A stretch of DNA of 64,000 nucleotides from IMG/VR virus record IMGVR_UViG_3300024999_001421; one strand, given 5' to 3'. The position numbers and the translations under genes are program-made. The stretch's first letter is position 1. The number at the start of each line of letters is the position of its first letter. The notes beneath the pieces were generated by a model. That model did no database searches. It was not told where the DNA came from and was given only the letters and a program-made list of their open reading frames with translations. The stretch comes from a virus. This document shows positions 1 through 64,000 of the stretch, one piece after another.

Positions 1-1
1 T

Positions 2-484
2 AGCGGCAATGGAAGCGTAACAATTTCGAGTGATGCTGATTTAGCGAAAGCACATGAGTTCATTAATGTGTTTTTCACGCCTACTGCCGGCGTGCAGGAG
101 CAGTTAAAGTTACTTCCCTACAAAGATAATTATTCCAGGGGATGGAAATTAACTTCAGCTACTATCGACTATCAGAATTGCGGAAGTTCTTCCGGTACTT
201 CAAAGATTGACTATTATCAAAAACTACAGCATGTTTCACTGTTGACTGATGATCTGGCAACTGTCGCTGGACTTCCGGAACAGTATCACGAACTTGTTGT
301 ATTATTCTGTGTTGCCCGTAGTCAGGCTAAAGAGGAAGAGTTGGAAGATAAAAATAATGTGTATAATGAATATCTAGGAAAAAAGAATCATATGGCTATC
401 GACAGAATATGGGTAATGGAGCCACAACACAGAAAATACATCAAGAAGGCCAGGATAGAAGCTATGATTAATGGAGCATCTTAA
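2..484 (+). CDS. Head-tail adaptor / tail tubular protein A-like (5' partial; frame open from position 2)
   Basis: Frame is open upstream of the ORF-track GTG at 68. C-terminal LPEQYHELVVLFCVARSQAKEEE resembles phage adaptor proteins, and it precedes a tail-tube-B-like gene. Confidence 0.55.
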   Translation, partial: SGNGSVTISSDADLAKAHEFINVFFTPTAGVQEQLKLLPYKDNYSRGWKLTSATIDYQNCGSSSGTSKIDYYQKLQHVSLLTDDLATVAGLPEQYHELVVLFCVARSQAKEEELEDKNNVYNEYLGKKNHMAIDRIWVMEPQHRKYIKKARIEAMINGAS

Positions 485-1311
485 TGAAATATAGAATAAA
501 TAGTGACTATTTTAAATCTTGGTCACCTAGTATGGCTTATGTATTGGGTTTTATTTATGGAGATGGTTGCATTACGAAGGGTGGAAGAAAATCTTATTCT
601 CTAAAAATAAGTTCAATTGATCATGATATTTTGATTTCCATAAAGAATGAATTAGAAGCTGAGCGTCCCATTTATAAGCATAAAAATAAAAATCTTTATC
701 AATTATCTATCGGTTCAAAAATCATATATCAAGATTTGCTAAACTTGGGAATTGAAGAACGCAAACAGTTCAGAGATGACGCACCAGTAGTAAATATTGT
801 ACCTAATGAATATTTTTCACATTTTATTAGAGGATTTATAGACTCCGATGGATGTATTAGTGTGTCTAAAAGAAGTGGCACATTAAGAATATCAATTACC
901 GGTAAAGAAAAAGTTTTAAAGTCGGTTGGTAATAGACTGATTAATCTAGGAATTGTTGATAAATTTAGAATAAGAATTTTATCACCTTGTAAGTACACCG
1001 TTAGGAATGATAATGCCTCTATAGAATTTGATATCATTAACTGCTTCAAACTCGGTGATTGTATTTATAATGATGCCAATATATTTCTATTAAGAAAAAA
1101 AGATATATATGACAATGCAAGAAAATATGTTAAATGTAAAAAATGGACAGATAATGAGAAAGATCAAGTTGTTATTTTGCGTGGCAACGGAATGACATTT
1201 AAAAATATTGCCAAATTTTTAGGACATGGATGTCGTAGGCAAACAGCAGAAATATATAAGGAAATGCTGAAAAGGCAGGTAACGGCTAATGGGCGAGAAA
1301 ATCCCTATTGA
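484..1311 (+). CDS. Free-standing LAGLIDADG homing endonuclease
   Basis: Two LAGLIDADG helices (YVLGFIYGDGCI, FIRGFIDSDGCI). AT-rich, and overlaps both neighbouring genes. Confidence 0.9.
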   Translation: MKYRINSDYFKSWSPSMAYVLGFIYGDGCITKGGRKSYSLKISSIDHDILISIKNELEAERPIYKHKNKNLYQLSIGSKIIYQDLLNLGIEERKQFRDDAPVVNIVPNEYFSHFIRGFIDSDGCISVSKRSGTLRISITGKEKVLKSVGNRLINLGIVDKFRIRILSPCKYTVRNDNASIEFDIINCFKLGDCIYNDANIFLLRKKDIYDNARKYVKCKKWTDNEKDQVVILRGNGMTFKNIAKFLGHGCRRQTAEIYKEMLKRQVTANGRENPY

Positions 1312-2689
1312 AATAAAAAGTTTTGGCGGAATAAATACACTACCTTCCCGGCAGATAGGGCAATCTTCCGCCGGGAAGAATTTTTATACCGTTGGCGGTG
1401 TTTTTAAAACACGTCCTGGACTGATTGCTGCCCCCGGCATAAATGCACTCACGAAAGAAATTAGATCCCTGCACTTCGCCAAAACTGGTACGTCGGGTGA
1501 AAGGTTTCTGGCAGAGACTGTAGACGGATTGTATTATTATGGAAGTGGGTGGGAATTAAAAAGTTCAGAGTATGCCCACAACTACGGGTTTTCCTCCGCT
1601 ATTTGGAGAGATGAAATAGTTCTCGCCGGAGGTAATCAAATGAATCTATACGGCATAACTACCCCAGCCATAACAGCGTCATTTACGGCGGGCACTGAGG
1701 GGGAAAATGCTAGGGGTGAGGGAGTTTGTGTATTCAAGGGACGTGCGTTTTTATTTGGCCCTAATTACACACACCATGAAATTCGCTTTAATGGCTATAC
1801 CTACGTATGGGACGATGAAGCACAGGAGTACACAGAGGAAATTGAAGATGTGAGTATACTGGTTTGGCCTGAAAAGTTCAAAATACCGGCCAGTGATGGT
1901 GGAGATGTATTATCCGTTATTCCTGTCGGATCTAGTGTATTCATCTTGACCGATATGGGTTATTGGCATTTATACGGCAATAATGAAGATGATTTTGAAA
2001 TTATCCGCGAGGGAAATGTGGGTTGCTATAACCTAAATCTCGGCCAGTTAGTTGGAGATGTGATATGTTGGCTAGGTAAAGATAAAAAAGTTTATATCTA
2101 TACCGGTAGTACAGCAGAACATATTAGCTTGCCTGTAGATAAGTTTCTATCAGCGCAAACATTCAACGGCACTGTACGTTGTTACAGTTTTGGCAACCAA
2201 TTCTGGATTGTTTTTAGGGGCGCAACAACCAAGGCGTATATTTTCGATACCCACGAAAAAGAGTGGTATATTTACGAATTTCCCGTGAATATTTCTGCCG
2301 CTTGTATGCGGAATGGGATAATTCATTTTGGCACTTCTACCGGAGCTATTTTACAGCTTAAAGACAGTGTAAACGATGTCGGAACAGCTATAACAACTGA
2401 ATCTACACTGGGTCCGATAAATATGCAGGGTAGAAAAATCAAGGTTAAAAATTTTCACATCAACGCAAAACCAGCAAGTTACTTCGATTTGGACATATCT
2501 TCTATTGTTGATGATTATGATGAATCAGACTCTAAGGTTTGTAGTTTTAATGAGGGACCAGAATCAACTCAGACCGTAAAAGTAAATAGTCGGAAAGGTT
2601 TTGATGTTTCTGTAAAAATATCAAGTACGGATATCATTAACGAAATGACCGGAGGAACTATTATGGTCACTGCCGGGCAACTAAAGTAA
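1289..2689 (+). CDS. Tail tubular protein B / P22 gp10-like stabilization protein
   Basis: N-terminal IKSFGGIN...KTRPG motif, beta-propeller-like composition, 466 aa, located after the adaptor. Confidence 0.65.
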   Translation: MGEKIPIEIKSFGGINTLPSRQIGQSSAGKNFYTVGGVFKTRPGLIAAPGINALTKEIRSLHFAKTGTSGERFLAETVDGLYYYGSGWELKSSEYAHNYGFSSAIWRDEIVLAGGNQMNLYGITTPAITASFTAGTEGENARGEGVCVFKGRAFLFGPNYTHHEIRFNGYTYVWDDEAQEYTEEIEDVSILVWPEKFKIPASDGGDVLSVIPVGSSVFILTDMGYWHLYGNNEDDFEIIREGNVGCYNLNLGQLVGDVICWLGKDKKVYIYTGSTAEHISLPVDKFLSAQTFNGTVRCYSFGNQFWIVFRGATTKAYIFDTHEKEWYIYEFPVNISAACMRNGIIHFGTSTGAILQLKDSVNDVGTAITTESTLGPINMQGRKIKVKNFHINAKPASYFDLDISSIVDDYDESDSKVCSFNEGPESTQTVKVNSRKGFDVSVKISSTDIINEMTGGTIMVTAGQLK

Positions 2690-2705
2690 AAGGAGTTGAT
2701 TTAAG

Positions 2706-3119
2706 TTGGCAGATATTCATGTTTATAAAGGCACAGTAACATCGGGAGGTACGAACGGAACGCTGGTATCTGAGGGAGGGGCACAGACAGCGCCAATCAC
2801 AGTAGGTCCGTTAAATGCCACGGATAATGAGGTATCTACTGATCAAAAACTAGCCGTTCGCTGCGACACTGGGTATGTTACGTCTGGAGATACAACAATC
2901 ACTCCAACCGGCACGACTGCCGCGAAGTGGGCGTTGGCACCGGATAATGCAGGAGTGGCAGGTACTTACGGGGCATACGGTGCCGCCCTTACCGTTAGTA
3001 GCGTTATAGATGCCACTAATACTATTTTTTGGGCTAAAGCTAAAGCAACCTCTGATGAAAGTCCGGTAAATGATGTAAGTGTGAGTTTACAAGTTTCTGC
3101 ATTAATAGCGGCGGTATAA
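2706..3119 (+). CDS. Virion structural protein
   Basis: T/A/G-rich beta-strand protein in the tail module with an AGGAG RBS. Confidence 0.55.
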   Translation: MADIHVYKGTVTSGGTNGTLVSEGGAQTAPITVGPLNATDNEVSTDQKLAVRCDTGYVTSGDTTITPTGTTAAKWALAPDNAGVAGTYGAYGAALTVSSVIDATNTIFWAKAKATSDESPVNDVSVSLQVSALIAAV

Positions 3120-3131
3120 GGTGGTGCTGAA

Positions 3132-4682
3132 TTGGCACTTTTAAAATTCAAGGACAAGCATATTGCACAGTCTGTTACACAGGTAAGTACGACGGAAACA
3201 ACGCTACAGGATGATACTCAGGCAACGCAGGAATTTACATTAACCGCCAACCAAACTGTATTAGTGGCGTATCAGGCTAATAGCGATTATGGCGTTGCTA
3301 TGCCATATACGGGCATGAAAAACGCTATCAATATTGACGGTACTGACCGTGCTTTAAGTGCTGATAGTGGCTATGACGTTAATTATCCGATACGAAACTG
3401 CTCTTTTTGGGTGGGGACTCTTGGTGCGGGATCGCATACTATTAAGGGACGATTTTGTAGCAATACTGGTACAGGAACTGTTGCAATCAGTAACCGAATT
3501 TTACTTATCTATGTTTTTGATGGGGACGAGTTCCAGTACATAGATAGTTCAACGGCTAATACTACGACATCCACATCTTTCATAGACGATGCTAACGCAC
3601 AAGCAACATTTACACCATCAGCAACATGCCAGGCATTATATCTGTATAATGTCTCAAATGCCAACGGAGTTACTGAGTCAAGTGTAGGAAAAAAAGTCTC
3701 AATAGGTATAAATGGGACAGATTATGGTCAGGTTGAGCAGTCGCCAAATGGAGATAGTAAAGCTGACTCAGTATTTATAGCTTATGCTGGCTCGTTAAAC
3801 GCAGTAAGCACAACCGTAAAGGGTAGATTTGCGGCAAACGAAGCATACACTGTCACGGTTTCAAACAGACAATTAGGTGTGCTTTGCCTAGATAATTCCA
3901 CATTATTAGATATCGTAGATTCCGCAACTCAGGTAAGTACAACGGAAACAGCGTTACGGGATGATACTCAGGCAACGATAAATCGAACTACAGGCGATAG
4001 AGAATTGCTAGTATTCGCCGTAGGAACAAAAAAGAATAATACTACATCGAGCAGTAAGGGCGAGTGTTACGGGATAAGTATTAACTCCAATGACCGTCAA
4101 ATTTCCAGAAGTTGCCCGTCAAGTTCATTTCGCGCCACCAGTGCGGCAACCTGTTGGGCAGAAACCGTTAGCGCAGGCAGTCAGGTAGTCCAGGGTAGAT
4201 TATCCAGCAACCTAACTGCTAATACGGCCATAATAGACGCTCGTATTGTTGTGGCATTGTGGCTTTCTCTCGATGCAGGTTCATCACAAACTATAAACAC
4301 AGATTTAGTACGGCAGGTTGTCGTGACTGAAACTGTCGATACTGACACGCTCAGAGAAATTACTAATAGTCAGACGATCCTTACTGACACATTAAGGCAG
4401 GTAGTGGCATTCGAGTCGCAAATCATTAGTGCCGATGTTTTGCGTCAAGTCGTAAAAGATGAGGTAGTTAATACAGATACTAAGCGTCTGGTATCTGTAA
4501 GTGAGGAAATAACCATCGATACAGTAAGGTATGTACTAATTGAAATCATAGAAAATTTACTATTTTATTGTAAAGTAACCGATAAAATAACTTGTGCATT
4601 GTCTATCAACAACAATATGAGTATCGGGTTAGATATTGTCGATGTGATAAATTTATCTAGTAAGGTGGGTAGACTGATATGA
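3132..4682 (+). CDS. Tail fibre / receptor-binding-like protein with internal repeats
   Basis: Three related ~125-aa units (TQVSTTETxLxDDTQAT twice) and about six C-terminal 14-15-aa TDxxRxV repeats. Confidence 0.55.
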   Translation: MALLKFKDKHIAQSVTQVSTTETTLQDDTQATQEFTLTANQTVLVAYQANSDYGVAMPYTGMKNAINIDGTDRALSADSGYDVNYPIRNCSFWVGTLGAGSHTIKGRFCSNTGTGTVAISNRILLIYVFDGDEFQYIDSSTANTTTSTSFIDDANAQATFTPSATCQALYLYNVSNANGVTESSVGKKVSIGINGTDYGQVEQSPNGDSKADSVFIAYAGSLNAVSTTVKGRFAANEAYTVTVSNRQLGVLCLDNSTLLDIVDSATQVSTTETALRDDTQATINRTTGDRELLVFAVGTKKNNTTSSSKGECYGISINSNDRQISRSCPSSSFRATSAATCWAETVSAGSQVVQGRLSSNLTANTAIIDARIVVALWLSLDAGSSQTINTDLVRQVVVTETVDTDTLREITNSQTILTDTLRQVVAFESQIISADVLRQVVKDEVVNTDTKRLVSVSEEITIDTVRYVLIEIIENLLFYCKVTDKITCALSINNNMSIGLDIVDVINLSSKVGRLI

Positions 4683-4987
4683 CGTATACCATCAAGCAAA
4701 ATGATATAGGCACGCAGTTAACTTTCAACATAACTGACTCACAAGGACTTTCGTTAGACCTAACGGGATCAACTATAGTATGCACTATTTCTGGTGGTGA
4801 TATTCAAACAGAAATAACTAAGGCGTGTATCATAGATGATGCTAGCGCAGGAACATGTTATTGTGTATTAAGTTCTGATGATACGGCAATTGCTGGTAGT
4901 TATGCTGTAGAGGTGAATATAGATTACGGCGGTAGCAGTTTTACTACCGTAGACAAAGTAAGATTAAAAATATTAAGTGTTTTGTAG
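4679..4987 (+). CDS. BppU/DUF2479-like Ig-fold baseplate/fibre adaptor
   Basis: IKQNDIG..LTFNITD..G..LDLTGSTI...DASAGTCYCVL..DT..AGSY pattern. Confidence 0.7.
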   Translation: MTYTIKQNDIGTQLTFNITDSQGLSLDLTGSTIVCTISGGDIQTEITKACIIDDASAGTCYCVLSSDDTAIAGSYAVEVNIDYGGSSFTTVDKVRLKILSVL

Positions 4988-4997
4988 GTGATTTTTA

Positions 4998-6290
4998 ATG
5001 CCAGCCGGAGCCATAACCTTCACTGGGACAGTAACCAACATAGAAACAGACCTTCCAATAGGAGGAGTAGTCTGTGAAGTTGATATTATAGAGTACGAAG
5101 ATGGAAGTATACCACACTATCACACCTTGACAGCTACAACAGATATTAATGGCGTATATACTTGTAGTTTTTTGTGTGAGTATACCGATATAAACCCTAG
5201 TATAGTAATTGAATATATAAGGTTTAGTGCAGATTGGTATTTCCCGGAAGATATATATATCAATACAGGAATTTCCTGGACTACTACATACACATACACT
5301 AGAGATGCGGCCCTATATGCCGGAGGTACGATTGGCGGTAGGGTGGTAGATGAAACAGGGCAACCACTAACTACAGGTATTGCAAGCGTAGAATCAAATA
5401 GGGATGAAGAAGAATTCTACGCTAAAGGAGAAATTGACGGGGATGGTTATTACGACAGTAGACTATCTAATGAATACGATAAATTAGCTGTTAGTGGTAT
5501 CGGAACAGCTAATGTCTATTCAGCTTATACTCAACATACTCCGGTGGAAGTTAGTATAACACCTTTTCAGCATAACATTATTAACCTTCACGTTAAAGTT
5601 CATGGAAATGTTTCTGGTGTTGTTGTAGATAATAATGGAAAGACACTAGAAGGGGTTAAGTTAACTTTTCTTGTGGAGTATATGCCGGAAGATGTAGAAG
5701 TATACGTTCCAAATCCAATATACACTAATTCTAGCGGTGAGTGGTCTGCCGAGGGACTCCGTTTCGGTATTACCTATATAGTGGGAGCATCACTAGAAGG
5801 ATACGCATTTAGCGAACCATATTCACACGGTAGCGAGGTTCATTACTACGAAAAACCATTTCCCACGAACTTAGATCCGTCTATATTGATAGCTAGTTTT
5901 GGCGTTACGGATGATAGTATTGATTTTGTCGGAACATTAATACCTATCGCAGAAAAAAGAAAACCCATATTTTTAAAAACGGTAAACCAGTTAACCGATA
6001 GAAATTTAATGATAATAGCCGATCCGTATAACTACAATTTTAAAACACTTAGCATGTTCTGGACTAAAACATCCGGAGTTATAAACTTTAAAAAGCCAAT
6101 AGCTGTCGGTCAGGTAAATATCGGAGAATTAGAGAAAATAGTTAACGCCTATAACAGTAACTTTAGAAATATATCCTCGCAGATAAATATTAGCTTTAAA
6201 TATCCAGATGCTTCTAGTATTCAAGGTGTCGTTAATGCTTATAATGATAACTTCCGAAACTTAGAGGCATACCTAAATAAAAAGAGGTGA
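4998..6290 (+). CDS. Virion protein with tandem carboxypeptidase-regulatory-like (Ig) domains
   Basis: Repeated (I/V)xGxVxD..G.P(L/I).G...T...G.Y/W motifs. Confidence 0.6.
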   Translation: MPAGAITFTGTVTNIETDLPIGGVVCEVDIIEYEDGSIPHYHTLTATTDINGVYTCSFLCEYTDINPSIVIEYIRFSADWYFPEDIYINTGISWTTTYTYTRDAALYAGGTIGGRVVDETGQPLTTGIASVESNRDEEEFYAKGEIDGDGYYDSRLSNEYDKLAVSGIGTANVYSAYTQHTPVEVSITPFQHNIINLHVKVHGNVSGVVVDNNGKTLEGVKLTFLVEYMPEDVEVYVPNPIYTNSSGEWSAEGLRFGITYIVGASLEGYAFSEPYSHGSEVHYYEKPFPTNLDPSILIASFGVTDDSIDFVGTLIPIAEKRKPIFLKTVNQLTDRNLMIIADPYNYNFKTLSMFWTKTSGVINFKKPIAVGQVNIGELEKIVNAYNSNFRNISSQINISFKYPDASSIQGVVNAYNDNFRNLEAYLNKKR

Positions 6291-7222
6291 TCGTGTTGGC
6301 TTACACTAAACCTACGGGAGATCAAGGAAACTACAATTTCCTGCAAGGTGCTTTAAATAATCCCAATTACAAACCTAAAAACTATTACGATTGGCAATAT
6401 ATAGTTAATCAGCAAGTGGCAAATCCTAATTACAGAAATATGTATACCGGCTTGGCCCAGGCGAGGGATGCGGCAGGAGATAGAGAGAGGGCATCTTACC
6501 AGGATTCAAAAGGAACGCTTACAGCTAACCGGACAAGTGATATTAACTCGGCCGTGAAACGATCTATTGCCGCAGGACTTGGCGGGGCAGGGGAAGGATC
6601 GGGCATAGGCGGGTATCGCTCACAGGAGATAACGGACAACTATCAGCCTTCGTTTGACAGTTTAAAGCGTAGGCACAGCGATAATATTGCCGACATAAAT
6701 ACTAATTATCGCAGTGGTGTTGCAAAGATTGATGCCAAAAAAGAAGATAGGGGCCTAAAGGTAGCAACAGAAGCTACGAAGATGATGCAAGCTGACACTA
6801 AGGGGTTTCGTGATTGGCAAAACTCATTGTCCAACACATTGCAGAAATACGGTTCAGAGCAGGCCGATTTATCTTATAAACAGCAGCAGGACGCTTATAA
6901 GAGACAACAGGACGAGTTTTCTAATAACTTAGCATTGCAGAAGTTTTCCTGGGACAAGGAGCAGTCCATGTTGCCGTATCAATATCCCTCTGCGAACTCG
7001 CTATTGCCGTACAATATGGGACCTACGCCTTATCAGCAGGCGCAGTTTAGTAAAAGCGGTGGCAATGACAAGTCTACTGCTTATGCTGCTGCTTATCAGG
7101 CTATATTGTCAAATCCTGCTGTTATTAGCGATCCTGATTTTATACAGTCGTTTTTAGCCGCCGGACTAACCCCGAGCGATTACCAGGCGTTGCTAGGCAT
7201 GACTAAAGACGAAGGTAGTTAA
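6287..7222 (+). CDS. Putative internal virion / ejection protein
   Basis: Q/A/G-rich helical protein directly upstream of the 1805-aa protein. Confidence 0.5.
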   Translation: MIVLAYTKPTGDQGNYNFLQGALNNPNYKPKNYYDWQYIVNQQVANPNYRNMYTGLAQARDAAGDRERASYQDSKGTLTANRTSDINSAVKRSIAAGLGGAGEGSGIGGYRSQEITDNYQPSFDSLKRRHSDNIADINTNYRSGVAKIDAKKEDRGLKVATEATKMMQADTKGFRDWQNSLSNTLQKYGSEQADLSYKQQQDAYKRQQDEFSNNLALQKFSWDKEQSMLPYQYPSANSLLPYNMGPTPYQQAQFSKSGGNDKSTAYAAAYQAILSNPAVISDPDFIQSFLAAGLTPSDYQALLGMTKDEGS

Positions 7223-7248
7223 AAAGATGGCGATTAATATTAAGGCAG

Positions 7249-10200
7249 GTGGTAATGTTGGCTTACGATTTATACAAAGGACCATACGGTAACTTTAATC
7301 CGTATAACCAAAGCAGAGATACTTCCAGGGAAGATGCCATCAGAAGGTTGCTCAGTTTTTCGAGCAACCAACCTTCTGTTTCTGGAAGCAGTTTTAACGA
7401 CTTGGTTGAAACTGACTTACAAGAACAGTACAGAAACATCTATGGCGATAATGTACCTCAAAATACAACCTTGAAAATTCCGCAGATAACCGATAATCCT
7501 AATTATCCCGCGCTAGATCTTTATAGTCCAGAGATTCCTGTGCGTGAAGAATTGCCTAAACTCCCCTCGCAGTTTAAGGGAGACATGCTACTCAACTACA
7601 AGTCACCCTCTATACCGGTACCGAAAAGCAGATCATATCTTGATGCTATAAAAGATTGGTCCGACAGGGCATCAATGGCGGCAGGAGAAATAATAACCGG
7701 AATAGATAGACCAGATAAACCTCAAATTGGAGACTTTGAAGTTATTAGTCGCGGACTTATGAGCGATAAAGATAAACTACCGGATAATATTAAGATAAAT
7801 TTACCGGAAAGTTATACTTCTGACAGACCAGTAAATCTAAACTCTGCTGACCTCGCCGGGGGACTTGCAGGTTTTCTGGCAGGCGGGGAATTTAATGTCG
7901 GCTCAAAAGTATTTCAGGGTGCGGAAAATGCCATAGGACAAGCGTTGGCCAAATTGGGTGCCAAGTCCCCTAAAGTGGCTAATATTCCAAATATTACGCA
8001 GAGCGCTATTAAGGTTGGTGGAGCGACTGCTCCTTATGAATATTCTAGATCTATAGCAAATGACAGAGAATTTGATACTGGGGAAGCAGCGCAGGCAGGG
8101 GCGACTAATGCCGCACTTGGTGTAATATTAGGTCGTTTAGGAAGTGCGTTAGGCAGGGATAGAACTCCTGCACCTGCACCTACTGAATTTAGGATGCCTG
8201 AGTATAAAGCACCCGATATGTCTAACTTTACACCGGAGGAACTGGCTAACATTAGAAGTAGGTCAATGCCTGGGGAGATGATAACTCCTGAGACAGTCAC
8301 CACTAAAGAGGTAGCGGCGGCGCAGCGCACTTTAAGGAATACGCCGAATATTGGAAAGGCCAATAAGATATTGGATGAATTCCCGGAACTCGAAAAAGAA
8401 TTTCCGCACTTTAGACTACAGCAAGGCGATACGGTTATTCTTCCAAGCGGGAAAGAAGCAACCGTTAAAAACGCAGACAAGATGATTATTCAAGTTGACG
8501 TTGACGGTAAAACTGCTAGTATTGGCCGTAAAGTTGTTAAGGTGCCGGAAGTTAAGGTAGATGTACCGGAGGTTGTGGGTGATGCAATACCAGAAGTTCC
8601 GGAGATTGCAACTTCTGAGATTAAGCAACAACCCATCGTTAACGATGTGCCGACACCTAACAATAGAAGCGGTGCCGAGGCTTTTGCTGACGAAAGTATA
8701 CCTGACGTATCAGTTAAGCAGGAACCCATTGTCGCGCAGGAAGCATTGCCGCAATCCGCAAGTGAGTTAGTACCTCCCGAAGTATTGAAGGATTATCCTG
8801 AGTTATCCACAGAAGTAGGCAGTAAACCTACATCGGGAACTAAGGATATGGCCGAGGATGTGGGGTTAAAACCGGAGAAAGCGGAAACCTATGACGAGGG
8901 AACTATCGGTGCGGCAAAGCTAACCGTACCGGAAAAGCAATCAACTCTCCCCGGCACTGATGAAAAGGTTAGATCATTTCAGGTAACCGGCATTAAGTCA
9001 CCCGTCACTGATGATTTGACCAAAGCAGGTCTATTGGTAGATATTTACAGAACTGGCCCTGGCGCATATCGACCAGTATCCAACCTCGAAACCGAGGCAG
9101 TGGCTAGAAAATTCATCGAGGACAACGGTATTGATGCCGCCATTAATCGTGTCATGGATAAAACAGAAACATCGGCAGAGCAGGTTGCGCTTGGCGGTCA
9201 ACTTACCTATTCCTTGCAAAAACTGGGTAAGCACGAAGAAGCATTGAATATGCTGGAAAGTTTAGCTGAGCAATTAACTTCTGCCGGCCAGAAAATACAG
9301 GCAGTAAAGATATTTCAGAACCTATCTCCGGAAGGAGTTTTGATTAAGGCAAACAAAGAAACCAAAAAGGCGTTCAACGAGTTACCAAAGCAGACTAAAG
9401 ATAAGCACGATGATTTAAGCGGTAAACTACAGGATGAATTCAACGGCATCGACAAAGAGGCAATTGACCAAGTAGTTAACGAAACACCTGAGTTGGGCGG
9501 CAACAAGCCAAAACCCAAGCAGGGTAAACCTGGTTCAGAGAAGCAAACTGACCCGGCAAATATGCTGGCACAAAAGATAGTTAGCTATACAAAACCTATG
9601 ATGCCTGTCAGTAGATTGACACCGGAAATGCAGATGGTAAAAACACTATTCTCTAAAGCCAGGGAAGTTTTGCCGATAGAGAAAGCAAAGTTACCTAAGC
9701 AGAACGCATTAGATGAAGTAGTTACCGCACTACAACAAAGCGACAACTATCGCAAAACCTGGGAAGATGCCAAGCAATCTATCATAGAACAAAACGGTGA
9801 ACTTCCGCAGGTTATGAAAGATGTTGAAGCGTATATCGAGCATTATCTGAATGTGCCGTATTCTGAGCGTTCACTTGAAAGAATCGTAACCGAAAAAATG
9901 AAGGATAAAAACTTTGATTTAGAACAGTCTGCCTTCGGTCCAATGTCACCGAATTTCCGAGGGACTAAGTTGGAGAATACCGCATTTATTCAATCTATTG
10001 TTAAGGACAGCGGATTAACCGGAAAGAACGCAGAAGTATTGTCCCTAGAACTGGGAAGTAAGCTAGATGAAGCGTTAACGAAAAAACGTAACGATAAGAC
10101 TTCCGATCTAGCCAAAAGAATTATTAAGATGGCAACCGAGAACCCAAAAGATGCTGAGACTAACCCGGTCAAAGAAATGTTTAACATTCTGATGCAGAAG

Positions 10201-12666
10201 GCCAAAGAGTCTATGCCGAAGGTGGAAGGTGCTAAACCTACTAAGGACGGCATGTTGCCGGTATATAACGCTTTAAATAACCGCAAAATGTTCAATGCGG
10301 TATGGTCAGAAGCTAAAAAGGATATTGTTAAGCGGTTAAAGGCAAAAGGATTATCGGTTGAAGGTGTTAACCTTGACCAGATGTTTGCTGAACTTCTCTA
10401 TCACCCCTACACCAAAGGACAGTTAAGTAGGGAAGTTAGTAAGGGCATCAAGCAATACGGCATTGATGTGAATAACATTGTCCGGCAGCACTTTACTGTA
10501 GCGGAGAAAACAGGGCAGGACTTAGCTGAAAAACTAACCACGAAAGGCATGTTGCCGAAGGACGAAGCGGCGCTGTTGGCTCAGGATATTCAGAAGCGAT
10601 TTGCCGAGGTTGCAGAAACGAAGAAAGCGCAGATATTGAAAAATATGTTTCGCGAGAAGTCGCTGACTAAGGAACATAGGACTATTGATCAAAAGATTAT
10701 CGAATTGTCTAACCTGGGGGCATTGAGTAAAGAGCAGTATAGACGGTCGGTTGCTGAGAAGATGGGACTGCCGGTGCTGACCGAGGATATTGCTAATAGG
10801 TTGGTTGCTTTGGCCGAGCAGGCACAGATGGCAGAAGGTCGGCAGGCAGAGATTTTAAGGGCGCAGATGGCTAAGATATTAGCAGAGCAGAAACCAGTTT
10901 CATTTTGGAGAAAAGTATCTTCGGTGCAAACCTTTAGTCAGTTATTAAACTTAAAGACTGCCACTAGAAACTTAGTCGGTAATGCTGGTTTTAATGCACT
11001 AGAGAATGTGAGTGATGTTGTCGGTGCTGGCATTGATAAAGGCGTAAGTCTAGTAACAGGCAAAAGGTCAAAGGTACTGCCGAGCATAGCGACACAGGTT
11101 AAGGGTGGAATTAAAGGAGCAAAAGAAGGTATTGAAGATGCTATGCTAGGCATTGACACTCTAGGTTATGATGGTAAATTCGATTTACCGCAAAGTAGGA
11201 CGTTTAAAAAGGGCATCATGGGTAGACTTGAAACAGCTTTAAACATTGAACTAAAGGCAACTGACCGGGCGTTCTATAAGGCGGCATACGAGGAATCCTT
11301 AAGGAATCAAATGGTTGCAGAGAAGGTTAAAAAACCTACTGATAAGATGCTGGAACATGCACATCTTGACGGATTATACCGGACATTTCAAGATGAAAAT
11401 GTTTTGAGCAATATGTTTGTCGGTGTTAAGCGAATACTGAACGCTAATAAAGAATTTGGGATCGGGGATATGATACTAAAATATCCCAAAACTCCAAGTA
11501 ATTTACTTATGCGTGGAGTTGATTATTCACCTGCTGGATTTATGAAAGTATTGGTCGAGGCATCAAGACCATTACTTAAGGGTGAGTTTAATCAAAAGGC
11601 ATTTGTTGAGGCATTTTCAAGGGCGTTGGTTGGTTCAACTGCCTTATTTGGTACGGGCATATTACTTCACAAGTTAGGCATTATTACGGGGCGCAGAGAA
11701 AAGGATAAAGAATTAGCGGAACTACAAAGGCAGAATGGATTTGCCGAGTACCGCATTAATGTGTCTGCTCTAAGAAGGTTAATGTTTGGTGATGGTAATA
11801 CTAAACCGCAGAATGGCGACAAGATAATTAATTACGACTGGATGTTGCCCAATACCATACCTCTTGCTATTGGTGCAGATATAGACAAGAACAAAGGCAA
11901 AGCAACGGGATTAGTCGGCACCGTTCTTAATGCTTTTTCTACAGGCATTAACGCATTTGCTGAACAGCCAGTTATACAAGGATTTGAGACTTTATTTAGT
12001 GGTGCAAAAGGTAGTTTTGACCAAGGATTACTTAGGATATTGGAAGGGGTACCTGCTTCGTTTATGCCTACATTTTTAAACCAGATTAAGCAGTTGACCG
12101 ATAATCAGCGCAGGGAAACCTACGACCCCAATTGGGCTAAGAATATGGCAAATAAGTCGATAAACAAAATTCCCGGCTTAGCTAATAACCTGCCGCAAAA
12201 ATACGGTACGTTAGGGCAACCGCTTGAAACATATCAAGATGGGGGAAATAATCCTTTTAATGTGCTATTAAACCCAGCATTCGTTAATACCTATAAACCT
12301 TCTCCGGAGGTGCAGAAGGTGACTGATATATACGATCAGACCGGAGAAACTAAGCAAATTCCTCGTATCGTAGATAAAACAATAAAGGTTACGGGACAAA
12401 AAAGAGTTGACGGAAAATTAAAGAGCGTAACCGAAGAATTCGAGTTGTCCGGTGAGGAATTTGCAAAATACCAGAAACTTATTGGTGAAAAGACTAATGC
12501 CGGGATAGCCAAGGTATCTAATAGGTTAACTCCGGAAGCGCAGACTAAACGGATACAAGGCATCATGGATAAAGCGAACCAAGAAGCAAAAATTCAGATA
12601 CTTAGGGAGAGAGGTTTAAGGGTTATTAAAAATGGGAATGGCATAAAAATACTAAATAAGTTATAG
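7249..12666 (+). CDS. Large internal virion / DNA-ejection (polyvalent) protein
   Basis: 1805 aa, helical, last gene of the virion module. The C-terminal region is typical of podovirus-type ejection proteins. Confidence 0.6.
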   Translation: MVMLAYDLYKGPYGNFNPYNQSRDTSREDAIRRLLSFSSNQPSVSGSSFNDLVETDLQEQYRNIYGDNVPQNTTLKIPQITDNPNYPALDLYSPEIPVREELPKLPSQFKGDMLLNYKSPSIPVPKSRSYLDAIKDWSDRASMAAGEIITGIDRPDKPQIGDFEVISRGLMSDKDKLPDNIKINLPESYTSDRPVNLNSADLAGGLAGFLAGGEFNVGSKVFQGAENAIGQALAKLGAKSPKVANIPNITQSAIKVGGATAPYEYSRSIANDREFDTGEAAQAGATNAALGVILGRLGSALGRDRTPAPAPTEFRMPEYKAPDMSNFTPEELANIRSRSMPGEMITPETVTTKEVAAAQRTLRNTPNIGKANKILDEFPELEKEFPHFRLQQGDTVILPSGKEATVKNADKMIIQVDVDGKTASIGRKVVKVPEVKVDVPEVVGDAIPEVPEIATSEIKQQPIVNDVPTPNNRSGAEAFADESIPDVSVKQEPIVAQEALPQSASELVPPEVLKDYPELSTEVGSKPTSGTKDMAEDVGLKPEKAETYDEGTIGAAKLTVPEKQSTLPGTDEKVRSFQVTGIKSPVTDDLTKAGLLVDIYRTGPGAYRPVSNLETEAVARKFIEDNGIDAAINRVMDKTETSAEQVALGGQLTYSLQKLGKHEEALNMLESLAEQLTSAGQKIQAVKIFQNLSPEGVLIKANKETKKAFNELPKQTKDKHDDLSGKLQDEFNGIDKEAIDQVVNETPELGGNKPKPKQGKPGSEKQTDPANMLAQKIVSYTKPMMPVSRLTPEMQMVKTLFSKAREVLPIEKAKLPKQNALDEVVTALQQSDNYRKTWEDAKQSIIEQNGELPQVMKDVEAYIEHYLNVPYSERSLERIVTEKMKDKNFDLEQSAFGPMSPNFRGTKLENTAFIQSIVKDSGLTGKNAEVLSLELGSKLDEALTKKRNDKTSDLAKRIIKMATENPKDAETNPVKEMFNILMQKAKESMPKVEGAKPTKDGMLPVYNALNNRKMFNAVWSEAKKDIVKRLKAKGLSVEGVNLDQMFAELLYHPYTKGQLSREVSKGIKQYGIDVNNIVRQHFTVAEKTGQDLAEKLTTKGMLPKDEAALLAQDIQKRFAEVAETKKAQILKNMFREKSLTKEHRTIDQKIIELSNLGALSKEQYRRSVAEKMGLPVLTEDIANRLVALAEQAQMAEGRQAEILRAQMAKILAEQKPVSFWRKVSSVQTFSQLLNLKTATRNLVGNAGFNALENVSDVVGAGIDKGVSLVTGKRSKVLPSIATQVKGGIKGAKEGIEDAMLGIDTLGYDGKFDLPQSRTFKKGIMGRLETALNIELKATDRAFYKAAYEESLRNQMVAEKVKKPTDKMLEHAHLDGLYRTFQDENVLSNMFVGVKRILNANKEFGIGDMILKYPKTPSNLLMRGVDYSPAGFMKVLVEASRPLLKGEFNQKAFVEAFSRALVGSTALFGTGILLHKLGIITGRREKDKELAELQRQNGFAEYRINVSALRRLMFGDGNTKPQNGDKIINYDWMLPNTIPLAIGADIDKNKGKATGLVGTVLNAFSTGINAFAEQPVIQGFETLFSGAKGSFDQGLLRILEGVPASFMPTFLNQIKQLTDNQRRETYDPNWAKNMANKSINKIPGLANNLPQKYGTLGQPLETYQDGGNNPFNVLLNPAFVNTYKPSPEVQKVTDIYDQTGETKQIPRIVDKTIKVTGQKRVDGKLKSVTEEFELSGEEFAKYQKLIGEKTNAGIAKVSNRLTPEAQTKRIQGIMDKANQEAKIQILRERGLRVIKNGNGIKILNKL

Positions 12667-12686
12667 TATATTAGGGGTGGTATTTT

Positions 12687-12902
12687 GTGAAGTTTCTTGA
12701 AAGCGAGGATTTCCATGTTTTTAGGGTCCTAATATGCACCATAGTAATAGTTGCCTTATACCTTATTCAGATGAATAATTTCTCTCTAGTTAACTTGTTG
12801 GCATACACTATATTTCTTTGGTTGTACTATTGCATTGTTTTTGTAGTGGCAGATTCTTTTAAATCAAAAAACTTAAGTAAAAAGGAAAATAACCACTCTT
12901 AA
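12687..12902 (+). CDS. Small two-TM membrane protein (possible superinfection exclusion)
   Basis: Two hydrophobic segments, located after the ejection protein; function inferred only. Confidence 0.4.
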   Translation: MKFLESEDFHVFRVLICTIVIVALYLIQMNNFSLVNLLAYTIFLWLYYCIVFVVADSFKSKNLSKKENNHS

Positions 12903-12918
12903 CGGGGTGGTTATTTTA
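12887..12918. terminator. Bidirectional intrinsic terminator
   Basis: AAATAACCAC-loop-GTGGTTATTT hairpin flanked by A and T tracts; near-identical copy at ~14329-14363. Confidence 0.8.
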
Positions 12919-13037
12919 TTGTAATCATGCTATACTATATATGTGGGACATTATGGATTAGCTACCTATAATGGTGCGGTACTCTCGCCGCACTCCCATA
13001 TTAATTATAGAAGAGAGAAATAAGACCTAGAGAGGGG

Positions 13038-13859
13038 TTGTTTTTTGTGCAACTTTACAAGATTAATGAAGTAAATTCTCATAAGTTTTACAAGATACCA
13101 AAGCAGTTAATTGAAAATGTTTGCTACAGGGTAAAGTTGACTTCTGATGCAAAATTAGTTTATTCAGTTCTTTTGGACAGAATGGAATTATCCAGAAAAA
13201 ATAATTGGGTAAATGAAAATAACGAGATATATCTTCTCTACACTAAGAATGACATAGCTGACATTTTAGGAATTTCTGAATCTACCGCATATAAAGCATT
13301 CAAGTTATTAGATGAAGTAGGTTTGATTAAACAGGTTCGCCAAGGACTAAATAAGCCTAATAAAATATTCATAGGCAAGATAAACCCAGTATTTACGGGG
13401 AACTGTAAAATCTGCAGGTCAAGAACAGTAAAATGTAACGGTCAAAACATGCAGGATTTACAGGGTATCTATACTCATGTTAGTGAAACTCATGTTAGTG
13501 AAACTCATAATGTATATAATGTTGGTGTTGTTAAAAAGCACAACACCAAGTCATATGGACTGTTTAATAAATTAATCAAAAATCCTATTAATAAGGATAC
13601 GGATAAATTTGAAGAACAGTGTGTTAAATACTTTTTCCATCAATATAGAAGTATGATGGGAGAAGATCATCCGTCAATGAAGGACGAGCAGATAAAAAAT
13701 GCTCTCGATGTTATAGGAATAAACTTTTCGTCTGGTGAAGTAGTGATGGAAGTAATAAAGGATTATTTTAGTACGGAAATGGATTGTGATTATAACCTTA
13801 ATCATTTTGTTAGCGGCGAGATTATTGATATGCGGATGTATAATACGGGAAATTATTGA
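13038..13859 (+). CDS. repA: Replication initiator, RepA_N family
   Basis: FYKIPKQL...LTSDAKLVYSVLLDRMELSRKNNWVNENNEIY...RQGLNKPNKIF is the RepA_N signature. Internal 15-bp direct repeat ACTCATGTTAGTGAA x2 at ~13473. Confidence 0.85.
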   Translation: MFFVQLYKINEVNSHKFYKIPKQLIENVCYRVKLTSDAKLVYSVLLDRMELSRKNNWVNENNEIYLLYTKNDIADILGISESTAYKAFKLLDEVGLIKQVRQGLNKPNKIFIGKINPVFTGNCKICRSRTVKCNGQNMQDLQGIYTHVSETHVSETHNVYNVGVVKKHNTKSYGLFNKLIKNPINKDTDKFEEQCVKYFFHQYRSMMGEDHPSMKDEQIKNALDVIGINFSSGEVVMEVIKDYFSTEMDCDYNLNHFVSGEIIDMRMYNTGNY

Positions 13860-13884
13860 TAAAAACTTTTTGAAGTAAATAACT

Positions 13885-13938
13885 TTCGACATTATTACAA
13901 TTTTTCCGACAAAGGTTATTTCGGAATGAATATTGAAT
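13885..13938 (+). promoter_or_regulatory. Spo0A box plus sigma-H-like promoter
   Basis: TTCGACA (0A box, reverse of TGTCGAA) at 13885, near-match at 13904, and AGGT-N18-GAAT at 13913-13938. Confidence 0.45.
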
Positions 13939-13974
13939 ATCGTCCCAAAAGGCTTTCGCAGGGAAGGGGGCGAT

Positions 13975-14280
13975 ATGATGAAAAGAAGGTTGAGTATTGC
14001 AGTTGTTTTGTGTCTGCTTGCGTTGTTTGCGTTTTCGTCAGCAGCAAGTGCCAGCGTCTATGTTCACGGGTACACGAGAAGCAACGGAACCTATGTAGCA
14101 CCGCACTATAGGAGTAGTCCAAATAGTACGTATTTAGATAACTACTCTTATCGCGGCAATATAAACCCGTACACGGGCAGTATTGGAACACGTAGTTATG
14201 ATTCTAGTTATTACACGCCAAGTTATAGTTATACGCCGAGTTACAGCTATACTCCAAGTTATGGTTACTCAGGTTGGTAG
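13975..14280 (+). CDS. Small secreted protein (VxGYTRSNGTYVxPHYRS family) with YTPSYS repeats
   Basis: Signal peptide, conserved HGYTRSNGTYVAPHYRS...DNYS..GN.NPYTG motif, 18-nt tandem repeats. Confidence 0.75.
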   Translation: MMKRRLSIAVVLCLLALFAFSSAASASVYVHGYTRSNGTYVAPHYRSSPNSTYLDNYSYRGNINPYTGSIGTRSYDSSYYTPSYSYTPSYSYTPSYGYSGW

Positions 14281-14355
14281 AGATTTAACCCCGTTATTGA
14301 CGGGGTTATTTATTATCTTTTTTGCAAAGAAATAACCACTTCTTAATTGAGGTGG

Positions 14356-14571
14356 TTATTTTTCGTCCGACACATATTCAAATAAATCTCCCGGTTGACA
14401 TTTGAGGACTTGACACAGTTTTTTAATTTGCTCTATCTCTATTCTCTTAGTTGTGCCATGCCATAATTGCGAAACAGTACCGGGGCGTATTCCCGTTAAC
14501 TTAGTCAATTCTCTTTGATTTATACGGTGTCTGCCCATCAACTCCGAAACCTTGATTATTACCTTAGCCAT
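14356..14571 (-). CDS. Xre/Cro HTH regulator (YozG-like)
   Basis: INQRELTKLTGIRPGTVSQLWHG...KKLCQVLKCQPGDLFEY; GGAGG RBS before the ATG at 14571. Confidence 0.85.
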   Translation of the reverse strand: MAKVIIKVSELMGRHRINQRELTKLTGIRPGTVSQLWHGTTKRIEIEQIKKLCQVLKCQPGDLFEYVSDEK

Positions 14572-14728
14572 TATTTTTACACCTCCTACCGTATACAGTA
14601 TAGCATTAATGACTAATGAATTGCAAATATATTTTAATATATTACTTTTGTCGTATTGACATATTACTCTTATAGTAGTATAATTTTCATTAGAAGTAGC
14701 ATATAAATATAGGTTGGGAGGTAGGGAG

Positions 14729-15001
14729 ATGGAAAAAAGTTTCAAGAATTGCTTTGCGGAGTTATGCTCTAGCCGTGCCGGTGATGCGGTTATGATGGCG
14801 AGCATGACAGACAGTTATGTCGATGTGTTGGACAACCTGAATTCTGTTCGTAAGCAGGTCGAGAAATTAATCGGACCAGAATTAATGATTAGATTATCAG
14901 ATGCTTACGGTTACAAGCAGGTTAGTGACACCAATGTAGCTTATGAGCAGGGCATGAGGGACGGGTTGCGCTTGAATAGAATAGTGGGAGGGATTGTATG
15001 A
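14729..15001 (+). CDS. Hypothetical protein
   Basis: RBS GGGAGG; downstream of TTGACA-N17-TATAAT at ~14656. Confidence 0.6.
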   Translation: MEKSFKNCFAELCSSRAGDAVMMASMTDSYVDVLDNLNSVRKQVEKLIGPELMIRLSDAYGYKQVSDTNVAYEQGMRDGLRLNRIVGGIV

Positions 15002-15876
15002 ATAATCAACTTGTTCCGGTAGAGCAGAAACTTGTTAACTTTAACGGTGCCGAGATTATGGCGGTTAAGGCCAGTGACGATAAAGTTTACGTGGGAGTTA
15101 GTTGGGTGTGTGATGGTTTAGGCCTTAACGAAAACCAAACCAAAGCACAGAGAGACAAAATTAATAGCGATATTGTACTTTCTAAAGGGGGGCGTAAAAT
15201 CTCCACCCTTACTGCCGGGGGAAATCAAGATATTTTAGTTTTAGAGTTAGACTTTCTCCCGATATGGCTGGCTAAAATTAACGCCAATATTATCGAGAGC
15301 GAAGAAGTGCAGAACAGACTTGTCGAATATCAACTAAAGGCTAAGGACGTTTTGGCAGAAGCATTTTTACATAAATCTAAGTCGCTTCGCCGCCGGATGC
15401 CGACATGGGATCGTGAAGCAATGGCAGAAATAAGATTCGCTAAAGAATTTGCCAAGGCAATAGGCATTAGACCGGAACGTGCGGTTGCAGTCGCTATTGC
15501 CAGAACTGAGAAAGAAACAGGCAGACAGTTAACCGATTACCGCAAACTTTTACCTGCTGTTAGCGAAGAAGATGCCGAGATTTTAACCGCTAGTCAAATA
15601 GGTGAGCAGTTAGACATGAAATCCAGCGCAGTTAATTTACTGTTAGAGGAAATGGGTTTTCAATATGGTATTCGCGAAGCAGGCAAGAAGCCTGGTACTG
15701 AAAGATTGGTCAAGAGAAACCCTTGGAAGTTAACCGAGGAAGGCAAAGAATACGGAATGATGCAGGATGCCGCTAATAATAAGTGGGAAGGATTTCAGAT
15801 ACTTTGGAAACCAAGAGTCATTGATGCGATCAATGAATTCATTGCCAATAAGTCTGGTGCAGGTCAGGAGGTTTGA
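14998..15876 (+). CDS. Phage antirepressor (P22_AR N-terminal plus KilA-C-like C-terminal domain)
   Basis: VNFNGAEIMAV...VYVGVSWVCDGLGL...FLPIWLAKI; C-terminal LTASQIG...WKLTEEGKEYG. Confidence 0.85.
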   Translation: MNNQLVPVEQKLVNFNGAEIMAVKASDDKVYVGVSWVCDGLGLNENQTKAQRDKINSDIVLSKGGRKISTLTAGGNQDILVLELDFLPIWLAKINANIIESEEVQNRLVEYQLKAKDVLAEAFLHKSKSLRRRMPTWDREAMAEIRFAKEFAKAIGIRPERAVAVAIARTEKETGRQLTDYRKLLPAVSEEDAEILTASQIGEQLDMKSSAVNLLLEEMGFQYGIREAGKKPGTERLVKRNPWKLTEEGKEYGMMQDAANNKWEGFQILWKPRVIDAINEFIANKSGAGQEV

Positions 15877-15880
15877 TGTA

Positions 15881-16165
15881 GTGAATGATCGTACCTACCA
15901 TTGCGATTTATGTATGTGTCCTATTGAATTCTGGGAACCATTAAAAACATTTAAAAGCGACAGAAGTTGTGATATATTTTCCGACGTTTCTGATGTTATA
16001 TGGGAACTGGAGGAGCGTATCCAGTATAATTTTAGTGATGTTTTAGAGAAATGCTTAAAATTTACTGATATGTACCCGGACATAGAGGATTTTACCGCAA
16101 CAATTAAAGAGATATGTGAAATCCAGAAAGATTGTGGAGTAATTACAGATAAATATTTAGGTTGA
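15881..16165 (+). CDS. Hypothetical protein
   Basis: GTG start after AGGAGG RBS. Confidence 0.5.
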   Translation: MNDRTYHCDLCMCPIEFWEPLKTFKSDRSCDIFSDVSDVIWELEERIQYNFSDVLEKCLKFTDMYPDIEDFTATIKEICEIQKDCGVITDKYLG

Positions 16166-16190
16166 ATTGAGCAAGTCAGGAGGGACTAAC

Positions 16191-16355
16191 ATGAATAAAT
16201 TAGTGTGCCTAGTCAAAACATGCCTATACAATGACGGTGAAAACAATTGAGTGGGTCGTGCAATTATCTCTCCAAAAAACGGAGAGGCGGTTTGTTGTTG
16301 CTACGAACACAAGGAAGAAAAAACTATTCGTTTAGTGGTTGATAATAAAAAATAG
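16191..16355 (+). pseudogene. DUF1540-like Cys-rich small gene interrupted by an in-frame TGA at 16248
   Basis: Strong RBS AGGAGGG; MNKLVCLVKTCLYNDGENN*VGRAIISPKNGEAVCCCYE continues in frame to TAG at 16355. Confidence 0.5.
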
Positions 16356-16571
16356 TTTATTTTAAGCACTCCTTCGGGGGTGTTTTATTTTATCCCATTA
16401 CAGAAAAATTACAACAAATATGTTATAATTAATTAAATATCATCGACAAAACAAAAACGTGATGCCCGCTAATCCCAGGAGGATTTATCAGCGGTGGGTG
16501 CTGTCACACCCTGCATCACGTAAACAGTATAGCATAGTCTGATTAATCTGACTACCAGGAGGTACGCTAAT

Positions 16572-16805
16572 GTGACGCAGGAACAGGACGTTGTACGATT
16601 ACAAGAGCAGGTAAAGACATTATTTGCAGCTCAGAAGGATTTATCGGTAGATCTAGAGCGACATGAGCAAGAAGATAAACAAGCATTTGCGGAGGTATTG
16701 AAGCGCATGGATGAAATGTATAAAACATTCCAGAACCGTCCTCCAGTATGGGCGTCAACACTCATAGCGGCACTGATGGGCATTTGTGGGTGGTTGGCTA
16801 AATGA
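16572..16805 (+). CDS. XhlA-like / holin-associated membrane protein
   Basis: Coiled coil plus C-terminal TM (RPPVWASTLIAALMGICGWL); first gene of the lysis cassette. Confidence 0.55.
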   Translation: MTQEQDVVRLQEQVKTLFAAQKDLSVDLERHEQEDKQAFAEVLKRMDEMYKTFQNRPPVWASTLIAALMGICGWLAK

Positions 16806-17089
16806 AAATACATCGCGGACAAGCATCGGTAATCTTATTATCCATTATCTTATCTGCAGCAGTATTGTTTTTCGTCTGCACTATCGGGGAGAAGCAAGAC
16901 ATTAACCAGTTAACCGATAATCAGCTAAGGCAAGAATTGATGGATATTAAGGGCATAGGCGAGGTTACGGCAGATAGAGTAGTTAAGTATCGCGCAGAGA
17001 ATAAACCGGTCAGTATAGCCGAATTAGACGGTATTAAGGGTATTGGAGATAAGAGACTGGCCTTGATTAAGAAGAAGTTTAAGGAGTGA
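16802..17089 (+). CDS. ComEA-like membrane-anchored helix-hairpin-helix protein
   Basis: N-terminal TM; DIN...ELMDIKGIGEVTADRVVKYR...SIAELDGIKGIGDKRL tandem HhH. Confidence 0.85.
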   Translation: MKIHRGQASVILLSIILSAAVLFFVCTIGEKQDINQLTDNQLRQELMDIKGIGEVTADRVVKYRAENKPVSIAELDGIKGIGDKRLALIKKKFKE

Positions 17090-17093
17090 GGAA

Positions 17094-17282
17094 ATGCAAA
17101 ATGTATTGGATATTGTGAATACGCAAAACTTCGCATGGGGTTTTATACTTGGTTCTATGTTCTTTGGGACGCTCGGTGTCATAAGTAAATACTATGACCT
17201 TTTGTTTATTATTAGGGCTGCGGAAGAAGGAACTTCTGAGAAGATATTGGGCAAGTGGTATAAAATAAGAGAAGTTAAGTAA
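17094..17282 (+). CDS. Small membrane protein in the lysis cassette
   Basis: One TM segment, GAGG RBS. Confidence 0.45.
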   Translation: MQNVLDIVNTQNFAWGFILGSMFFGTLGVISKYYDLLFIIRAAEEGTSEKILGKWYKIREVK

Positions 17283-17293
17283 GGAGTGATAAA

Positions 17294-17869
17294 ATGCTAA
17301 TAGTGCTAGATCCTGGTCACGGCGGCTTAGATAGCGGAGCAGTAGGCAACGGTCTATTAGAGAAAAATCTTAACTGGATAGTCTCAAATAAGATTAAAGA
17401 AAAACTAGCTAAATACAATGTTCAGGTTATGGTCATACAGCCGTCCTGCGCCAATCCAAGGTCAACATCAGGGGACGAATTGACCATGCCTGTCAAGGAA
17501 GCGATTAAACTTAAAGCAGATTTCTTCCTCTCGATCCACACTAACGCCGGCAACGGAACTGGTTTTGAAAGTTTCGTACATAACAAGGCGAATAGGATTA
17601 CCGATTTAATGCGGAACATTATTCACGACAACACTTCACCGGTATTTACCAAAAACAATATGCCGGACAGGGGCAAGAAACGTGCTAATTTTTATGTATT
17701 GCGGAAGATGGACGAAGCAGGAATACCGGGCATGCTAATTGAGAACGGGTTTATTGATAACAAGAAGGATGCTGAGTTTTTGAAAGACTCTGTATTTCTC
17801 AATAAGTTAGCCAATGAGATCGCATATGGTATTGTGCTAGTATTTGATTTACAAGAAAGAGAGGGATAA
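17294..17869 (+). CDS. Endolysin, N-acetylmuramoyl-L-alanine amidase (Amidase_3)
   Basis: LDPGHGG.DSGA...EK..N, SIHTNA, LIENGFIDN motifs. Confidence 0.95.
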   Translation: MLIVLDPGHGGLDSGAVGNGLLEKNLNWIVSNKIKEKLAKYNVQVMVIQPSCANPRSTSGDELTMPVKEAIKLKADFFLSIHTNAGNGTGFESFVHNKANRITDLMRNIIHDNTSPVFTKNNMPDRGKKRANFYVLRKMDEAGIPGMLIENGFIDNKKDAEFLKDSVFLNKLANEIAYGIVLVFDLQEREG

Positions 17870-17870
17870 G

Positions 17871-18095
17871 ATGAAAGAATTTACTAAAATGGATTGGTTT
17901 TTCGCAGGTTGCATGGCTGTGTGCTTAACTACATATCTATACACCTGCCTAATCGGTAAACCGCTAGATAATATAAAAGAACTGATATTCATTTTCGGTA
18001 CAAGTATAGGTTTGGCGACTGGCGGTAGGTTTTACAGCAACTTAGTCGGTGCGGAAACGAATAAGGATACCGATAAAACGGTTAAACTACAATAA
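17871..18095 (+). CDS. Putative holin
   Basis: Two TM segments with a charged C-tail, directly after the endolysin; terminator at ~18114-18160. Confidence 0.55.
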   Translation: MKEFTKMDWFFAGCMAVCLTTYLYTCLIGKPLDNIKELIFIFGTSIGLATGGRFYSNLVGAETNKDTDKTVKLQ

Positions 18096-18214
18096 CGCGA
18101 ATAATTTTCTTATGCCCGGTGAACTTGTAAGGATTACTTGCAGGTTGCCGGGTTTTTGTTTTTACACAAAAAGATACTCCCCTTAATGTGAACTAAAGAG
18201 AGTATCTTGTGTTT

Positions 18215-18290
18215 TGGCTGTGAAGGTAGGTCTCGAACCTACGACAAGTTGATTAACAGTCAACCACTCTACCTACTGAGTTACTCCACA
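18215..18290 (-). tRNA. tRNA-Asn(GTT)
   Basis: Cloverleaf: acceptor TGTGGAG/CTTCACA, anticodon arm GTTGA-CTGTTAA-TCAAC, T arm GTAGG-TTCGAGA-CCTAC, encoded CCA. Confidence 0.93.
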
Positions 18291-18401
18291 ATACGGAGGG
18301 ACTTTTTAGCTACCCCTTCGGATATACAAGGTTAGTCCCTTCTATCAACCTAGTCACCTTTAGGTATGACCACACCCACGTTATTTTTAGTATAACGTCT
18401 C

Positions 18402-18477
18402 TGGAGCATCATGTAGGATTCGAACCCACAACCTTCTCCTTACAAGGGAGTTACTCTTCCAGTTGAGTTAATGATGC
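18402..18477 (-). tRNA. tRNA-Thr(TGT)
   Basis: Acceptor GCATCAT/ATGATGC, anticodon loop CTTGTAA, T arm GTGGG-TTCGAAT-CCTAC, encoded CCA. Confidence 0.9.
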
Positions 18478-18512
18478 TTGTATCCGGCAAGGGCAGGCCG
18501 ACTTAGTTAGTC

Positions 18513-19220
18513 TTACAATTTTTTAACTTCCAATTTAACGCTTAAATCAGCGGTGCACGATACGATACTTATTTCTTCCCCACAAAGGGGGCAAGTATCT
18601 GTAGGTAGATTCTTAACCGCTAAATTGTCCTTAGTATCATCCTCGGTCAAAATAACCATGCTTCTGAATTCTATTCCGCAATATGGGCATTTAACATCGG
18701 TATGGGTGATTATTGTTGCTTCGTCATTTTCCTTGACGAAACCATTTTCTTTCATCCAATCAGTTTCAGCTTCAAGAACACTAGCAACGGTTTCAATATC
18801 AATCCCTGTCTCATTGGCAATGCAAGCGGCAACCTCGTCGATATCCATAATCTGAGGCAGTCCAGCAACCTTTCTCGCTTCTTCATACTCACGTTTTGCC
18901 TCGGCAACATCTTCGGGAGAAACTTCCCCGCCTGCCTCGACTTCAGCTTTCCAATTACCAAGGACGTCTCTAATTAACCTACTAGAACGTCTGCTAATGC
19001 CACTAATAATATTCTCAGCGAGTTTTTTATTAGCCCTTAGTCTTGGATCATATTCATCCTCATAAATGCTTTCAAGGATATTAAATATATTCGCTTTGCC
19101 GCTATTATAAACAAGTCCTGCAACTTCAACTGCCAACCACTCAGCATCAATAGTTCCCTTTACTGTTTCTTCACTCAACTTTATTACCTCACTTTTCTTT
19201 GCTCTGCCCTTTGCCTGCAT
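18513..19220 (-). CDS. Hypothetical protein with C-terminal zinc ribbon
   Basis: CPYC...CPLC; own promoter TTGAGA-N17-TATAAT at 19254-19226; probably co-transcribed with the tRNAs. Confidence 0.7.
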   Translation of the reverse strand: MQAKGRAKKSEVIKLSEETVKGTIDAEWLAVEVAGLVYNSGKANIFNILESIYEDEYDPRLRANKKLAENIISGISRRSSRLIRDVLGNWKAEVEAGGEVSPEDVAEAKREYEEARKVAGLPQIMDIDEVAACIANETGIDIETVASVLEAETDWMKENGFVKENDEATIITHTDVKCPYCGIEFRSMVILTEDDTKDNLAVKNLPTDTCPLCGEEISIVSCTADLSVKLEVKKL

Positions 19221-19314
19221 AGATAATTATACCACCACCACACCAATATCTCAACTTAATACGGTAAATTTATTCCGTACTCAGTAGAGTTTTTTTGCAG
19301 AAAAAAAGAACTCC

Positions 19315-19614
19315 TTAGCACCCATCTAATTTAAAGATTTCATGCAGTCTTATTAACTCCAAGGCTTTACTAATAACCCAACTATCGTCAAGCGGTAAAT
19401 TAAACCCTGACGAACCATCAAAACCATCGAATATATCTGCAAAAGGTACGGTTCTGGCTATGTCGGGATAGTCCTTTTGCAGCTGAACTAATTCTCTAGC
19501 CCATTTATCCCATACGTGATCTTCTATGCTTGATGTATTAAACCTGTAGTAAATGCAGGAATGAACATATACTTGCCTACGCCTACGATCTATTAGATTA
19601 TATATTTCGGTCAT
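19315..19614 (-). CDS. Stand-alone NAD-dependent DNA ligase domain-Ia-like protein
   Basis: RRRQVYVHSCIYY..NTSSIEDHVWDKWARELVQLQKDYP resembles LigA Ia (H..YY..D.P.ISD..YD....EL..LE..YP). Confidence 0.7.
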   Translation of the reverse strand: MTEIYNLIDRRRRQVYVHSCIYYRFNTSSIEDHVWDKWARELVQLQKDYPDIARTVPFADIFDGFDGSSGFNLPLDDSWVISKALELIRLHEIFKLDGC

Positions 19615-19925
19615 ATTTCACCTCTGATTTATCAAAAAAAAATCAGACAACCGTTACCGTAGTTGCCTGCTTAATTTCATGGATTACTACTACTAGATTC
19701 AACAATAATTACTTGTTACACGGAGGAATTCACCTGCCTTCATATTAAATTTGTCGGAGTGACCGCCATGTGCGCTTGTCACGCGAGACAGAGGCGTAGC
19801 GATCAATGAGATTATTATATCACTCGGATAATTATGTTGCAACCGTTTACGGTAGAAGTATGCTGTAAAAAGTTTATGGGGAAATAAAAAACTCCCTCAG
19901 TTAGAGAGAGTTTTGTGTGTTTAAG

Positions 19926-20372
19926 TTAGTTGACTACTTCCCAATCATCGGCAAGCATGTCTGTTTGTGATGCAAGCCAACCCATAAGAATCTCACCTGT
20001 AACAGTTTTCATAATAATTAGCGGCAACACCTCTGCTTGCCCGCCGTTTTCTTCGGCAAATTTACGGGAATGAGGATTCCAGAAACCTTCTGCTGCAAGC
20101 ATATTGCCACCATTAGGACCATCCCCAGTGCCGGACAGAGCTAGCCACATACCTTTCCCATTCCAATTGGAACGAGCAACTTTAAATCCTTGCTTCATGG
20201 CTTCTATTGCCAGGCCAAATGTCATGCCGTTAGTTTTATGATATGCTTCCTCAAATACATCTTTAGGACTCCAACTAACATATCCATCAGGATAAACAAC
20301 TTTATATCCTTCCTCATTGTTTCTCATTTGTCTTTCTGATTCAATAATTTTAACACAGATATATTTTTCCAT
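19926..20372 (-). CDS. DUF2829 / Tad2-like anti-Thoeris sponge protein with an extra N-terminal domain
   Basis: MTFGLAIEAMKQGFKVARSNWNGKGMWL...GWLASQTDMLADDWEVV is the DUF2829 signature; own promoter and terminator. Confidence 0.85.
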   Translation of the reverse strand: MEKYICVKIIESERQMRNNEEGYKVVYPDGYVSWSPKDVFEEAYHKTNGMTFGLAIEAMKQGFKVARSNWNGKGMWLALSGTGDGPNGGNMLAAEGFWNPHSRKFAEENGGQAEVLPLIIMKTVTGEILMGWLASQTDMLADDWEVVN

Positions 20373-20497
20373 TACCCTATCCCTCCATAGTCCTCTATTA
20401 GTCATTCAATTATACTACTCAGCAAATAATAATTCAACCGTTTACGGTATATTCATACCTAAAGCAGGAGAAACAATGTCCAACATAGAATAGTAAT

Positions 20498-20588
20498 AGT
20501 ACATCTAACCGGATTATCTTACTGGCATAAAATAATCCCAAGTATATCTACAACAAAGGTCGCCTCCCACGGTCGGCCTATTTTTTTA
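20498..20588 (+). ncRNA. Candidate sigma-H-dependent small RNA
   Basis: AGGA-N18-GAAT at 20466-20491, no ORF, terminator hairpin exposing CCTCCC followed by a T tract. Confidence 0.45.
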
Positions 20589-20697
20589 CCCAAAAACAAA
20601 ACTCCCCTAAATTAATAGGAGAGTTTGCCCGGCAGTCGTTCCTTACGCGCAGAAGTAACGATTATTGCCTAAATTTATGTCTGACCATTGTTGTCGT

Positions 20698-20860
20698 TTA
20701 AGCGGGCAAGAAATTTCATCTTGCATGATAGTATTTATCGAGTACGCCGTTAATAGGCTACCTAACTACCTTACGAGGGGTATATGCTTCTTGGGACTGT
20801 TTCCAGTGTTTACCGTCCTCCACTATACCTTACTAAGCGTCTTATTCCGCCACCGCTTAA
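20698..20860 (-). ncRNA. Skipping-rope-like phage ncRNA with tRNA-like ends
   Basis: Closing stem TTAAGCGG/CCGCTTAA, 5' GTGGCGGAATAAGACGC, 3' CATGCAAGATGAAATTTCTTGC; own promoter at 20917-20889 and terminator at ~20598-20626. Family match is from memory. Confidence 0.65.
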
Positions 20861-20992
20861 TTAAAACAAGTTCCCGCTAAGTACAAACATTATACCACTC
20901 CCTAAAAACAATTTCAACTTCTTTTCCCTAAAACTTACCTGAAATATAGACAACCTTACCCTACATAACTTATAACAACAGGGGGTGGTACA

Positions 20993-21217
20993 TTGTTCGA
21001 TATGCTTATGAGTCATTCACATGCTAAATCCCTTGATAATAAAGCAATGTTTGATACCTTGGATTCTATCTATCCCGAAAGAGAACTTTACAGCATGCCC
21101 TTGGATTGGCGTAAGGATAAACAGTATATCCTTAAGGCCAAGGGCGCAAAGGGAGATGTGCTTGTCGGATGGAAAGAAGTAAAATATTCAAAGGAGTGGA
21201 GCGACGCATGGCTTTAA
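20993..21217 (+). CDS. Hypothetical protein
   Basis: GGGGGTG RBS; first gene of the FtsK operon. Confidence 0.5.
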   Translation: MFDMLMSHSHAKSLDNKAMFDTLDSIYPERELYSMPLDWRKDKQYILKAKGAKGDVLVGWKEVKYSKEWSDAWL

Positions 21218-21349
21218 TGACAATCGGCACAACATTATTAACTATCAGCGTTTACAGTTTAATTGAAATACTTTACATGAAACGTGAAAAAATTAAATCG
21301 GTGTGGACTGAGACAGACAATATTCCGGACAGTAAGGAGTCGTGGGGTA

Positions 21350-22585
21350 ATGAGTAACGGTTATGGTTCGGCCAATGCGTTTGACGGATTAGGTAAGGGT
21401 ATTTGGATGGGCGTGGATGCCGGGGCCCGCTGCATTACCGATGTGGTGAAATATTTTGCAGATAAATACGGTGATAACAAGAGGGATAAAACTAAGGAGT
21501 TATTTAGAAATGTTGGCATGGTACGGAAAGATGGAGAAACCGGGAAAATCAATCAACCGGTAATTATGAAACAGATTAAGACAGATTACGGAATTCATAT
21601 GATCGTTAAACCCTATCCCGGCATATGGATAGGTGACTTCTTTAAATACCATGCTCAGCTAGAATCTGCCTTAAATGCCGAAGTGCAGATTACGCAGGAC
21701 AGTAAAGGTTATATCCATCTGAGAGTGTTTACGAGGGGCATACCGAGGCGCTTTAAGTATGTAGGTAGTTTGGCTAGTAGGGCGAAGAAATACCCTTGCG
21801 CCGTGCCTGTGGGTATCGGCAGGGAGGGTTTGGTTATGCTTAATCTGTCGGATGATGAATGTTTTTCCGTGTTGGTTGCCGGGATGCCCGGGGGCGGTAA
21901 ATCATCATTTATCCGGCAGGCGTTAATGTCTCTTGTCGTTAACTATACTCCGGACGAAGTTATTCTTTATTTAGTTGACATGAAACAGGGAGGCGTTGAA
22001 TTGTCGGGATTTCAATTGGCTCCGCATGTTAAGGATTTCGCTTGCAATTTGGCCGGCGCCAAAAGGGTACTTACCGCCGCATTTGCCGAATTGGATTATC
22101 GGGCTAAGTTGATTAGTAAGGCCAACGTGTCCTCTATTGCCGATTACAACAAGGTAAGTAAGGAAAAGATGTCCCATGCCGTTATTGTTATTGACGAATG
22201 GATGAGTCTTGACGAGGACGCTAAGAAGTTAGCATTAACGCTGGTACAGCAAGGAAGGTTTGCTGGGATCCACACGATTATTTGCACACAGCATCCTTCA
22301 TGCAAAGTGGTATCAGGAGAAGTCAGAAGTTTAATCCCGGCAACGATAGCTTTTAAGGTTAGTTCGCGTAGATATTCTAGGATGGTGTTAGGCGAGGAAC
22401 GTAATCAAGCGGCATATCTTGAATGTCCCGGCAGGTGTATATTCCAAGCCAAGGAACGTATGCGAAAAGTTCAAGTCATGGATTTGCACCCCGGCATGAT
22501 TAAGGGAATGATTAAAGAGGTGTACCCGTCCGATAAAGTTGTTACCGTTTTAGCTACCGAGGAAGATAAGGTTTTGAGTTGGTAA
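21350..22585 (+). CDS. FtsK/SpoIIIE-domain ATPase
   Basis: Walker A GMPGGGKS, YLVDMK.GVEL, Walker B VIVIDE, GRFAGIH.IICTQHP. Confidence 0.92.
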   Translation: MSNGYGSANAFDGLGKGIWMGVDAGARCITDVVKYFADKYGDNKRDKTKELFRNVGMVRKDGETGKINQPVIMKQIKTDYGIHMIVKPYPGIWIGDFFKYHAQLESALNAEVQITQDSKGYIHLRVFTRGIPRRFKYVGSLASRAKKYPCAVPVGIGREGLVMLNLSDDECFSVLVAGMPGGGKSSFIRQALMSLVVNYTPDEVILYLVDMKQGGVELSGFQLAPHVKDFACNLAGAKRVLTAAFAELDYRAKLISKANVSSIADYNKVSKEKMSHAVIVIDEWMSLDEDAKKLALTLVQQGRFAGIHTIICTQHPSCKVVSGEVRSLIPATIAFKVSSRRYSRMVLGEERNQAAYLECPGRCIFQAKERMRKVQVMDLHPGMIKGMIKEVYPSDKVVTVLATEEDKVLSW

Positions 22586-22653
22586 ATATACCGATAAATA
22601 TATTAATCCGTATATCGTAAACCACTTGTTTTAAATGTGAGGTGTTAATCCTT

Positions 22654-23283
22654 ATGTCTGCTGAAAATTTGGCGTTTGTTAGTTTTCCGATTCGTTCTAC
22701 TCAAAGACGTTTTGATATTATAAATTTCCTTAAAGATTTTGGCGTTCTTTCTCGTCGGCAAGTTAATCAGTTATTGTTTGATGAGAGCAATTATGGTCAG
22801 CACAAATGCAGAACGGAGTTAAAAAAACTCTTTGATGCTAAGTTGATTTACCGAGGCAGATGTATGTCCTGCAACGATTATATTTATTGGATGGGAAAAC
22901 AACCAAAGCACGTTGAACATAGGATAGGTATCAATCAGATATTCCTTAATTTGCGGCATATTAACCCCGTATTCAAGAGTGATTTCGATTTTGGTATTGG
23001 GATAGCTGATGCGTTTATAGTTGTCGAAAATAGGCCGTATTTTGTTGAGTATCAAAGGGCGATTAATCATTCCGATATGTCGGTTAAGATTCAGCAATAC
23101 GAGCAATATGCGCTTAGTCGCAAATGGGATACCGAAAGTTGGCCCATACCGGGCAAGTTTGCGAGAGTTGTTGTAGTGGTTGATAACCTGAAAGATAAGG
23201 CAAGGATTGAGAAGTTGACTAAGGGCAGTAAAGTAGTGTTTTATGTGTGCCTATTAAGCGAAGTAAAGGACGTGATTAAATGA
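22654..23283 (+). CDS. Replication-relaxation (Replic_Relax) family protein
   Basis: N-terminal wHTH, HVEHRIGIN, ADAFI....YFVEYQR...KIQQYEQY; standard partner of FtsK. Confidence 0.8.
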   Translation: MSAENLAFVSFPIRSTQRRFDIINFLKDFGVLSRRQVNQLLFDESNYGQHKCRTELKKLFDAKLIYRGRCMSCNDYIYWMGKQPKHVEHRIGINQIFLNLRHINPVFKSDFDFGIGIADAFIVVENRPYFVEYQRAINHSDMSVKIQQYEQYALSRKWDTESWPIPGKFARVVVVVDNLKDKARIEKLTKGSKVVFYVCLLSEVKDVIK

Positions 23284-23497
23284 GTTTAGCGGGAGCAGGT
23301 CGGGGCATTGGATATATTTTAGGAACTCTGTATCATTTAGGACCGCCGGACAATACTCCTGACCATGAGAAGTATTACAAGAAACAGGTTCGCAAAGAAA
23401 AAATATTCAATAAGCGGATGGAGTCGCTTTACGGTGATGCCTGGGAGAAGATTAGGGATAGTAGAGTGGTTGCAAATCATAATAGGATGATTGGTCG

Positions 23498-23731
23498 ATG
23501 ATGTATAGAGCAGGAAACTATCTAGGTTACATATACGATGCAAAGGTTTATGATGAACCTTCGAGGTTAGGCATAGACAACGGCAGAATATTGAAATTGG
23601 CCGTATATGAATACAGAAACTATGACCATAGAGAGGTTATTATTAACTATGATAGAGGTTGGGACGTATGGCCGAAGGATGCCGGTCATTATAGTGCATA
23701 TAGAGAAATTAAAAGGCGTTTATTGGAGTAA
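23498..23731 (+). CDS. Conserved phage hypothetical protein
   Basis: AKVYDEPS..GIDNGRILKL...INYDRGWD motif; terminator at ~23727-23752. Confidence 0.65.
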   Translation: MMYRAGNYLGYIYDAKVYDEPSRLGIDNGRILKLAVYEYRNYDHREVIINYDRGWDVWPKDAGHYSAYREIKRRLLE

Positions 23732-23833
23732 CCCGAAAGGGTTACTCTTTTTCGGTACACTTGTGCTGGATGCGGTAGAAAAGTATTGCATTGTATGTCT
23801 AAACGGTATATAATATATGTGAGGTGAGCACAA

Positions 23834-23968
23834 TTGAAGCGCAGAAGTATTTTTATGGATGATGAAAGACACGGTAAATTGAAGAAGGAGGCAGACAAAC
23901 AGAAATTAAAAGTTTCGGAGTTGATTCGCAGGATTATTGATGAATGGCTAAATAGAAAGGGGATATAG
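23834..23968 (+). CDS. Ribbon-helix-helix (CopG-like) regulator, not in ORF track
   Basis: MKRRSIFMDDERHGKLKKEADKQKLKVSELIRRIIDEWL; GAGGTG RBS and TTGCAT-N17-TATAAT upstream. Confidence 0.7.
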   Translation: MKRRSIFMDDERHGKLKKEADKQKLKVSELIRRIIDEWLNRKGI

Positions 23969-24499
23969 ATGTTTGTATTTGACAATGAAAACGAATTAAG
24001 AGATTATTTGACCGATAACTTTGACAGGTATTTTGGTTTTAATTATCTGGGAAACGAACTCAGGGTTTCTAATACTGGACATAGGGTAGATATGGCAGGA
24101 GAAGATAGCGACAATATCTACTTAATAGAACTTAAAAGAGACGCTGTTACGGTGAAAAATATTTTACAAATAATGGATTATGTTAAACTTTATCATCCAG
24201 ATACAAATAAAGGCATTGTTGGTATTATGGCTGCACCCAAGGTGGATAGTGAAGTATTGACCATAATTAAAGACATGCCAAATATTATTACTATGGAGAT
24301 CCCAGGCGTTAAATATGCACACGATGGTAAGACAAAATTAAGAAATCGTTCATACATTAGTTCAACATTAAGGAATGACCTATATAAGGAATTGGTTGGT
24401 GTGTCTAAAGAAACTGGAATACAATTTTCTAAATTACTAGATAGGGTACTAGAATCTTATTTTAATAAAATAAAAAACAAAGTTCGTACTAACAACTAA
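23969..24499 (+). CDS. NucS-like PD-(D/E)xK nuclease fused to a C-terminal RHH
   Basis: E.ELRDYL...RVDMAGED....YLIELKR...QI..Y; C-terminal YISSTLRNDLYKEL..VSKETGIQFSKLLDR. Confidence 0.7.
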   Translation: MFVFDNENELRDYLTDNFDRYFGFNYLGNELRVSNTGHRVDMAGEDSDNIYLIELKRDAVTVKNILQIMDYVKLYHPDTNKGIVGIMAAPKVDSEVLTIIKDMPNIITMEIPGVKYAHDGKTKLRNRSYISSTLRNDLYKELVGVSKETGIQFSKLLDRVLESYFNKIKNKVRTNN

Positions 24500-25152
24500 G
24501 GTATTGGATAACGCTTCTATCGCATACCTTAAAGAACTGAAAAAGTGGAAGGAGGATAAATAATGTTTGAGGCATACGATTCACAACACTTTGAGACAGG
24601 CCGCGAGGAACCGGCGTTATTAGACGCAAAAACTGCTAAGAGCGAGAAGGGCGATTCTAACGAATTTTTCTTTCAACTTGTTCGTAGTTTTCTTAATATG
24701 ACTCCCTGTGTTGTTAGGTCTAGGCATGATGATGCTTGTTCTGATTGCGCCGTTACTGATAGTTGTGATTGGTACAAATCTATGGTGGATATTGCCAGTA
24801 GATTAAAGGTGAGGGAGGAAAGTTAATTGTATCTACTCGTTTACCATATACATGAATGTTGTTGCGGTTGGGCGTTTATCCCAGATGATTTAATTGACAT
24901 AGTTTGGGAAGTTAAAAGACGTATTGCGCCTGATGATGTTATTTGGTACTAAGGGGGAAGCAGTTTGACCAAAGAAAAACTAATTTCTCAATTAGAAGAA
25001 TCGCACCTTAAATTCTCTTGCTCTCCGCTTGGCCATGATATGAGACATAATTGCAAACCTTCTATGGGTCGCGCTGAGTTGGTTGCCGAGTTGTCTAAGA
25101 TGAATGAACCGTTGTCGGATAAAGTAAGGGGAATAAGGAAGGAGGAAAGTTA

Positions 25153-25583
25153 ATGATCTCACTAAAAATGGCAAAAAACTTAAGGATGCTGGATTACTAT
25201 GGATACCGGAAGACGGCGACTTTTTCGCAACCGGTGCAGAGCAGGGGTGGGATAACATATTTGTTGTATCAGGCAGTCACGACTCAGTTCCCGAATTGGG
25301 CGGTAAAAGATGGTTTTTTTATGGTCATCTATGTAACCGTGATGGTGGGCGTTATATGAGTTCTACAGCTTGCGACAGTATGAACATGGATGGCGTAACA
25401 CCTGAGAGATTTACCGACGGTAAGGTTTATTCCGTTAATGATTTTATTTTTGTTCCGAGACTTGACCAATTAATTGCCGAAATCAGAAAACGTGGTTATA
25501 AATGGTTCCCTGATATGGAGTCACTTGAAGAATCGGCAGGTAAGACATTATTATGGATTATTAGGAGGGAGGAAATAGAGTGA
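25153..25583 (+). pseudogene. Conserved phage gene split by a 1-nt frameshift in the A6 run at 25173-25178
   Basis: Adding one A gives MISLKMAKKLKDAGLLWIPEDGDFF...FVPRLDQLIAEIRKRGY as one continuous frame. Confidence 0.6.
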
Positions 25584-27469
25584 AGCAGCAAGATATAGAA
25601 TTAAAAATAACTGAACTCGAAGAAGTTATAATAGACACCGGACTAGATATATTTGATCTAAAATGCAAACTCTTGGAGTTGAAAACAGGTTTTAAGGCAG
25701 AGCAGTTAGTTGAAAATGAAAAGGGTGAGCGTGGTATACTTGTTCTTCCATTTATTGGAGATTTCATGGATTGGTATTGGCATAAGTTAAAGAAGAACGG
25801 AGAACCAAGAGCAGGCAAACAATGGATTTGTGATAAATTTAAGGTAGTAGAATAATGCCCTTCGACTACAACAAAACAGAACCGGAATACTGCCTTGGGT
25901 GCGGTCGAAAGTTGACCGCTGTGGAAAGGGTAGAGGGAAAATGTGAGAAATGTGGAGGTAGAACGTGATGTGGTGGACGTTTATTGAAAATATAATAATG
26001 AATATATGTGTCGTGCTAGTAGCGCTATTGTTATTCGCATTAATACTTGGATTTGCTTTTATCTGCAACGTGATGACAGATACAAATGCCTTGATATTCT
26101 CAGGGATAGTTTTTGTTATACTATTAGTCATAATTTCCTGGATAGAGTGTCAATAATTGCGGGGAGGTAGTAGGTTGATTATAAATGACCTTGTTTTAGA
26201 TGCAGTTGAAAAAATACTCGAAATAAAACTATACGACCTTCAAAGAAAGTATATTTTAGGTCAAGGCGGATACTGGTATGGTGCAAGACGCTCTGGAAAG
26301 ACTTTGGCTTATTGCATTAAATTGGCGTTATCAGACGGTGAGCCGCTAAACACTAGAAAAGCATACTCATTTTGCGACGATGATTATGGCAATTCGAGTA
26401 ATATAGTTAGTTATAGTAAGTGGTTTCTGAGTAGATTTATGGAGATATGGAGTAAATTAAAAGATGCTGGATTTCCCGTAAGGGAAGTTGAGAAATGTGG
26501 GAGGTGGAGGAATGAGTAACGTATTATACTTAGATTGGCTAAAATCTCTAAAAGTAGGGGATAAGGTTGTCTATACCTTTCGGGGCATAATTACTGTTGA
26601 CAAGGTTGAGATAATAACGCCGAAGGGTTTAATTAGACTTGAAAGCGGTGAGTCGGTAGATATATTTGGCATGAGAGTACTTCCTAGTAGGCATGATGAT
26701 ATTTTTCAGATTGAACCGCTTACTCCTGAGATTGAGGAAAAGGTATCTAAAATGGCAATGGCAAGAAAGTTAGAGAAATACCCGTTCTATCTTCTCAGCA
26801 AAGAGCAACTAGAGAGGATAATGGAGATTATTGAGGAGGTAGTGGAATGAGAAATTATTGCGAACTAGCACAGAAGGAATGTAACAGAGGGAGTTGCATG
26901 TATTGTCCTTATATAGAGGCGGTCAATGATGCCGCAAATACTTTAGGAGTAGGTGATGGTGATGAAAACAACATCAATCCGTAGTTGTCAGGTGTGCGGC
27001 AAACACTTCATCCCCGGCGACATAGTGTATTTCGTGCCGCTGGACAACAATATCGTTTGCCATGTCTGTGCCATACCGCACGATAAGACTTTTGAGCGCA
27101 TGGTAGAGATAGAAAGTTCCTGTAGTCCTGCAACTATCCGCTATAATGCCCTGATGGATATTTTAAGGCATGGCGGGATTACTCCTACCCATGACGAAGA
27201 AAATTTTTTAGAGTGGTTCGGCGCATGGGACAATAACACTACTGCTACCCTGGGTGGGTTACTAGAGAAGTGCTTGAAGGCGGGTGGTAAGAATGACGTA
27301 TCTCGAAAAGTTCCTATCAGAAAACCAAGACGCTCAGGATGAAGAATATCTTGATATCTGCGTCTATATCTACTTTCCTGGTAGTGTCGGGTGCGGTGAT
27401 GCGTTCTTTAAAAATCCCGATCTGTGCGTCGAACATTGGAACTCTGAGTATAGGGAGGTTAACCGTTGA
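25580..27469 (+). other. Cluster of small hypothetical phage genes (25580-25855, 25965-26156, 26157-26519, 26488-26850, 26953-27342, 27284-27469)
   Basis: Tightly packed or overlapping ORFs with RBSs; 26157 carries a Walker-A-like GARRSGKT. Confidence 0.55.
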
Positions 27470-28016
27470 GCAACCTAAAATCCAAAATACATACGTGCCG
27501 AGAGAAGTTGGCGTATGTGATTAACCGATTGGCAAGTAAATTGTAGGGGGTTAATCGTTGAGTAATAAAGACTTATGCCATCATTGCACTAGGTTTAGCA
27601 ATGCAATACATAGTGAACCTTGCCGTAGGTGTAGTGCATTACAGGGTGATGGATATAAAAGTTATTGGGTTGATAGAAAAAGTTTTAAGGGGAGGTTATT
27701 TTTAAAGTTATCGTTTTTGTTTAAATAACTTCTCCGCCACGACAACTTCTTCTCCTGCCGCTCAATAAATTCTTCTGAACGCTGAACACGACTAATAAGA
27801 TGCTCAACTTTTTTAACGAGTTGGGCATTGGAAAGGAGATATAAATAAATGATAAAAATAGAGGAACCTGATTTTAAAAAATCAGAGTGCTCCAATTGTT
27901 TTTCTATGGACGATGTAAAAAAGGTAGTAATAGAAACACCGTCAATGAGGGGAACACAAAGCACCAGCATAAAACTTTGTCAGAAATGCAGGGAAGAGTT
28001 AAAAAACAAATTATAA

Positions 28017-28880
28017 TTAACTAAATAACCTTTTCCACCAAGAACGCTTACCAAGGCGTTCTTTTTCCTTTTCTTCTCTCCATGCAGTTATAGCCCGTGT
28101 GATAATATCTCCTTCCCTGCGCTCCATATCCTCTATAATATTTTTAATAGCAGCGTGAGACTCTCTCAGTTCGCGATCTTTTTCTTTTTTCAATTCCTCG
28201 AACATAGATATAAACGTATCCATTTGCAAAGAAATAGCTTTTTCTAATTCCAGTTTATTTTCCTGCTTCATGTTGTTTATAGTTTCGGTAAAATCTTTTA
28301 TTGCCATAGTATAGGAATTTAATTCATCCCTGGTAACGAAATTTTCTACAACGGAAGGAATGTACTCTGACACTTCTGAGTTTTCCACTATTTTTACTTC
28401 TTGCTTTATATCCTGCTCCAATTCTTCCACTTCTTCTACTAATGGAATTTTAACCCCATCCGGTTTTCCATGCCGCCACTTTTCCAGGTTTTCTATGCTA
28501 ATCATCTTCTTATTTCTATCCCACAGATAAGGCATACCGTCTTTGTTTATGCGGTTTCTAATAGTTTTCGTGGTGCAATCAAGATACTTTGCCGCCTCTT
28601 CTACGCTGAGATATTCATTTTCTGCTTTTCCCACTAATCTGATTGTCACTTTTCCCACTTCCTCCGTGTTTTCTATCTTGTTTCTATCTAAATTTCTAGC
28701 TAAATACATCTTAAGTGCATTACTTTTAGCTATTAAAACCTTATAATCATAATCATCATTATCAAGATTATTATATATGTGCGAATTTTCTATGAATTTT
28801 CTATGAATTTTCTCACTAAATCCGTTCCCACTTCCCACCTTCTCATAGAAACTCTCCAATTTCCTCAACGCCTGCCCCAT
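28017..28880 (-). CDS. HTH + coiled-coil + amphipathic-tail protein (TubY/DUF3967-like, possible partition factor)
   Basis: YLSVEEAAKYLDCTTKTIRNRI HTH, long coiled coil, terminal KRSWWKRLFS helix. Confidence 0.6.
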   Translation of the reverse strand: MGQALRKLESFYEKVGSGNGFSEKIHRKFIENSHIYNNLDNDDYDYKVLIAKSNALKMYLARNLDRNKIENTEEVGKVTIRLVGKAENEYLSVEEAAKYLDCTTKTIRNRINKDGMPYLWDRNKKMISIENLEKWRHGKPDGVKIPLVEEVEELEQDIKQEVKIVENSEVSEYIPSVVENFVTRDELNSYTMAIKDFTETINNMKQENKLELEKAISLQMDTFISMFEELKKEKDRELRESHAAIKNIIEDMERREGDIITRAITAWREEKEKERLGKRSWWKRLFS

Positions 28881-28956
28881 TAAAATTACCCCCACTCTAA
28901 AAATTTCCATGGCGGAGAGTATTGACATTTTGACCGCATTTGCTTAAAATAACAAT

Positions 28957-29040
28957 AGCAAAGCGAGCAGAGAACGCCTCCGCTTTTGGATAAAGGCACC
29001 CATTCCGGCCAAGGTTGAGGGTGTCTTTCGGCATTTATTT
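28957..29040 (+). ncRNA. Antisense (countertranscript) RNA over the leader of 28017-28880
   Basis: TTGACA-N17-TAAAAT (28922-28950) faces TTGATA-N17-TAGAAT (29076-29048, minus strand); two hairpins lie between them. Confidence 0.55.
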
Positions 29041-38786: not shown

Positions 38787-40525
38787 CACCTACTGATTTT
38801 GCGGAAAAATATTTTAGGGATTACCGGATAAAGGGAAATGAGATAGTACCAACATATTGCCCATTTTGTCAAGGCGGAAAAAGTCACGATAAGCATACAT
38901 TTGCCATGAACGCTGAAACTGGTACATTTAACTGTAAGCGTGGTAGTTGTGCATCTAGTGGTACATTTAATCAACTACTCAAAGAATTTGGGGAAAAAAC
39001 AGTGAACCAAAAAAACTATGAGATTAAGCAAAGGCCAAGAGTAAACTACAAAATACCGGAAACTGAGATAGTACCGATTAGCCAGGCAGAGAAGTATTTA
39101 AAGAGCAGAAAAATATCTAAGGCAACATGGGAAAGTCGTGGGGTAGGGGAAGATGCCAAGGGCAATATTGTTTTCCCTTATTTTGAAGGCGGCAAATTGG
39201 TACTGGTAAAGTTTCGCCCCAGTCACAAAGTTAAACCGGACGAAAAGAAGGGTTGGCGTGAGACTGGCGGTAAACCTGTATTTTGGGGCATGGATTTGTG
39301 TAATACCGAAAAACCGCTGGTTATAGTTGAGGGTGAAATTGATGCACTTTCGCTAGATGAGGCAGGTATACCGAATGTAGTAAGCGTTCCGTCAGGATCG
39401 AACGACTTAAACTGCGTTGACCTGTGTTGGGACTGGTTGAGTCAATTTAAGAAAGTTGTAATATGGGTAGATAAAGACGAACCGGGGCAGGAGTTGCAAC
39501 GTAATCTAATTAATCGACTAGGTGCTTGGCGTTGTAGTATAGTTGACCATGTAGGGCGTAAAGATGCAAATGAGGTTTTATTTTACGAAGGACCGGAAGC
39601 GTTGAGAAGTTATTTCAGGAAAGCGGTTGAAGTTCCAATAACCGGACTTGTTAGGGTTTCGGAAATTGCAATGTTTGACTACTCCAATACTACCAGGATA
39701 CCTTCGGGGATAAGAGGTATTGACGAAGCAATAGGCGGTTTTATGACTGGAGAAGTAAGTATATGGACCGGCAAGCGTGGTGGCGGTAAATCTACCGTAT
39801 TGGGACAAGTCCTGTTAGAAGCGATAAATAATAGATTTGTTGTTTGCTCATACTCAGGAGAATTAAAGCAGGCTATTTTTCGTTATTGGATTGACTTGCA
39901 AGCTGCCGGACCCGGTAATATGGAAATGAAATTTGACAAGATAAAAAACAAAGAGGTAGCACACCCTAAAAAAGAAGTTGCAAGTAAAATAAGAGAATGG
40001 TATAAAGACTACTTCTTCCTGATTGATAGTTATGGTTCAGTTACAGATAAAAGCCTTATTGAAACTTTTGAATATGCGGCAATGAGATACGGTTGTAAGG
40101 TATTTTCGATAGATAACCTTATGACTACAGAATTTACGAGCGAGGATAGGGACTTTTACCGCAAGCAATCTGAATTCGTGAAAAAGTTAATTGTCTTTGC
40201 TCAAAAGTACGATGCACATATTCACCTTGTAGCGCATCCAAGAAAATCTGATAATTCCGTATCTGGTACAGCAGACACAGAAAACAGAGCGGATAATATT
40301 TTCATAGTTAATCGGTTAAGCGACAAGGATAAATCAGATTTGGGCGTTGATACAGTTATAAACATAGATAAGAACCGTTTTAGCGGAACTCAGGACGTTT
40401 CGGTAGGACTTAATTTTATACCAGAGTGTAAGAGATTTTGCATGTTTGGAGAAAGTCCGAAACAGTTTGGTTGGGACGAACCAACAATTGCCGAAGTAGA
40501 ACAATTATTCGCAACCGAGGCATAA
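38783..40525 (+). CDS. Primase-helicase (T7 gp4/Twinkle-like)
   Basis: Zinc finger CPFC...C, TOPRIM VEGEIDALS / DKD, Walker A GKRGGGKS, IDNL, LVAHPRK. Confidence 0.93.
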   Translation: MTPTDFAEKYFRDYRIKGNEIVPTYCPFCQGGKSHDKHTFAMNAETGTFNCKRGSCASSGTFNQLLKEFGEKTVNQKNYEIKQRPRVNYKIPETEIVPISQAEKYLKSRKISKATWESRGVGEDAKGNIVFPYFEGGKLVLVKFRPSHKVKPDEKKGWRETGGKPVFWGMDLCNTEKPLVIVEGEIDALSLDEAGIPNVVSVPSGSNDLNCVDLCWDWLSQFKKVVIWVDKDEPGQELQRNLINRLGAWRCSIVDHVGRKDANEVLFYEGPEALRSYFRKAVEVPITGLVRVSEIAMFDYSNTTRIPSGIRGIDEAIGGFMTGEVSIWTGKRGGGKSTVLGQVLLEAINNRFVVCSYSGELKQAIFRYWIDLQAAGPGNMEMKFDKIKNKEVAHPKKEVASKIREWYKDYFFLIDSYGSVTDKSLIETFEYAAMRYGCKVFSIDNLMTTEFTSEDRDFYRKQSEFVKKLIVFAQKYDAHIHLVAHPRKSDNSVSGTADTENRADNIFIVNRLSDKDKSDLGVDTVINIDKNRFSGTQDVSVGLNFIPECKRFCMFGESPKQFGWDEPTIAEVEQLFATEA

Positions 40526-41087
40526 CCACGCCCCGACCAACCGTAAGCGGTAGGAATATTCTGAATATAGGAGGATTGCTATGTTGGAAATAGGGCCGAA
40601 TTTATTAGATTTGATAAAGTCTATAGCTGGATTTGCTGCGCTTGTAGTGATATGCTGGATTATTTTTAAGTAGGAGGATTGTTATGGAACCAGTAGTTAA
40701 ATATCATTGTCCGGTATGTGATAAAGAATACAGCACACCGGAAGAGGCGAAAAATTGTTTTGTGCCGCTAGGGGAGAGATTTAAGCAGGGAGACATAATT
40801 GTAATGGGATATATTAATAACCCCAAAAGGGTTATGTATCCCATAAGACCTGATGAAATGGGTATAACGGCAGAATTAATTGCTGAACATAGCATTGCTA
40901 CATGTCAACCGGTTAAGAAAGGTATAGATGCTAGGGGTTATTACGTGGGTTCTGGAATGTCTCTTTGCGGTGCCAAGAAGTATCCTCTCGGAGAAGCTAA
41001 AAAGTTAGTTAGCGACTTACGCCGCCGGTTGAAAAATGCCGAGAAGTTTTTGGAAATGGTGAAGAAAATGTATGAGGAGGTAAATAA

Positions 41088-41492
41088 GTGAGTGAATTTA
41101 TCTGCATTAACTGCGGTCAGTGTTGCACTGTCGTCCCAATCTCAAATACGGACTGGGATAAGATTGTAACAGCAGCAGGAAATATGAACTTTGCCAACAT
41201 TGAACATCTTATGAAACAGAAAAGGGATAGTATGACCTGCATTTTCCGCGACACTTTTTATAATAAGTGTGCGATACATGAACACAGGCCGCTAATTTGC
41301 CGCTTACAAGGCACTCAGGAAGGATTACCTTGCCCGAATATGCCGAGATACGGTAAGGGTGATGATGGTAAAGTCGCTTTGTACCGTGAGTTTGGAGAGA
41401 AGAACGAATATTTTAAGGGAATTCTGAGTGACAGTATTGGCTGGAAAGAAATTTTGGAAGTTGTTAGAAGGAAGGAGGAAAACAATGCCTAG
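41088..41492 (+). CDS. YkgJ-family cysteine-cluster protein
   Basis: CINCGQCC...CIF......CAIHEHRPLICR. Confidence 0.85.
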   Translation: MSEFICINCGQCCTVVPISNTDWDKIVTAAGNMNFANIEHLMKQKRDSMTCIFRDTFYNKCAIHEHRPLICRLQGTQEGLPCPNMPRYGKGDDGKVALYREFGEKNEYFKGILSDSIGWKEILEVVRRKEENNA

Positions 41493-41892
41493 ACCAACAG
41501 TATATTTAGCCGGAAAAATGTCCGGACTGAGCAAAGAAGAAATGTCCGAATGGAGAGAAAAGGCAGCGGAAGACCTAATTGAAGCAGGTTTTAACATACT
41601 TAATCCGGTAAATACCGACTTCGGAACCAATGTATCCGATAGCGAAATTATCCACAGTAACGACTTTCAGATTAGTCACAGCGATATCATTCTTGCTGAG
41701 CTGGATTATGATAATATCTCTATCGGTACAATTTGCGAGATTGTGGAAGCGAGAAGGCAGGGTAAACCAGTTATTGCATGGGGTACTGCCTACAACATCA
41801 TCAATCATCCGCATATCAGGGGCAGGATTACGCGGCACTTCGAGGATTTGGAAAATGCCGTTCAGTACATTATCGAAAACTATTATTTGTAG
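41485..41892 (+). CDS. Nucleoside 2-deoxyribosyltransferase-like protein
   Basis: VYLAGKM...LNP...D...I..SDIILA...SIGTICEI..A...GKPVI. Confidence 0.85.
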   Translation: MPRPTVYLAGKMSGLSKEEMSEWREKAAEDLIEAGFNILNPVNTDFGTNVSDSEIIHSNDFQISHSDIILAELDYDNISIGTICEIVEARRQGKPVIAWGTAYNIINHPHIRGRITRHFEDLENAVQYIIENYYL

Positions 41893-42257
41893 GAGGTTAT
41901 GTATTGCTAGAATTATTTGACAAGGCATTGCTTTATACAACCGTATGTTTAACCTGCTTGCCGTGGATTGTCTTTATTATAATAGGCATTAGGGGCGGCA
42001 AGGTAACTGTTGAGTTTGGAAGGAAGAAGAAGGAGGACACCACAAATGCCCAAACAGAAACGTCATAGACAACCTAAGCTGAAAATCATCGTTGACCTGC
42101 CCAATGACGGCAACCGGAAATGGTACGACGAGAAGTACCGGAATATGTTCCGGGATCGCAGGGGAGTTTTGCTGCACGACTATAGGGACGGAATGTCGCC
42201 GGGGTATTGCGTGGCAGCGGTGGAGGTATTTAATTGATTAATGAAAGGAGATCTCCA

Positions 42258-42584
42258 ATGCAAAACAAAACCACAAAATTACTTTTGGCTCTAGGGGTAC
42301 CACCGGAAACATCCGGTTATCTATACGCAAGAGAAGCAATTCTGCTAACTATGAATACTCCGAACTCCGCGTACCGTTGGTGCGAAACCTACGACAAAGT
42401 AGGCGAAAAATTCAGCACAACCGGCAAGAGAGTTGAAAGATGTATCCGTCATGCTATTAAGAAAACTCAGGAAAACGGAACGGTAGAATATGCCGAAATG
42501 TTTCACGGGAACATAACTAAACCGCCTATCGTAAGTAGATTTCTAGCGACAGTTGCCGAGCACTTGAAAATGCAGGATAGTTAG
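42258..42584 (+). CDS. Spo0A C-terminal DNA-binding-domain-only protein
   Basis: LGVP...SGYLYAREAI...YDKVGEKFSTTGKRVERCIRHAI...P..SRFLATVAEHL; no receiver domain. Confidence 0.88.
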   Translation: MQNKTTKLLLALGVPPETSGYLYAREAILLTMNTPNSAYRWCETYDKVGEKFSTTGKRVERCIRHAIKKTQENGTVEYAEMFHGNITKPPIVSRFLATVAEHLKMQDS

Positions 42585-43588
42585 TTAATTAGATTAAAAA
42601 ATAACCGCAAAATTAGCCCCGCACAGGCGACTTAATATTGCAGGAATAGTTTTGTACCTGCTGTCGTTAATGGGGCATGGGAGGGGGTTTTAAGATGCCA
42701 CCACAGGCAAGAGTTTTGCTTAAGGAAGAAATTGCATACATGAAGCAATGGGGAAGTAAAGCATCATGCTCCGATATTGGAGTAAATTTACTAATGTCCG
42801 AGCAACAACTTGGCGTATATATGAAAAAGCACGGCATATCGAGGGCCAGTAAGGGTGCTAGACACCTTGTCGCACCAGACAAATACGAAGGACCAACATC
42901 TTATGTGCAGAGAGGAAAGGACAATAGATTTGTGAATCTCTTTAGTAGGCAGAAATTAGAAGGAAATATTAGACCGCCGGATAAACCCTGGAGCATGGAA
43001 GAAAGTTTTGCTAACCCGATAGTGCAAGTTAGCGCAATAGCAGGTGTTATGGTTTGGCGTAATAGCGGTAAAGGTGAATGTCTATGATTAATATTAACGA
43101 TAAAGTAAAACCTCTCCGGGGGCGTAATAAAAACAAAGAGGGAGAGGTGAGGTCGATATACAAAAACGGTTTGTGCTATGTGTATTTCGGCATAAATAAC
43201 TACAGTTTTTACTTTCCCAAAAATTTGGAGGTGGTAAGGGGTGGGGAGAACAGGGGCGAGACTTAGAGGGCTAGAGCGTAAGAATGAAATATTACTTAGA
43301 ATTATCTGTAGGCAGATTGTTTCGAGTTCTGATTTATGCCGAACATTAGACGGTTATAGCGTTATACTTAAAGATTTAATTGGTGACATGGAAGCACTAA
43401 AGCGTAGTAACTTCGATTACCAGATTAAATTGCTGAGTAAGAACTTGGACGATGCGCAGGAAATTATCGTCGGACTAGCTGCCAAGGTTGATAAACTCGA
43501 AAACACCGCATGGAGAAGGTTTTGTCGGTGGATTGGCAGGAAATAACCTACCGTTTGCGGTATAATATTACTTAAAGTAGGAGGCACT

Positions 43589-43780
43589 ATGACACCAAAA
43601 CCAGGAGAAGTATACATCCATTTCAAAGGTGGTCTGTACGATATTGTTTCAGTCATAAATGACATCGTGAAATATCGTAGTTGGAATACTGGTGAAGTGT
43701 ACGAGAGAAGTTTAGAAGAATTTACCGATTATGTTTGCCGTGGCTTTAGACTTCGGAAAAGATTTGAGAGGTTGGAATAA
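43589..43780 (+). CDS. DUF1653 protein
   Basis: PGEVYIHFKGGLY...V.YRS...GEVYERSLEEF. Confidence 0.75.
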   Translation: MTPKPGEVYIHFKGGLYDIVSVINDIVKYRSWNTGEVYERSLEEFTDYVCRGFRLRKRFERLE

Positions 43781-43884
43781 TGGGGCGCAAAATTAGTAGG
43801 CCAAAGCAGGATAGGCAGGCACTATATAGCGAGTTTAAGAGTGCGGCCAAAGTTAATTTGCCTAAGAAGAAGGGGGATAAGTAA

Positions 43885-44535
43885 GTGAAAGTTTTACTAA
43901 CAAGTTACATTCCTAACCCAGAACAGGTAATTATTGAAGCTGCGGCAACGTGCTGGAAATCTGTACCGAGAGAAGGAATATTGGATCATATTATTAAGGC
44001 AGGTCATTTAACTCCTACAGAGTTTGCCGTATTTAATTTCCGCATCGAAGGTGTGAGTAGGTCGTTAATGGCTCAGTTGACTCGTAAGCGGTCAGGTGTA
44101 GCGTTTGCGGTGGAGAGTCAGAGGTATGTAAACTATGAAAACGGATTCACCAGCATTGTTCCTGAAAGTATAAGGAGTAATTTTTCATTACTTAATAAAT
44201 ACGGCGATTTAATAGCTAAAATTGCCAATACCTATAATGATTTTATTGAAAATGATATACCCGAAGAAGATGCCCGTTTTATTTTACCTAACGCATGTAC
44301 TACGACAATTAGTATGTCAATTAACTATCATGCCTTAATTGACTTATGCCGTGAACGTCTATGTGGCAGGGCGCAATGGGAGATCAGGGAACTTGTTGTA
44401 GAAATCAAGAAAATGGTTTCCGAAGTTTCTCCGAAGTTGGCAAGTTATCTACAACCTAAGTGTTATTGGCTGAAGCATTGTCCAGAGGGTAAGAGATGTA
44501 ATAATTATGCCGGTATTGTGCAGGAGGTTAACTGA
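43885..44535 (+). CDS. thyX: FAD-dependent thymidylate synthase
   Basis: GHLTPTEF, EGVSRSLMAQLTR.R...ESQRYV, EDARFILPNA, RAQWEIR. Confidence 0.9.
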   Translation: MKVLLTSYIPNPEQVIIEAAATCWKSVPREGILDHIIKAGHLTPTEFAVFNFRIEGVSRSLMAQLTRKRSGVAFAVESQRYVNYENGFTSIVPESIRSNFSLLNKYGDLIAKIANTYNDFIENDIPEEDARFILPNACTTTISMSINYHALIDLCRERLCGRAQWEIRELVVEIKKMVSEVSPKLASYLQPKCYWLKHCPEGKRCNNYAGIVQEVN

Positions 44536-45009
44536 ATGAGTTTTATGTTTATGAAAATGGCAGATGAAGTAGCCAAAAAATCAGACTGCCTATCGCGACA
44601 GGTCGGGGCAGTTTTAGTGGGAGAAAACTTCCTTTTTGAAATGGCAAATACTTCGGTAAATAATCCTGAAAGTTGCAAGAAAGACGGTCAATGCCTACGC
44701 CGAAAAATGGGTATACCGAGCGGCGAGAGGTTAGAATTGTGCAGGATAATCCATGCTGAGGTTTCAGTAATTATTCAGGCACTAAGGTTTACTAAAACTA
44801 CTACCGGAGCAACGCTATATGTTACATGTCCACCGTGTAATATCTGCGCTCACATAATTGTAGGCACCGGAATTAAGAAGGTTGTTTATAAGGACGACTA
44901 CCCCGGCAATGGTCTTGACGTGCTTAGGCGGGGCGGCGTTGAGGTTGAGAGATACCAAGAATCGGACCCGATTATTAAGGAAAATCCCGACGAAGGAGCG
45001 ATTGAATAA
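44536..45009 (+). CDS. dCMP deaminase
   Basis: SDCLSRQVGAV, HAE, PCNIC. Confidence 0.92.
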   Translation: MSFMFMKMADEVAKKSDCLSRQVGAVLVGENFLFEMANTSVNNPESCKKDGQCLRRKMGIPSGERLELCRIIHAEVSVIIQALRFTKTTTGATLYVTCPPCNICAHIIVGTGIKKVVYKDDYPGNGLDVLRRGGVEVERYQESDPIIKENPDEGAIE

Positions 45010-45602
45010 TGGATAACTACCGAAGCAGGATAATTGCCTTGCATGAAGCGCAAACACGAAAGGGCATGGATAAATACGGAACCGTCCTAGAGCAAAACAC
45101 CGACGATATTTTTAAGCGGTTGGAGCATTTCAGGCAGGAGATGTTGGATGGACTGAACTACTCGTTTTGGTTGGAGGACGAACTTAGGAAGTTGGTAATT
45201 GGTAAATCGTGCAATAGTTGTATTAACCGTTTTGAAATAAGCGGTAAATGTATTTATTATCCTGAAAAACAAAAAATCTGCATAGAAAGTGACTACTGCT
45301 TTTGGGATCAGAGCAAGTCTTTACTTAAAGATTGCCAAAATTGCACCAATAGCACGCCGAAAGGTTGTGATTTTGGCCTTGGATGGTATACGAAAGACTA
45401 CTGTATAGAGCATGACTATTGCCACCATTCAGCCAACGAGAAACATGAGGGATGTGAGGGATGCGCTAATCAGAGAGCTAATCATCCAAACGGCTGTCAG
45501 TTTCATCCGCAAGTAAGTAGTTATTGCCGCAAATATGGATTTTGCCATTATGTATCGGAAGATGCTGTGTTAGAAATTTCTGGGCCGGAGGTAACTTGTT
45601 GA
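45009..45602 (+). CDS. Hypothetical protein with Cys-rich repeats
   Basis: N-terminal KGMDKYG..L...EH..QEMLD.LNY helix bundle plus three CxxC repeats. Confidence 0.6.
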   Translation: MDNYRSRIIALHEAQTRKGMDKYGTVLEQNTDDIFKRLEHFRQEMLDGLNYSFWLEDELRKLVIGKSCNSCINRFEISGKCIYYPEKQKICIESDYCFWDQSKSLLKDCQNCTNSTPKGCDFGLGWYTKDYCIEHDYCHHSANEKHEGCEGCANQRANHPNGCQFHPQVSSYCRKYGFCHYVSEDAVLEISGPEVTC

Positions 45603-45907
45603 TGATTAATGGCAAAACAAAAACCATAAAACTGCCGAAACTTCGAGAAGGTTTATATAAATCTCCTATATCTCAGTTTATGCAAATTTCCGAGGAAATG
45701 GGCGAGTTGTCGGAGAGATTGGGGCAATTGACCGGAGAAACAGGAAAGCGCAAAGACGTTCCTGCTGATATAAGAAATAAGGTGATTGAAGAAGCAATGG
45801 ACGTGGCGCAGGCAGCGGTAGAGTTAGTATTTAATCTTTGCATTTTCTACGATGTTGCCGAAGAAATGCATTGGCGTAAGATGATTGAGCGAGGGTATCT
45901 TGAATGA
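45602..45907 (+). CDS. MazG-like nucleotide pyrophosphatase
   Basis: ISEEMGELS...EEAMDVAQ. Confidence 0.7.
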   Translation: MINGKTKTIKLPKLREGLYKSPISQFMQISEEMGELSERLGQLTGETGKRKDVPADIRNKVIEEAMDVAQAAVELVFNLCIFYDVAEEMHWRKMIERGYLE

Positions 45908-46854
45908 TCGCAAAATGGAAATGTGGGTGCGGTCAGGAAAATTGGTCAAATGTATATAGCGCAGGCACCACGACAGTTAAATGCGTGAAATGTTATGCCG
46001 ACTATGCGCTTACTACTAAGATTGTTATGGTGCAGTTAATGGGAGGTAGAACAGAAAAAGGGAGTTGATATCATGAGTAGGGCATGGAGCGACGAGGAAA
46101 AGCGAATAGCTAGTCTCCATTTGCCAATTAAGGATATATATAAAATTTACCGTGCCGCCGGATTTGTCAGAAGTAAAAACAGTATCCGCAGATGGAGAAA
46201 TGTAAACGGTATGAGAAGCTTAAAAGAATCTGACTTAAATGCTCCAGAGATAGAGATAAAAACAAAAGAACGCAAACGCTTTCCTGTCGGACTTCGGGAT
46301 TGGCTGATGTTTGGATGAAAAAGCGCAGACGAAAGAAAAAGCAACCTCATTGCGGGTGGTGTCTCTCAAAACTTCACCCCGGCAAAATGGGGTGGATGCG
46401 GGTACTAAGCAAAAACTGCCTGCACAAGAACGGCAGGTTTAAACCTTGCAGACATTTTAGGCCGAACATGGATCATCCTAAGTGGAAATATGAAGGATTT
46501 GTGGACATTGGAGGGTGTTAAATGAGCGAGTACAAAGAAGAATTATCCGCACTTGTCGAGAAGATTCGGCAGGATGGGGCGAAGGAAGAACGCAGGAGAA
46601 TTGCCGAGAAATTAGCTGATTGGGATTTTTGCGTATTAGATATAGATAAAAATGCTAATTGTATTAATGATTGTGTTGAGCATTTTGAAAGACTGCTTAA
46701 TGAGGCAAATAATGTCTAGTCAAGAAAACGGCCAAGTGCTGGACAAACTAACCATTACTGACGTTATGGACTATGTTAAGAAAAACTGCTTTCTATATAA
46801 AGAACAATGGTGGTTGGATAGAAAAACGTATGGACATTTGGAGGAAAAGAAAAA

Positions 46855-47379
46855 ATGAAAGTTTGCGGAGTAGATGCCAGTCTTACGAGTACAGGAATAG
46901 CAATATTACATTGCGACAATGAACCGATAACTACAGCGGTAAAGAATAGTTTAACCGGGATACTAAGGTTAATTTATGTGCGCGACTATGTTAAACAGGT
47001 TGTTGAGGGCGCAGACTTAGCGGTTATCGAAGGATATGCTTTCAGTAAGGGCGATTTTGCCCATGCGAAGGGTGAATTGGGCGGTGTATTGCGCTTGATG
47101 ATTGTTGATAGCGGAATAAAACTGTTGGAAGTTACGCCTAATCAGTTAAAAAAGTTTGCAACTGGGGAGCATAACGCAAGTAAGGAAAAGGTTGCTGTTG
47201 GTGTATATAAGCGTTGGGGTAAGGAATTTAAGGAAAATGACGAAACGGATGCCTATGTTCTAGCTGAAATCGGAAGGGCATATTTAGGGTTAACAGACAA
47301 ACTTACCACATATCAGCAGGAAGTAATCGACGCTCTGCATGGCAAGTCGGAGGTCAAGAAAAAGCGTAAGAAAAAATGA
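46855..47379 (+). CDS. RuvC-like Holliday junction resolvase
   Basis: GVDASLTSTG, VIEGY, KKFATG..NASKE, NDETDA. Confidence 0.9.
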   Translation: MKVCGVDASLTSTGIAILHCDNEPITTAVKNSLTGILRLIYVRDYVKQVVEGADLAVIEGYAFSKGDFAHAKGELGGVLRLMIVDSGIKLLEVTPNQLKKFATGEHNASKEKVAVGVYKRWGKEFKENDETDAYVLAEIGRAYLGLTDKLTTYQQEVIDALHGKSEVKKKRKKK

Positions 47380-48256
47380 GATTGACGGCAGAAATTGAAC
47401 GACAACTAACTGACGAGTTTATCACGTTTTGCGAACTTAACCGGGACAAGTTGGCCGGGATGAAGGATAATTCTACCCGGATGAATTTTATGCAGGAGAA
47501 ATTGCCACACATACCGCAGTATTTAGTTTTGAGGAAGGTTAGACCTTATCTGACTAAGGGGGTTTGATATGTGGATTATACTAAGTAAGATTATTTTATC
47601 AGTTTTTATATTCTACCTTTTGGTTAACGTGCTTGCTTTTTTAGCTACGGTTAATCAGTTTCTAAATATTGGAACATATGAACTAACATATCTACTTTTG
47701 TTTTGTGTGGTTATTTACGGGATATATAGAATCTTACCATTCTAAGGGGGTTTAGTTTATTTATACTTTATTCTGCATGACTTATTCTGAATTTTTACGA
47801 AGGACGAGTAAGAATATGTTTAAAGTTAACGTATTACCGCTTTGGCAGGTTAGAAGTTTTTCCGAGAAGGATAATTTCCGCAATATTGGCACCAATTTCT
47901 GCCGCAATCATTTACGCAGGGCCAGGGCAAATTTATGGTCGGGGCAGAGAAAAAGGCAGGGGGTTGAGGCATAATGTTTGGTTTAGGTTTAGCTATCGGT
48001 CTATTTGTTGGCTGCATGGTCGGGATGTTTATCATGTCTCTAATGTTCATTGCTAGAAAAGAAGATGCGGAGATTATGAGAAATGCCGAACAGTAGATTA
48101 AAGAAAGTAGTCGGACCCGATCCTCGCCTGATTAGCGAGCAGGTTCCGATAAACTTTAAGAACGTAGACGGGGAAATGGTCTATATTCCGAATTGGTGGG
48201 TAGATATACCGGAACCGCCGAAGTTTGTGGAAGTTAAGAAAAAGAAAAAATAAGGG

Positions 48257-49123
48257 GTGGTTGGGTTAATAAAATTTTATGTGTCAAAGACAGGAAATAA
48301 ACTTAACCGTCGCCCGTGGGTTCCCGAATTTGTAACCGATAATCTGTGTCTTAACCCGATGTATAGTCGGGTAAGACTGCAGAGGGGGGGGGTAAATATC
48401 CTCCTTGACTCTGGAGCGTTTCAGGATGTGGATAAGGATAAACGGTTGACTTTTGAGGAAGCACTTATTCGTCAGCTTAAATTTGAACAAACAGCAGGGT
48501 TTATCTCTCAAAGAATAGTCAGTTATGACAGGTTAGTTGATGAACAATTAAAGGACGGCAAGAAGGTAAAATGTCGGGTAGACGACGATAAAGGTTGGGA
48601 ATATGTCAAGGACACCGTTGGAGCTGCACAATATCTAGTTAGTCAACGAGAGAAATTAGAACCTCGTCAGTTGGTTTTGTCCAATCAGGGTACTACAACA
48701 GAGCAATACTTACAGTGTTTGCGAGAGGTGTTAAGGATAGCACAACCGCAGGACTGTATTGGGATGGGTGGATTTTGTATAATCGGGAGCAGAAAAACAC
48801 TACAACCGCAGTTTTTTGAGATACAAGAGAAGGCGTTTCCACTAATAAAATCTGCTGGCATAACTGATATACACCTGTTTGGGGTAACTACTATCCCGGT
48901 ATTAACAAAGTGGTCAGAGTTGGCAAGACCATACGACTTTAACTTGTCGGTTGATAGTTCGTCAGCAGAGCGCAGATCGGTTTTTGGTAGTGTATTCAGT
49001 CCAGATACAGGTAAATGGGAATTAAAATATACAAGACAAGACAAATACATTGCCTATCACCCCAGGGACTTAGCATTGATTAACACAATAAACTTTAAGG
49101 ATTATCTGGAGGGCATAGCGTGA
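48257..49123 (+). CDS. TGT-fold deazaguanine transglycosylase (DpdA-like)
   Basis: LLDSGAFQ, QG, IGMGG, IHLFGV, SVDSSS motifs of the TGT/DpdA family; adjacent to a VUT transporter. Confidence 0.75.
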   Translation: MVGLIKFYVSKTGNKLNRRPWVPEFVTDNLCLNPMYSRVRLQRGGVNILLDSGAFQDVDKDKRLTFEEALIRQLKFEQTAGFISQRIVSYDRLVDEQLKDGKKVKCRVDDDKGWEYVKDTVGAAQYLVSQREKLEPRQLVLSNQGTTTEQYLQCLREVLRIAQPQDCIGMGGFCIIGSRKTLQPQFFEIQEKAFPLIKSAGITDIHLFGVTTIPVLTKWSELARPYDFNLSVDSSSAERRSVFGSVFSPDTGKWELKYTRQDKYIAYHPRDLALINTINFKDYLEGIA

Positions 49124-49638
49124 TAGTATTCCTTTATATGGCGGCAATTTTGACCGGAAATTGGTTAAGTAGTATGTTTGTACCGGTTGAAATTGGCCCA
49201 TTTTTAATAAGTTTAGGAACCTTTACAGTAGGGTCAACCTTTATACTTAGGGATTTGGTGCAGAATAAACATGGAAGATATAAGACGTATACATTTATAT
49301 GCTCAGCACTTCTTTTGTCGCTGATACAGTCGGCAATAATGGGACAAGGTTTGCCTGTGGTTATTGCTTCCTCTCTGGCATTTGCGGTGAGCGAGACAAC
49401 CGACACTGAAATTTATACAAGACTTAAATTGCCGGTCCATTGGCGCATCTGGTGGTCAGGTTTTGCCGGAGGTATCCTTGATAGTGCTGTGTTTATCGTA
49501 CTGGGATTATCTCCGCTTGGTATGAATTTTATGCCTTGGTCGGTGGTTCCAATGGCCATAATTGGTCAATCATTGATAAAGTTAATCATGCAGGCAATAG
49601 GGGCAGGTATAATAAAAATCATGGGAGGGCATAGATGA
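49120..49638 (+). CDS. VUT/YhhQ-family queuosine-precursor transporter
   Basis: Multi-TM; GSTFILRDLVQ, ASSLAFAVSETTDTEIYTRL, LDSAVFI. Confidence 0.88.
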   Translation: MIVFLYMAAILTGNWLSSMFVPVEIGPFLISLGTFTVGSTFILRDLVQNKHGRYKTYTFICSALLLSLIQSAIMGQGLPVVIASSLAFAVSETTDTEIYTRLKLPVHWRIWWSGFAGGILDSAVFIVLGLSPLGMNFMPWSVVPMAIIGQSLIKLIMQAIGAGIIKIMGGHR

Positions 49639-50072
49639 GAAAACCTCTCGCTGACCCATTTAAGCAGGAAAAACAAATAGTCGCTAGCTATCTAGTTAAC
49701 TATTTTGAGATAAAGTTACAGTATGAGCAGGACCGGGAGAGGATACTTGAAAACTCTCCCCCGCCCGCTGACGGTATGCCTCGCGGTAGCAGTGTTGGTA
49801 ATAAAACAGCTAGTGCAGGTATCGCGTTGGCATCATTGGCGGTAACAGGAACATGGCTGCGGGTAGTTAATGAACTGGTAGCAGGTTTGAACGATGATGA
49901 TAAATTGTTGCTAAGATTGAAACGGACGTATGGGGAACATATTAAAGGAAATTCGGTTAAGGAAAGAATTGCTAGAGAATTGAGGGTGAATATAAAAACG
50001 GCGTATAACCGCTGGCAGGGTATATTGGAGAAGGGACAGGAGCTGGCGGTTAAAAGGGGATTGTTGAGGTAG
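49635..50072 (+). CDS. ArpU/RinA-like late transcription activator
   Basis: DGMPRGSSVGNKTA, WLRVV.E, C-terminal HTH; bidirectional terminator at ~50072-50100. Confidence 0.7.
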   Translation: MRKPLADPFKQEKQIVASYLVNYFEIKLQYEQDRERILENSPPPADGMPRGSSVGNKTASAGIALASLAVTGTWLRVVNELVAGLNDDDKLLLRLKRTYGEHIKGNSVKERIARELRVNIKTAYNRWQGILEKGQELAVKRGLLR

Positions 50073-51361
50073 GCAGGGGAAAGATCCCCTGCTTTTTTAT
50101 GCAAAAAAAATTTACTATTTCCTGGTAGGCGGCTTTTAACGGGTATACCTCCATAAACCGGTGAGAGTTAAGCAGTAGCGTCTGTTGATTCGGCAATCGC
50201 GTCGTCAAGCCACTGAATTTCAGCTTGACGACGCTTTTTGTCTGCCTCAACATCGGCAATATACTGTTGGATGCAGAGTAATGCTTCTTTGCGCTGTATT
50301 GGATAATAATTTCTTGCCGGGTGACTGTGGCATTGGCAGGTGCCAAGACCTAGGTCGGAACTGCTGTAACAATTGATTTCTGTAATCATCCATTCGCCGT
50401 CATGGAAATACAGGGATTTTTCGGCAATATTGTCGCCGTACTGGTTGATTCTGGTTTCCAAAACTAAATCTTGACCTGCGCGTAAATTTTCAAGCATACC
50501 TTTTAGCATTTCAATTCCTCCCTTAGTTTTTAATCTCCTACCCAACGCCTTCTTGGACGCTTGGCAGGGGATTAAACCCCTGCTAACAACTATTCGACTA
50601 TTTGCGGATGCGCCACTGATTCCCAACCGTCACCTGTCCAGCGATAAGATTCTCCCATTGTAGGGATAACCATATCGCAACCATAGACAGTTTCATGCAC
50701 AAACTTTCCGTCGTAGCGTATAATTTCTTCAAGGATAAAGTCTTTCTTGTGACTTAACTCACTGGTGTTTCCTGATGTGGAAAACCCTGTGCGCTGTAGT
50801 TTTTCCGATCCGCTTCCTGGCATTGTGTACCATTTCGCAACCGGAACCGGCATTGCATCAAATGGACCAACCCTAGATTCCGATCTTTTGCTTTTGGAAC
50901 CACTTTCAGTTGTGTATCCTTCAGCGACCGCATACCACTTTCCGCTAGTTTGAAACATATTCATCATTTTTCCTCCTTCGCCGGTTCTCCCGGCACTAAT
51001 TTTTTAACCACAATCTCGCTAATCCCCTTCCCTTCAAATGCCGCCTGTTCGCGTAGTTTTTCAGCAAGCGACTTAGGGAAGGTTATGCTGATACGTATTT
51101 TGTCTCTCGGTATGGTCATACTTCCCATTTCCCTTCGGTCACGCATAGTATTTGACCAACGGAATCGGAACAAAGGTGTAGAGAACGGTATAATTTAGCT
51201 GTTTCCTCGCGGTTTCTGCCGAGATAGCGCGATGCTTCAACTGCATCACGGAAACTTTTAACAACATTGTCGTTGCGCTGTGGGAGTGCTTGGAATTTTC
51301 TCTCCCAATTACAGGTATCGAAAACTTGCTCTAACGTCATGGTATGCGCCTCCTTTTGCTT

Positions 51362-51403
51362 AGGTGATGCACTTATTATATAGCTTAGTGCATCACCTGT
51401 CAA
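51362..51403 (-). promoter_or_regulatory. Consensus sigma-A promoter overlapped by a 12-bp perfect inverted repeat (operator)
   Basis: TTGACA-N17-TATAAT; AGGTGATGCACT-N13-AGTGCATCACCT; RHH gene 50964-51119 lies downstream. Confidence 0.8.
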
Positions 51404-54400
51404 GCAAAAAAAATATTAAAGTTTAGCCATAATTTCCGACATTGCATATTTGATATTGTTTAACTTACTTTGCTCTATATCAATCAGGTTAACGAGTGCT
51501 AATGTATCCTCGCTGGACATATTATATTTACCGGACAATTCCCAGACTAACTTTTTAATCTCTCCAAGTCTGGATTGCTTTAGTTCATCGAAGCGTTGCG
51601 GTTGTGGTTTTGGTTGATTAGGATTAATCACTGTACCACCTCCACCCACTCTGCCGCTCTAAAATGCTCTGCCGTCCACTGACAGGCATCCAACGGCGAA
51701 GTTCCCCAGACTTCCTTCCGATCCACCCCAGCAGGGATAGTAGTTTTGCCTATGCGTAAGTCGGGGAAATGGACTGACAATCGGTATTTGCTTAACCCAG
51801 GTGTATTTGTACCTGTCGGCGTTTTGCCCCGCTGTATCGGGTTGCTAGACGTGTTTATGGTCATTGTGTTGCCTCCAATGTGCTTTCCTCTAACATCTTC
51901 CTAAGTTCCCTCGCCACGTTACCCAAAGCATCCGACTTACCACGATAATAACCTTCTAGGTACTCTTGGTTATTACGTTTCATTATTTCCATTTCGGTCT
52001 TAGCATTTATAGAACTCGTGGCGTAGTTTTGGATTAAAATCTCTATGTATTCCCGCATATAACGACCTCCCTCATAGTATTGGGGTAATCCCCTCCCGAA
52101 ACCCTCCTGCTAGAGAGTTTAGGCAAGGGACGTTAGTCCCTGCAATTATCCTGTAAGATGCAAATACCAAATTGATCTACCAGACTTATATCTTTTGTTT
52201 TCCTTGGTTACAAACTTAGTAACTTTAAACCTTACATAATTACTTCCATCCCTTCTAACACTGCCCGAAATGTTATTTCCTTTCATATACTTTTTTACTG
52301 CCTCGGTTGCATTTTTAGCTATTACTACCGCATCATCATTAAATAAACCTTTGTTTCCATCATAGATTAAATATGTATTAGTCATAAATCTAACCCCCTT
52401 TTAATTTTACCAAAATCCCCTCTTGTGACACTTTGGTAAAACTGCGGCGTTAAGGTGCCGCTTGCCTCATACTTGTTGCTAATCCAGTAAACGTGTTAAT
52501 TTATTTCCCTTGAATGGCTTTAGCGTTTCACTATCGTTCCACCAATGCCATTCTCCCCCGAAAAGTTTAGGAATGAAAATTTGCTGTTCTTTGTCTAGTG
52601 TGTACCTAAGATTATCCATATCAAGTGAAAATGTTTCCATGTCCTTCTGCATCTTTTCGCCTTGAATAATTCGCGCCCTCTGGATTTTAACCCTGCCGGT
52701 TTTTGTGTGACTGATAACTACTACAAGTGATTCTTGTGTCGTGTAGTACCAGTCCTTAACCGCAAAACCGTTTATTTTTAATATTTCCTGTGCCTTCTGT
52801 AAAGCTGTTTTGCCGTCCTTGTCGGTTGTCGGTTGTGCTGCGCCTATCGGTAATAGGTTGTTAATGTCTGTGGTATTACTTCCCTTTGTGCTACCGTTGC
52901 GAGCAATCTTTAAAACTCTAACTTGAGTAAATGTAGAGTAACAATAAATATGGTCAATGCGGTAAGTGCCGTTCCACTCCTTGACCTGGCACTCCTGACC
53001 AACCTTCCAACCGTCGAACTCCTGCACATATCCAGTTTTGACCTCTTGCCGTGGTGCTGTTGCTGTGATAATCGGCATTTGAGCGTTAGAGAAATTTATT
53101 ATCTTTGTCATGGTATGACCTCCTATGTTATAATATCGGTGGACATATATTTTCCCTGCTCCCCGGTTTTACTGCTCACAACAGCTACCGGGGAGTTTGA
53201 ATTTGTATATTAACAGGCGTATTTTCCCAGTACGGTTTTAGTTGTATTTTCCTTCCAGTTTGCGCTATTTATTATCGACCAATGTTTATTATAGCCGTTA
53301 AAATGCCTCAATAAATGGAGTATTTCGCGGTTATCCTGATCTACCCATAAGGAAAAGTTAGGGTATTGCTTGCCCTCGCTTTTTTCCAAGGCGTAAAAAT
53401 AGGCTTTAATTTCCTCTGCGCGGGCGGTAAGTTCTGCGTTAAATTTGAATTCATCCCCGAAGTTATGACCCTCGCGGTCTTTAAAAACTCGATAACCGGC
53501 CAAGTCAGGAAGAATAACAACCTCGTCAAAACTGCAACCCAGAGAATTTACAATACTGAGAATTTCGGATTTGGTGTACTTAAAAGTTTTGTGTCTCATA
53601 CTGACGATGCTGTGCTTGTTACAATCGTCGTCATTATGGATATAATGGCAATGGTCAACTATCCCGGCAAAGGTAAATTGTTTAACGCTTTTGACGCTGT
53701 TTTTGGTTACTTCAAAACCAGACATTTCTAAGTAGATTGCCTCCCCTTTGTCATTGTGAAAAGCTGTTCTAATGCGGCAATTTTCAACCATTCCGCGCGG
53801 TACGCATCCGGCACCTTCAAAATATAAAGTTTTCATAATTTTAGCCTCCCTCATAGTTTTAACTAAACCCTCTCGCAAAAGGATTTAGGTAAAACTGCGA
53901 CTTTAGGTAGTCGCGGACCTGCTACCTAGTCCAATATTTCCTTTGATTTTGCCATAAACTAAATGCCTGAGATTCGGTTGGAGCAATGTTAAGTAAGGAA
54001 TTATAATTGTAGTAATTGCCCGACCTTCCTATTTTTACTTGAAGTAGGAATTTATTACCATATGAAAATACGGTGAATATATTTTTAAAACTCTTGAACT
54101 CGTTTACTATCATAATATCCCTCCTATATTTACCTCAACAAAACCCCTCTCTAAAGGAGTTTTGGCGAAGCAGGGACCGGAGTCCCTATTCCTTGCACAT
54201 CCCAGAAACTTGTCGCTTGTGTATTTGCATTTCTATAGTAGCAAGTTCCAAGTATGCTTCTACTTTTTGATCCCAATGTGCCGGGACTTGCGGATCGTTG
54301 ACAATTTCCAGAATTTCAAGCGCATCCTTCTTTTCTTGCAGTATTTCTGAATCTTGAAGCGTCTCAAGGTGCTTCCAAATAGATTCCATGAATATTACTT

Positions 54401-55027
54401 TTTCCTCAAACATAATTATCATCCTCCTTAGATTTTACGTCCAACCCCTACAGGGACCAGAGGTAAAACCTAGCGAGTGCTAGGTTAGTGCCTGCCATAT
54501 TCTATGGTTAATTCTAAAGTGTCCTTTTCGACATCTCTCCTTAATTTTGCCGTACTCCTACAGTCTTTATTTTCCTCTTTCCAATCAATACCCATTTGGC
54601 GAAAATATAATGTTACTTCGGTCAAATCACCCTTAAGCAAGTCCTTCCATGTGTAGTCAAAGAAAATTAACAAGTCTGTACAGTAGCAGTCGCATTGCTT
54701 AACCGCTTCGCGCAGTAACGCTTCTTTTATCGACTGCGTGTTTTGTTCTTCACCGTAAGAATTGCAAACCTGAAGTTCCTTAATGTTTACTTTCGGCATA
54801 ATCATCAATCTCCTTTTAGTTTAAATTCACGTCAATTCCCTTGTGGGTACTCACGCAAACCTAAACTACCATGCTTCCCCTTTTCTGCACCTCTAGCGGA
54901 TATCCCTTCGGGTCCAGTGTTCGCTTGCCTTGGCTGGCCCTTTCGGATTATGCCGACTTCGCTGGTTCGCGCTGTGGGGTTTTTGTATTCTTTTCTGCGT
55001 GTGCGGTGCGCTTTGTTGCTGTGGTTT

Positions 55028-55085
55028 CCCACTATGGCCACTTTCGGCCATTTCGACTTGTTACCGTCAAGTCTCGTCAGGTGGG
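55028..55085 (-). ncRNA. Type I hammerhead ribozyme (HH2)
   Basis: CCCAC-CUGACGA-GACUUG(ACGGUAA)CAAGUC-GAAA-UGGCC(GAAAGU)GGCCA-UA/GUGGG; full core and three perfect stems. Confidence 0.93.
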
Positions 55086-55086
55086 T

Positions 55087-55371
55087 TTATGCTGTCCTAT
55101 AGTGTTCAATCGCTCCTGTGCTAAGTTGCATTAACAGGTTTGTCATGTGACTTAACTTCCAACTTTCTACTAGACTTGAAGTTCCGAACAATCTGTCTAT
55201 TGCTACATATCTTCCGTACCAAACCATTAGTTCGATTGGGTTTTTTCTATTTTTGGTGTAGTAGTCGAAGTTTTCATTAAACTTTCTTGCCGCCAACTCC
55301 AGTTCTTCCTGTAATAATGCGTTTTCAGCTTTGTTTAGTTTTTTTATGCTGATGCTTTCGGCTGTTTTCAT
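55087..55371 (-). CDS. 94-aa hypothetical protein bracketed by two hammerheads
   Basis: AAGGAGG RBS; stop codon 1 nt from HH2 stem I. Confidence 0.8.
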   Translation of the reverse strand: MKTAESISIKKLNKAENALLQEELELAARKFNENFDYYTKNRKNPIELMVWYGRYVAIDRLFGTSSLVESWKLSHMTNLLMQLSTGAIEHYRTA

Positions 55372-55423
55372 ACTGTCTGCCTCCTTCGATATTCTGTTTT
55401 CGTGTTGTGCAGCTTACTTTCAT

Positions 55424-55474
55424 CCTGCTATGGGGTTTTATCCCCATTTCGCTGTCTACAGCTCATCAGGCAGG
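55424..55474 (-). ncRNA. Type I hammerhead ribozyme (HH1)
   Basis: CCUGC-CUGAUGA-GCUG(UAGA)CAGC-GAAA-UGGGG(AUAAAA)CCCCA-UA/GCAGG; full core and three perfect stems. Confidence 0.93.
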
Positions 55475-55790
55475 CTAGAATTTAATGCTGTGAAATACGC
55501 AGAAGTTGCAAAAGTCGATTAACTTAGTTCTGTTTAGGTTTACCGCTTTTTCTAGTCCTACCGATTTGGTGTACTGCTTGATTTTGCGCTTTAGCTGTTT
55601 GGTCATTTTGTTTCCCCCTTATTTAATTTGTAGCTAATAAGTAACCCATGTATCCGATTCCTACCAGGAGAGCGATTCCCATTCCTACCGGGTGAAACAT
55701 TGTAGTTACTGCTAATGCTGTGGCGGTGTATTTAAGAAGTTTTTTCATGTCTGCGCCTCCCGTTCGTGTGTTGCTGTGTTCCATGTGCTT

Positions 55791-55863
55791 ATACTATCAT
55801 CTGGATACCCATGCCGTAAAGCCTCAAATAACCTTATATTCAGCCATTTATGGGTATCCAGAT
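55791..55863 (-). promoter_or_regulatory. Promoter of the leftward operon with a 14-bp inverted-repeat operator
   Basis: TTTACG-N18-TAGTAT with extended TG; ATCTGGATACCCAT (55799) and ATGGGTATCCAGAT (55850). Confidence 0.6.
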
Positions 55864-55874
55864 TATCCTGCCTG

Positions 55875-56075
55875 CTAAATACTAGCTGTATCTGCCTTTT
55901 TCAGCGTTTTTTGAAGTTCCGCAAGTTCTTTTTTGATAGCATTTCTGGCTATTTCGGATGCTGGAACCCGCGTATCTGCTGATATTTCGGCTAGTTTTGC
56001 TTTATCCTCGGTTGACAGGCGCAGGTTAAAACTTTCCCAGCCATCTCTATATTTTTCTTTTCTTTTTGCCGACAT
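55875..56075 (-). CDS. Ribbon-helix-helix regulator
   Basis: ESFNLRLSTEDKAKLAEISADTRVPASEIARNAI. Confidence 0.75.
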   Translation of the reverse strand: MSAKRKEKYRDGWESFNLRLSTEDKAKLAEISADTRVPASEIARNAIKKELAELQKTLKKADTASI

Positions 56076-56335
56076 TTTGACCACCTCCAAAGACAGTATA
56101 CTACATGGGCTTCCATATGGCAACCCAGCCATTAGACGGATCTGCATTTGCCGGAAATGCTATATATAGAAGGAAAACGGAAAGTTTTGCTTGAAAATGG
56201 GCTTTGGCCGTGGTAAAATGGTAGTGTGGGGGTTTTATACCATGTTGTTTTTACCTACTGTATTGAGTAGGGATATATCGTTTTCGAGGCACCTGAGAGG
56301 GTGCTTTTTGCTTTACATAGAAGGAAGGTGAATTT

Positions 56336-56854
56336 GTGTCTGACAAAGATATTGTTTTACAGGAGTTCGCCAAAACGGTGAATCGTTTGAAATCAAAGGG
56401 CGTTGACTTGACAAATACCTATTATGGTTTCCGCGAGGATATTTCCGAAGAGCAGGATCGCGTTCTCTGGCAGCCTGAAAAGAAATTCGTAAAAGTTTTT
56501 CCTGACGAACTGGCTAATGTTGTAACGATGCTTGACGATGAAGGAAAACGCCTCAGCGGTGCAGAGCTGGCTATTGTCATGTTGCTCATGGGACATATCA
56601 GCTACAACAGCGGAATGTTGACAAAAGGCGGCGGTAACCCGGTTAGTCAATCAGACATTGAAAAGATTACCGGGTTTAATAGGATTACCGTTGTTAAGAG
56701 CATGGACAGGTTAGTTCGTAAAAAAGTTTTCGCTCGTAACAAGGTAGGCAAAAGTTATCAATACTTCGCAAATCCGTACATCTTTTTCCGGGGCCGGTTT
56801 ATAAACGCGACTCTGGTGGATATGTTTAAAACCTACAACGCTAATGATAGTTAG
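56336..56854 (+). CDS. RepL-like replication/maintenance wHTH protein
   Basis: FVKVF, SQSDIEKITGFNRITVVKSMDRL, YFANPYIFFRG. Confidence 0.7.
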   Translation: MSDKDIVLQEFAKTVNRLKSKGVDLTNTYYGFREDISEEQDRVLWQPEKKFVKVFPDELANVVTMLDDEGKRLSGAELAIVMLLMGHISYNSGMLTKGGGNPVSQSDIEKITGFNRITVVKSMDRLVRKKVFARNKVGKSYQYFANPYIFFRGRFINATLVDMFKTYNANDS

Positions 56855-56923
56855 TTTGCGGTATCTTAGAGTTAATAGAGGCATCTAAAGCCTAAAAAGT
56901 GTCGCTCATGCCTTGTGTTTGCT

Positions 56924-56997
56924 GGACTACAACCGACTTATAACATGTAGTCTGTAGTATACCTATAGTGGCATTTCATGTAGTCTGTGGACTACAT
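56924..56997. repeat. Iteron-like direct and inverted repeats downstream of the repL-like gene
   Basis: CATGTAGTCTGT twice plus inverted GGACTACA twice. Confidence 0.55.
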
Positions 56998-57564
56998 ATC
57001 AAAGATACCTCTTAGGCCAATAGCGACAACGACTAGAAGGTGTTTTGAACGCAATAGACTCCTCTTATTACTCTAAGATGTTTTGGTAACTATGTTTTAA
57101 AGTGTTGGGAGTGCTGAAAAGTGACATTATTTCAAGCCAAAGTTCATTGTGTGAAATGTAATAATGCAATGGAAGTAACGCTAACAAAGAAAAGTTATGT
57201 AAAATTTGTTTCTAATATATTTCAGTGTTATTTTACGTGCAATGACTGTTTGAGAGAAGCAGGACATAAATTAGCAAAGAAAAATACGGCATTGATGGAA
57301 ATGGAAATAGAAATGCCTGATTGATTTTGTAGGTACTAAACCACTTAAAACAATTTTAAGCGGCTGTACGAGGCTGTGAGAGGTGAGAAAAGCATGGGAT
57401 TTGGTTTTCCGACAGGCAAGGACATACTTAAAGTTGTAGTTGTACTTGTTTTTGTGTCAGCATTGGCAGGTGCAGGAGTTTTGAAGCTGATACAGATTAT
57501 GTGAGAATTGACCTTTGCCGATGGTGAAGGTGAGTTTTCGTATTATAGGAAGGAAGTGAGTTGA

Positions 57565-58026
57565 ATGCCAGCAGGAAGACCGACGAAGTACAAGGAAGAA
57601 TACAACGAACAGGCGTATAAATTGTGCCTGTTGGGAGCAACGGACAAAAGTTTAGCTGATTTCTTTGAGGTTGACGAAGCTACTGTAAATAGATGGAAGC
57701 TGGAATATCCATTATTTTGCGAGTCCTTAAAGAGAGGGAAGGTAATTGCTGACACGGAAATAGCGCAAAGTCTGTATCAAAGAGCGAAAGGTTACTCACA
57801 TCCGGAGGACAAAATATTTGTCCATGATGGTCTGCCGGTTATTGTGCCAACAGAAAAGCACTATCCACCAGACACGGGCGCAGCCATGGCCTGGCTAAAA
57901 AATCGGAAACCTGATTCGTGGTCTGATACACAAAAATTGGAGTTGACAGGCGCGGACGGCGGACCTGTAGATGTTCGCATAGCTGGTATGTCGGATGCGG
58001 AGTTGGAGCAGTTGTTGGAGGACTAA
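57565..58026 (+). CDS. terS: Terminase small subunit
   Basis: GRPTKYKEEY..QAYKLCLLGATD..LADFFEV...SLYQRAKGY...HYPPDT.A..WLKNR. Confidence 0.9.
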   Translation: MPAGRPTKYKEEYNEQAYKLCLLGATDKSLADFFEVDEATVNRWKLEYPLFCESLKRGKVIADTEIAQSLYQRAKGYSHPEDKIFVHDGLPVIVPTEKHYPPDTGAAMAWLKNRKPDSWSDTQKLELTGADGGPVDVRIAGMSDAELEQLLED

Positions 58027-58451
58027 TTACCCCGAAAGTCGTTTAGCTATGTACGCGCTGTACCTATTTACGTTCTCATAATGAGCATTATGTCAACTAG
58101 ATAAGGCCAAAAGTGCCGTATTTCCTGGGTTTTTTGGATATTCGCTTGGTTGTTGGTTCCATGTCCTGCACTGGTGGACGTTTTACCGTATCTACCCACC
58201 TTCGCAGGCGCAGGGTTGCGACACTGTATTGTACGCACAGAGCGCAGCGCATACGCGAGCAGGGACGCAAGCGCACGTATTTAGATAGGATATTCGCCAA
58301 AAAGAGGGGGTGGGGGTCAAACACCCCCGGTATGGATTGGCGGGACTCCGGCGGCGGGTAACAGTACCTTATACTATCACCATCCAGACAGTTACGTATT
58401 TTACTAAACTCCGAAATGTTATGTAATTAAGTGGAAAAAGGAGATCTGATA

Positions 58452-58772
58452 ATGGAAAGTAAAACCCTTGATATTGACTGCATCAAAACAGCAAAAGCAA
58501 ATATCTCTGACATTAAAGTGTTCGGTGATAGAGATACATTTGCCCTGCTCTGTAAGGCTTCTAGCGAGTCTCAGGGATGGATGAAATCAACTAAGGTATG
58601 TAATGTATTTGGTGGTTGTATCGTGCAGGTATCTACCCAACAGAAGAATCCTGACGGAAGTTATGCGGTTGCTGAGGCACTTACCTTTATTCCCGGTGTG
58701 CATATGGACAAGAAGTCTGAACCTAGAAGATTTGTTAGTGCTAGTTTTGTGTACTTGCCACAATATGAATAA
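58452..58772 (+). CDS. Conserved phage hypothetical protein
   Basis: KASSESQGWMKSTK...GCIVQVSTQQ...VAEALTF.PG. Confidence 0.7.
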   Translation: MESKTLDIDCIKTAKANISDIKVFGDRDTFALLCKASSESQGWMKSTKVCNVFGGCIVQVSTQQKNPDGSYAVAEALTFIPGVHMDKKSEPRRFVSASFVYLPQYE

Positions 58773-58796
58773 ATTTAACCGAGGACGGTGTAAATA

Positions 58797-59186
58797 ATGA
58801 CAGAACAAATCAAAGAATCATCAATTGAGGAATATGTAAACGCTTTTATGAATTTAAAGCACGAGACTCTTTCCAACGCAACCGCCGCTATCGTTAAGAA
58901 AACTCAGGAACTATTGGCGGCGGGTGAAATTGACCCCATAGATAGTGACGTTTCGAAAAATCCAGTCGAAAAAAATATTCCTTTGTGTTCATATTTTACC
59001 AGAAGTGTTCCTGCATATTCTCCATTATTGAACTGTGACGGTTCTGGTGAAATTATACTCAAAGACACTCGCCCCATATGTCCTGACTGTAAAACCATTA
59101 TGGTCAAAACTCATATCGAGTTAAGTGATGGTAGTGGTTGGTTTACTGGTTGGGCATGTGATTGTAAATATGAGGAATGTTTATGA
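58797..59186 (+). CDS. Hypothetical zinc-ribbon protein
   Basis: CPDC...WACDC. Confidence 0.55.
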   Translation: MTEQIKESSIEEYVNAFMNLKHETLSNATAAIVKKTQELLAAGEIDPIDSDVSKNPVEKNIPLCSYFTRSVPAYSPLLNCDGSGEIILKDTRPICPDCKTIMVKTHIELSDGSGWFTGWACDCKYEECL

Positions 59187-59596
59187 ACGAACCAATTTTA
59201 GGTAAAGCAGAACCGCATGGATATGATCATAAACCTATTACTTGGAGTGACTTTTTGAAACTGAGAGAATTTGCTCAGAAAGCAGCGGATGATTTTGGCT
59301 ATCCTGTTTATCTGGTTGGTTCAGTTCTATATAAAGAAATTCCAAGGGATATAGATATATCGGTAATAATGCCACTTGACAAATATGAAGAAATGTTCAA
59401 AAAACTACCTATAAAGCAGGAGTATTACGGTGCTTATTTAGGCAGAGTATTTCATAGATCATATGAAAAAGTGCATAAACACTTACAGTTTTGTATTGAC
59501 TACCATTTAGATATTAAAGTGTGTCCTGATACGTGGTGGTCGGAAAAGCCAAAAATGTTGTTGGCAGAACCAAGAAGTAAATTAGATGGTGAATGA
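59183..59596 (+). CDS. Minimal Pol-beta-type nucleotidyltransferase-like protein
   Basis: VYLVGS......RDIDI plus a downstream LDIK acidic residue. Confidence 0.6.
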   Translation: MNEPILGKAEPHGYDHKPITWSDFLKLREFAQKAADDFGYPVYLVGSVLYKEIPRDIDISVIMPLDKYEEMFKKLPIKQEYYGAYLGRVFHRSYEKVHKHLQFCIDYHLDIKVCPDTWWSEKPKMLLAEPRSKLDGE

Positions 59597-60182
59597 GATG
59601 AATAATATTAAGCGCATATTTCCCGGCCCCGTCAATGGACTAATCAATTGGATGGAAGAAAACTTTGACAGTATAGACGAGTTTATTGTTACCTTTCATC
59701 TTAAAGACGGCACTACAATGACTGTCTATGATGTTTATAGTTACTTTAATGCGCTAGCAATAACTGAGATAAGTAAGGATACTATCCATAAATTGTCTCA
59801 CGATAATGAATTGATACTGAAAACTAAATGAGAACATGGAGGAATTGAAATGAATTTTCCGCAGAATAATGAATTAAAAAGTTATAGTAATATATCTACA
59901 CCGATGAATGAACCTGTATGCGCTAGGGAGTTAACCCCACTAGAAAGCACATTGGAGGCAATAACCCAATCTGTGTATGAAAACAGCAATGTTATCTCTA
60001 TACTCGAAGGAGTTGTGCGGCAACCATATCCTGTATCATGCGAAAGTGGTTCAAAGAATAACGATGTTACATTGTATGAAAAACTATACACTTTGGCCGG
60101 AATTATGGTAGACAATAACAAGGCATTATGGGATCTATCCGACAGACTTAAAAAAGAAATCGGCGACATTAAACTAATCTAG
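59586..60182 (+). other. Two hypothetical genes (59586-59831, 59850-60182)
   Basis: RBS-led ORFs before terL. Confidence 0.55.
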
Positions 60183-60200
60183 TCACAATAAGGTGATCTT

Positions 60201-61799
60201 ATGACTGACCAACAGAAGGAAAAGAAAAAACTATCCGCTCAGAAGTTAAGGGAAAAAGCGGCAGCGAAAGTTGAATTAGAATATCGTAAATCCTCTAAGA
60301 GTGTAGAGTATTTCATAGATAAATACGCTTATATTGAGGATAGAGATGTTCCTGACCTAGTTGCTAAACTTAATTTATGGGACGGTCAGAAGGAAGCGTT
60401 AAGGAAGATTATTGACAGTAAGTTGTCGATTATTCTTAAAGCTAGGCAGTTAGGTTTTACTTGGCTATCTCTTATTTACGGATTGCACGGGGTTATATTT
60501 AGACCTGGATATTCTGTTGTTGCTCTATCTAAGAGGGAAGAAGATGCTAAGGAACTTATTAGGCGTATATGCTTTATTCTTAGGTACCTACCTTCATGGA
60601 TGATTCGTCACGTTAAGGGTACTCCTAAGCAATACCCTAACCCTACATGGGATTCAACAGTATTGTCGGTTACTATCTACCATAAGGGCAAGGAACCTGC
60701 TGTTTTTAACGCTATGTCTGCTGGTCCTGACAGTGGACGTTCTTTCACGGCAAACCTCGTAATACTCGACGAATGGGCGTTTCAGATGTTCGCTAGAGAT
60801 ATTTGGTCTGCTGCTTACCCGACTATTAATCGTCCTACTGGTGGGCAGGTTATTGGGTTGTCTACCGCTAAAAAAGGTACCTTATTTGAGGAAATATTTT
60901 GGAAGGCGTACAACGGTGAAAATACGTTTACGCCTATATTTATGCCTTGGAGTACCGACCCTAGACGTACCCAGGAGTGGTATGAGCAGGTTAAAAAAGA
61001 CTTACCTCATAGTTATATGGCAGAGTATCCAGCGACTCCAGAAGAGGCGTTTACTGCCGGTGAAGGGCAGTTCTTTAAAGAGTTTCGTCGTGATGTGCAT
61101 GTCGTTAAACCGTTTAAGATACCGTCCTGGTGGAAACGGTTCTGCTCTTTAGACTATGGACTTGATATGTGTTCTTGTCACTGGTGGGCAGTATCACCAG
61201 AAGGGATTATGTATGCTTATCGTGAGTTATATCAACCAAACTTAACACTTAGTCAGGCGGCGAAAAAGATTATCTCCATGACACCCAAAGACGAGAAAAT
61301 AAGTTATACGGTTGCTTCTCCTGACTTATGGAATAGACGGCAAGAGACAGGGACAAGCGGCAGGGAGATAATGAACCGTGCCGGGCTAAATAACCTGAGA
61401 AAAGCAAAGCATGAGCGTAAGGCAGGGTGGAGGGCGGTAAGAGAGTATCTGTTAGCTAGGGAAGAAAAGCAGGATATTATGACAGATGAAGGTATTAAGA
61501 CGGAGACTATTTTTACTGCTAAACTAAAAATATTTGATACCTGTAAAAATATGATACGTTGCTTGCCGTTACTTGAACATGATAAAAACGACTCTGAGGA
61601 TGCGGCAGATACTCCACACGAGGTCACGCACAGCAACGAAAGTTTACGCTATTGCGTAATGTCAAGACCTCCCATTTCTAAGGATGAAAAGTTTAACTTT
61701 CCCGATGATATGTCGTTATCTGAGCAGTCAGCAGTTTTAAATAACATTGCGTTTGAGAAAGAATACGAGAAGTTACAGGAACATATTGTAGGTTTTTAA
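60201..61799 (+). CDS. terL: Terminase large subunit
   Basis: ILKARQLGFT, VILDEWAF, LSTA, RNase-H-like LDYG, C-terminal H..ESLRY. Confidence 0.95.
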   Translation: MTDQQKEKKKLSAQKLREKAAAKVELEYRKSSKSVEYFIDKYAYIEDRDVPDLVAKLNLWDGQKEALRKIIDSKLSIILKARQLGFTWLSLIYGLHGVIFRPGYSVVALSKREEDAKELIRRICFILRYLPSWMIRHVKGTPKQYPNPTWDSTVLSVTIYHKGKEPAVFNAMSAGPDSGRSFTANLVILDEWAFQMFARDIWSAAYPTINRPTGGQVIGLSTAKKGTLFEEIFWKAYNGENTFTPIFMPWSTDPRRTQEWYEQVKKDLPHSYMAEYPATPEEAFTAGEGQFFKEFRRDVHVVKPFKIPSWWKRFCSLDYGLDMCSCHWWAVSPEGIMYAYRELYQPNLTLSQAAKKIISMTPKDEKISYTVASPDLWNRRQETGTSGREIMNRAGLNNLRKAKHERKAGWRAVREYLLAREEKQDIMTDEGIKTETIFTAKLKIFDTCKNMIRCLPLLEHDKNDSEDAADTPHEVTHSNESLRYCVMSRPPISKDEKFNFPDDMSLSEQSAVLNNIAFEKEYEKLQEHIVGF

Positions 61800-61974
61800 G
61801 GGAGGGACATATGTGTTCAGTAAATTAATGTGGTATGCAAAACAGATTTTACCTCTTAAATACAAAACAGTATATAAAGAAAACGATGTATGGCACTTTA
61901 CCGAATGGAGAATGTTTTTCGGAAGGTGCTTTTTTATTAACGATATTAAGTTAGATTTTTAAGGGTGTGAACAA

Positions 61975-64000
61975 ATGGACTGGAAAAAACCATTTCGTGC
62001 GTTAAAAAAGAAGGTGAGAGAAATAGTAGCACCTGCTGTAGAATACGATCAAGAGACCCTTGATTTGCTGAAATACTGGCAAGATCAGTTCGAGATTGAC
62101 CGTCAAACGAAGAAAAAGTACGATCTTCTTATGGATTCGTGGGAAAATATGTATAACGGTAATCGCGAATTCGAGAACGTCAACAATAGGCAAGATAAGG
62201 AAGCGAGAACAGTTGTTAACTTCCCTCGCCTAATTATAGAAGCGTTAATTGACATGACTATTCCTGACCATGACTTTAAACCTGTTACCGCTGCCGATGA
62301 AGTGCCGGTTAATGCTTTAAAAAGTTACGTCGGTTATGTGCTGAGAAGTTCTTCACCTTCACTTGAAGAAATGAATATGTCAGACGAGCGCAGAGTAAGT
62401 AAACTTGGCGGTACATTCAAAAAGGTTCACTGGAATAACAACATTAAACGTGCTGGATATGTCGGTGAGATTGAGATTAGCAACCCTCACCCGAAGGATA
62501 TTATACCTAACAAATCATCTATTAACTTCGGCGACGACATGGAGCATTATCATCATCCGGTTAACCGTACACAAAAGTATATTCTTCGCAAATGGAAGGA
62601 TATAACGAGTGACATGCTGGAAGAAAAGGCAATTCTGTATGCCGAGTATGACGAGATATTGGGCGACCAAAGAATAACTACCGTTACCGACACTACCGGA
62701 GTTTCTAAGGATACGGGACTTGGCAAGTATACAATTATTGAGACTACCTACCGCGACGATGACGGAGATATTTGTAAGTTGTGGTGGTCCGGTGATTTAC
62801 TGATTAAGCACCTGCCGAAGTTCTTTTATCGTAGGGACGAGGAAACAGGCGAACCCTATATGACTGAAACTATTGAAGCAGGATCTATGTTGAGAAAGAG
62901 TATAGACGAGCAAGGTAATCCTATCTACTCGAAAATAGACAGCGATATTGAAGCAGAACACTACATACCTACTTGCTGGGATATAGTCTACCAACCGTTT
63001 ATTATGCGTGATAAATGTTGTTGGGGTATATCTATTATGGAAGATGTTTGGGACTTGCAGGAGAGTATTAAGAAAGCAGTGCATATGTATGAAGAATCTT
63101 TCCTTCGTGGTAGGAAGAAGATTTTAACCGATTCTCTTGAAGTGCAAAGAAAACTTATGGACCCAACATCAGAGATAATCCATGTTAATGATCCGAATTC
63201 TGTCAAGGAAGTTGATTTAAGTACCAATATTGACGGTATTCAATTGGTTGATAAATTCAAAGAATGGATGCAACTTATTACCGGCGTAACCGATGCTTCA
63301 TTAGGAGTTCATCAACCAGGAGTAACTTCCGGAGATCAAGCGCAGGCATATATCAGTCAGTCAAGTAATAAATTAGCGATTAAGTCTGCCTATAAGTCAA
63401 CCTCATACAAGACTCTTTACCGCACTATTGCCGAGTTTGCATTGGCGTTCTGTGATGATGATAGACCTTTTCGTATTACAGGAGAGAAGGGCGAGAATAA
63501 ATACGGTCAGTTTAACCGCTTGTCTATGCTTCGTGACGTTAACGGTGACTTAATTTATCCAGACTTCGATATTGAGATTAGTGCAGAAGTCGGATTCATG
63601 AAGAATAAGTCGGAAATGATGAATTCTATCGTGTCTCTTGCAGGGCAGGGACGTTTTGAACCTACTCCTGGAAATATGCTGATACTGAAAATTCTTGATA
63701 AAATCGGTGTTCCGCACCTTAAGGAAGTTATTGGGCAAATGGAGCAGGATATACAGCAGGCACAGGAGATGCAGGCAAAGCAGGAAGAGCAGGCGAAGCA
63801 GATACAGGAACAGCAACTACAGCAGAGTACCGATATGATGCTTGCTAAACAGCAGCATGAGAAAGAACTTGCTGTTACGAAACAGCAGGGAGAACTAAAC
63901 CGCCAGCAGCAATCGCACGACCTTGAAAGTAGTAAAGAGGCTATGAGCGGCGAGTTGCAACAGGGCGCAGTTATGAGTTTTGTGGACAAGTTAAATCAGA
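61975..64000 (+). CDS. Portal protein, P22-like (3' partial; absent from ORF track because the stop is outside the window)
   Basis: Open frame from ATG 61975 to the window end, after terL; ITGVTDASLG......TSG motif and Q-rich barrel coiled coil. Confidence 0.85.
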   Translation, partial: MDWKKPFRALKKKVREIVAPAVEYDQETLDLLKYWQDQFEIDRQTKKKYDLLMDSWENMYNGNREFENVNNRQDKEARTVVNFPRLIIEALIDMTIPDHDFKPVTAADEVPVNALKSYVGYVLRSSSPSLEEMNMSDERRVSKLGGTFKKVHWNNNIKRAGYVGEIEISNPHPKDIIPNKSSINFGDDMEHYHHPVNRTQKYILRKWKDITSDMLEEKAILYAEYDEILGDQRITTVTDTTGVSKDTGLGKYTIIETTYRDDDGDICKLWWSGDLLIKHLPKFFYRRDEETGEPYMTETIEAGSMLRKSIDEQGNPIYSKIDSDIEAEHYIPTCWDIVYQPFIMRDKCCWGISIMEDVWDLQESIKKAVHMYEESFLRGRKKILTDSLEVQRKLMDPTSEIIHVNDPNSVKEVDLSTNIDGIQLVDKFKEWMQLITGVTDASLGVHQPGVTSGDQAQAYISQSSNKLAIKSAYKSTSYKTLYRTIAEFALAFCDDDRPFRITGEKGENKYGQFNRLSMLRDVNGDLIYPDFDIEISAEVGFMKNKSEMMNSIVSLAGQGRFEPTPGNMLILKILDKIGVPHLKEVIGQMEQDIQQAQEMQAKQEEQAKQIQEQQLQQSTDMMLAKQQHEKELAVTKQQGELNRQQQSHDLESSKEAMSGELQQGAVMSFVDKLNQ

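Follow-up and report, generated by a model that had tools for sequence, protein, structure and literature searches.

Most intergenic gaps of a minus-strand operon in an uncultivated groundwater phage, known from IMG/VR record IMGVR_UViG_3300024999_001421, contain stems that belong to a conserved family at the RNA level and clearly covary. Two hairpins, H1 and H2, make up each copy of this H1-H2 module, which we found at six junctions (J1, J2, J3, J5, J6, and J7), together with a weaker member (J0), in the 64,000-nt stretch of DNA analyzed here (the window). Judging from the sequence and its comparative analysis, we tentatively favor, at slightly less than even chances, the view that the H1-H2 spacer is an RNA-level separator of cistrons that is cut in trans, most likely by the host RNase III.

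Architecture and covariation of the H1-H2 module

The module begins at the stop codon of the upstream gene, which lies inside H1 or at most ~11 nt 5' of it. H1, a GC hairpin of 5-8 bp with a variable loop, abuts or overlaps H2, a hairpin of 40-44 nt and 16-19 bp composed of a 7-bp lower stem, usually one pyrimidine-pyrimidine (Y-Y) mismatch, an upper stem of ~11 bp, and a tetraloop. A strong Shine-Dalgarno sequence follows 1-8 nt 3' of H2, and the start codon ~15-20 nt 3' of it. A preliminary description of this DNA had reported stems in six minus-strand spacers; all six are present and fold better than shuffled sequences (z-scores of -2.5 to -4.2). The common layout that it proposed holds for J1, J2, J3, J5, and J6, but J7 belongs to a related but distinct type that our family model R1 did not find. 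It had also missed that H1 itself is conserved and overlaps the stop codon.

At J1, downstream of a 104-aa gene, H1 (54469-54484; all features given here are on the minus strand) comes right after the TAA stop codon (54485-54487), overlaps the base of H2 with its 3' arm, and has compensatory variants in the related contigs L139, L140, and L003; H2 (54430-54471) has 42 nt, with 9 + 9 bp around a C-C mismatch and a UGUA loop, the Shine-Dalgarno sequence starting 2 nt 3' of it. At J2, a 5-bp GC hairpin (H1, 54173-54186) overlaps the last base of a TAG stop codon and precedes an H2 (54131-54172) of 7 bp, a C-U mismatch, 11 bp, and a UAGA loop; the two hairpins and positions 5386-5445 of contig L141 share 100% identity along 60 nt, the flanking genes being unrelated. 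The J3 module consists of a 6-bp GC hairpin (H1, 53897-53914) and the top match of the family (H2, 53855-53896; 53.1 bits), again with 7 bp, a C-U mismatch, and 11 bp, and with a UGCG loop. J5 has a 5-bp GC H1 with an 8-nt loop (52444-52461) that abuts a 41-nt H2 (52403-52443) with a fully paired lower part of 13-14 bp, a small apical stem, and no Y-Y mismatch. In the H2 of J6 (52088-52131), the lower stem UCCCUUG/GAGGGGA contains a G-G mismatch and is followed by a U-C mismatch, a 9-bp upper stem, and an AGCA loop; since the 3' arm of its GC hairpin H1 (52123-52143) doubles as the 5' strand of this lower stem, H1 and H2 of J6 are mutually exclusive. J7 has a distinct module (50529-50583, H1 at 50564-50583) whose spacer is homologous to spacers of L143 and L142; here the loop and the 3' arm of H1 pair with the segment that precedes the Shine-Dalgarno sequence, which lengthens the short inner hairpin to a stem of ~19 bp (50529-50576). 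The weak member J0 (54817-54868; 13 bits) is a hairpin of ~22 bp just 5' of the Shine-Dalgarno sequence of the 104-aa gene, homologous to short S-type H2 hairpins in L003, L139, and L141; the two S-type copies have only ~14 bp.

The Y-Y mismatch, located 9-11 bp below the loop and earlier claimed for three spacers, occurs in J1 (C-C), J2 and J3 (C-U), and J6 (U-C, in addition to G-G), and is missing from the J5 type and from one J3 orthologue, so that it is frequent and not universal. The AGGG-type 3' arm of the preliminary description is likewise frequent, but it is not conserved in relatives, for which reason we dropped the idea that the H2 arms mimic Shine-Dalgarno or anti-Shine-Dalgarno sequences.

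Covariance modeling placed 27 copies, all on the sense strand, in the window and five related contigs, with no copies elsewhere. Within the window, model R1 recognized five copies (E-values of 9e-10 to 5e-6), all of them on the sense strand and within 2.4 kb, and nothing comparable in the other 60 kb, even with filters off; it also recovered copies outside its training set in L139, L140, and L142, and reverse-strand scores were 14-34 bits below those of the sense strand. A gapless alignment of 14 H2 copies has 95.6% of its cells paired and double compensatory changes in 12 of 18 pairs, which none of 500 shuffles reached, and sliding the partners as a control made pairing fall to at most 62%. 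The alignment of the J1 type (four orthologues) has 97% of its cells paired and double changes in four pairs. G-U pairs account for 82 of 425 pairs (19%). The possibility, raised in the preliminary description, that the stems might not covary is thus dismissed. The length of H2 is constant at 40-44 nt despite a mean identity of ~65-70%; part of this constancy could stem from shared ancestry and recombination and not from an enzyme that acts as a ruler. Sequence is conserved in the lower stem, which forms three covarying subfamilies, and in a CC/G core, with C8, C9, and G34 (and hence the pair C9-G34) invariant in the 14 copies, while the loops and the sequence of the upper stem vary freely.

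Searches with the H2 model detected no H2 in contigs L004-L010, among which L005 carries two-hairpin modules that are analogous but differ in sequence, or in Clostridia contigs carrying homologues of the 208-aa gene (F0). An IMG/VR scan for the DNA pattern of the AGUUUUACC...UAAAAYU frame returned chance single matches only (116 stretches), and none of the 80 loci listed passed the model. A crude count of all hairpins of at least 15 bp in the whole window had too loose a criterion to tell anything. The sequencing runs that match the stretch are four groundwater DNA runs from one study, with no RNA run listed.

Ribozymes and mosaic gene neighbors at the same junctions

In close relatives, the plain hairpin module and three classes of ribozymes share junctions beside the same genes. 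On the 3' side of the 104-aa gene (F3), the window, L139, and L140 carry an H1-H2 module and L003 a pistol ribozyme. Downstream of the 43-aa gene (F7), a type I hammerhead right after the stop codon in the window (55424-55474) corresponds to a pistol in L139. At the junction that follows F0, the window, L141, and L003 have a different two-tier hairpin (J4, at 53159-53195 in the window), L142 a J7-type module, and L005 a pistol. Another type I hammerhead of the window (55028-55085) directly follows the stop codon of a 94-aa gene. Besides these two hammerheads, the Rfam scan (hammerhead, twister, twister-sister, pistol, hatchet, HDV-like, and hairpin ribozymes) found pistol, twister-P5, and hammerhead II ribozymes in the relatives, and at the H1-H2 junctions it gave no match at the gathering threshold or at E-values up to 10.

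Because the slots of H1-H2 are ribozyme slots in relatives, the module most likely marks cut points in a long message. According to one proposal, hammerheads that flank phage genes serve in the processing of long transcripts (PMC3088659); which motif occupies such sites seems unimportant, and what purpose the numerous self-cleaving ribozymes of phage and prophage operons serve is still an open question (PMC6765202). The earlier suggestion that ribozymes process some junctions of this operon and hairpins the others has strong comparative support, ribozymes and modules being swapped at orthologous junctions, but its RNase III part is a step that we infer. Translational coupling across the spacer as a "bridge" was discarded because RNA-severing ribozymes sit in the same slots and each downstream gene has its own strong Shine-Dalgarno sequence.

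The operon is highly mosaic and rich in ORFans. Its spacers are homology islands of 45-95 nt with 80-100% identity between unrelated genes, that is, at mosaic boundaries, and one module type adjoins different genes in different phages; the modules illustrate how a regulatory RNA can also supply the homology for the phage trade in small accessory genes. Ten operon proteins searched against Pfam and PHROG matched no real family, with the exception of a weak ribbon-helix-helix match for the first gene. The predicted structure of F0 (pLDDT 71) had no fold match in the PDB, the 210-aa and 125-aa proteins had no relatives in viral contigs, and a blastn search of GenBank phages with the operon found nothing. 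Relatives of the F0 gene are located in Clostridia contigs. No integrase flanks the operon, the divergent neighbor gene encoding an HTH protein, and the complete relative G003 has no match to PF00589 (tyrosine recombinase), although 8 modules are present, and no RNase III domain. The likely operon promoter (TTGCCA-17-TATACT) lies at 56095-56123, and the best sites of the promoter scan were 56123-56095 and 51403-51375; the modules contain no strong promoter-like site, only weak 9/12 sense-strand matches over J1, J2, and J5.

Proposed cleavage in trans and alternative readings

If the H1-H2 spacer is cut in trans, the polycistronic RNA of what would be an early or accessory operon could be divided at these spacers into monocistronic pieces. 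H2, with its two-tier helix of ~19 bp and fixed geometry, would be the substrate of a double-strand-specific endonuclease of the host, most likely RNase III, which to our knowledge is nearly universal in bacteria, and the cut would probably fall in the vicinity of the mismatch, at a distance of 10-13 nt below the loop of H2. H1, placed on the stop codon and abutting H2, may then stay on the upstream mRNA as a 3'-terminal cap, and the downstream mRNA would begin a few nucleotides 5' of the strong Shine-Dalgarno sequence, with a short, context-free leader. A trans-acting enzyme would thereby do at the module the job of the pistol, hammerhead, and twister ribozymes at equivalent junctions of the same operon family, and, as a side effect, the conserved spacers could serve as homology islands for the exchange of gene cassettes between phages. 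H2 has about two turns of double-stranded RNA in two tiers, as expected for an RNase III site, with a slightly short helix and a 1x1 loop, and lies between cistrons of a polycistronic phage transcript without a terminator tail. Several observations speak against RNase III: 16-19 bp is at the short end for this enzyme, and the S-type helices are shorter still; the Y-Y mismatch is not found in all copies; and the internal loop of the T7 sites is larger and asymmetric, not 1x1. Against a cut of any kind, a stable hairpin just 5' of a Shine-Dalgarno sequence could insulate without being cleaved.

Accordingly, a possible but not probable alternative is an uncut structural insulator or stabilizer, in which H1-H2 folds, shields the downstream ribosome binding site from the sequence upstream, stops exonucleases arriving from ends made by ribozymes elsewhere, and leaves Rho and RNases no single-stranded landing place in the ~80-nt untranslated gap. 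Such a device would account for the near-constant spacing between H2 and the Shine-Dalgarno sequence and for a structure kept while its loops and upper-stem sequence drift, and context-independent expression would be useful in so mosaic an operon. It leaves unexplained the fixed 7+1+11 geometry, the recurrent mismatch, and the separate H1, as well as the presence of self-cleaving ribozymes in the same slots of relatives.

We regard as rather unlikely that some other specific factor, either a phage RNA-binding protein or nuclease or a hairpin-guided host single-strand endonuclease of the RNase Y or E type, reads the conserved lower stem and the CC/G core. The conservation of the H2 base within each subfamily, the three invariant positions, and an operon full of ORFans are compatible with such a factor, but the three lower-stem subfamilies differ in sequence and keep their pairing, which favors recognition of shape over sequence, and none of the operon proteins has a match among the families of RNA-binding proteins or nucleases, F0, the sole protein folded, lacking a recognizable fold match.

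It is improbable that the modules are DNA-level elements only, devoid of any RNA role, whether as PeSL-like recombination linkers or as attC-like single-strand sites that shuffle cassettes. The islands of 80-100% identity between unrelated genes, the same module beside different genes, and an array layout reminiscent of integrons (confusions of this kind are discussed in PMC5737381) could be read in this sense. However, compensatory changes maintain a hairpin for which plain homologous recombination has no use, nearly a fifth of the pairs are G-U, orientation is strictly sense, the islands take in the Shine-Dalgarno sequence and its spacing, and the module-rich G003 has no tyrosine recombinase and the HTH neighbor gene does not encode an integrase.

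That the modules act as leaky intrinsic terminators or attenuators, with H1 and a UUUU tract stopping some polymerases and H2 competing for the tract, is very improbable. The earlier claim that no spacer has a terminator U-tail needs a qualification, as J1, J3, and J5 have a short U run, (A/G)GUUUUA, directly 3' of H1. In the AGUUUUA subfamily this run of four U is sequestered by H2, and J3 is the only one whose H1 passes a simple terminator scan; but only this one of seven does so, the 9 sites counted in the region do not exceed the number in shuffled sequences (6.5 +/- 2.3), and the other two lower-stem subfamilies lack a U run, so that the scan indicates that the stems are not terminators.

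A new class of self-cleaving ribozyme is equally hard to credit. H1-H2 does share its slot and gene neighborhood with pistol, hammerhead, and twister and matches no Rfam family, and the same argument led to the discovery of twister and pistol (PMC6765202), but conserved unpaired nucleotides are nearly absent (the loops vary and there is a single mismatch), inspection by eye showed neither loop-loop nor pseudoknot complementarity that is conserved, and known small ribozymes need a multi-helix core. Identity with pistol itself was rejected, the H1 loops having no conserved complementarity to H2. We give similarly little credence to a minimal self-cleaving RNA or a ribosome-triggered element, in which a terminating ribosome would melt H1 and create a cleavable fold, evolved as a same-slot alternative to pistol, hammerhead, or twister.

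Comparison with known systems

A close parallel is provided by prophage operons punctuated by hammerhead, twister, and pistol ribozymes (Perreault 2011, PMC3088659; Weinberg 2019, PMC6765202), which belong to the same operon family and use the same slots, counted from the stop codon. H1-H2 differs from them in having no ribozyme core and no Rfam match, and a protein enzyme would therefore be needed. The RNase III sites between the early genes of T7, which also form a polycistronic operon, are likewise paralogous two-tier hairpins of ~45-46 nt, and their agreement with H1-H2 in position, size, and two-tier geometry counts in favor of the processing view. When folded, these spacers show a lower stem of 5-6 bp at or near the stop codon, an internal loop, an upper stem of 9-11 bp, a loop of 4-5 nt, no U tail, and a Shine-Dalgarno sequence 10-25 nt after. 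We take the names of the sites (R0.3, R0.5, R1, R1.1, and R1.3) and their cut positions to be those of Dunn and Studier 1983. They differ from H1-H2 in their asymmetric internal loop of several nucleotides instead of a 1x1 Y-Y mismatch, in the absence of a separate H1, and in sequence, to which H1-H2 has no similarity; moreover, T7 has a Gram-negative host and its cleavage is proven, whereas that of H1-H2 is presumed. RNAs of phage SP82 are RNase III targets in B. subtilis (PMC4838370, its refs 19 and 20), and the early RNAs of SP82/SPO1 are thus cut by the RNase III of a Firmicute host, a likeness of enzyme and host setting. This setting suits the context of the window operon, with its strong Shine-Dalgarno sequences and link to Clostridia; the SPO1 host-takeover spacers that we examined are cassettes of promoter, leader, and Shine-Dalgarno sequence, not H1-H2 modules.

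Two further systems resemble the modules as mobile cassettes. The PeSL elements of T4-type phages (PMC2839356, PMC4122927) are short conserved intergenic stem-loop cassettes that flank ORFans in hyperplastic regions and act as exchange points between unrelated sequences, and H1-H2, too, is conserved as an intergenic cassette at breakpoints where unrelated genes meet. A PeSL combines a terminator-like stem-loop with an early promoter, whereas H1-H2 lacks a promoter and precedes a Shine-Dalgarno sequence, and its covariation shows that the structure is selected. Integron attC sites share with H1-H2 one imperfect hairpin per cassette, an array in the same orientation, a base that is conserved below a variable top, and bases left unpaired, but the H1-H2 operon has no integrase, no R-box consensus was recognized by reading, the conserved unit includes the Shine-Dalgarno sequence, and the element measures 42 nt versus roughly 57-141 nt for attC. 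If H2 is an RNase III site, the function common to hairpins and ribozymes would be the separation of cistrons, and ribozymes and nuclease sites would thus be interchangeable parts; the modules resemble the insulators that synthetic biology has built from ribozymes and Csy4 hairpins.

Two-hairpin modules in a small-gene operon

The window belongs to a tailed-phage genome coding for RecT, a primase-helicase, a P22-like portal and an FtsK-like ATPase, and a search of sequencing runs found its sequence only in groundwater metagenomes. A 6-kb block (~56120-50168), in opposite orientation to the remaining genome, forms an operon that starts with a promoter-like site (56123-56095) and a ribbon-helix-helix gene, followed by ~16 small proteins without known families. 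Where neighbouring genes do not overlap, 60-330 nt lie between them, and each such gap is occupied by a structured element. These elements are two type I hammerheads, a large hairpin, the J4 hairpin, a promoter and operator palindrome (51403-51375, minus strand) and two-hairpin modules. This internal promoter (region 51367-51522) is a perfect sigma-70 site, TTGACA-17-TATAAT, with which an 11-bp inverted repeat is interleaved. Toward its 3' side the region locally matches the terminal part of Rfam RAGATH-7 (15.5 bits, far under threshold), a hint that this motif consists in part of promoter plus operator. The spacer that separates the ribbon-helix-helix gene from the small gene after it contains a 12-bp perfect stem with a ~37-nt loop (55801-55861, minus strand), which recurs in a related contig (L001:3715).

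The six intergenic spacers with long stems reported in the preliminary description were all located where it had placed them; they share one plan and fold better than their shuffles (z from -2.5 to -4.2). A GC hairpin of 5-8 bp (H1), with the upstream stop codon inside it or at most ~11 nt before, adjoins a second hairpin (H2) without a linker or shares a few bases with it. H2 measures 40-44 nt and comprises a 7-bp lower stem, an ~11-bp upper stem and a tetraloop, usually with one pyrimidine-pyrimidine mismatch between the two stems; a Shine-Dalgarno sequence follows within 1-8 nt and the start codon at 15-20 nt. At junctions J6 and J7 the H1 and long-stem folds are mutually exclusive because the H1 3' arm is used by both. 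The original observation is confirmed and extended; a weaker seventh member, J0 (54817-54868, minus strand), precedes the gene for the 104-aa protein F3.

Covariation in the transcript

Related contigs were reached via F3 and the 208-aa operon protein F0 (L141/L001, L003, a complete 70-kb genome, L139, L140 and L142), and a covariance model was trained on 14 H2 cores. It matched 27 copies, all of them in sense orientation, across the window and these relatives; some lie on contigs outside the training set. With filters off, the rest of the 64-kb window gave no further match except a weak one inside a gene, and scans of more distant relatives returned no copies.

Fourteen copies, each exactly 42 nt, align without gaps (7 bp, 1 unpaired, 11 bp, 4-nt loop), with 95.6% of cells paired. 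The covariation analysis proposed in the preliminary description, run on these aligned copies, revealed compensatory, both-sided changes in 12 of the 18 pairs; none of 500 shuffles reached the observed pairing or covariation score, and sliding the partner strand by 1-3 columns lowered pairing to 42-62%. The lower stem occurs in three pairing versions (AGUUUUA/UAAAACU, UGCUUCG/UGAGGUA and UCCCUUG/GAGGGGA), while C8, C9 and G34 are invariant. The J1 type is 97% paired, with both-sided changes in four pairs across four orthologues, and H1 keeps its stem by compensatory changes around a variable loop. G-U pairs account for 82 of 425 pairs, all copies are sense and reverse-strand scores are much lower; therefore, the structure under selection is that of the transcript.

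Between hammerhead 2 and J0 lies a ~100-nt conserved structured RNA (54877-54979, minus strand) without an Rfam match, with a closing CCCC/GGGG helix, two inner hairpins and long invariant single-stranded runs. Aligned together with J0, it shows 10 both-sided pair changes across six phages over the whole consensus fold. The flanking ribozyme and hairpin would release this RNA.

Portable junctions and ribozymes

When the operon was compared with its relatives by blastn, the spacers stood out over their whole stop-to-start length as 45-95-nt islands of 80-100% identity, often bordered by genes without similarity in protein clustering. The J2 H1 and H2 share 60 identical nt with L141:5386-5445, where both flanking genes differ, and one module type adjoins different genes in different phages. 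Such conserved islands between dissimilar genes make the modules portable junction cassettes that mark mosaic breakpoints, much as PeSL cassettes do in T4-type phages (PMC2839356, PMC4122927). The host-takeover region of SPO1 (L168, 1-14000) contains another form of portable junction cassette, namely a repeated early promoter cassette of ~58-69 nt and a ~40-nt leader with a Shine-Dalgarno box ahead of many small genes.

In the corresponding operons of relatives, Rfam scans detected ribozymes (pistol, twister-P5 and type II hammerhead) that occupy the same slots as the modules. Right after the F3 stop, the window, L139 and L140 carry the J1 module and L003 a pistol. The position directly following the 43-aa gene's stop is filled by a hammerhead in the window and by a pistol in L139; downstream of F0, the J4 hairpin is found in the window, L141 and L003, a J7-type module in L142 and a pistol in L005.

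At two junctions of L005, a 65%-identical relative, two hairpins are arranged in this layout as well but with unrelated sequence (4905-4975 and 5905-5975), beside a twister-P5 and a pistol; in both modules, the 3' arm of the short hairpin extends a ~21-bp stem. Hammerhead-like motifs at L141:4243-4300 and L009:8425-8490, with U instead of A after GAA, are possibly the U15.1-A16.1 variant, and another at L142:783 has its cleavage position occupied by G; all three may be weak or inactive variants. F0 (53210-53836, minus strand), a Cys/His-rich ORFan, is the most widespread operon gene, present at 26 metagenome loci and in 21 genome contigs, chiefly from Clostridia (Oscillospiraceae, Lachnospiraceae). 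Its AF2 model (pLDDT 71) had no fold match in PDB, and in at least 11 of the F0 loci scanned, the flanks examined include a ribozyme of the pistol, twister or type II hammerhead class.

A candidate processing site

The ribozymes of such operons have been proposed to split long phage transcripts into mRNAs of gene length (PMC3088659), and reviewers have argued that cleavage as such is needed, the exact motif being unimportant (PMC6765202). Because the H1-H2 element replaces ribozymes, has neither a ribozyme-like core nor an Rfam match and forms a ~19-bp helix of fixed geometry, it can most simply be read as a site for a double-strand-specific nuclease. The modules are also of interest as a test bed for ribozyme function.

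Uncut insulator or stabiliser hairpins would account for module position and structure but leave the geometry, H1 and the ribozyme swaps unexplained. A phage protein with specificity for the modules, or a different nuclease, could possibly act on them; none of the ten operon proteins searched has a telling family, nor has F0, the one modelled, a telling fold. A purely DNA-level role would fit the homology islands, yet it is at odds with the covariation, the G-U content and the absence of a recombinase, none being found in a complete relative or flanking the operon. A new ribozyme is unlikely since almost no unpaired nucleotides are conserved, and terminators are excluded for most copies.

Cleavage by RNase III, originally proposed for the stems alongside two ribozyme junctions, gains comparative support from the ribozyme swaps and T7-like anatomy and is a plausible hypothesis for the modules. 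A complete relative lacks an RNase III gene, so the enzyme would have to come from the host. The presence of F0 homologues in Clostridia contigs suggests a Firmicute-type host, which the SP82 precedent, as cited in PMC4838370, fits. By analogy with T7, cleavage would take place on the H2 3' arm, at the mismatch or immediately below it, leaving H1 on the upstream mRNA as a 3' cap, and the downstream mRNA would begin a few bases ahead of its own Shine-Dalgarno sequence. When folded, the RNase III-site spacers of the T7 early operon yield a paralogous family of ~46-nt hairpins with the same anatomy as H2: a lower stem of 5-6 bp, located at the stop codon, is separated by an internal loop from an upper stem of 9-10 bp with a 4-5-nt loop, and the next Shine-Dalgarno lies shortly downstream.

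Follow-up and report, generated by a model that had tools for sequence, protein, structure and literature searches.

RAGATH motifs are structured orphan RNAs that occur near self-cleaving ribozymes in phage-like DNA (2015/2017, PMC5737381). Three members are ribozymes and 33 are of unknown function, and RAGATH-18 is the guide scaffold of TnpB (PMC11061315). In prophages, clustered hammerhead ribozymes flank genes, lie after stop codons, and divide long transcripts into gene-length pieces (Perreault et al. 2011, PMC3088659). The pistol ribozyme is reported to be prevalent in Firmicutes and in phage DNA (PMC4604425). What most self-cleaving ribozymes of bacteria and phages are for has yet to be settled (PMC6765202).

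We analysed a 64,000-nt stretch of DNA from the IMG/VR virus record IMGVR_UViG_3300024999_001421, and this whole stretch is referred to as the window. The window belongs to a tailed dsDNA phage; it encodes a primase-helicase and an SbcC-like ATPase, and one of its products resembles a large terminase subunit weakly, with a score below the threshold. A non-coding stretch on its minus strand, located just downstream of a hammerhead ribozyme, contains a Y-shaped core. Like the RAGATH motifs, this core is a conserved structured RNA near self-cleaving ribozymes in phage-like DNA. As judged from the aligned copies, the comparison shows a new conserved family of non-coding structured RNA, which is coupled physically and evolutionarily to an upstream ribozyme of interchangeable class.

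Layout of the locus and its hammerhead ribozymes

A sequence-only reading had placed about 200 nt of multibranched RNA at 54830-55032, beginning exactly at the cleavage site of a hammerhead ribozyme designated HH2. The cut holds as the 5' boundary, as the predicted 3' product starts at 55032. The region is, however, made of four parts, not of a single 200-nt fold. Its conserved part begins about 37 nt past the predicted cut, and the boundary set at 54830 cuts the junction hairpin at 54817-54868 in half. The 233 nt from 55032 to the ATG at 54799 contain no ORF led by a Shine-Dalgarno (SD) sequence, and none is conserved in the copies described below, in agreement with the earlier statement that the stretch lacks an RBS-led ORF. 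The features of the locus are as follows.

55028-55086, minus strand: HH2, type I hammerhead ribozyme (pattern search and minimum-energy fold)
55021-55032, minus strand: product hairpin at the new 5' end, 4 bp with a GAAA loop, in which the 3' strand of stem I is re-used
54996-55020, minus strand: CA-rich variable spacer from the ribozyme to the conserved element (alignment of copies)
54980-54995, minus strand: A-rich leader with five AAN triplets, directly 5' of P1 (conserved, predicted single-stranded)
54877-54979, minus strand: Y-shaped core of 103 nt (RNAalifold consensus)
54979-54976 with 54880-54877, minus strand: P1, 4 bp, base of the core (RNAalifold)
54922-54971, minus strand: arm A, consisting of a 3-bp helix, a 2-bp helix and hairpin H1 (RNAalifold)
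54957-54952 with 54938-54933, minus strand: H1 stem, 6 bp (covarying hairpin)
54939-54951, minus strand: optional mini-hairpin at the tip of H1 (alignment)
54885-54917, minus strand: arm B, an irregular hairpin with a conserved G/A-rich 3x3 internal loop (RNAalifold)
54817-54868, minus strand: gene-junction hairpin, about 16 bp plus inner stems (folding, z -5.3)
54813-54810 and 54799-54797, minus strand: strong SD and start codon of a 104-aa gene at 54485-54799 (sequence)

HH2 contains the CUGANGA and GAAA motifs, three stems and an AUA triplet on the minus strand, and the core motif pattern matched at 55042-55080. The minimum-energy fold was the three-stem ribozyme, either with or without the downstream sequence. 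Because stem I is the open one, the ribozyme belongs to type I. By pattern and predicted fold, therefore, HH2 is a canonical type I hammerhead, with a predicted cut between 55033 and 55032. Its score was below the Rfam gathering threshold, the best match being RAGATH-1-hammerhead with 18.5 bits against a cut-off of 56.3. HH2 directly follows the stop codon of a 94-aa ORF (55087-55371, minus strand), the product of which has no relatives in IMG/VR. A second canonical type I hammerhead, HH1, was found at 55405-55476 on the minus strand, also right after a stop codon and with a sub-threshold Rfam match at 55408-55485, so that the 94-aa ORF is bracketed by HH1 and HH2. The HH1 junction has no core.

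The sequence-only reading had also noticed three GCGAA repeats and a GUGG-GAAA-CCAC hairpin at the new 5' end, proposed to drive product release or to switch cleavage, and both elements are present in the sequence. The 4-bp product hairpin at 55021-55032 was found in this window's copy alone. The 3' product of HH1 can likewise form a hairpin that re-uses a strand of stem I, as indicated by folding. For both HH1 and HH2, the minimum-energy fold of the uncut RNA still favours the ribozyme over the product hairpin, which makes help in product release plausible and a switch-off of cleavage less so. The two predicted cases are both from this window, and the HH2 hammerhead has no homologs; assistance in product release is a candidate role of this hairpin.

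Conserved copies and the fold of the core

A protein search with the downstream gene led to three IMG/VR loci. The non-coding stretch was present in two of these, and in one of the two the gene after it is a different one. Copies were gathered by pattern scans of IMG/VR and JGI contigs and filtered by blastn and alignment. In total, 25 distinct copies of the leader and core were obtained from IMG/VR and JGI metagenome contigs. The structural alignment (A2) has 23 rows, namely this copy and 22 other distinct ones. Further matches of the 16-mer and gapped patterns were discarded as chance after blastn or alignment (L010, L012-L014, L016-L018, L020, L022-L024, L026, L027, L029, L030, L033, L034, L045 and L055). 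A covariance model (R1) scored 118-147 bits on all copies and found exactly one copy per contig, including one in a complete genome of 69,948 bp. The core identity among the copies is at least about 80%, and all of them stem from a small number of related sample series, so that the sampling of the family is narrow. No match to the non-coding stretch was found by blastn against GenBank phages, and an exact two-anchor pattern gave 0 matches in 185,579 species-representative bacterial genomes.

The Rfam search that had been proposed as a check matched no family to the core: the region 54877-55003 had no match in Rfam 15, even at E<=10. A homolog, L005, gave noise alone, the best match being RsmY with 12 bits against a cut-off of 57. 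A role as a CsrA sponge, considered from this RsmY match, was rejected, as the element has one invariant GGA only.

The consensus fold was well kept in the alignment. For 25 pairs in 23 sequences, 97.6% of the cells form a standard pair, while 28-43% of the cells were paired in a control in which the partners were slid by 1-3 columns. Changes on both sides were detected in 9-10 pairs, four in H1 and five in arm B. The covariation score was 0.282, compared with 0.138 for shuffled alignments, and 0 of 500 shuffles reached the observed value, which was also higher than in all of the slid controls. H1 has both-side changes in four of its six pairs and 11 distinct stem variants, and arm B, with its five such pairs, has eight distinct variants. 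Neither P1 nor the 3-bp and 2-bp helices of arm A vary in the 23-row alignment, and their pairing is predicted from the consensus fold. Since the copies are at least 80% alike and come from few samples, the covariation rests on about 8-11 variants per arm, and because the arm variants may have spread by recombination, the independent events would be fewer than the sequences.

The core of this window alone had a z score of -1.0, not better than shuffles, and its H1 stem contains one C.A mismatch. The evidence for the structure is thus comparative, not thermodynamic. Among the junction and internal-loop columns, 22 of 35 are invariant, whereas 23 of the 50 paired columns are variable. Such a pattern of conservation would be expected of a specific tertiary fold or of a binding surface. 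The A-rich leader, for which no pairing was predicted, has 9 invariant columns out of 17 in the 23 copies. The terminal loops vary, and no loop-loop covariation was visible in the alignment. An all-against-all scan of column compatibility for extra long-range pairs or pseudoknots gave noise alone. A k-turn in arm A was considered and rejected, because 7 of the 23 copies replace the would-be G.A pairs.

The pairings listed in the sequence-only reading were retained in part. CCCC/GGGG, which corresponds to P1, and GGC/GCC, at the top of H1, are kept across the 23 rows, but the others are not. CACGCA/UGCGUG, AGCG/CGCU and the CCC-GAA-GGG hairpin occur in this copy or in one variant only, and are broken in other copies. 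CCAG/CUGG fits the sequences equally well, but it belongs to an alternative fold, the stability of which is lower by about 10 kcal/mol in all copies. The CC-GAAA-GG hairpin does exist, as an insert of 2-3 bp with a GAAA loop at the H1 tip, but it is optional: it was found in 6 of the 23 copies, the others having a 5-nt loop.

The same reading had named, as the outcome that would speak against an RNA, the conservation at the codon level of a 69-aa ORF (54832-55041), and such conservation is absent. This ORF is open here, with a GTG start located inside the ribozyme and no SD. In the homologs, loop indels of 7 or 8 nt place its N- and C-terminal halves in different frames, the frame-breaking indel being the insert at the H1 tip, and in most copies each of the three frames is interrupted by stops within the element. 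These frameshifts and stops refute coding by the 69-aa ORF.

Upstream ribozymes and operon context

A putative self-cleaving RNA lies upstream of the element in all 25 copies, beginning at or just after the preceding stop codon. It is a pistol ribozyme in 8 copies, all above the Rfam cut-off, and a type II hammerhead in 14 copies with a shared core and cut-site pattern, of which six exceed the Rfam cut-off and one scores 36.1 against 37 bits. A type I hammerhead precedes one copy, that of this window, and an unclassified three-way junction without an Rfam match precedes the remaining two (L011 and L032). The pistol and the hammerheads are interchangeable front ends of the core.

The distance from the predicted cut to P1 ranges from 50 to 127 nt across the copies, and a fixed cut-to-core distance was therefore rejected. 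The spacer varies in length as well, and in most copies with a type II hammerhead the ribozyme is joined straight to the A-rich leader. A variable distance fits severing better than precise end-trimming. We infer from these alignments that selection would act on cleavage a short way upstream rather than on a precise 5' end.

To this may be added how sparsely ribozymes occur in these genomes. Searches with the Pistol and Hammerhead_II models found one or two ribozymes per record, with one directly upstream of the core each time. A single pistol and a single type II hammerhead occur in the complete genome, each less than 500 nt from the core; in two partial genomes the one ribozyme found stands directly before the core; and in a fourth record the only type II hammerhead stands before a truncated core. 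Because ribozymes are rare in these genomes, the association is specific and not a by-product of ribozyme-dense operons. Several of the phages have a second ribozyme, separated from the first by one small gene on the upstream side. In this window it is HH1, in L001 and L002 it is a pistol, and in L011 it is a type II hammerhead. The arrangement of ribozyme, small ORF, ribozyme and core is thus shared by L001, L002 and L011, where the ribozymes belong to other classes. The covarying fold, the absence of an Rfam match, the broken ORF of the homologs and this strict coupling support the earlier proposal of an undescribed structured ncRNA or leader with its 5' side set by a ribozyme.

One locus, L025 (3473-3530), carries a natural deletion that leaves only the first 25 nt of the core. 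Its type II hammerhead and A-rich leader are kept, the core remnant is fused straight to the SD and the gene, and the junction hairpin is gone. Because L025 keeps the ribozyme, leader, SD and gene without the core, the ribozyme appears to be tied to the expression of the downstream RNA.

In the two loci with an unclassified junction, the ribozyme slot right after the stop codon is filled by an RNA of about 75 nt (L011:6605-6680 and L032:10168-10243). By eye, it can be drawn with two hairpins on a closing stem and with junction strands that look conserved, although the computed minimum-energy fold differs. No Rfam match was found for this junction at E<=10, and the two pattern matches that were obtained for it were chance matches in coding DNA. 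This RNA could be a variant or a new self-cleaving ribozyme; it is represented by one distinct sequence and hence shows no covariation.

The core sits in a leftward operon of small proteins without Pfam or PHROG matches, and in the copies it lies 0.5-1.1 kb into such an operon of small orphan genes. In this window a 90-aa gene is followed by a promoter region that contains an 11-bp inverted repeat, and the core lies about 0.8 kb downstream of this region. The 90-aa gene, which has no Pfam match, was found on the same strand at 16 loci, 0.9-2.6 kb upstream of the core (mostly 0.9-1.5 kb). The first downstream genes have about 14 distinct N-termini among the copies, and the upstream genes differ too. 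Since the neighbouring genes differ, the module is independent of its immediate neighbours.

The inverted repeat is perfect (55860-55850 and 55812-55802, minus strand) and flanks a promoter-like stretch, which lies between the end of the 90-aa gene (55875-56147) and a CA-rich leader. L001 is arranged in a similar way. The repeat resembles a pair of operators for the early leftward operon. At 55598-55691 (minus strand), where small ORFs stand at the head of the operon, a weak match to the drum RNA model was obtained (19.9 bits against a cut-off of 43, E 0.56), probably by chance.

After a short linker seen in the alignment, the core is followed in every copy by a hairpin of 45-55 nt with a folding energy of -17 to -36 kcal/mol, in three sequence types with the same base, and the SD is located 0-4 nt past this hairpin in all copies. 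In this window the hairpin (54817-54868) has an energy of -24.5 kcal/mol, and the z score of -3.3 for the whole 233-nt stretch comes mainly from it. The hairpin at 54418-54492, at the next gene junction and without a core, has a similar base and the same layout of stem and then SD. The presence of a like hairpin at a junction without the core indicates that the junction hairpin is generic to the operon and is not part of the family-specific RNA. In the rest of the window, its sequence motif occurs no more often than expected by chance. Downstream of the core, long junction hairpins were observed on the minus strand at 54418-54492, 54110-54192 and 53875-53930; an SD directly follows the first two, and none was seen in the folded stretch at the third. 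The junction hairpins are possibly processing sites.

Possible functions and comparison with known systems

As the main reading, we propose that the A-rich leader and the 103-nt core act together as a cis leader on the distal operon RNA as a whole, with a probability of roughly one half. The ribozyme would cut the polycistronic early transcript during its synthesis, and the cut would sever the core from the upstream translated RNA, so that the core becomes the 5'-proximal domain of a downstream transcript with a 5'-OH end. The freed core would then fold and bind a partner, most likely a protein or the ribosome, through the invariant nucleotides of its junction and internal loop and through the single-stranded A-rich leader. 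The binding may set the fate of the distal operon RNA, either its stability against 5'-to-3' decay or its translation and ribosome loading. The target would be the whole distal RNA rather than one particular gene. The leader is favoured because the position in the operon is fixed while the next gene is not, and because the ribozyme persists where the core is deleted. On the other hand, a roadblock at the 5' end would not obviously need many invariant unpaired nucleotides, the HH1 junction does without a core, and L025 shows that the core can be lost.

Possible though doubtful is a separate small RNA that acts in trans, about 170-230 nt long, which would bind or sequester a host or phage factor. 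Its 5' end would be produced by the ribozyme and its 3' end by an RNase III-type or another endonuclease, cutting at or after the junction hairpin. The single copy per genome and the independence of flanking gene identity are explained by such an RNA as well as by the leader; the upstream ribozyme and the long downstream hairpin are both elements of a processing type, and the invariance of the unpaired nucleotides is also in its favour. The cut at the 3' side is purely hypothetical, however, the junction hairpin with its SD is generic and occurs without the core, and L025 retains the ribozyme although the core is gone.

It is rather unlikely that the core has a biochemical activity of its own that needs detachment, as a new ribozyme or sensor class or as a released riboregulator that captures a host factor. 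If true, this would explain why a rare ribozyme, of any class, is kept directly before the core.

A ligand-sensing riboswitch aptamer that controls downstream translation or stability would agree with the three-way junction, its invariant nucleotides and the variable terminal loops, and with the location in a 5' UTR, and an alternative pairing of the CUGG segment does exist. We consider it quite improbable, as the downstream genes are unrelated orphans without a metabolic theme, no expression platform covers the SD, which lies past a stable generic hairpin, and the alternative fold carries the energy cost given above in every copy.

No less improbable is a cis-acting RNA for processive antitermination or elongation control, which would modify RNA polymerase early in the long operon in the manner of HK022 put or the EAR element of Bacillus. 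The single copy, the fixed position early in a long, hairpin-rich operon and the independence of the next gene are what such an element would show. A crude scan of 49500-56800, however, found 9 terminator-like sites compared with 7.7 in shuffles, and the junction hairpins lack U tails. In addition, the scanned stretches of the window and L005 had no Rfam match, and the model does not require an upstream ribozyme.

The core might also be a new class of self-cleaving ribozyme, of the kind found next to known ribozymes, like pistol and hatchet. It adjoins hammerhead and pistol ribozymes and is compact, with many invariant unpaired nucleotides. This is very unlikely, since the core accompanies an upstream ribozyme within 127 nt and never replaces it, which would make a second cut redundant, and no Rfam ribozyme model matches it. 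An element acting at the DNA level, such as the boundary of a recombination cassette, an array of GCGAA repeats bound by a protein, or a signal for single-strand initiation, might be suggested by the mosaic flanks, by arm variants that resemble swapped cassettes and by the GCGAA repeats themselves; it is extremely unlikely, because the hairpins are preserved by compensatory changes, the orientation and adjacency to the same-strand ribozyme and SD are strict in every copy, and the middle GCGAA repeat is not conserved. Finally, the chance that the 69-aa ORF is a small protein gene is negligible, its open frame in this window being outweighed by the start inside the ribozyme and by the frame shifts and stops of the homologs.

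The locus offers a testable system, in which a single cut and a single fold of 100 nt are accompanied by natural variants and by a natural deletion, and from which the benefit of ribozyme processing in an early operon of a phage could be learned. The RNA family is uncatalogued, and its invariant junction nucleotides and covarying arms are hallmarks of a specific function in binding or catalysis. The exchange of at least three ribozyme classes before one RNA, in genomes where ribozymes are otherwise rare, ties the job of the ribozyme to a defined RNA partner.

The put RNA of HK022, the EAR RNA of Bacillus and the pRNA of phi29 are structured RNAs from phages or from within operons, about 70-170 nt in length, and their action does not depend on which gene is adjacent; put and EAR are antitermination RNAs, and the pRNA is built on a three-way junction. 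In contrast to these RNAs, the core has no Rfam match, no terminators to overcome were found in the crude scan, and the variable terminal loops show no visible covariation with each other. In T7 and SP82-type phages, RNase III processing hairpins stand between the early genes; in these, as in synthetic ribozyme insulators such as RiboJ, a cut or a hairpin uncouples the downstream message from its upstream context. The present locus is similar to these in having a ribozyme and then a hairpin ahead of an SD, but neither of them has a conserved three-way-junction RNA of 100 nt, and cleavage at the junction hairpin is putative here.

With respect to the RAGATH motifs, 23 of the 25 copies are located at most 127 nt downstream of a pistol or hammerhead ribozyme, and two follow the unclassified junction. 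RAGATH-type is a descriptive category and not a homologous family, and the core belongs to it. The core differs from these motifs in that it directly adjoins the ribozyme on the same transcript, beyond mere neighbourhood, and in that no RAGATH or other Rfam 15 model matches it at E<=10, a comparison that covers the motifs included in Rfam. Pistol (RF02679) and type II hammerhead (RF02276) are the upstream partners in 22 of the 25 copies, and the core is neither of them. As in the clustered prophage hammerheads, HH1 and HH2 bracket one gene of 94 aa. Unlike in that work, which concerned ribozymes only, a conserved structured RNA is attached to the 3' product here, and this core RNA has one of the few ribozymes of the genome to itself.

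Follow-up and report, generated by a model that had tools for sequence, protein, structure and literature searches.

Hammerhead ribozymes that flank single genes or short gene blocks in prophages have been published by Perreault et al. 2011 (PMC3088659), and the layout described here is thus not new. In their clusters, same-strand hammerheads surround a single small gene within one phage transcription unit, the identity of the enclosed gene is variable, and a pseudoknot serves as tertiary contact. The clustered ribozymes cleave in vitro and, in one case, in vivo, and it was proposed that they process the transcript into single-gene mRNAs, with a circular or spliced alternative also being raised. 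A 2019 review (PMC6765202) presents processing as the leading but unproven idea for phage hammerheads: a benefit has been demonstrated for no phage, and the role of hundreds of these ribozymes is formally unknown. Operons punctuated by twister-sister and pistol ribozymes (Weinberg et al. 2015) are covered in the same review, and in the account given there equivalent sites beside similar kinds of genes are taken by different self-cleaving classes. In viroid-like RNAs and retrozymes (Cervera and de la Pena 2020, PMC7229834), two hammerhead cuts generate an RNA of unit length, whose ends are a 5'-OH and a cyclic phosphate. As the two ribozymes of these elements are copies of a single repeat, the excised ends re-form a hammerhead; the RNA itself is highly structured and does not code for protein.

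We analyzed a window of 64,000 nucleotides (the whole stretch of DNA under study), which derives from an uncultured phage in Rifle aquifer groundwater metagenomes. Its gene content (terminase large subunit, portal, primase-helicase, and RecT) is that of a tailed phage. The locus lies in a leftward operon (~56150 to ~50100) of small genes without assigned function, which is divergent from a winged-helix gene and starts with a gene for a ribbon-helix-helix protein. A blastn search of 54000-57000 against 50,697 phage records returned no match. The central features are:

55475-55606, minus strand: 43-aa ORF, whose TAG stop abuts HH1
55474-55424, minus strand: HH1, type I hammerhead (descriptor, fold, covariance model R1)
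55033-55428, minus strand: predicted double-cut RNA of 396 nt (coordinates, fold)
55087-55371, minus strand: 94-aa ORF with a MWYGRYVA..RLF block
55085-55028, minus strand: HH2, type I hammerhead (descriptor, fold, model R1, RAGATH-1-hammerhead trace)
55021-55027, minus strand: 3' tail of HH2, AAACCAC (pseudoknot covariation, fold)
54809-55020, minus strand: leader between HH2 and the 107-aa ORF, ~220 nt with the HH2 tail (to 55027) (fold)
54485-54808, minus strand: 107-aa ORF, the next downstream cistron

Both hammerheads present their elements in the order stem I 5' strand, core, hairpin II, GAA, hairpin III, H17, and stem I 3' strand; loops close stems II and III whereas stem I is left open, which makes them type I. 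HH1 combines stem I CCUGC/GCAGG with the core CUGAUGA, GAA and A17 at 55429, a 4-bp stem II carrying a UAGA tetraloop, and a 6-bp stem III starting with the A15.1-U16.1 pair. The corresponding elements of HH2 are stem I CCCAC/GUGGG, the core CUGACGA, GAA and A17 at 55033, a 6-bp stem II with the loop ACGGUAA, and a stem III of 7 bp by descriptor (6 bp in the RNAfold drawing). Judged by the core criteria of Perreault et al. 2011 (PMC3088659), the catalytic core is complete in both motifs (C3 U4 G5 A6 N7 G8 A9, G12 A13 A14, A15.1-U16.1, H17 = A). All helices are Watson-Crick paired (by descriptor, 5, 4, and 6 bp for helices I, II, and III of HH1 and 5, 6, and 7 bp for those of HH2), with no mispair adjoining the core at 10.1-11.1, 1.1-2.1, or 15.1-16.1, and the lowest-energy fold of each sequence calculated with RNAfold is a three-way hammerhead junction. 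The two motifs differ in sequence in every stem and have in common an AUA cleavage triplet, with predicted cuts at 55429/55428 (HH1) and 55033/55032 (HH2). The TAG codon at 55477-55475 ends 0 nt upstream of HH1 and the TAA codon at 55089-55087 ends 1 nt upstream of HH2. An initial sequence-only reading had described two complete type I cores on the minus strand with these triplets, stop codons, cuts, and the resulting 396-nt RNA, and all of its coordinates hold.

HH1 and HH2 lie on the same strand of a phage window, 396 nt apart with one ORF between them, and thus form a cluster of the type defined by Perreault et al. (2011). The present pair differs from the published clusters in its origin from an uncultured groundwater phage, in enclosing a member of an orphan gene family, and in that both ribozymes are type I with AUA triplets; long hairpins take the place of ribozymes at other junctions of the operon.

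A type I descriptor returned only HH1 and HH2 as good matches in 128 kb (both strands of the window), and descriptors for type II and type III hammerheads gave no match there. When the window was dinucleotide-shuffled 300 times, three descriptor matches appeared at looser thresholds (~0.01 per window). At gathering score, an Rfam scan of the whole window retrieved two tRNAs only and no hammerhead model match, and none of the twister, pistol, and hatchet models reached its threshold. With E values up to 10 permitted over 54000-56500, the sole trace was RAGATH-1-hammerhead with 18.5 bits over HH2 (gathering score 56.3 bits). Our covariance model R1 was built from 75 IMG/VR phage hammerheads, of which none comes from the studied phage. 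Its scores are 67.3 bits for HH2 (E 2.6e-15) and 42.6 bits for HH1 (E 6.7e-9), and the window contains no further match to it. The strength of these scores indicates that the Rfam miss reflects the seed alignments and not the motifs. The Rfam search that the sequence-only reading had put forward as a check thus fails at gathering score, whereas the family model recognizes both motifs. We conclude that HH1 and HH2 are two genuine type I hammerheads and not chance matches.

Relatives were collected by two IMG/VR pattern scans for the stem I sequences of HH1 and HH2, which yielded 44 and at least 118 stretches. Scanning 162 loci in all (both pattern scans plus earlier loci) with the type I descriptor, we located 155 complete type I hammerheads, which represent 119 unique sequences. 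An alignment of 75 sequences contains compensatory changes in 20 of the 22 modelled pairs, and its paired cells amount to 92%, compared with 68% in shuffles and 30-44% when the partners are slid. This heavy covariation fits the earlier suggestion that the different but fully paired stems of HH1 and HH2 reflect selection on structure. Stem I and the core next to it hardly vary across unrelated phages; the AUA triplet is rare in the family (5/119). In about half of the family (alignment A2), an additional U separates A9 from the first stem II pair (CUGAUGA-U-GG); HH1 and HH2 are without this U.

The family shares a pseudoknot in which loop II pairs with the 3-5 bases directly 3' of stem I. Three core pairs of this pseudoknot covary among the 75 relatives (for example, G-C in 41 and A-U in 11 sequences, or C-G in 25 and U-A in 23). 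In HH2, the three core pairs are formed by GGU 55065-55063 in loop II and ACC 55025-55023 in the 3' tail. We found no pseudoknot partner for HH1, which is a member of a smaller subgroup whose stem II has 4 bp and a tetraloop and whose pseudoknot partner is missing. A candidate pairing of the HH1 loop II (UAGA) with the 5' flank UCUA, which spans the upstream stop codon, has no support from relatives: loop II/5' flank pairing occurs 18 times among the 119 relatives compared with a mean of 11.6 and a maximum of 20 in permuted controls. As it is no commoner than in these controls, we dropped it. A tertiary contact of stems I and II, either loop-loop or pseudoknot, is needed for fast hammerhead cleavage. 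HH1, with a tetraloop alone on stem II and no detectable tertiary contact, may thus cleave slowly at cellular Mg2+ concentrations.

The 3' tail of HH2 offers a second pairing in the post-cleavage product, where base pairing of CCAC 55024-55021 with GUGG 55032-55029 can create a hairpin with a GAAA loop at the 5' terminus. In the family, a complement to the first four bases of the cleavage product is present downstream as CCAC in 50/66 ribozymes with a CCCAC-type stem I and as CCGC in 8/9 of the CCCGC type, and such a complement is rare across stem I types. The pattern suggests a conserved hairpin at the 5' terminus of the product that would form after cleavage.

The placement of the family members follows rules. 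In 68 of the 155 hammerheads (44%), only 0-2 nt separate stem I from the stop codon of the upstream ORF, compared with 1.8% of random same-strand positions; in another 22 of the 155, the upstream ORF terminates at the UGA within the catalytic core (CUGANGA). In the literature searched, we found no description of this adjacency or overlap rule for phage hammerheads. The next start codon with a Shine-Dalgarno motif is located a median of 39 nt downstream of the ribozyme. The ribozymes are linked more closely to the upstream than to the downstream gene, which fits a role as the 3' end of the upstream gene. We identified 30 tandem pairs, whose cuts are 212 nt or more apart. In many of them, a lone ORF of 43-150 aa lies between the ribozymes and begins 30-60 nt past the cut. 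By its spacing and its enclosed ORF, the 396-nt unit of the window is typical of these pairs.

A variant contig, L003, is identical to the window over the 43-aa gene, HH1, the 94-aa gene, and HH2, and completely divergent upstream. It carries a further ribozyme:

L003:238-291 (compare window 55607-55640): third type I hammerhead, upstream of the 43-aa gene, 50.7 bits

This hammerhead has a GUC triplet and an extra U after A9, and its stem I is that of HH1. In the window, a 53-aa membrane ORF takes its place, and the mosaic breakpoint, at which homology resumes, lies a few bases downstream of the third ribozyme. Comparison of L003 and the window reveals that, among very closely related phages, ribozymes are gained and lost together with adjacent gene cassettes.

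The predicted 396-nt RNA starts with a 57-nt 5' leader that contains a ribosome binding site, continues with the 94-aa ORF, and closes with most of HH2, which gives it a structured 3' end. The leader contains AGGAGG (55385-55380) 8 nt upstream of the ATG at 55371, and folding of the complete fragment is not special (z = -1.7). The 94-aa protein belongs to no Pfam or PHROG family, and no function could be assigned from PHROGs, Pfam, or the ESM Atlas. A word-based protein search and an IMG/VR protein scan returned only the protein itself, and an exhaustive HMMER search located three relatives (on contigs L166, L169, and L170, listed at 54, 42, and 50% identity) that have the MWYGRYVA..RLF block in common with it.

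Model R1 detects no hammerhead near the three homologous genes. The L166 homologue has its own promoter-like site and an intrinsic terminator; there is no ribozyme at the L169 homologue. In L170, the gene is preceded by its own consensus promoter, and a twister-sister ribozyme (41.6 bits, gathering score 34) overlaps its stop codon. Further down the L170 operon we find a second twister-sister (54.1 bits) and a pistol (68.1 bits), and the contig also has a weaker pistol-like match (31.8 bits). The matches are:

L170:840-911, ribozyme match at a gene junction
L170:2110-2182, ribozyme match at a gene junction
L170:2699-2766, ribozyme match at a gene junction
L170:3163-3208, ribozyme match at a gene junction

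The window itself contains hammerheads only, and its link to the ribozyme-punctuated operons of Weinberg et al. 2015, as far as these are summarized in PMC6765202, is the twister-sister over the stop codon of the L170 homologue. Conserved ribozyme flanking of the 94-aa gene, which the sequence-only reading had put forward as a test, is seen in part: a 3' ribozyme recurs in L170, where it is of another class, whereas the 5' ribozyme does not recur. The shared feature is a defined end of the RNA and not a matched pair of cuts. The interchange of ribozyme, promoter plus terminator, and twister-sister supports the view of a cellular need for a defined RNA end at this position, by whatever means it is produced.

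Downstream of HH2, the ~220-nt leader of the 107-aa gene folds into a branched GC-rich part followed by a long hairpin directly before the ribosome binding site (z = -3.7 for the whole leader). The hairpin (54868-54817) has a 16-bp run and two 3-bp runs across single-base internal loops (z = -5.65). This leader is unusually long compared with the family median of 39 nt; it contains no convincing ORF and has no Rfam match. Most other junctions of the operon also have paired stems totalling ~15-22 bp directly before the ribosome binding site, with z values down to -5.65. Long imperfect hairpins without a U tail are found at:

54817-54868, minus strand: junction hairpin
54420-54490, minus strand: junction hairpin
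54110-54190, minus strand: junction hairpin
52383-52482, minus strand: junction hairpin
50500-50595, minus strand: junction hairpin

These hairpins look like RNase III-type processing sites. In phage T7, RNase III cuts early polycistronic mRNAs between the cistrons, leaving a structured 3' end on each upstream message. The studied operon resembles this system in its predicted intercistronic cuts and in the long hairpins at its other junctions, and differs in that at the HH1 and HH2 junctions the RNA would cut itself, with no need for a host enzyme. The stems before ribosome binding sites suggest that most junctions are processing sites, and nearly every junction of the operon then has a potential processing element, two of these being ribozymes. 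A scan of the minus strand between 56150 and 53914 revealed no terminator-like site.

Taken together, intercistronic processing of a polycistronic phage mRNA is the best-supported reading of the locus, and we consider it probable. Each ribozyme would fold once transcribed and then cut itself. The upstream cistron would retain the folded ribozyme with its 2',3'-cyclic phosphate as a structured 3' cap, and the downstream cistron would begin with a 5'-OH and a short leader bearing its own ribosome binding site. Cuts at HH1 and HH2 would set free the 94-aa gene as a separate linear mRNA of 396 nt, and would also split off the upstream 43-aa gene, of which HH1 would become the 3' end, and the downstream 107-aa gene. 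The stability and translation of neighbouring cistrons would thereby be uncoupled. That double cleavage would liberate a one-gene RNA had been anticipated by the sequence-only reading, and the coordinates support this prediction.

Several lines of evidence lead to intercistronic processing: the intact cores, the family-model scores, the covariation, the HH2 pseudoknot, and the tailed-phage context without an intervening terminator-like site, as well as the stop-adjacent layout, the tandem pairs, the hairpins at other junctions, the homologues that are set off by other means, and the cleavage of comparable prophage clusters by Perreault et al. 2011, who proposed this role. From the observed motifs, family membership, placement rules, and context, we infer cleavage in vivo and an effect on expression. 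Against processing stand the absence of a tertiary contact in HH1, the rarity of the AUA triplet, and the failure of the Rfam hammerhead models to detect either motif. In hosts with RNase J1, a 5'-OH end can destabilize the downstream mRNA, as in the decay that follows glmS ribozyme cleavage in Bacillus subtilis. By analogy, if the phage had such a host, the 5'-OH could destabilize the downstream message rather than insulate it. The locus is a tidy test case that leaves the general picture unchanged, with ribozymes at two junctions and long hairpins at others.

The stop-codon rule bears on a second explanation, in which a ribosome that is terminating, or queuing behind another one, opens up stem I and the core, so that cleavage depends on translation of the upstream gene. 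The fate of the downstream cistron would then follow how heavily the upstream gene is translated. The size of the ribosome, whose footprint would reach into the hammerhead, argues for such gating, as do the strongly non-random stop adjacency and the stop codons embedded in the catalytic core. Tight packing in compact phage genomes alone could explain the adjacency, however, and we found no alternative structure specific to a switch. We thus regard both the dependence of cleavage on upstream translation and its consequence for the downstream cistron as unlikely. The sequence-only reading had suggested that the closeness of the stops might couple cleavage to termination; the closeness is a rule across the family, whereas the coupling itself is doubtful. 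The rule by which a ribozyme starts at or overlaps a stop codon could still provide a lead on a link between translation and cleavage.

In a third explanation, the ends of the 396-nt fragment would be joined, either by host RtcB or by the reverse reaction of a ribozyme, into a stable and translatable circle. Hammerhead products have the 5'-OH and 2',3'-cyclic phosphate ends that suit RtcB. Folding of the fragment predicts an inactive conformer in which the CAGG at its 5' end is base-paired to the CCUG where the HH2 core begins; the two ends would then lie in proximity. That matched pairs exist is seen in L003, where two hammerheads with identical stem I flank the 43-aa gene. At the studied locus, in contrast, the hybrid stem I (CCCAC/GCAGG) forms only 3/5 pairs with 2 mismatches, and the ribozyme fold does not hold the ends. 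The compatible flanking ribozyme copies of retrozymes are accordingly not found here: the stem I sequences differ, the RNA is an ordinary mRNA, and it is encoded once in a DNA phage. The sequence-only reading had seen in the mismatched stem a safeguard for the circle. The mismatch would indeed prevent re-cleavage, and at the same time it removes the scaffold that holds the ends together in viroid-like circles.

Among the 30 neighbouring pairs of the family, stem I is matched in 10 only, which indicates that there is no selection for compatibility. The PHROGs scan revealed no RtcB-like family among three large unassigned ORFs, and the stop codon of the enclosed ORF precludes rolling translation from a circle. 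The L170 homologue, with a promoter upstream and a single ribozyme downstream, cannot give rise to a circle via two ribozyme cuts. Circular or spliced products were sought by Perreault et al. 2011 (PMC3088659), and none were seen. The stem I mismatch, the 10/30 pairs, the L170 arrangement, and this published negative result leave the earlier idea of a circular mRNA unsupported, and we consider joining of the ends by either route very improbable. The more specific proposal of an RtcB-type ligase producing a circular, translatable phage mRNA that escapes re-cleavage because its hybrid stem I is mismatched appears marginally less probable still. If true, the RtcB-ligated circle would be the first natural protein-coding circular mRNA of a DNA phage.

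The breakpoint in L003, located a few bases past a hammerhead that is absent from the window, brings up a fourth explanation: the conserved ends of the ribozymes would act as short homologies for swaps of small genes, with cleavage being secondary. The near invariance of stem I and the adjoining core across unrelated phages would agree with such a boundary element. However, stem II, stem III, and the pseudoknot covary strongly, which indicates selection on the RNA fold and not on DNA identity only, and a single mosaic junction is an anecdote. We find this explanation highly unlikely.

That the motifs are inactive relics or chance look-alikes, as might be argued from the Rfam gathering score that neither reaches and from the missing tertiary contact of HH1, is extremely improbable given the intact core positions and three perfectly paired stems of both motifs, the 3 matches in 300 shuffles, and the strong family-model scores.

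Two minor observations concern the wider sequences. By eye, the L170 junction at 1125-1190 resembles another twister-sister. The two phage tRNA genes of the window map to the minus strand at 18218-18290 and 18405-18477 (65.2 and 62.2 bits).
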